A DNA stretch of 12,708 bases. It comes from Candidatus Hermodarchaeota archaeon (GTDB lineage: Archaea; Asgardarchaeota; Hermodarchaeia; Hermodarchaeales; Hermodarchaeaceae). The translations under genes and the position numbers were made by a program. Under the pieces are notes generated by a model. The model had not been told where the DNA came from and did no database searches. It worked only from the letters and a program-made list of their open reading frames with translations. Where the stretch lies: the NCBI GenBank assembly GCA_016840065.1, contig JAEOTB010000045.1, forward strand, positions 1 through 12,708, in the 5' to 3' direction. Each line of letters starts with the position of its first letter. Within the stretch, counting starts at the first letter, position 1. Below are positions 1 through 12,708 of this stretch, one piece after another.

Positions 1-2
1 TC

Positions 3-911
3 ATCACGAAACTTGGTGAAAAAGCACGGAAACCCTTTCTACAAGCGGCTGAACACTATTGTCAGAAAATAAAGGGCGAATCCTTCGAATATTGGGATGA
101 TTTCATCTTCCTCGCACATCGTACTCTCAAACCCTTGAATGCACATTTCAAGGAATTGGACCCACTTGCTCAAGTGATTAAGGTATTCAAGCATCTTGGG
201 TTTCCAGTGGAAAAGATACAGGTTGATTCAGAAAATCGACCTAACAAAGGCAGCCTTCCAAGCTGCTTTTGTATTCGTCTTCCAGGAGATACCCGTATTG
301 CCTATCGACACACGAGCAAGGTTGGCGACCTTGATGGTTTACTTCATGAATTTGGCCATGGTATTCATGGACTAAGCAGCAACCCTGACGATCCCTTTTG
401 GAAGCGGGAGCATGTTCCCATGAGCGTGCATGAAACATTCTCCTTTCTGTTCGAAGGGCTTCTTAAAGATGAGCTGTTCTTAACAAAGCAATTGAAACTA
501 GATACCGTGATAGCTCAAGATATTGTAGAGCGTTTGAGAGCAAATGGTCTTTATTTCAGGGTGTTTTTAGCAGCCAACAGTTTGATGAAACTCGCGTTTT
601 GGAAGGAGGGATTATCCTTTGAGCAGGCCTCTCAGCGGTGGCAAGCGCTTACCCGCCGCTTCTACATAGAAGTCCCCGGTGATTATTGGCTCCTATATCC
701 AATCAATGTTCAATTCACTCTCTACAATCCCAGCTACCTGCTTGCAGCCGTGCGATCAGATCAGCTTCGTAATCGCATAGTAGCAGAATTTGGGGACGCG
801 TGGTGGGAGGAGCCCCGTGCAGGAACCTACATCGCTGAACTTGCAGCGACGCGGGCAGAGTTTCCCATTAAACAATTCCCTCTCGACCCTGATACAGAAT
901 TGTATTGCTAG
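3..911 (+). CDS. M3/M32-like zinc metallopeptidase (gluzincin, oligoendopeptidase-like), 5'-truncated by the window edge
   Basis: The frame is open from position 3 (ITKLGEKARKPFLQAAEHYCQK...) into the 135..911 ORF. It carries an HExxH zinc motif (LLHEFGHGIH), a downstream Glu third-ligand candidate (VHETFSFLFE) and a C-terminal YxxSYLLA...FGDAWW segment typical of M3-like peptidases. Confidence 0.75.
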   Translation: MTKLGEKARKPFLQAAEHYCQKIKGESFEYWDDFIFLAHRTLKPLNAHFKELDPLAQVIKVFKHLGFPVEKIQVDSENRPNKGSLPSCFCIRLPGDTRIAYRHTSKVGDLDGLLHEFGHGIHGLSSNPDDPFWKREHVPMSVHETFSFLFEGLLKDELFLTKQLKLDTVIAQDIVERLRANGLYFRVFLAANSLMKLAFWKEGLSFEQASQRWQALTRRFYIEVPGDYWLLYPINVQFTLYNPSYLLAAVRSDQLRNRIVAEFGDAWWEEPRAGTYIAELAATRAEFPIKQFPLDPDTELYC

Positions 912-1030
912 CAGGCATTGGATTCCTTTTCCTTACCACAGGAATCATCCTTCTACGAAAACTCATTCATCTATACGAAGAACTCTGTTAGTACTATTAG
1001 AGCTATTTTGTGTGAAATGATGATTCAGTC

Positions 1031-1603
1031 TCATCCTTGGCTTCGGAGCTTCTCAAGAAACTTACTGCGGAGTTTTTCGAGTTTGGGCGGAATCACCCTT
1101 TGGCAATAGGCTTCGTCAGGGTTACGCAGGAAATAATCTTGGTGATAATCCTCTGCTCTGTAAAAGACCTTCAAAGACTCAACCGATGTGACGATGGGTG
1201 CATCAAAGGCTCTTGCTTGATCTAGTTCTTGGATTAACTTCTCAGCGATGTGTTTCTGCATGTTGTTATGATAGAAGATGACTGACCGGTATTGGCTTCC
1301 CTCATCCTCTCCTTGCCGATTTAGCATAGTAGGGTCATGCGTGCTGAAAAAAAATTCGAGGATTTCTCGGAAGGAAATCACCGTCGAGTGGAAAGTGACT
1401 TGGACAACCTCAGCGTGCCCTGTTGTACCCCGACACACCTGTTCATAGTTTGGGTTAGTGGTGTGTCCTCCCGTGTAACCAGACTCTACCTTGATAACGC
1501 CCTTAAGATGTTGAAATACAGCTTCAGTACACCAGAAACAACCACCACCTAAGGTTGCCACTTCTACCGGTGCGCTATCACTCGCTTGTTGCGCATCACT
1601 CAT
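1031..1603 (-). CDS. msrA: Peptide-methionine (S)-S-oxide reductase MsrA
   Basis: Shows the GGGCFWC active-site motif, GYTGG, YEQVCRGTTGHAEVV, HDPT..NRQG.D.GSQYRS, FYRAEDYHQDY and a C-terminal YC. The start is placed at the ATG at 1603 (MSDAQQ...) rather than 1645. Confidence 0.97.
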   Translation of the reverse strand: MSDAQQASDSAPVEVATLGGGCFWCTEAVFQHLKGVIKVESGYTGGHTTNPNYEQVCRGTTGHAEVVQVTFHSTVISFREILEFFFSTHDPTMLNRQGEDEGSQYRSVIFYHNNMQKHIAEKLIQELDQARAFDAPIVTSVESLKVFYRAEDYHQDYFLRNPDEAYCQRVIPPKLEKLRSKFLEKLRSQG

Positions 1604-1985
1604 ATTTTTCCACAACTGACATCCTAGCTCAAAGAGTAAATACAATTCTCTTTTACCAACATCACCTGAAGGCGAATGTTCTCACAGACGCCATTGGAAG
1701 GCTACAAGGAATAGTAATCCTTAATAATTGCCCAACACTAATACCCCTTGGGTGTCTTGACGAGAACTATCCTCTTTGAGCATGGTTCATACCAAGTTCG
1801 CTTGGAGACTCACAGACACCCGCCTTTTCTACTAGCCGAACCTAAACCCCCTTTCTAAGGTATGATTAATTACGTTTAGGGGGGCTGAAACGATATTTAA
1901 ACTCGGTTTTAAACGCCTCTACACGCCTTAAATCGATTTTAAATCATAATTTAGCCTAAAATTTAGATTTGCAGACACCAGAACC

Positions 1986-1992
1986 TTTATAT
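1986..1992 (+). promoter_or_regulatory. Putative archaeal BRE/TATA box for the C45 peptidase gene
   Basis: CCAGAACC-TTTATAT lies about 67 nt upstream of the ATG at 2059. Confidence 0.4.
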
Positions 1993-2058
1993 CCTGATTA
2001 GGCGTCTTGGGAAGCCCTATCTAGCACTAGAAGAAACAAACAGGAAAGTGTAACCACC

Positions 2059-3192
2059 ATGGGAAAACCAAAGTATGAACTGGTTGACGGGACATTTCAT
2101 AACCTAGTCGTAGAAGGGTCAGCCTACGAAGTGGGCAAACAGCTAGCCAAATACATCACGGAAAACAAAACAGCCATGGACTTCTTCAAAGGAGCTATGA
2201 AGTTCGCCAAACCTCCAAAGAAACTCGGGTTTCGTGATTTTGAGTCCCTACAAAGCTTCGTTGAGGAACACTGCCCAGGCATCACCGAAGAGCTCCAAGG
2301 GCTCACGGATGGGCTAGGAGTCTCACTTGAAAAGTACCCTTTCTGGGGGTTCAGCTGCAACCCCCTTAATCCTAAGGGCAACTGCTCCCAACTTGCCCTC
2401 CTCCCTTCAGTGACCACAGACGGTCACGTATACGTGGGGCGCTCATATGAATGGACCTACACCGAGGAAGAACTGGTCCTCCTCACAACTAGGGTGAAGG
2501 GGAAAGCAAGCCACATCGGATTCAGTTTGGCACTGACCTCAAGATATGATGGTGTTAACGAACACGGATTACTTGCTTCGATGACTGGTGGAGGAATATT
2601 CAATGTGCCGCTCCGTCATAAAGGCTTAGCATGTTGGGTTGCCATCCGCTCCGTCCTGGACTGGTGTTCCTCCGTCGAGGATGCTCTTGACCGTATTCAG
2701 TCGACACCCATGTCGGGGCACTTCAACATCGTCCTCGCGGACTCCGAAGGTCACGCAGCACTCGTCGAATTCGCTGACGGTGACATTGAAGTAAAGCAGA
2801 TAAACAGTGACACCCAAGAACCTTACCTCTTCTCGGTAAACCACTTCAAGCTACCAAAAATGGTGAAACACAACAAGTTGAACTGTGGCATCATCACCCA
2901 CTCAAAGATTCGCCAATCCCTAATCACGAAGATGATTCAAGAGAAAGGACCAAGGATTACTAAGGAGGATCTCCGCCATCTCTTCGCAACCAGCCACCCA
3001 GAAGGGCTGTGTAACTACTTCTATCGGGATGGGTTCGGGACACTATGGTCGATGCTCTTTGATGTTTCAGAGAGAACAGTCGATGTATGTTTTAGTGCCC
3101 CCACCCACAACAAGTACCACACCTTCAGACTCGACGGTCCAGTTGGTGTAACCGCGTACCCAGCAGTATTTCCTATCCTCCCTTGGTCATAA
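2059..3192 (+). CDS. C45 family autoproteolytic acyltransferase/hydrolase (Ntn-hydrolase, acyl-CoA:6-APA acyltransferase-like)
   Basis: An N-terminal G.AYEVG.QL...EELQGL.DG segment precedes a nucleophile Cys at about residue 109 (KGNCSQ). It is followed by GRSYEW, DGVNEHGL, FNIVLADSEG.AALVE, VNHF and GTLWSMLFD. Confidence 0.9.
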   Translation: MGKPKYELVDGTFHNLVVEGSAYEVGKQLAKYITENKTAMDFFKGAMKFAKPPKKLGFRDFESLQSFVEEHCPGITEELQGLTDGLGVSLEKYPFWGFSCNPLNPKGNCSQLALLPSVTTDGHVYVGRSYEWTYTEEELVLLTTRVKGKASHIGFSLALTSRYDGVNEHGLLASMTGGGIFNVPLRHKGLACWVAIRSVLDWCSSVEDALDRIQSTPMSGHFNIVLADSEGHAALVEFADGDIEVKQINSDTQEPYLFSVNHFKLPKMVKHNKLNCGIITHSKIRQSLITKMIQEKGPRITKEDLRHLFATSHPEGLCNYFYRDGFGTLWSMLFDVSERTVDVCFSAPTHNKYHTFRLDGPVGVTAYPAVFPILPWS

Positions 3193-3217
3193 TCCAACTC
3201 CAACAGGGATTTTGATA

Positions 3218-3244
3218 TTTCGGAAAATAATCCGAAAATTCGGA
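3218..3244. repeat. Alternating TTCGGA/TCCGAA inverted repeats between convergent genes (possible terminator or protein-binding site)
   Basis: TTTCGGA(3218-3224)-aaataa-TCCGAAA(3231-3237), plus TCCGAA(3231-3236)-aa-TTCGGA(3239-3244). Confidence 0.45.
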
Positions 3245-3275
3245 AAGTCCAGCTAGAAATTACAGTACAAGCTAG

Positions 3276-3611
3276 CTAAGCGGTACTCTGACAAGGCGGG
3301 TCGTATCCGAAATTCATCCAATGCTCGTGCTTTAACTTCTTTTCCCGCTCTTCCGCTTTTTCCATACTTTCTGTTTCCTCATAGCGGAACCATGTGGCCT
3401 TCCACTTCGCAAAACAATACTCCGGGTTGCTTTGCTTTTGTTCAAAGTGTTCCTTCAATTTCTCTGAAAGAATTCCGTGCCCGTAGTAGATGGGGTTCTT
3501 GGAGTATTCCCCAATCTCATAGACTCCTGGGCTTGAAGGAAGCGCTTTAATCGTAGCCTCGTCAAAACGTAACCACTCTTCTTTAATTGGCAAACTATAA
3601 TTCAGCTCCAC
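3276..3611 (-). CDS. Small stand-alone GIY-YIG-like (UvrC N-terminal-like) domain protein
   Basis: LPSSPGVYEI...IYYG resembles the GIY-YIG bipartite motif. It is followed by L..KL..H, F...E....AEERE..L and a terminal PPCQ. GTG start with GGTGGAG upstream. Confidence 0.65.
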   Translation of the reverse strand: MELNYSLPIKEEWLRFDEATIKALPSSPGVYEIGEYSKNPIYYGHGILSEKLKEHFEQKQSNPEYCFAKWKATWFRYEETESMEKAEEREKKLKHEHWMNFGYDPPCQSTA

Positions 3612-3725
3612 AGTTCAAGTGATTCTCTCCACCTACGCCGGATTAATGAATTTAAAAATAGCGGAAACACCTAGTTACCAGTTATCACGAATTTAGACTC
3701 TGAACAGAAAGAATGTGACCGTAAA

Positions 3726-4409
3726 ATGAGTACGATGGAGAAAACGACTGGTATTTGTCGGGTTCAGCGATCAAAGGCACAAGCTCAAGCCAACTATACT
3801 CGCATCAGCCCACTCTATGACCTATTCGGTGCCTTCGAAGAAAAATACCGAATCGAAGGGCTACAAGTTCTAAATGCTCGAGAGGGAGAACGCATACTTG
3901 AGGTTGGTTTTGGGACAGGTCATGCCATTCTAACCTTAGCAAAGGCTGTCGGAGAAAAAGGAGAGGTCTATGGTATTGACATCTCTGAAGGGATGTGCAG
4001 CACCACTTGGCACCGAATACGAAAGGCAGGGTTAACTAAACGAGTGAAGCTAAGGTGTGGTGATGCAGCCCAACTACCCTACAAAGGCAACAAATTCGAC
4101 GCCCTGTTCATGAGCTTCACCTTGGATTTAATCGACACTCCAGAAATCCCCATGGTCTTAGGTGAATGCCTGCGAGTGCTCCGCAAAGGTGGACGAATCT
4201 GTGTTGTAGCCATGTCCAAACGAGGAAAATCAGGCTTCATGACACGGCTCTATGAAATCTTACATGAGATGATGCCAACCTTCATCGATTGTCGACCAAT
4301 CTACGCTGCCCAGTCACTCAAGGACGCAGGCTTCCTAGTAACAGAGCACAGAGACATCTCTATCTGGGGGCTCGGAGGAGAAATAGTACTAGCACAAAAA
4401 CCGAAATGA
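3726..4409 (+). CDS. Class I SAM-dependent methyltransferase (UbiE/MenG-like)
   Basis: Contains motif I ILEVGFGTG, VYGIDISEGM, GDAAQLPY...FDA and RVLRKGGRI, with an N-terminal Y..I...YD. Confidence 0.9.
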   Translation: MSTMEKTTGICRVQRSKAQAQANYTRISPLYDLFGAFEEKYRIEGLQVLNAREGERILEVGFGTGHAILTLAKAVGEKGEVYGIDISEGMCSTTWHRIRKAGLTKRVKLRCGDAAQLPYKGNKFDALFMSFTLDLIDTPEIPMVLGECLRVLRKGGRICVVAMSKRGKSGFMTRLYEILHEMMPTFIDCRPIYAAQSLKDAGFLVTEHRDISIWGLGGEIVLAQKPK

Positions 4410-4444
4410 CATCCTGACATTCACCAGGTTCCCTGTTGGATTGG

Positions 4445-5674
4445 TTAGCGTTTCCTGTACTTCACCCAAACTGCAAAGATAACAAGAACAACTGTAACAC
4501 AGATAGCGGCACCAACAATCAAGGGAAGAATCGATGGATCAGAGATGATGGTGTCAAGGGGAGCAGTGCCAGGAACACAAGAGACGTTTAGGCTTGCTTC
4601 AGTACCAATCAAGTCTGTGTAGACGTGGTTGACGATAGCATTACCAGTAACCAGACCAGCAACAGAGACATTGAGACTCACACTTGTTGATGTAATAGTT
4701 AGCGGGTTCCGAAGAGTCCACGTTACATTTGCCACCCCCTCAGTGAAGTTAAAGGGTAAACAGGGAGCGCGGTCTGTAAAGACAAACCCTGGAGGGAGCT
4801 GGAGAGAAGCATTGGCATCACTTACTGGGAACTCATCTAGTGTGAAGGGCTCAGGACAAGGAGCGGTCACAACCGCACACACTGTTGTAGAACCCCCTGC
4901 AACAAGGGGTGTCGGCTCAACACTCACCGTGAGGTTCCAGGGTTGAATAATCATACCCCAATAACCTGAAAGGGTCCAAAGGTCAGAAAGGAACAGGTCT
5001 TGATTGATGGGAAGGTCAGGACCCTGATAGGGAGGAGTATACCAAGGATCATGAATCGAGAAAGTGTTTGTCGTGTCATTGTATCCCGTGATGACCCTGT
5101 AGTGGCCTGCTGTGTGGCTGCTCGAGTACCAAGTCGCCACAAGGATAGGAATATCTTGACTGAGGAGGGTCTTCACAGAGTCACCTATCTCGCTGAGTGA
5201 GCCAGTCCATTGATGAGTGTAGGTTGCATATGCAAAGGGGCGCTCCGCATAGCCCTGCAACAACTCTGAGGTAACATCAATACTCAAATTGCTGAAGTGA
5301 GCTGCCCGGACCAAGTCAAGATGATTAGTGCCCCACTCCTGTGAACCCGCAACACGGGCAATATCAATCTGGCGAATCATTGGACCGTAGTAATCAAAGA
5401 GCATTTGAAGAGAAGCTGGTCCACACCAGAAGGAGGTCTGCTGCTCATAATAAGGCACATCAATATGATGGGAGGAGGGGAGAGATTGCCTCTGATAGCC
5501 TTGCTCAGTAGCTCTTTCTGGGTGATTCCCTGAACCCAAGAGTACAGCGCTGTCCTCAAAGACAATCACCTGACTACAAGAGCCGACAATGGCGGTGCTG
5601 CTTACAAAAAGAACGAATACCATCACAACGCAATACTGCGAGCCAAGTCCACACCTAACACCCAGAATCATCAA
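4445..5674 (-). CDS. Secreted, C-terminally membrane-anchored C39-like cysteine peptidase (Peptidase_C39_2-like) with a beta-rich C-terminal domain
   Basis: Hydrophobic N-terminal signal, then VPYYEQQTSFWCGPASLQM (Gln/Cys), GHYRVITGY (His) and IHDPW (Asp). The C-terminus is a TM helix followed by a basic tail (KYRKR). The exact start is uncertain (5674 TTG or 5671 ATG). Confidence 0.85.
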   Translation of the reverse strand: MMILGVRCGLGSQYCVVMVFVLFVSSTAIVGSCSQVIVFEDSAVLLGSGNHPERATEQGYQRQSLPSSHHIDVPYYEQQTSFWCGPASLQMLFDYYGPMIRQIDIARVAGSQEWGTNHLDLVRAAHFSNLSIDVTSELLQGYAERPFAYATYTHQWTGSLSEIGDSVKTLLSQDIPILVATWYSSSHTAGHYRVITGYNDTTNTFSIHDPWYTPPYQGPDLPINQDLFLSDLWTLSGYWGMIIQPWNLTVSVEPTPLVAGGSTTVCAVVTAPCPEPFTLDEFPVSDANASLQLPPGFVFTDRAPCLPFNFTEGVANVTWTLRNPLTITSTSVSLNVSVAGLVTGNAIVNHVYTDLIGTEASLNVSCVPGTAPLDTIISDPSILPLIVGAAICVTVVLVIFAVWVKYRKR

Positions 5675-5879
5675 ACACCACAGCTCACGGGTCGAGACTG
5701 AAGAAAAAACCTTACCATACAGGCACAGAAACCAACCAAATCACGATAAACCCGAATCAGAAACCAAAATGATACACTTTTTTGGTTACAAGGCTCAGGA
5801 TTCTCGAGCGTTTTGCCCTTCTATTACATCAGTAAGTACTCTAGCAAAACCAAAGTGCGTTGACACCAGACAGGCTAGG

Positions 5880-6638
5880 TTAGCTGAAACGAGTTAGTGC
5901 TGCCTCTGCAGCTCCACGGACCTTGGCGTCACGGTCTTTTGTCGCGGCGGCCAGAGCTTCTATGGCACTGGTGTCTCCAATTTCTCCGAGTGCCACGGCA
6001 GCGACCCAGCGCACTGCAGCTTCCTTATCCTCTAAAGCCTTAATCAGAGGTACAACAGCCTTTATGGATCTTAGCTTGCCGAGGGCGATTATGGAGTTCC
6101 TGCGGACCTCCATTTCTGGATCAAATAGCAAGGTGAGTAAGGTGTCTATTGCCAGGGGATCCCGTAAGCGTCCAAGGTTCTGGGCGGATTTCATCCGGAC
6201 TCGCCAATCCTTGCTGGAAGCCCCGTAAATGCATAGCTCCACGGCGGTCTTTCCTGTAATCTTCACGAGGGCCTTGTCTGCTTGGTCTTGTACAAACGGG
6301 CTTTCATCTGCTTGTGCCTGGAGCAGGACTTCAACGGCCCTGTTGTCTCCGAGTTCTCCAAGGGTTTCTGCGGCTAGCTGTCGGACAAACCCTGATTTGT
6401 CTCCGATGACAACGAGACATAAAGGTTCGAGGGCTCTGATATCCTTGCTGGCTGCCAATATTTGCACAGCTCTCCTGCGAGCACTCAAGTCATCGCTTTC
6501 AAGGTCCTGAAAGAGCGATTCCAGTCTTTCCCTAGTCAAGGGCTGGCGACGTTCAGCTTCATCTTGTAGTGGCTGTCTTCGTTCCCTTTCTTCTTCTTTA
6601 TGTTTTTCAAGTTCTTCGCGCCGAAATTGGAAGGCCAT
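5880..6638 (-). CDS. HEAT/PBS-lyase repeat protein
   Basis: Repeated ~31-aa units (VRQLAAETLGELGD.RAVE.L; VRMKSAQNLGRLRD; VRRNSIIALGKL; VRWVAAVALGEIGD; VRGAAEAAL) follow a charged N-terminus. Confidence 0.92.
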   Translation of the reverse strand: MAFQFRREELEKHKEEERERRQPLQDEAERRQPLTRERLESLFQDLESDDLSARRRAVQILAASKDIRALEPLCLVVIGDKSGFVRQLAAETLGELGDNRAVEVLLQAQADESPFVQDQADKALVKITGKTAVELCIYGASSKDWRVRMKSAQNLGRLRDPLAIDTLLTLLFDPEMEVRRNSIIALGKLRSIKAVVPLIKALEDKEAAVRWVAAVALGEIGDTSAIEALAAATKDRDAKVRGAAEAALTRFS

Positions 6639-6821
6639 TATCTTTCATCTCGAACCGTTGTTTTTTATTTCGCCCTCAAGTTATCTTTTCTCGTTATCCT
6701 ATAATTATCTTTCTTTAAAGGGTGAAAAGTGTAATAACTGAGGGTCTTTCTGATCAAGAATACCTAACAAAGGAACGAATAAAGGGAAGAAGATTGGTTA
6801 TAGTTGGCAGGTAGGATTCAT

Positions 6822-7721
6822 TTGCCTTTTCCGATAACTCATCTAGCTTTGACGGTACTGACCTTTGATTTCCTTCGAGATGTCACGAAGAGTGTCAGAA
6901 TAAGGAACCGTTACTTAGCCTTGCTTGCCATTTGTGGTATAGTAGCAGATATCGATATTCTTCTGGTACCCTTTCTGGGATGGGATATCCACAAACTGTG
7001 GACACATAATCTACTGGCACTGGCAGCCTTTGCCTTGATAATGATTGTTTTGGCCAAGTTGGTGGGCAGAATCAGGGAGGGCTACATCCTGTTCGGTCTT
7101 GGCATCCTTGCTTATGCTGGGCATATTCTAACTGATTTCGTCATGCGTACGGTGCCCCTGTTCTTCCCCTTTGACTGGAACTACTACGGCTTTGCCCTTC
7201 TAGGCTCTCCGAAGGATTATCTCCAGTTCTCTACCTTCGACACGACCGTTATCGGTTTGTTCTTTCTCTACTACCTGTTCACAGGCTTCACGACCTTTCG
7301 TTACGCCTATAACTTCGCACCAGCTCGATTTTGGTATCGGAGCGGCTTCGAAGACGGAGTCTTCTCCCCAATCCGAGGACATTACGGCTTCATCCGAAAA
7401 AGAAAAGTGGCCTGGCGGATCAAGGTTCGCCTGATTCCTCCCACTGAGAGTGGCTCAAGGGCAGGCTTAGAACGGGCGATGGTGGAACTCTGGAATGCAG
7501 ATGACCCCGAGGAACTACTTTACGCATCAACGTTCTACGCGGGTATAGGAGAACTAGCACAGGACGCGGAACTCTTCATCCGTCTTGTCTCCATATCACC
7601 CGCAACCAAGTCAAGGAAACCCCTCATTACACTGGAACTGCTCCCAGCAAAATTCACAGGCCTCATGGAACTTACGCAGCGTCTGTCGGGGCGTAAGTAC
7701 TTCAAACTATATGCTGGCTAA
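6822..7721 (+). CDS. Membrane-bound metal-dependent hydrolase (YbcI/DUF457-like) with a soluble C-terminal extension
   Basis: Shows the family pattern H (PITH), DID, HKLWTHNL, HILTD and PLFFPF among hydrophobic helices. The likely start is TTG 6822 (MPFPITH); TTG 6804 is an alternative. Confidence 0.8.
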   Translation: MPFPITHLALTVLTFDFLRDVTKSVRIRNRYLALLAICGIVADIDILLVPFLGWDIHKLWTHNLLALAAFALIMIVLAKLVGRIREGYILFGLGILAYAGHILTDFVMRTVPLFFPFDWNYYGFALLGSPKDYLQFSTFDTTVIGLFFLYYLFTGFTTFRYAYNFAPARFWYRSGFEDGVFSPIRGHYGFIRKRKVAWRIKVRLIPPTESGSRAGLERAMVELWNADDPEELLYASTFYAGIGELAQDAELFIRLVSISPATKSRKPLITLELLPAKFTGLMELTQRLSGRKYFKLYAG

Positions 7722-7784
7722 AGAGTGAAACAGAAGCGGTTAGTTGAACCAGATACTAGAGATATGACTTCTCTTGCCTGAATC

Positions 7785-7798
7785 GAAATGCTTTATAA
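7785..7798 (+). promoter_or_regulatory. Putative archaeal BRE/TATA box upstream of the pseudogene
   Basis: GAAATGC-TTTATAA lies about 37 nt upstream of ATG 7835. Confidence 0.4.
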
Positions 7799-7834
7799 TC
7801 GAGATGATGTACTCCTTCTTTGGAGTGTCTGGTA

Positions 7835-8375
7835 ATGGTTTCTAGGGTAATCCCTGTACTCAAAGTTGGAGATCTCCTTTTTTCCCTTCAATTGGCTGTC
7901 TCCCCTCCCACCACACAACATCCCTCTATTTCTGAGTGGGACCTGAATGAAGGAGTTGTAACCAGCTATGATTACAAAACACCTGCACCCCGTGGCCAAG
8001 AGGTTTCTGCTCCCCATGTGCCAGAGATTGTGAGGGAACCGCTCCATAATCTCTCATACTGGGGTTATCTGCATTCGATAATAGAATGCAGTAGCGGTGG
8101 TTATGCTGCAACAGGTATGGGTGTCCAAAACTGGTATGACATACTACTAGCCCGTTTCGGCGAGCAAGGAAATGCGCTCTGGAATCGCACCTACGACATT
8201 GGAAGATGGGAATCCGGCAGGTATCTGGTTGAACTTCCAGATGGCGCTTCGTAATCCTCGGATCTAGCGACTTCCCTATGTAGCCGTTATCAGGTACTCT
8301 GGTGCGAATAGATGAAATGTGTAACCACCTCTTGAATCGAACAATCGGGTACAGAGACTCAGAAGATACTGGTGT
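7835..8375 (+). pseudogene. Decayed, truncated gene for a secreted beta-propeller-like repeat protein (DGG-aromatic...G..G...WNRT repeats)
   Basis: Repeat 1 reads IIECSSGGYAATG...DILLARFGEQGNALWNRTY. Repeat 2 starts LVELPDG, is broken by a 1-nt deletion at about 8246, and continues in another frame as FVILGSSDFPM*PLSGTLVRIDEMCNHLLNRTIG, with an in-frame TAG at 8281. Confidence 0.75.
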
Positions 8376-8453
8376 CTTCCTTTATTCAATAGCGAATCTC
8401 TATCATAATTATCTTATAGGATTGTGAGAAAGAGGTTAGAAGGAGTCATCAAC

Positions 8454-9089
8454 ATGACAGATGAAAAAGTACTGAAGCTGCCCACACCACGTCACAAGGG
8501 TCCTATGTCCCTCGAAGCCGCCATCAAAACCAGGAAGACTACTCGAGAACTTTCATCAAAGAGTCTGTCCCTATTCCAGGTTTCACAGCTCCTCTGGGCC
8601 CTCCAAGGTGTCACCCAGATTGAAGAGCCATCCGATGGCAAGTCCCTCCACTACAGGACTGCTCCTTCTTCAGGGCGTGCTTTCCCACTTGAGGTCTACA
8701 CACTCCTCTCTTCAGGTCTTTATCATTTCAAGCCCTTCGAACACGAGCTGTACCTTCTCAGCGGTGAGGACCTCCGGAAGCCACTTTCAGAAGCCGCTTA
8801 CGCAGACTTTAACCAAGAAGCTATCCAAACCTCTCCGCTAACCATTGTACTAACCGTTGATAACAAGGCAGCACTAAAGATGACCCCACTGCTAGAAGAT
8901 GTTATTCGCTATGTCCATCTAGAAGCGGGTCATGCCACGCAAAACCTGGCTCTACAAGCTGCTTCCCTTGGATTAGGACTGACTATAATCACCAGCTTCA
9001 AGATAGGAAAGGTCTATCCCGCCCTTAAACTCCCCCTAAAACATAGGCCAATCTATTTGCTCCCAATAGGTTATCCCCCAGAAGATTGA
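8454..9089 (+). CDS. SagB/ThcOx-family nitroreductase (FMN-dependent dehydrogenase)
   Basis: Contains LP.P.....MSLE.AI..R.T.R, LSL.QVSQLLWA.QG, RTAPSSG.AFPLEVY, EAGHATQNLALQA.SLGLG and PIYLLPIGYP. ATG 8454 has GGAG upstream. Confidence 0.92.
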   Translation: MTDEKVLKLPTPRHKGPMSLEAAIKTRKTTRELSSKSLSLFQVSQLLWALQGVTQIEEPSDGKSLHYRTAPSSGRAFPLEVYTLLSSGLYHFKPFEHELYLLSGEDLRKPLSEAAYADFNQEAIQTSPLTIVLTVDNKAALKMTPLLEDVIRYVHLEAGHATQNLALQAASLGLGLTIITSFKIGKVYPALKLPLKHRPIYLLPIGYPPED

Positions 9090-9118
9090 AGAGCGAATAT
9101 CGTTCCCTAGAATTGAGG

Positions 9119-10195
9119 TCAGCTTCCAGTCTGGGAACTAAAGAGGGTGCTGAACTGCATTAATACCTGCAAATCACCCTCGAACTTGAAATCACCTTGA
9201 ATAAAAGCTTGGGCCCCATCTATTCGCCCCTCACTTATTGCCACCCATGTTTTTGCGGGTCCCTCTAAAAGCAGGGTGGGTTTAGAAACAGACCCTTCTT
9301 TTCCTTGGCATTTCTGTTCGCGGATCGTGAAATACCAGTGGAGTGTTTCAGGACCTGAATGTAGTACCAGCTGAATGGTGGCATCCAAGCCCTGGGCTGC
9401 TGATGGGTCGAATGCTTGGGGTATCGCCCCCAACAAGGAACGTAGCTTTACAAAGGTTTGTTCGTCATCCTCAGATGGTGCAGCAGCTGTGGTTGAGGGC
9501 TGTGGTTCTTCCTCCACTTGGGGAATGGTTAGCCATCCCTGTTCCTTCCAGTATTCGTAGTCTGCTTTGAAGAACTTGCGATACTTATAGATGAGATCAC
9601 GGAAGAAAGCATGAGCCCGGCGCTGTTCACCGGTCTCTGGATATTCGTGTTGTTCGCGAATAGCTGTGACCAGTTGGCGTCCAAGGCGACGGGCATAAGC
9701 GACGACAACATCCTGTTGCTCAAGGAGGCCTGGAGCTGCAGCTATACCACAAACCGTTCCCACAGGTGCGACACCGAAGGCGACGAGTACTCCGAGAAGA
9801 TAGTCGGCAGTGGGAACATCCATGAAACCTGCAGAGACAGCCACGGATATACCATACTTACCATGAAAGCTAGGTCGATGCCCGAGGGGGAGGCAACGAT
9901 CAAGGAAGACTTTCATCTGACCAGTTACAGTGCCAAGATAGACTGGAGAGGCTAGAATTATGCCATCAGCCTCCCGCATTTTATCATGAATTGCTGATAC
10001 ATCATCTTTCTGGTTGCATGCGCCCTTTGTAAGGCAATTGGCGCAGCCAACGCAGTACTTGATTTTCTGTTTAGAAAGAACAATCGTTTCGATTTCCACA
10101 CCCTTTCCTGTGCAGCCAGCAAGCACTTCGGAGAGTACCCCATTGGTTGCCCCTCGAAGACCATGAGGGGACCCGAGAATCGCGAGTATCTTCAT
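9119..10195 (-). CDS. Iron-sulfur flavoprotein / NADPH-dependent FMN reductase (multimeric flavodoxin) fused to a C-terminal SCP2 sterol/lipid-binding domain
   Basis: The N-terminal domain has MKILAILGSP, CVGCANCLTKGAC (Cx2Cx2Cx5C) and ADGIILASPVY..VTGQMKVFLDR. An acidic Pro/Ala linker leads to SCP2 hallmarks: F.PSAAQGLDATIQL, W..I..G.IDGAQAFIQG.FKFEGDL..LM.F. Confidence 0.9.
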   Translation of the reverse strand: MKILAILGSPHGLRGATNGVLSEVLAGCTGKGVEIETIVLSKQKIKYCVGCANCLTKGACNQKDDVSAIHDKMREADGIILASPVYLGTVTGQMKVFLDRCLPLGHRPSFHGKYGISVAVSAGFMDVPTADYLLGVLVAFGVAPVGTVCGIAAAPGLLEQQDVVVAYARRLGRQLVTAIREQHEYPETGEQRRAHAFFRDLIYKYRKFFKADYEYWKEQGWLTIPQVEEEPQPSTTAAAPSEDDEQTFVKLRSLLGAIPQAFDPSAAQGLDATIQLVLHSGPETLHWYFTIREQKCQGKEGSVSKPTLLLEGPAKTWVAISEGRIDGAQAFIQGDFKFEGDLQVLMQFSTLFSSQTGS

Positions 10196-10241
10196 TAATC
10201 CATTTCAACTCCAAGTCAGCGTTGGAACGAGCAATCGTAGA

Positions 10242-10255
10242 TTATAAGGTTTTTT
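10242..10255 (-). promoter_or_regulatory. Putative archaeal BRE/TATA box for the flavoprotein-SCP2 gene
   Basis: The minus strand reads AAAAAACC-TTATAA about 47 nt upstream of the ATG at 10195. Confidence 0.55.
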
Positions 10256-10401
10256 GCTTCACCGAAGTGAGATTTAATCGCGTTGAGAATTTCTTTTGAT
10301 TTGGATACCCCCCCGATATCTAGAAATATGTAATAAGCGTCAGGAATATATACTAATCAGCTCTGCTGAGTGATAGCTTTAGAAATATTGGAAGGAACAT
10401 C

Positions 10402-10875
10402 ATGTCTGACAGGTTTCTAAACCAAAAGGTCCTCATATACGATCCCCGCAAATGCTCGGGATGCGAATACTGTGCAGTGGTCTGTTCCTTTCACCACTAC
10501 GGCAAAATTGACATCGCACAGTCCTTCGTACAGGTTTTTCGCGATGAATCAAAGCCTGTTGCTTTCATAAGCGCAATTTGTACCCACTGTGAGTACCCTC
10601 TATGCGAAGCAGCGTGTCCCACTGAACCCAAGGCAATCACAAAGGACCCTGAGACCGGACTCGTACTCCTTGACACACTAAGATGTATCGGGTGTAAATC
10701 CTGTAGATTCGCCTGCCCTATCTCAATCCCCCATTACGATGAGGACCGAGGGACCAGTAGCAAATGCGACTTTTGCGACGGAGATCCCCTGTGCGCAAAA
10801 TACTGCAGCACAGGTGCGATAAGGGTAGTTCCGAGAAAAGAGGCAAAGCAATTCATGGAGGAGATAACCAAATGA
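10402..10875 (+). CDS. 4x[4Fe-4S] ferredoxin-like electron-transfer subunit (CooF/HycB/DmsB-like)
   Basis: Has four Cys groups: CSGCEYCAVVC, CTHCEYPLCEAACP, CIGCKSCRFACP and CDFCDGDPLCAKYC. GGAAGG lies upstream of the ATG. Confidence 0.92.
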   Translation: MSDRFLNQKVLIYDPRKCSGCEYCAVVCSFHHYGKIDIAQSFVQVFRDESKPVAFISAICTHCEYPLCEAACPTEPKAITKDPETGLVLLDTLRCIGCKSCRFACPISIPHYDEDRGTSSKCDFCDGDPLCAKYCSTGAIRVVPRKEAKQFMEEITK

Positions 10876-11150
10876 GTGAAGATGAAGAGCGACTCTATCC
10901 TTGGAGAAAAGCCGTAAAAACCCTACCTGACACGGTTAAAATCCAGGTAGTCAATCTAATCAAAATGGGTCACGTTCCACAACTTTCCGGCTCCCGAGAG
11001 GACGCTAGGGAAAAGCTTGGGATAGACCGGGCTCCCCCTACCGCTTACAAGGATAAATCCGCACTTTTAGAACTTCAACAACTCATCAAAGAGTCAGGTC
11101 TTGATGAGAAGATAGCCTGGAATTGGAGGAAGGGAAAACCAGACTACTAA
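10872..11150 (+). CDS. 92-aa protein resembling the C-terminal (non-Fe-S) region of heterodisulfide reductase subunit C
   Basis: ATG 10872 overlaps the upstream stop (ATGA) and follows a GGAGGAG SD. The sequence KMGHVP......AREKLGIDRAPPTAYK...ALLELQQLIKESGLDEKIAWNW matches the recalled methanogen HdrC C-terminal pattern (GH.VP...R..LGL...PPT.....ALEEVQKII...GFD..I.Y.W). It has no cysteines and sits directly before hdrB. Confidence 0.7.
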   Translation: MSEDEERLYPWRKAVKTLPDTVKIQVVNLIKMGHVPQLSGSREDAREKLGIDRAPPTAYKDKSALLELQQLIKESGLDEKIAWNWRKGKPDY

Positions 11151-11162
11151 GGAGAGTTAGCC

Positions 11163-12029
11163 ATGGCAAAGACTTACGCGTTATTCCTTGGGTGCTTCAT
11201 TCCAGCTGTCCAGCCCTTCGCAGAGGTTTCACTCCGGAAGGTGGCCTCCAAACTAAGAATCAAACTCGAAGACATACAGGGTGCAACCTGTTGTCCAGTT
11301 CCTGAAATCATCCGTTTATCCGATTACCCCGCCTGGTGTTCAATTGCAGCCAGAAACCTCACCTTGGCTGAAGACATGAATAAGGATACTATGGTGGTCT
11401 GCACCGGATGCTGGGAAACCCTGTCAGAAGCCCACGAGGCCCTGCTCCATGACCCAGAACTCCTTGAAGAGGTCAACACCAAACTAGGGGCCGTAGACAG
11501 GGAATTCACTGGTAAAAGCAAGGTCGTCCACTTGCTTGAGGTCCTCGTTGAGAAAGTCGGTGTAGAGAAAATCCAGAAAGCTGTGAAGCGCCCCCTGACT
11601 GGGCTCAAAGTCGCGGTCCAGTATGGATGCAAGTACTACCGTACAGAAGATGAGAAATTCGTCAAACATTTCGATGAAGTCCTCAAAGCTATTGGTGCAA
11701 CCATCGTAGAGTATGGGGCTGAACGAGTCTGCTGTGGATACCCCAAGAGTCTCGACTCCCTTGATGAAGCCATCGAAGAGCGGACCAAATGGAAGTTTGA
11801 GAAAATCAAGGAATCCCAAGCCGATTGCCTAGTAACCTGCTGCCCTGGTTGCTATGATATGATGGAGAAATCCCAATTCCTACTCCGAAGACAGAAGCTC
11901 CGTTACAATATTTGCCAGGTCCATCTTGTCGAGTTGATTGCCCTAGCCTTCGGGTTTTCGCCCCAAGAAATCGGACTGGACACCCACCGCATAAAATGTG
12001 ATGCATTGATCCAGAAACTTAGTAGGTGA
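11163..12029 (+). CDS. hdrB: Heterodisulfide reductase subunit B family protein (two CCG domains)
   Basis: YALFLGC, ATCCP, AARNL.LAE, VCTGC..TL, KRPLTGLKVAVQYGC, VCCG, CPGC and LIALAFG give two Cx31-39CCx35-36CxxC-type motifs. Confidence 0.9.
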   Translation: MAKTYALFLGCFIPAVQPFAEVSLRKVASKLRIKLEDIQGATCCPVPEIIRLSDYPAWCSIAARNLTLAEDMNKDTMVVCTGCWETLSEAHEALLHDPELLEEVNTKLGAVDREFTGKSKVVHLLEVLVEKVGVEKIQKAVKRPLTGLKVAVQYGCKYYRTEDEKFVKHFDEVLKAIGATIVEYGAERVCCGYPKSLDSLDEAIEERTKWKFEKIKESQADCLVTCCPGCYDMMEKSQFLLRRQKLRYNICQVHLVELIALAFGFSPQEIGLDTHRIKCDALIQKLSR

Positions 12030-12035
12030 GAGAAG

Positions 12036-12467
12036 ATGACGTTAATGGACAAACTACGAGACAAGATGAAAGCGCTACTAAAAGACGACTATCTTGGTGA
12101 AACAAAAGACAAATACAGCCGCTACTACATACGCATCCCCTCCAATCGAAACCGTGACATCACCCAACTATTATCAGACGAACTAGACGGAAGGCTAGTC
12201 GGGATTTCAGCTACTGATGAGGGGACAAGCGGTTTTGACGTGGTCTACCATTTTGATTTCACACACCAAGAGCGCAAACTCAACATCGTAGTCAAGATGA
12301 GGATTCCTCGAAACAAACCCGAGATTGCCTCGGTGGCAGATATCGCCTGGTCAGTCAACTGGGCAGAGCGGGAACTAATGGACTTGATGGGTATCAAGTT
12401 CCCCGGACACCCCGATCCGCGAAAGCTCTTCCTACCCTATGCGTGGCCAGAAGAGGAGGTGGCCTAA
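12036..12467 (+). CDS. NuoC/MbhK/EchD-like (complex I 30 kDa) subunit of a group 4 hydrogenase/complex I-like complex
   Basis: Shows L.GISATD.G..FDVVYHF, SVADI.WSVNWAERELMDLMGIKFPGHPDPRKLFLP..WP. An AGGTGA SD overlaps the hdrB stop. Confidence 0.9.
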   Translation: MTLMDKLRDKMKALLKDDYLGETKDKYSRYYIRIPSNRNRDITQLLSDELDGRLVGISATDEGTSGFDVVYHFDFTHQERKLNIVVKMRIPRNKPEIASVADIAWSVNWAERELMDLMGIKFPGHPDPRKLFLPYAWPEEEVA

Positions 12468-12708
12468 ATGGGCAAACCAAAGGAAAAAGTAAAGACAATC
12501 CCACTCAAAGTCGATAAAGGCACAGGATCAGATTTCATTGTCCCCATCGGACCCTTTCATCCAGCCCTCCTTGAAGGCGAATTCTTCAAACTCAAAGTTG
12601 ATGGTGAGCGCGTCCTTGAGGCTGATGTTAAGCTGGGTTACAACTACCGAGGTATTATGAAGCTCGCTGAGAGTCGTACCTACTGGCAGGATATCTACCT
12701 CGTCGAAA
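12468..12708 (+). CDS. N-terminus of a group 4 [NiFe]-hydrogenase large subunit / NuoD-like subunit (3'-truncated by the window edge; missing from the ORF track)
   Basis: Manual translation gives MGKPKEKVKTIPLKVDKGTGSDFIVPIGPFHPALLEGEFFKLKVDGERVLEADVKLGYNYRGIMKLAESRTYWQDIYLVE..., with the family motifs GP.HP.L.E, DGE.V and GY..RG..K. The ATG directly follows the upstream TAA, with a GGAGGTG SD at 12455-12461. Confidence 0.9.
   Translation, partial: MGKPKEKVKTIPLKVDKGTGSDFIVPIGPFHPALLEGEFFKLKVDGERVLEADVKLGYNYRGIMKLAESRTYWQDIYLVE

Follow-up and report, generated by a model that had tools for sequence, protein, structure and literature searches.

A ten-gene operon for a putative HdrB-linked, membrane-bound [NiFe] hydrogenase in a Hermodarchaeota archaeon

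The genome of a Hermodarchaeota (Asgard) archaeon contains a ten-gene operon, recovered on two contigs, that in our estimate encodes, with a probability of about three in four, a membrane-bound [NiFe] hydrogenase bearing an HdrB-type disulfide-reducing head, which would pass electrons from H2 to a disulfide and export ions. The gene content, sequence motifs and conservation of this operon, the co-phylogeny of its components and a gene fusion in its relatives are direct observations. The operon is real, and the kind of system it encodes is not new, as it belongs with the Ehd, Ehe, Drh and Ehg systems (Borrel et al. 2019; Kohtz et al. 2022) and with complexes described from Hermodarchaeia (Appler 2024); the earlier note on this DNA, which had named Ehd as a possible precedent, was right in this respect. 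In hydrogenases of this type, ion pumping would be driven directly by the chemistry of hydrogen and of thiols and disulfides, and they have been discussed as a bridge between the methanogen-type and respiratory-type modes of energy conservation. That they occur in Asgard archaea for which neither MCR nor coenzyme M synthesis was found sharpens the old question of which disulfide is used by the Hdr systems of non-methanogens. The locus provides a clean, conserved example in which HdrC is cut down to an adaptor tail that is fused to NuoC in relatives, an arrangement that could inform expression constructs and structural work.

The analysed stretch of DNA (hereafter the window; 12,708 nt) is an entire contig (C20) and holds only the start of the operon, in the form of five tightly packed, co-oriented genes on the plus strand at its 3' end. 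In order, these encode a polyferredoxin of 157 aa (Fd; 10402..10875), with a Fer4_11 domain and four [4Fe-4S] motifs; a mini-HdrC of 92 aa (10872..11150), recognized by its PDB match to the C-terminal tail of HdrC; an HdrB of 288 aa (11163..12029); a NuoC-like protein of 143 aa that belongs to the peripheral arm of the hydrogenase (12036..12467; Pfam Complex1_30kDa, E 4e-25); and the N-terminus of the [NiFe] large subunit (12468..12708), the gene for which runs past the contig end. The Fd and mini-HdrC genes overlap by 4 nt (ATGA), and the subsequent spacers measure 12 nt (mini-HdrC/HdrB), 6 nt (HdrB/NuoC) and 0 nt (NuoC/large subunit). An SD-like purine-rich motif lies upstream of each of the five starts, namely GGAAGG (10390-10395) for Fd, GGAGGAG (10858) for mini-HdrC, AGGAG (11150) for HdrB, GGTGA (12024) for NuoC and GAGGAGGTG (12452) for the large subunit. 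Reading of the sequence thus bears out the layout given in the earlier note, and the Pfam and PDB matches agree with the identities that it had assigned to the five genes. As it had also claimed, the upstream gene is divergent (an FMN_red-SCP2 fusion on the minus strand, 9119-10195), and Pfam annotation of the contig places neither hdrA nor mvhD upstream of the operon. The intergenic region that separates the divergent gene from the operon (10196..10401, plus strand) probably includes the operon promoter, a placement that is based on its A/T-rich composition.

The end of the window overlaps another contig of the genome, C99, by exactly 127 nt, and the reading frame of the large subunit, of which the 80-aa fragment on the window contig has by itself no Pfam match, runs on in C99 as a Complex1_49kDa/NiFeSe_Hases protein. 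On the minus strand of C99 (locus L004), the remainder of the large subunit (13775-14890) is followed by genes for a NuoL-like subunit (Proton_antipo_M; ~11883-13781), a NuoH-like subunit (NADHdh; 10879-11892), a NuoI-like subunit (10305-10874), a 6-TM MbhG/NuoK-like subunit of 202 aa (9709-10317) and a NuoB-like subunit (9249-9704), which brings the operon to ten genes. The 6-TM protein has no Pfam match and was assigned by PDB sequence search; the NuoL-, NuoH-, NuoI- and NuoB-like subunits are Pfam assignments. The subunits that had been expected downstream are therefore in place, and the genes of the C99 part of the operon include neither hdrA nor mvh. Both Ni-Fe motifs of the large subunit are intact (L1, RICGICSHHH; L2, DPCMCC), and a HycI-type protease and HypD are encoded in the same genome. 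The join between C20 and C99 consists in the assembly overlap plus synteny, the latter being backed by a relative with 92% identity and by over ten loci with the same synteny. A chimeric join was considered and rejected, given the exact continuation of the frame and the same gene order in more than ten relatives.

The HdrB protein has two complete CCG motifs (Pfam CCG x2), which would bind two noncubane [4Fe-4S] clusters, and it aligns over its full length with HdrB of M. wolfeii (5odc_B, E 4e-56), all ten cluster cysteines being matched. Past the second CC motif, the sequence departs from this pattern in a loop that reads CCGYPKS here and CCGAGGG in 5odc_B. The CCG domain is common to several non-Hdr enzymes (LutA, GlcF and the SdhE/TfrB type), and, together with the aberrant loop, this could be taken to mean that the protein is not a disulfide reductase at all, but acts on another substrate or serves as a mere electron-transfer subunit. 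We regard this as highly improbable, given that the best full-length matches are genuine HdrB chains (E 1e-51 to 4e-56) and that a dedicated HdrC tail has been kept. The loop by itself might signal a new substrate, but in the structural model it falls within the predicted Fd interface (residues 185-199), a position that would explain its divergence with no change of substrate.

The partner through which HdrB would receive electrons appears to be an HdrC that has been split in two. The polyferredoxin (Pfam Fer4_11, E 8e-17) is of the HycB/AOR-FeS-subunit type, with PDB matches to 8c0z_C, 6x6u_B and HycB (7z0s_B), and its 16 cysteines, arranged in four cluster motifs, are all invariant among 17 relatives. 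The mini-HdrC is free of cysteine and has no Pfam match; in the PDB sequence search it corresponds to the final ~60 residues of HdrC (8rvu_c, residues 123-183, E 7e-8; 5odc_C, E 4e-6). It is a standalone gene of 85-96 aa in 14 relatives, and three relatives with a rearranged cluster carry the HdrC tail as a fusion to the C-terminus of NuoC, immediately upstream of hdrB (42, 40 and 26 bits). This fusion ties HdrB to the NuoC/D arm of the hydrogenase. We propose that the Fe-S domain of HdrC has been swapped for the polyferredoxin, which would wire electrons to HdrB, and that the C-terminal tail has been retained as a 92-aa structural adaptor that would hold HdrB and contact NuoC.

Structure prediction supports the view that the polyferredoxin docks on HdrB together with the HdrC tail. 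The prediction with Fd as the partner of these two chains scored 0.80, the best control reaching 0.21, and part of that score may stem from a resemblance to HdrBC and polyferredoxin complexes of solved structure; contact agreement between runs was at least 90% and the pLDDT of the partner at least 86. In the benchmark, 58 of the 80 solved complexes and 2 of the 110 mismatched pairs attain that mark, counts that apply only roughly to a prediction for which custom alignments and three chains (Fd, HdrB and HdrC tail) were submitted. The view of HdrB as a docked head, put forward in the earlier note, gains from this model and, for the NuoC/D arm, from the fusion of the tail to NuoC.

The ten genes are found in identical order in seven sister-genus Hermodarchaeota genomes, one 'Heimdallarchaeota' MAG (G397), one JGI metagenome contig and some Methanomethylicia, so that the conservation of gene order for which a check had been proposed extends across these lineages. 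In the Methanomethylicia MAGs that have this order the large subunit is 60% and HdrB 51% identical to the proteins described here, and the commonest arrangement found in Methanomethylicia is Fd-tail-HdrB-NuoB-x-NuoL-fused NuoCD-NuoH-NuoI. The species named here as carriers of the cluster are a lower bound, drawn from a contig scan by two peptide patterns in which the reference loci of Culexarchaeia and Methanocella were not among the loci recovered by name. In the large-subunit tree, all HdrB-linked forms make up one clade (91/95), separate from HdrB-less relatives; in the HdrB tree, the hydrogenase-linked proteins form a starred clade (100/99) with the same internal order, apart from canonical HdrB, both trees having been computed without the sequences of the published Ehd, Ehe and Drh reference lists. 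The large subunit and HdrB of the present operon group with the HdrB-linked hydrogenases of Methanomethylicia and Bathyarchaeia. Because the internal order of the HdrB clade matches that of the large-subunit tree, the phylogenies point to a long co-inheritance of HdrB and hydrogenase.

These data also bear on the possibility that the product of the first three genes is a soluble ferredoxin:disulfide reductase, co-transcribed with an Ech/Mbh-like hydrogenase and unattached to it. The support for attachment comes from gene data and a predicted structure, and lineages differ in gene order, as a free-standing enzyme would allow. However, HdrB is embedded among the hydrogenase genes, at NuoC/large-subunit or polyferredoxin/NuoB positions, its tree is congruent with that of the large subunit, and its HdrC tail can be part of NuoC, all of which makes a separate soluble enzyme a very unlikely explanation of the operon.

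The closest published counterpart, from Methanomethylicia/Verstraetearchaeota, is Ehd ('energy-converting hydrogenase D'), a name that Kohtz et al. 2022 (PMC9723716, Fig. 4 and Supplementary File 5) trace to Borrel et al. 2019; its kin are Ehe (Culexarchaeia), Ehd-like (Bathyarchaeia and others), Drh (Methanocellales) and Ehg (Nezhaarchaeia). For Ehd, H2:disulfide oxidoreduction coupled to ion translocation has been proposed (PMC9723716), and in the literature, including Kohtz et al. 2022, the functions of Ehd, Ehe and Ehg are genome-based proposals. The present operon resembles Ehd in encoding together a group 4 [NiFe] hydrogenase, membrane and antiporter-like subunits, HdrB and an HdrC-like protein. 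Specifically, the large subunit carries RxCGxCxxxH and DPCxxC, the HdrB with its two complete CCG motifs is encoded inside the hydrogenase operon, an HdrC-like partner stands beside it in split form (the Cys-free tail plus the four-cluster ferredoxin), and the membrane subunits (NuoL-, NuoH- and 6-TM MbhG/NuoK-like) include an antiporter-like one. The order of the genes is unlike that of the nine listed for Ehd (A-C, hdrC, hdrB, [NiFe], G-I; PMC9723716), and the host differs in belonging to the Asgard archaea and in that searches for MCR and ComA found neither. From Hermodarchaeia themselves, MBH-like complexes with a peripheral heterodisulfide reductase are reported in a preprint (Appler 2024, 10.1101/2024.07.04.601786), and the Asgard group 4l/4q MBH-like hydrogenases in it are matched by the present operon, at the level of the text description, in lineage and in the combination of an Mbh-like hydrogenase with an Hdr module. 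A split HdrC, a HycB-like ferredoxin and a fusion of the tail to NuoC are absent from the passages searched in that preprint.

With the soluble HdrABC-MvhAGD complex of methanogens (5ODC, 8RVU) the operon shares a full-length HdrB with ten cluster cysteines and the HdrC C-terminal tail, but it lacks HdrA, MvhD and the flavin-based bifurcation module, and a four-cluster Fer4_11 protein takes the place of the HdrC Fe-S domain; HdrA and MvhD are encoded elsewhere in the genome (contigs C78, C27 and C126). The closest solved relatives of its hydrogenase parts are chains of the E. coli FHL (7Z0S; HycE, 7z0s_E) and of the Pyrococcus furiosus Mbh (6CFW; 6cfw_L, 6cfw_H and 6cfw_G), the large subunit being related to MbhL/HycE, the NuoL-like subunit to MbhH and the 6-TM protein to MbhG. 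As in FHL, a HycB-type polyferredoxin would connect the NuoI-like subunit with an additional catalytic head, but that head is HdrB and not FdhF; no molybdopterin protein is encoded in the operon, and the HycB-like ferredoxin is the sole part shared with the head side of this group 4a enzyme. Unlike Mbh (group 4d), the operon has no Mrp-type small subunits MbhA-C and no MbhF, and its three membrane genes, homologous to MbhH, MbhM and MbhG, include a single antiporter-like subunit.

To our knowledge, no HdrB-linked membrane hydrogenase has been purified to date. From the features described above we infer that the subunits form a single complex and pump ions, and likewise which way the reaction runs and what the substrate is. 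The large subunit (NuoD-like) would cleave H2 at its Ni-Fe site, and the electrons would travel from the NuoB cluster through the pair of clusters in NuoI and the four in the HycB-like polyferredoxin to HdrB, whose two noncubane clusters would convert a disulfide to two thiols. The energy freed would drive ion export via the NuoH-like, the 6-TM MbhG/NuoK-like and the single NuoL/MbhH-like antiporter subunit. Since the closest solved relatives, Mbh and FHL, evolve H2, the same complex might instead do so physiologically, in the manner of Mbh/Ech, with the HdrB head as the point of electron entry; this would proceed by ion-gradient-driven thiol oxidation or with reduced ferredoxin entering via the polyferredoxin, and, combined with a cytoplasmic MvhADG-HdrABC, would make a thiol/disulfide loop. 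The genome has an Mvh/Hdr cluster (C78) and HdrA-MvhD fusions (C27, C126), and the disulfide-generating MCR was not found in it, as such a loop would have it. Nevertheless, thiol oxidation to H2 is strongly endergonic by textbook potentials (about -140 mV for CoM-S-S-CoB versus -414 mV for H2), the literature prefers H2 oxidation, and nothing in the sequence fixes the direction; we consider H2 evolution unlikely and retain H2-dependent disulfide reduction as the preferred reading.

Searches for McrA and ComA found neither protein in the host genome or its family (19/19 genomes, 72-91% complete), in keeping with the earlier suggestion of a non-methanogenic host. Because neither MCR nor ComA was found, CoM-S-S-CoB is probably missing from the Hermodarchaeota host and is probably not the substrate there. 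Our tentative proposal, which we hold to be possible rather than likely, is that the disulfide on which the HdrB head works is not CoM-S-S-CoB and that the complex serves as a hydrogen-linked thiol/disulfide respiratory pump for an Asgard redox carrier, in which case the NuoC-HdrC-tail fusion would show the way in which the head is mounted. Genes for a group-3b (sulfhydrogenase-type) hydrogenase and for a CoA-disulfide-reductase/Nox-like flavoprotein flank the operon in the sister genus, and in a Bathyarchaeota relative it adjoins a GcvH gene; as leads, these neighbours point to a CoA- or sulfane-derived disulfide, or a protein-bound one of the lipoyl type.

The five genes that the earlier note had read as an operon lie where it placed them, with a 4-nt overlap followed by gaps of 12, 6 and 0 nt, and a purine-rich, Shine-Dalgarno-like motif precedes each start, as it had claimed. 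The first (10402–10875, + strand; Fer4_11) encodes a polyferredoxin whose 16 cysteines form four cluster motifs, and the third (11163–12029, +) an HdrB of full length in which both CCG motifs and the ten cluster cysteines are all present. The product of the second (10872–11150, +), with zero cysteines and no Pfam match, matches, in a PDB sequence search, the last ~60 residues of the HdrC chains of solved heterodisulfide reductases (8rvu_c, E 7e-8; 5odc_C, E 4e-6), so that the proposed label "mini-HdrC" is fair; we refer to it as the HdrC tail. HdrB is followed on the same strand by NuoC (identified by Pfam) and by a hydrogenase large-subunit gene interrupted by the contig end. Neither hdrA nor mvhD precedes the operon, in line with the first reading, since the gene directly upstream is a divergent fusion of an FMN-reductase and an SCP2 sterol-carrier domain (Pfam FMN_red-SCP2; 9119–10195, −). 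Together with an adjoining nitroreductase (8424–9089, +) and, farther upstream, MsrA (1031–1645), this gene forms a small redox or repair neighbourhood.

The window comprises all of contig C20, and the operon continues on another contig of the assembly, C99, the end of which, when reverse-complemented, is identical to the last 127 nt of the window, an overlap typical of assembly graphs. The reading frame of the large subunit runs on through the join to give a 409-aa protein that contains both Ni-Fe ligand motifs (RICGICSHHH and DPCMCC) and has HycE of Escherichia coli formate hydrogenlyase (7z0s_E) and MbhL of Pyrococcus furiosus Mbh (6cfw_L) as its nearest solved relatives. It is followed, in order, by a NuoL-like antiporter subunit (nearest solved relative, MbhH), with a 4-nt overlap between its likely start and the large-subunit stop, a NuoH-like subunit, a 2x[4Fe-4S] NuoI-like subunit, a 202-aa membrane protein with a profile match to MbhG (MrpC/NuoK-like; 6cfw_G) and a NuoB-like small subunit; the downstream search proposed in the earlier note thus recovers NuoB-, NuoI-, NuoH- and antiporter-like genes. 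A hydropathy count puts the membrane segments of the NuoL-like, NuoH-like and 202-aa subunits at no fewer than 14, 7 and 6, respectively, and a 60-residue non-membrane stretch ahead of the last helix of the NuoL-like subunit may be a lateral helix. Beyond the NuoB-like gene lie an AsnC-type regulator, maf and an ABC ATPase; genes for a HycI-type protease and HypD are located elsewhere in the assembly.

The operon is real and the first reading of it was right; both its kind and its presence in this lineage have been described before. Kohtz et al. 2022 (PMC9723716) describe "modular HdrB-interacting [NiFe] hydrogenases", crediting Ehd to Borrel et al. 2019, and assign Ehd to Methanomethylicia, Ehe and Ehd-like complexes to Culexarchaeia and Bathyarchaeia, Drh to Methanocellales and Ehg to Nezhaarchaeia; later literature adds Ehd-like complexes in additional Thermoproteota. 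Appler et al. 2024 (10.1101/2024.07.04.601786) report MBH-like group 4l/4q complexes bearing a peripheral heterodisulfide reductase domain in Hermodarchaeia and other deep-branching Asgard archaea, and the original Hermodarchaeota paper lists group 4 hydrogenases and does not note the Hdr link. The possible Ehd precedent raised in the earlier note holds for the kind of complex. Ehd as published has nine genes arranged unlike these ten, a rearrangement inside a known family.

The synteny survey of archaeal MAGs suggested by the earlier reading recovered the ten-gene order in 7 of 15 sister-genus genomes, in a MAG labelled Heimdallarchaeota, in an unassigned JGI contig and in several Methanomethylicia MAGs (identity of 60% for the large subunit and 51% for HdrB). 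The prevailing Methanomethylicia order is polyferredoxin-tail-HdrB-NuoB-x-NuoL-fused NuoCD-NuoH-NuoI; two Asgard families (f2, f4) and one genome of the Methanomethylicia class (G447) have polyferredoxin-NuoL-NuoC-HdrB-large subunit-NuoH-NuoI...NuoB, and one Bathyarchaeota MAG and two Asgard genomes (family f5) have still other orders. Large-subunit relatives from bacteria and Alkanophaga (47–53% identity) have no accompanying HdrB. In the large-subunit tree every HdrB-linked form falls into one clade (91/95), within which the ten-gene type is a starred subclade. The hydrogenase-linked sequences of an HdrB tree form a starred clade, separate from canonical HdrBs including the paralogues of this genome, and its internal order is that of the large-subunit tree, an agreement which indicates that the two modules have long been inherited together. 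Two sister-genus copies carry in-frame stops. In L044 (G094, Hermodarchaeota FT1_005; 5768–6217, −), the NuoB-like gene has one TGA, at the Cys codon of GCV[ST]KHSK, a position conserved across the nine other ten-gene-type clusters; it is either a candidate selenocysteine codon or a point error. A TAG ~40 codons into NuoC of L041 (G096, Hermodarchaeota YT1_028; 11528–11686, −) may be a sequencing error or mark an inactivated copy.

Docking was explored by complex prediction with the polyferredoxin as partner of HdrB plus the tail. The model scored 0.80, against 0.21 for the best control (contact agreement between runs at least 90%, partner pLDDT at least 86), which supports docking of the polyferredoxin on HdrB plus the tail. 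Among solved complexes 58 of 80 reach that mark, as do 2 of 110 mismatched pairs, a calibration that is rough here given custom alignments and three chains, and likeness to solved HdrBC may account for part of the pass. In the predicted interface the ferredoxin contributes its first cluster motif (residues 17–38 and 130–138) and HdrB its residues 155–160 and 185–199, the loop following the second CC motif, which reads CCGYPKS here as opposed to CCGAGGG in canonical HdrB. Because this loop lies in the predicted interface, its change can be explained by a new electron donor rather than a new substrate. Attachment to the hydrogenase arm, inferred at the outset, draws on evidence independent of modelling: in three rearranged relatives "NuoC" is 221–223 aa long because it carries the HdrC tail at its C-terminus (profile scores 42, 40 and 26 bits), directly upstream of hdrB (L049, 12552–13217; L050, 4899–5570; L078, 10888–11553; all −). 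Such fusions argue for the tail as a bridge from NuoC to HdrB, which would mount HdrB on the arm. The split HdrC, the HycB-type ferredoxin in place of the HdrC Fe-S domain and the NuoC-tail fusion are the details that add value, and the consulted passages of published accounts contain no mention of them.

The best-supported function is that proposed in publications on Ehd: H2 would be oxidized at the hydrogenase, electrons would reach HdrB by way of NuoB, NuoI and the polyferredoxin, and HdrB would reduce a disulfide while ions are exported, although the same complex may operate in reverse. For H2:disulfide electron transfer, CoM-S-S-CoB is an unlikely substrate, as searches of this genome and of 19 family genomes (72–91% complete) recovered neither McrA nor ComA, consistent with the suggested non-methanogen. 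The genome further encodes an Mvh/Hdr cluster (contig C78) and two HdrA-MvhD fusions, so some thiol/disulfide couple probably cycles between soluble and membrane-bound Hdr systems. Sister-genus genomes have a four-gene group-3b-type [NiFe] hydrogenase ahead of the operon and a CoADR/Nox-like pyridine-nucleotide disulfide oxidoreductase after it (L006, 5152–9178 and 17049–18425; likewise L040–L046 and L070). An orthologue of this CoA-disulfide-reductase/Nox-like flavoprotein is present here (C22, 4281–5648; 66% identity); the assembly, which is 84% complete, yielded no 3b large subunit. In a Bathyarchaeota locus (L071, 2833–5298), genes for GcvH, a CCG protein and a LUD/Fer4 protein diverge from the HdrB-hydrogenase cluster, recalling the GcvH link reported for Ehe. 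These flanking genes are substrate leads only.

Close relatives of the large subunit (73–92% identity) come from Candidatus Hermodarchaeota, Hermodarchaeum yapensis and Promethearchaeota MAGs. Within the assembly itself (5% contamination), contig C70 (536–5485) is collinear with window positions 5880–11500, sharing a HEAT-repeat gene, YdjM, the nitroreductase, FMN_red-SCP2, the polyferredoxin, the HdrC tail and the start of HdrB at 85–93% protein identity. It stops within hdrB, at the same break point as a contig of a same-genus genome (G108:C66), and probably represents a second, co-binned sister strain, not a duplication. Contig C4 (about 51600–52650) encodes another, distantly related group 4/NuoD-like large subunit (414-aa frame), which sits on a long branch outside the clade of HdrB-linked forms and so is probably a component of some other complex I-like system.

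Follow-up and report, generated by a model that had tools for sequence, protein, structure and literature searches.

The window analysed here is the whole of contig C20, a stretch of 12,708 nt from a 2.59-Mb metagenome-assembled genome (MAG, G000; 84% complete, 5% contamination) of a Hermodarchaeota archaeon, and its right-hand end carries a run of plus-strand genes. The run opens with a gene for a HycB/CooF/DmsB-type ferredoxin (10402–10875; 157 aa with 16 Cys and four ferredoxin motifs; Pfam Fer4_11, 8.4e-17), whose NCBIfam matches are of the DmsB, HybA and HydN types and whose PDB matches, HycB of formate hydrogenlyase (FHL; 7z0s_B) among them, are Fe–S subunits of oxidoreductases and hydrogenases. 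It is followed by a short gene that we term mini-HdrC (10872–11150) and by an HdrB-like gene with two CCG domains (11163–12029; Pfam CCG, two matches; TIGR03288, 9.7e-72 and 241.7 bits, below the cut-off of 345), in which all ten motif cysteines are present and both CCG motifs are intact (C11-C43C44-C80xxC83 and C156-C190C191-C227xxC230). The last two genes encode a NuoC-like protein (12036–12467; PF00329, profile positions 2–110 of 124) and the N-terminus of a group 4 [NiFe]-hydrogenase large subunit (12468–12708), which is cut by the contig end and shares 70% identity with the large subunit of genome G004. The last 127 nt of the window (12582–12708) recur without a mismatch at the start of contig C99 (L033) when that contig is read in reverse complement, as if the assembly had broken at k=127; C99 encodes the remainder of the large subunit (RICGIC, DPCMCC), then a NuoL-like gene of 665 aa, and NuoH-like, NuoI-like, membrane and NuoB-like genes. 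Both Ni-binding CxxC motifs of the large subunit are present on C99, as they are in its relatives. An antiporter-like subunit is present as well, the 665-aa ORF having been assigned by position and size relative to the NuoL-like gene of G004 (PF00361, 1.2e-46).

Divergent from this operon, the minus strand of the window encodes a 358-aa NADPH-dependent FMN reductase with a C-terminal SCP2 sterol-carrier fusion (9119–10195), a gene that is also found on contig C70. In the window's genus it occupies the position that is taken in the sister genus g2 (L015:10787–14843, L017:10710–14741) by a cluster of four genes that immediately precedes the ferredoxin gene and is read in the same direction; judged from its gene sizes (~368, 285, 264 and 429 aa), it resembles a [NiFe]-hydrogenase of the cytosolic group 3b type. 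Elsewhere in the same genome lies a second group 4-type large-subunit paralogue (C4:51545–52654, L031; 47% identical to the G004 large subunit), and a small minus-strand ORF of the window (3276–3611; DUF7508 with a weak GIY-YIG match) is unrelated to mini-HdrC.

The arrangement of the operon was compared across nine loci from seven Asgard families. At all nine, the operon of a group 4 hydrogenase, with its NuoC-, NuoD-, NuoL/N-, NuoH-, NuoI- and NuoB-like genes (Pfam), also contains the genes for a four-cluster ferredoxin, mini-HdrC and HdrB, and the NuoD-like subunits have both Ni-binding CxxC motifs. The mini-HdrC sequence occurs either on its own or fused to NuoC, and hdrB directly follows it in 9 of 9 loci, fused or split; the ferredoxin gene stands directly upstream of the stand-alone form, and operons with the fusion begin with it. 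An earlier note, made from the letters of this DNA without database searches, had supposed that electron relay was outsourced from mini-HdrC to another protein, and the ferredoxin found at all nine loci is a candidate for that part.

The same note had described mini-HdrC as an intact, cysteine-free ORF with a strong Shine–Dalgarno sequence, translationally coupled to the gene before it and placed directly upstream of hdrB, all of which the sequence bears out. Direct translation of 10872–11150 (plus strand) gives 92 aa and no Cys; a Shine–Dalgarno-like GGAGGAG (10857–10863) lies 8 nt before the ATG (10872–10874), which overlaps the TGA of the ferredoxin gene (10873–10875) as ATGA, and hdrB starts at 11163. 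In the mechanical ORF list the frame begins at 10764 and runs into the ferredoxin gene (128 aa), a mis-start that the note had also recognized; as the position equivalent to 10872 is the start in every homologue of the family alignment, the start of mini-HdrC is placed at 10872.

Residues ~14–92 of mini-HdrC (10911–11147) are homologous to the C-terminal region of HdrC (~107–183 in solved HdrC), with direct sequence support over residues 23–89. Profile positions 86–144 of the 144 in TIGR03290 (HdrC, NCBIfam) match mini-HdrC residues 23–81 (E=1.3e-6), at 28.5 bits, far under the curated equivalog cut-off of 160 bits. A sequence search of the PDB returned HdrC chains only (8rvu_c, residues 123–183 of 185, E=7.3e-8; 5odc_C, residues 115–180, E=4e-6), and in these alignments GHVP, LGI..PPTAY and LLELQQLI fall on their HdrC counterparts, so that the motifs named in the earlier note (GH.VP, LGL...PPT and ALEEVQ.II...G) proved to be real. 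Furthermore, an AF2 model built from the 26-sequence family alignment (pLDDT 79), in which the N-terminal 20 residues of the monomer are coil (pLDDT 60–75), resembles the HdrC chains of solved Hdr complexes: the best seven Foldseek matches in the PDB were HdrC chains (E down to 4e-5, probability 1.0; TMq 0.63, rmsd 2.6 Å over 74 columns), and the next match had an E-value of 2.8. A Pfam search with the 92-aa sequence gave no match, PF00329 included. The N-terminal ferredoxin domain of HdrC, with its two CxxCxxCxxxCP motifs for two [4Fe-4S] clusters, is absent from the cysteine-free mini-HdrC; as it is this domain that defines HdrC, mini-HdrC is not a bona fide HdrC. A canonical HdrC of 178 aa with both CxxCxxCxxxCP motifs adjoins a second hdrB on contig C78 of the same genome.

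The earlier note had further held that mini-HdrC keeps nothing but the C-terminal region of HdrC. The loss of the Fe–S domain stands, but the first 13 residues carry a motif from the C-terminus of another protein, NuoC: residues 9–13 (YPWRK, codons 10896–10910) correspond to its (G)HPLRK(D), an assignment that rests on fused intermediates, the direct match of the stand-alone protein being five residues long. Mini-HdrC is therefore a chimera of a NuoC-tail motif (residues ~9–13) and an HdrC tail. The intermediates are NuoC::mini-HdrC fusions of 187–224 aa, found in two other Asgard families (G022, G025) and in six further database proteins (P0029–P0034), in which a complete N-terminal NuoC domain is followed by the mini-HdrC sequence. 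When the fusion from G022 was aligned with NuoC of solved complex I, EGKYPLRKP fell opposite RGHPLRKD (HMMER), the alignment to solved complex I subunits extending through ...LPYEWPEGKYPLRKP against ...ILTDYGFRGHPLRKD, and residues 143–219 of the same protein matched HdrC 5odc_C 107–183 (E=8e-11). Its AF2 model (pLDDT 90.6) superposes over residues 3–141 on the HycE N-domain 7z0s_E (Z 20.1, rmsd 1.5 Å, 139 residues) and on NuoC 8qby_C residues 9–152; as the structural match runs through residue 141, the motif belongs to the NuoC fold as solved.

The NuoC proteins encoded beside stand-alone mini-HdrC show the complementary change. PF00329 matches reach profile position 116–118 of 124 in the fusions versus 110 of 124 in split NuoC (the window and the NuoCD of G030); the window's NuoC, which ends in ...LPYAWPEEEVA and has no (G)HPLRK, stops in its PDB alignment one residue short of the motif. 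According to the alignments, this protein and mini-HdrC (MSEDEERLYPWRK...) are two complementary pieces of the fusion. The PLRK motif that should follow ...WPE was likewise absent from NuoC or NuoCD in the window and in five of five checked relatives with a stand-alone mini-HdrC, and the α/β core of NuoC (~120 residues) is absent from mini-HdrC, being encoded separately at 12036–12467. All five of the longer database matches of the family profile were PF00329 (NuoC) fusions; a ferredoxin::mini-HdrC or mini-HdrC::HdrB fusion was not seen among these five, which counts as weak evidence. In the split NuoC proteins (window 12036–12467 and the L015, L017, L008, L009 and L029 orthologues) the same short tail, WP[ES]-EEV[AG], stands throughout where PLRK would be, and this new C-terminus itself appears to be under constraint. 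One stand-alone mini-HdrC (L029:864–1133, G041) keeps YPWRK and the C-terminal helices and does not have the otherwise nearly invariant LG..PPTAY, reading ...ALGFFFTATLNTD... instead.

Mini-HdrC is under strong purifying selection, as the dN/dS comparison proposed in the earlier note makes plain: pairwise values against two relatives were 0.05–0.10 (dS 0.7–1.0), the same as for its neighbours (ferredoxin gene, 0.05–0.06; hdrB, 0.07), and conservation of this degree goes far beyond chance. Contig C70 of the same MAG has a 95%-identical copy in the same setting, and a congeneric genome has one that is 90% identical. C70 (L002:1–2129) corresponds to window positions 9119–11500 and carries a second FMN-reductase/SCP2 gene, ferredoxin, mini-HdrC and the start of hdrB at 92–95% protein identity (dS 0.6–0.7), and represents either a related population that was binned along with this one or an old duplication in which the gene order is unchanged. 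The search for homologues with a word index found one close relative only. The exhaustive search of 1.84 billion representatives yielded 23 matches, of which ~19 are proteins of 84–113 aa, nearly all cysteine-free; the family as a whole consists of proteins of ~85–100 aa. The check that the note had proposed, for similarly short homologues next to hdrB, came out in its favour. By their source names, the only basis for the taxa of the metagenomic representatives P0009–P0027, the relatives come from Methanomethylicota/Verstraetearchaeota, Ca. Culexmicrobium thermophilum, Baldrarchaeota and Thermoprotei, those of Methanomethylicota and Ca. Culexmicrobium thermophilum being 43–44% identical to mini-HdrC. 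Among 301 Asgard genomes, full-length matches occurred in ~19 genomes of eight families, and the remaining genomes gave canonical HdrC matches only, over profile positions ~18–90. The search for related loci with alignment A3 recovered seven loci only, all from Hermodarchaeota/Promethearchaeota. The broad family alignment A2 has no conserved stretch of 7–10 columns, and in the 26-sequence alignment P10, R46 and A64 are invariant and K13 nearly so. As the earlier note had anticipated of standard pipelines, NCBI labels the relatives 'hypothetical protein', but IMG names some of them 'heterodisulfide reductase subunit C'.

In a maximum-likelihood tree of the shared region, 23 stand-alone sequences fall on one side of a 99/94 branch, nine fused sequences group together (88/74), and canonical HdrC stands apart (100/99); the grouping therefore points to one change of architecture, with a single origin each for the split and the fused form. 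The direction of this change is taken from the NuoC-motif argument, the tree giving none by itself. A recent deletion, which the note had named as an outcome that would overturn its reading, was rejected, the stand-alone form being one clade that spans Asgard archaea and three Thermoproteota lineages, with canonical HdrC kept elsewhere. A frameshifted or misassembled full-length hdrC was rejected too, the upstream gene belonging to another ferredoxin family and being complete and conserved.

We class mini-HdrC as a derived adaptor subunit of the Ehd-like type of complex, in this case that of an Asgard archaeon, and it most likely bolts HdrB onto a membrane-bound hydrogenase. In the reading that we favour, to which we assign a probability of roughly 70%, it would act as an Fe–S-free adaptor that completes NuoC and clamps HdrB, and the HycB/CooF-like ferredoxin would carry the electrons. 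The N-terminal segment would dock in trans, entering the NuoC/large-subunit module where the motif sits in complex I, FHL and MBH, and the HdrC-like helices would clamp HdrB as in HdrABC, tethering it to the peripheral arm; in the HdrABC structure of Wagner et al. from 2017, HdrC ~107–183 is reportedly the HdrB-binding part. Homology, gene fusion and synteny are what suggest both the docking and the clamping, and from them we infer the scaffold role that the earlier note had proposed. HycB and CooF each connect a partner enzyme to a group 4 hydrogenase, HycB doing so in formate hydrogenlyase. By analogy, the co-translated four-cluster ferredoxin of the window could stand in for the two lost HdrC clusters, forming with the clusters of NuoB and NuoI the path along which electrons would pass between the [NiFe] site and HdrB with its two non-cubane clusters. 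The complex is envisaged to couple H2 oxidation to disulfide reduction, or the reverse, with ion translocation. The M. maripaludis HdrC residues Y81, T79, Y84, E94 and K98 have been assigned to a proton path to the active site (PMC13518236); as these lie in the part that is deleted in mini-HdrC, the chemistry or active-site surroundings of HdrB may differ here.

Other explanations for the protein were weighed against this one. Mini-HdrC could be a detached C-terminal extension of NuoC whose helices bind the ferredoxin or some other partner, and not HdrB. Its fusion to NuoC in several lineages, the NuoC motif that it carries and its translational coupling to the ferredoxin gene all fit such an origin; however, the helices are specifically homologous to the part of HdrC that is retained next to HdrB in HdrABC, and hdrB directly follows in every locus examined, fused or split, so that we consider this unlikely. 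Slimmer still is the chance that mini-HdrC serves in assembly or maturation, holding HdrB while the non-cubane clusters are inserted, and is no stoichiometric subunit of the mature complex. A small protein without cofactor ligands that is co-translated just ahead of hdrB would suit the task, yet its covalent fusion to the structural protein NuoC elsewhere argues for permanent residence, and the homologous region sits in a stable subunit in the solved HdrABC structures. Given that the homology is to HdrC specifically, that hdrB is always next to it and that other lineages have it joined covalently to NuoC, both alternatives are possible and less likely than an adaptor. A functionless relic of hdrC in decay, a pseudogene or a frameshift or assembly artefact, as might be suspected from the loss of a whole Fe–S domain, the lack of a Pfam match and a mechanical ORF call that extends into the upstream gene, is excluded by conservation and dN/dS, since selection is as strong as on the ferredoxin gene and hdrB, since size, start and motifs are kept across Asgard archaea, Methanomethylicota, Culexarchaeia and Thermoprotei, and since the gene before it encodes an entire four-cluster ferredoxin from a different family, no ferredoxin::mini-HdrC fusion occurs among the longer matches and the genome has a canonical hdrCB pair at another place.

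For the adaptor, a history can be proposed. In complex I, FHL and MBH alike, the PLRK motif belongs to NuoC itself; because of this, a contiguous NuoC–HdrC-tail ORF probably preceded the stand-alone form. Such a NuoC::HdrC-tail fusion, still found in other Asgard families, would later have split just upstream of the PLRK motif, after which the fragment with the motif would have moved with hdrB. A wider proposal, which we hold tentatively and at somewhat under even odds, is that every Ehd-type 'HdrC' may carry no electrons and be a cofactor-free tether of NuoC motif and HdrC tail that records the grafting of soluble HdrBC onto a complex-I-like scaffold, serving in Asgard archaea an ion-pumping H2:disulfide respiration that would run in a single complex with a non-methanogenic disulfide. 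In this graft, deletion of the Fe–S domain would have fused NuoC to the HdrC tail, and later fission would have taken the NuoC motif along with that tail.

To our knowledge, none of the HdrB-coupled group 4 hydrogenases (Ehd, Ehe, Drh, Ehg) has been characterized biochemically. Metabolic models nevertheless call on them, both for the newly cultured methanogens among the Thermoproteota and for non-methanogenic archaea, and their 'HdrC' has so far been treated as an ordinary HdrC. Genome studies of Methanomethylicia, Culexarchaeia and Bathyarchaeia have put forward HdrB-associated group 4 hydrogenases (PMC9723716, Kohtz et al. 2022; PMC12700198); Ehd was named from genomes by Borrel et al. 2019, as cited in PMC9723716, which describes the Ehd/Ehd-like operon with 'HdrBC', calls the subunit 'HdrC' and gives as the net reaction proposed from genomes an H2-dependent disulfide reduction coupled to ion export. 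These descriptions of the Ehd type (PMC9723716, PMC12700198) make no mention of missing Fe–S ligands, a NuoC tail or ferredoxin wiring, and our literature search for a truncated, cysteine-free HdrC or its NuoC tail found nothing relevant. For Hermodarchaeota, group 4 and group 3b hydrogenases have been reported with no mention of an Hdr link (PMC8163825). The operon type is thus already known from genomes, with the subunit listed as 'HdrC', and the N-terminal NuoC motif of mini-HdrC is the new point.

The proposed wiring of these complexes is changed by a subunit free of Fe–S ligands, by a HycB/CooF-type ferredoxin that is constant across the nine loci and by a piece of NuoC that is missing from its partner. 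Mini-HdrC in this way corrects what had been assumed for an uncharacterized class of energy-converting complexes and gives testable structural predictions; it also offers a clear case of gene fission displaced from a domain boundary, which leaves a structural motif to be supplied in trans. The module is placed in several Asgard lineages, namely Hermodarchaeia, Baldrarchaeia and probably Odinarchaeia, and its presence there matters for how the metabolism of hydrogen and of thiols and disulfides is viewed in the relatives of the eukaryotic host.

Compared with HdrC of HdrABC (TIGR03290; 5ODC chain C, 8RVU chain c), mini-HdrC is homologous over its C-terminal ~75 residues in sequence and predicted fold, and it shares the GH.VP, LG...PPT and A..E.Q motifs and the gene position directly upstream of hdrB; unlike HdrC, it has a NuoC motif in place of the N-terminal ferredoxin domain, and its proposed partner is a membrane hydrogenase and not HdrA. 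With Ehd, Ehe and Ehd-like systems the locus has in common a group 4 hydrogenase, 'HdrBC' and an antiporter-like subunit, whereas the host, a member of the Hermodarchaeota, is an Asgard archaeon. With respect to NuoC, Nqo5, NDUFS3, the HycE N-domain and MbhK (PF00329), YP[W/L]RK of mini-HdrC corresponds to the (G)HPLRKD that ends the NuoC fold, and in other Asgard families mini-HdrC forms the C-terminal extension of a complete NuoC; in contrast to these proteins, the stand-alone form is devoid of the α/β core and would supply the last motif only, in trans. Finally, in FHL and the CO-dependent hydrogenase (HycB–FdhF, CooF–CooS; 7Z0S), a multi-cluster ferredoxin links a soluble partner to the NuoI/NuoB/large-subunit arm, as is proposed here, but the partner at this locus is the disulfide reductase HdrB, which would need an additional, cofactor-free adaptor.
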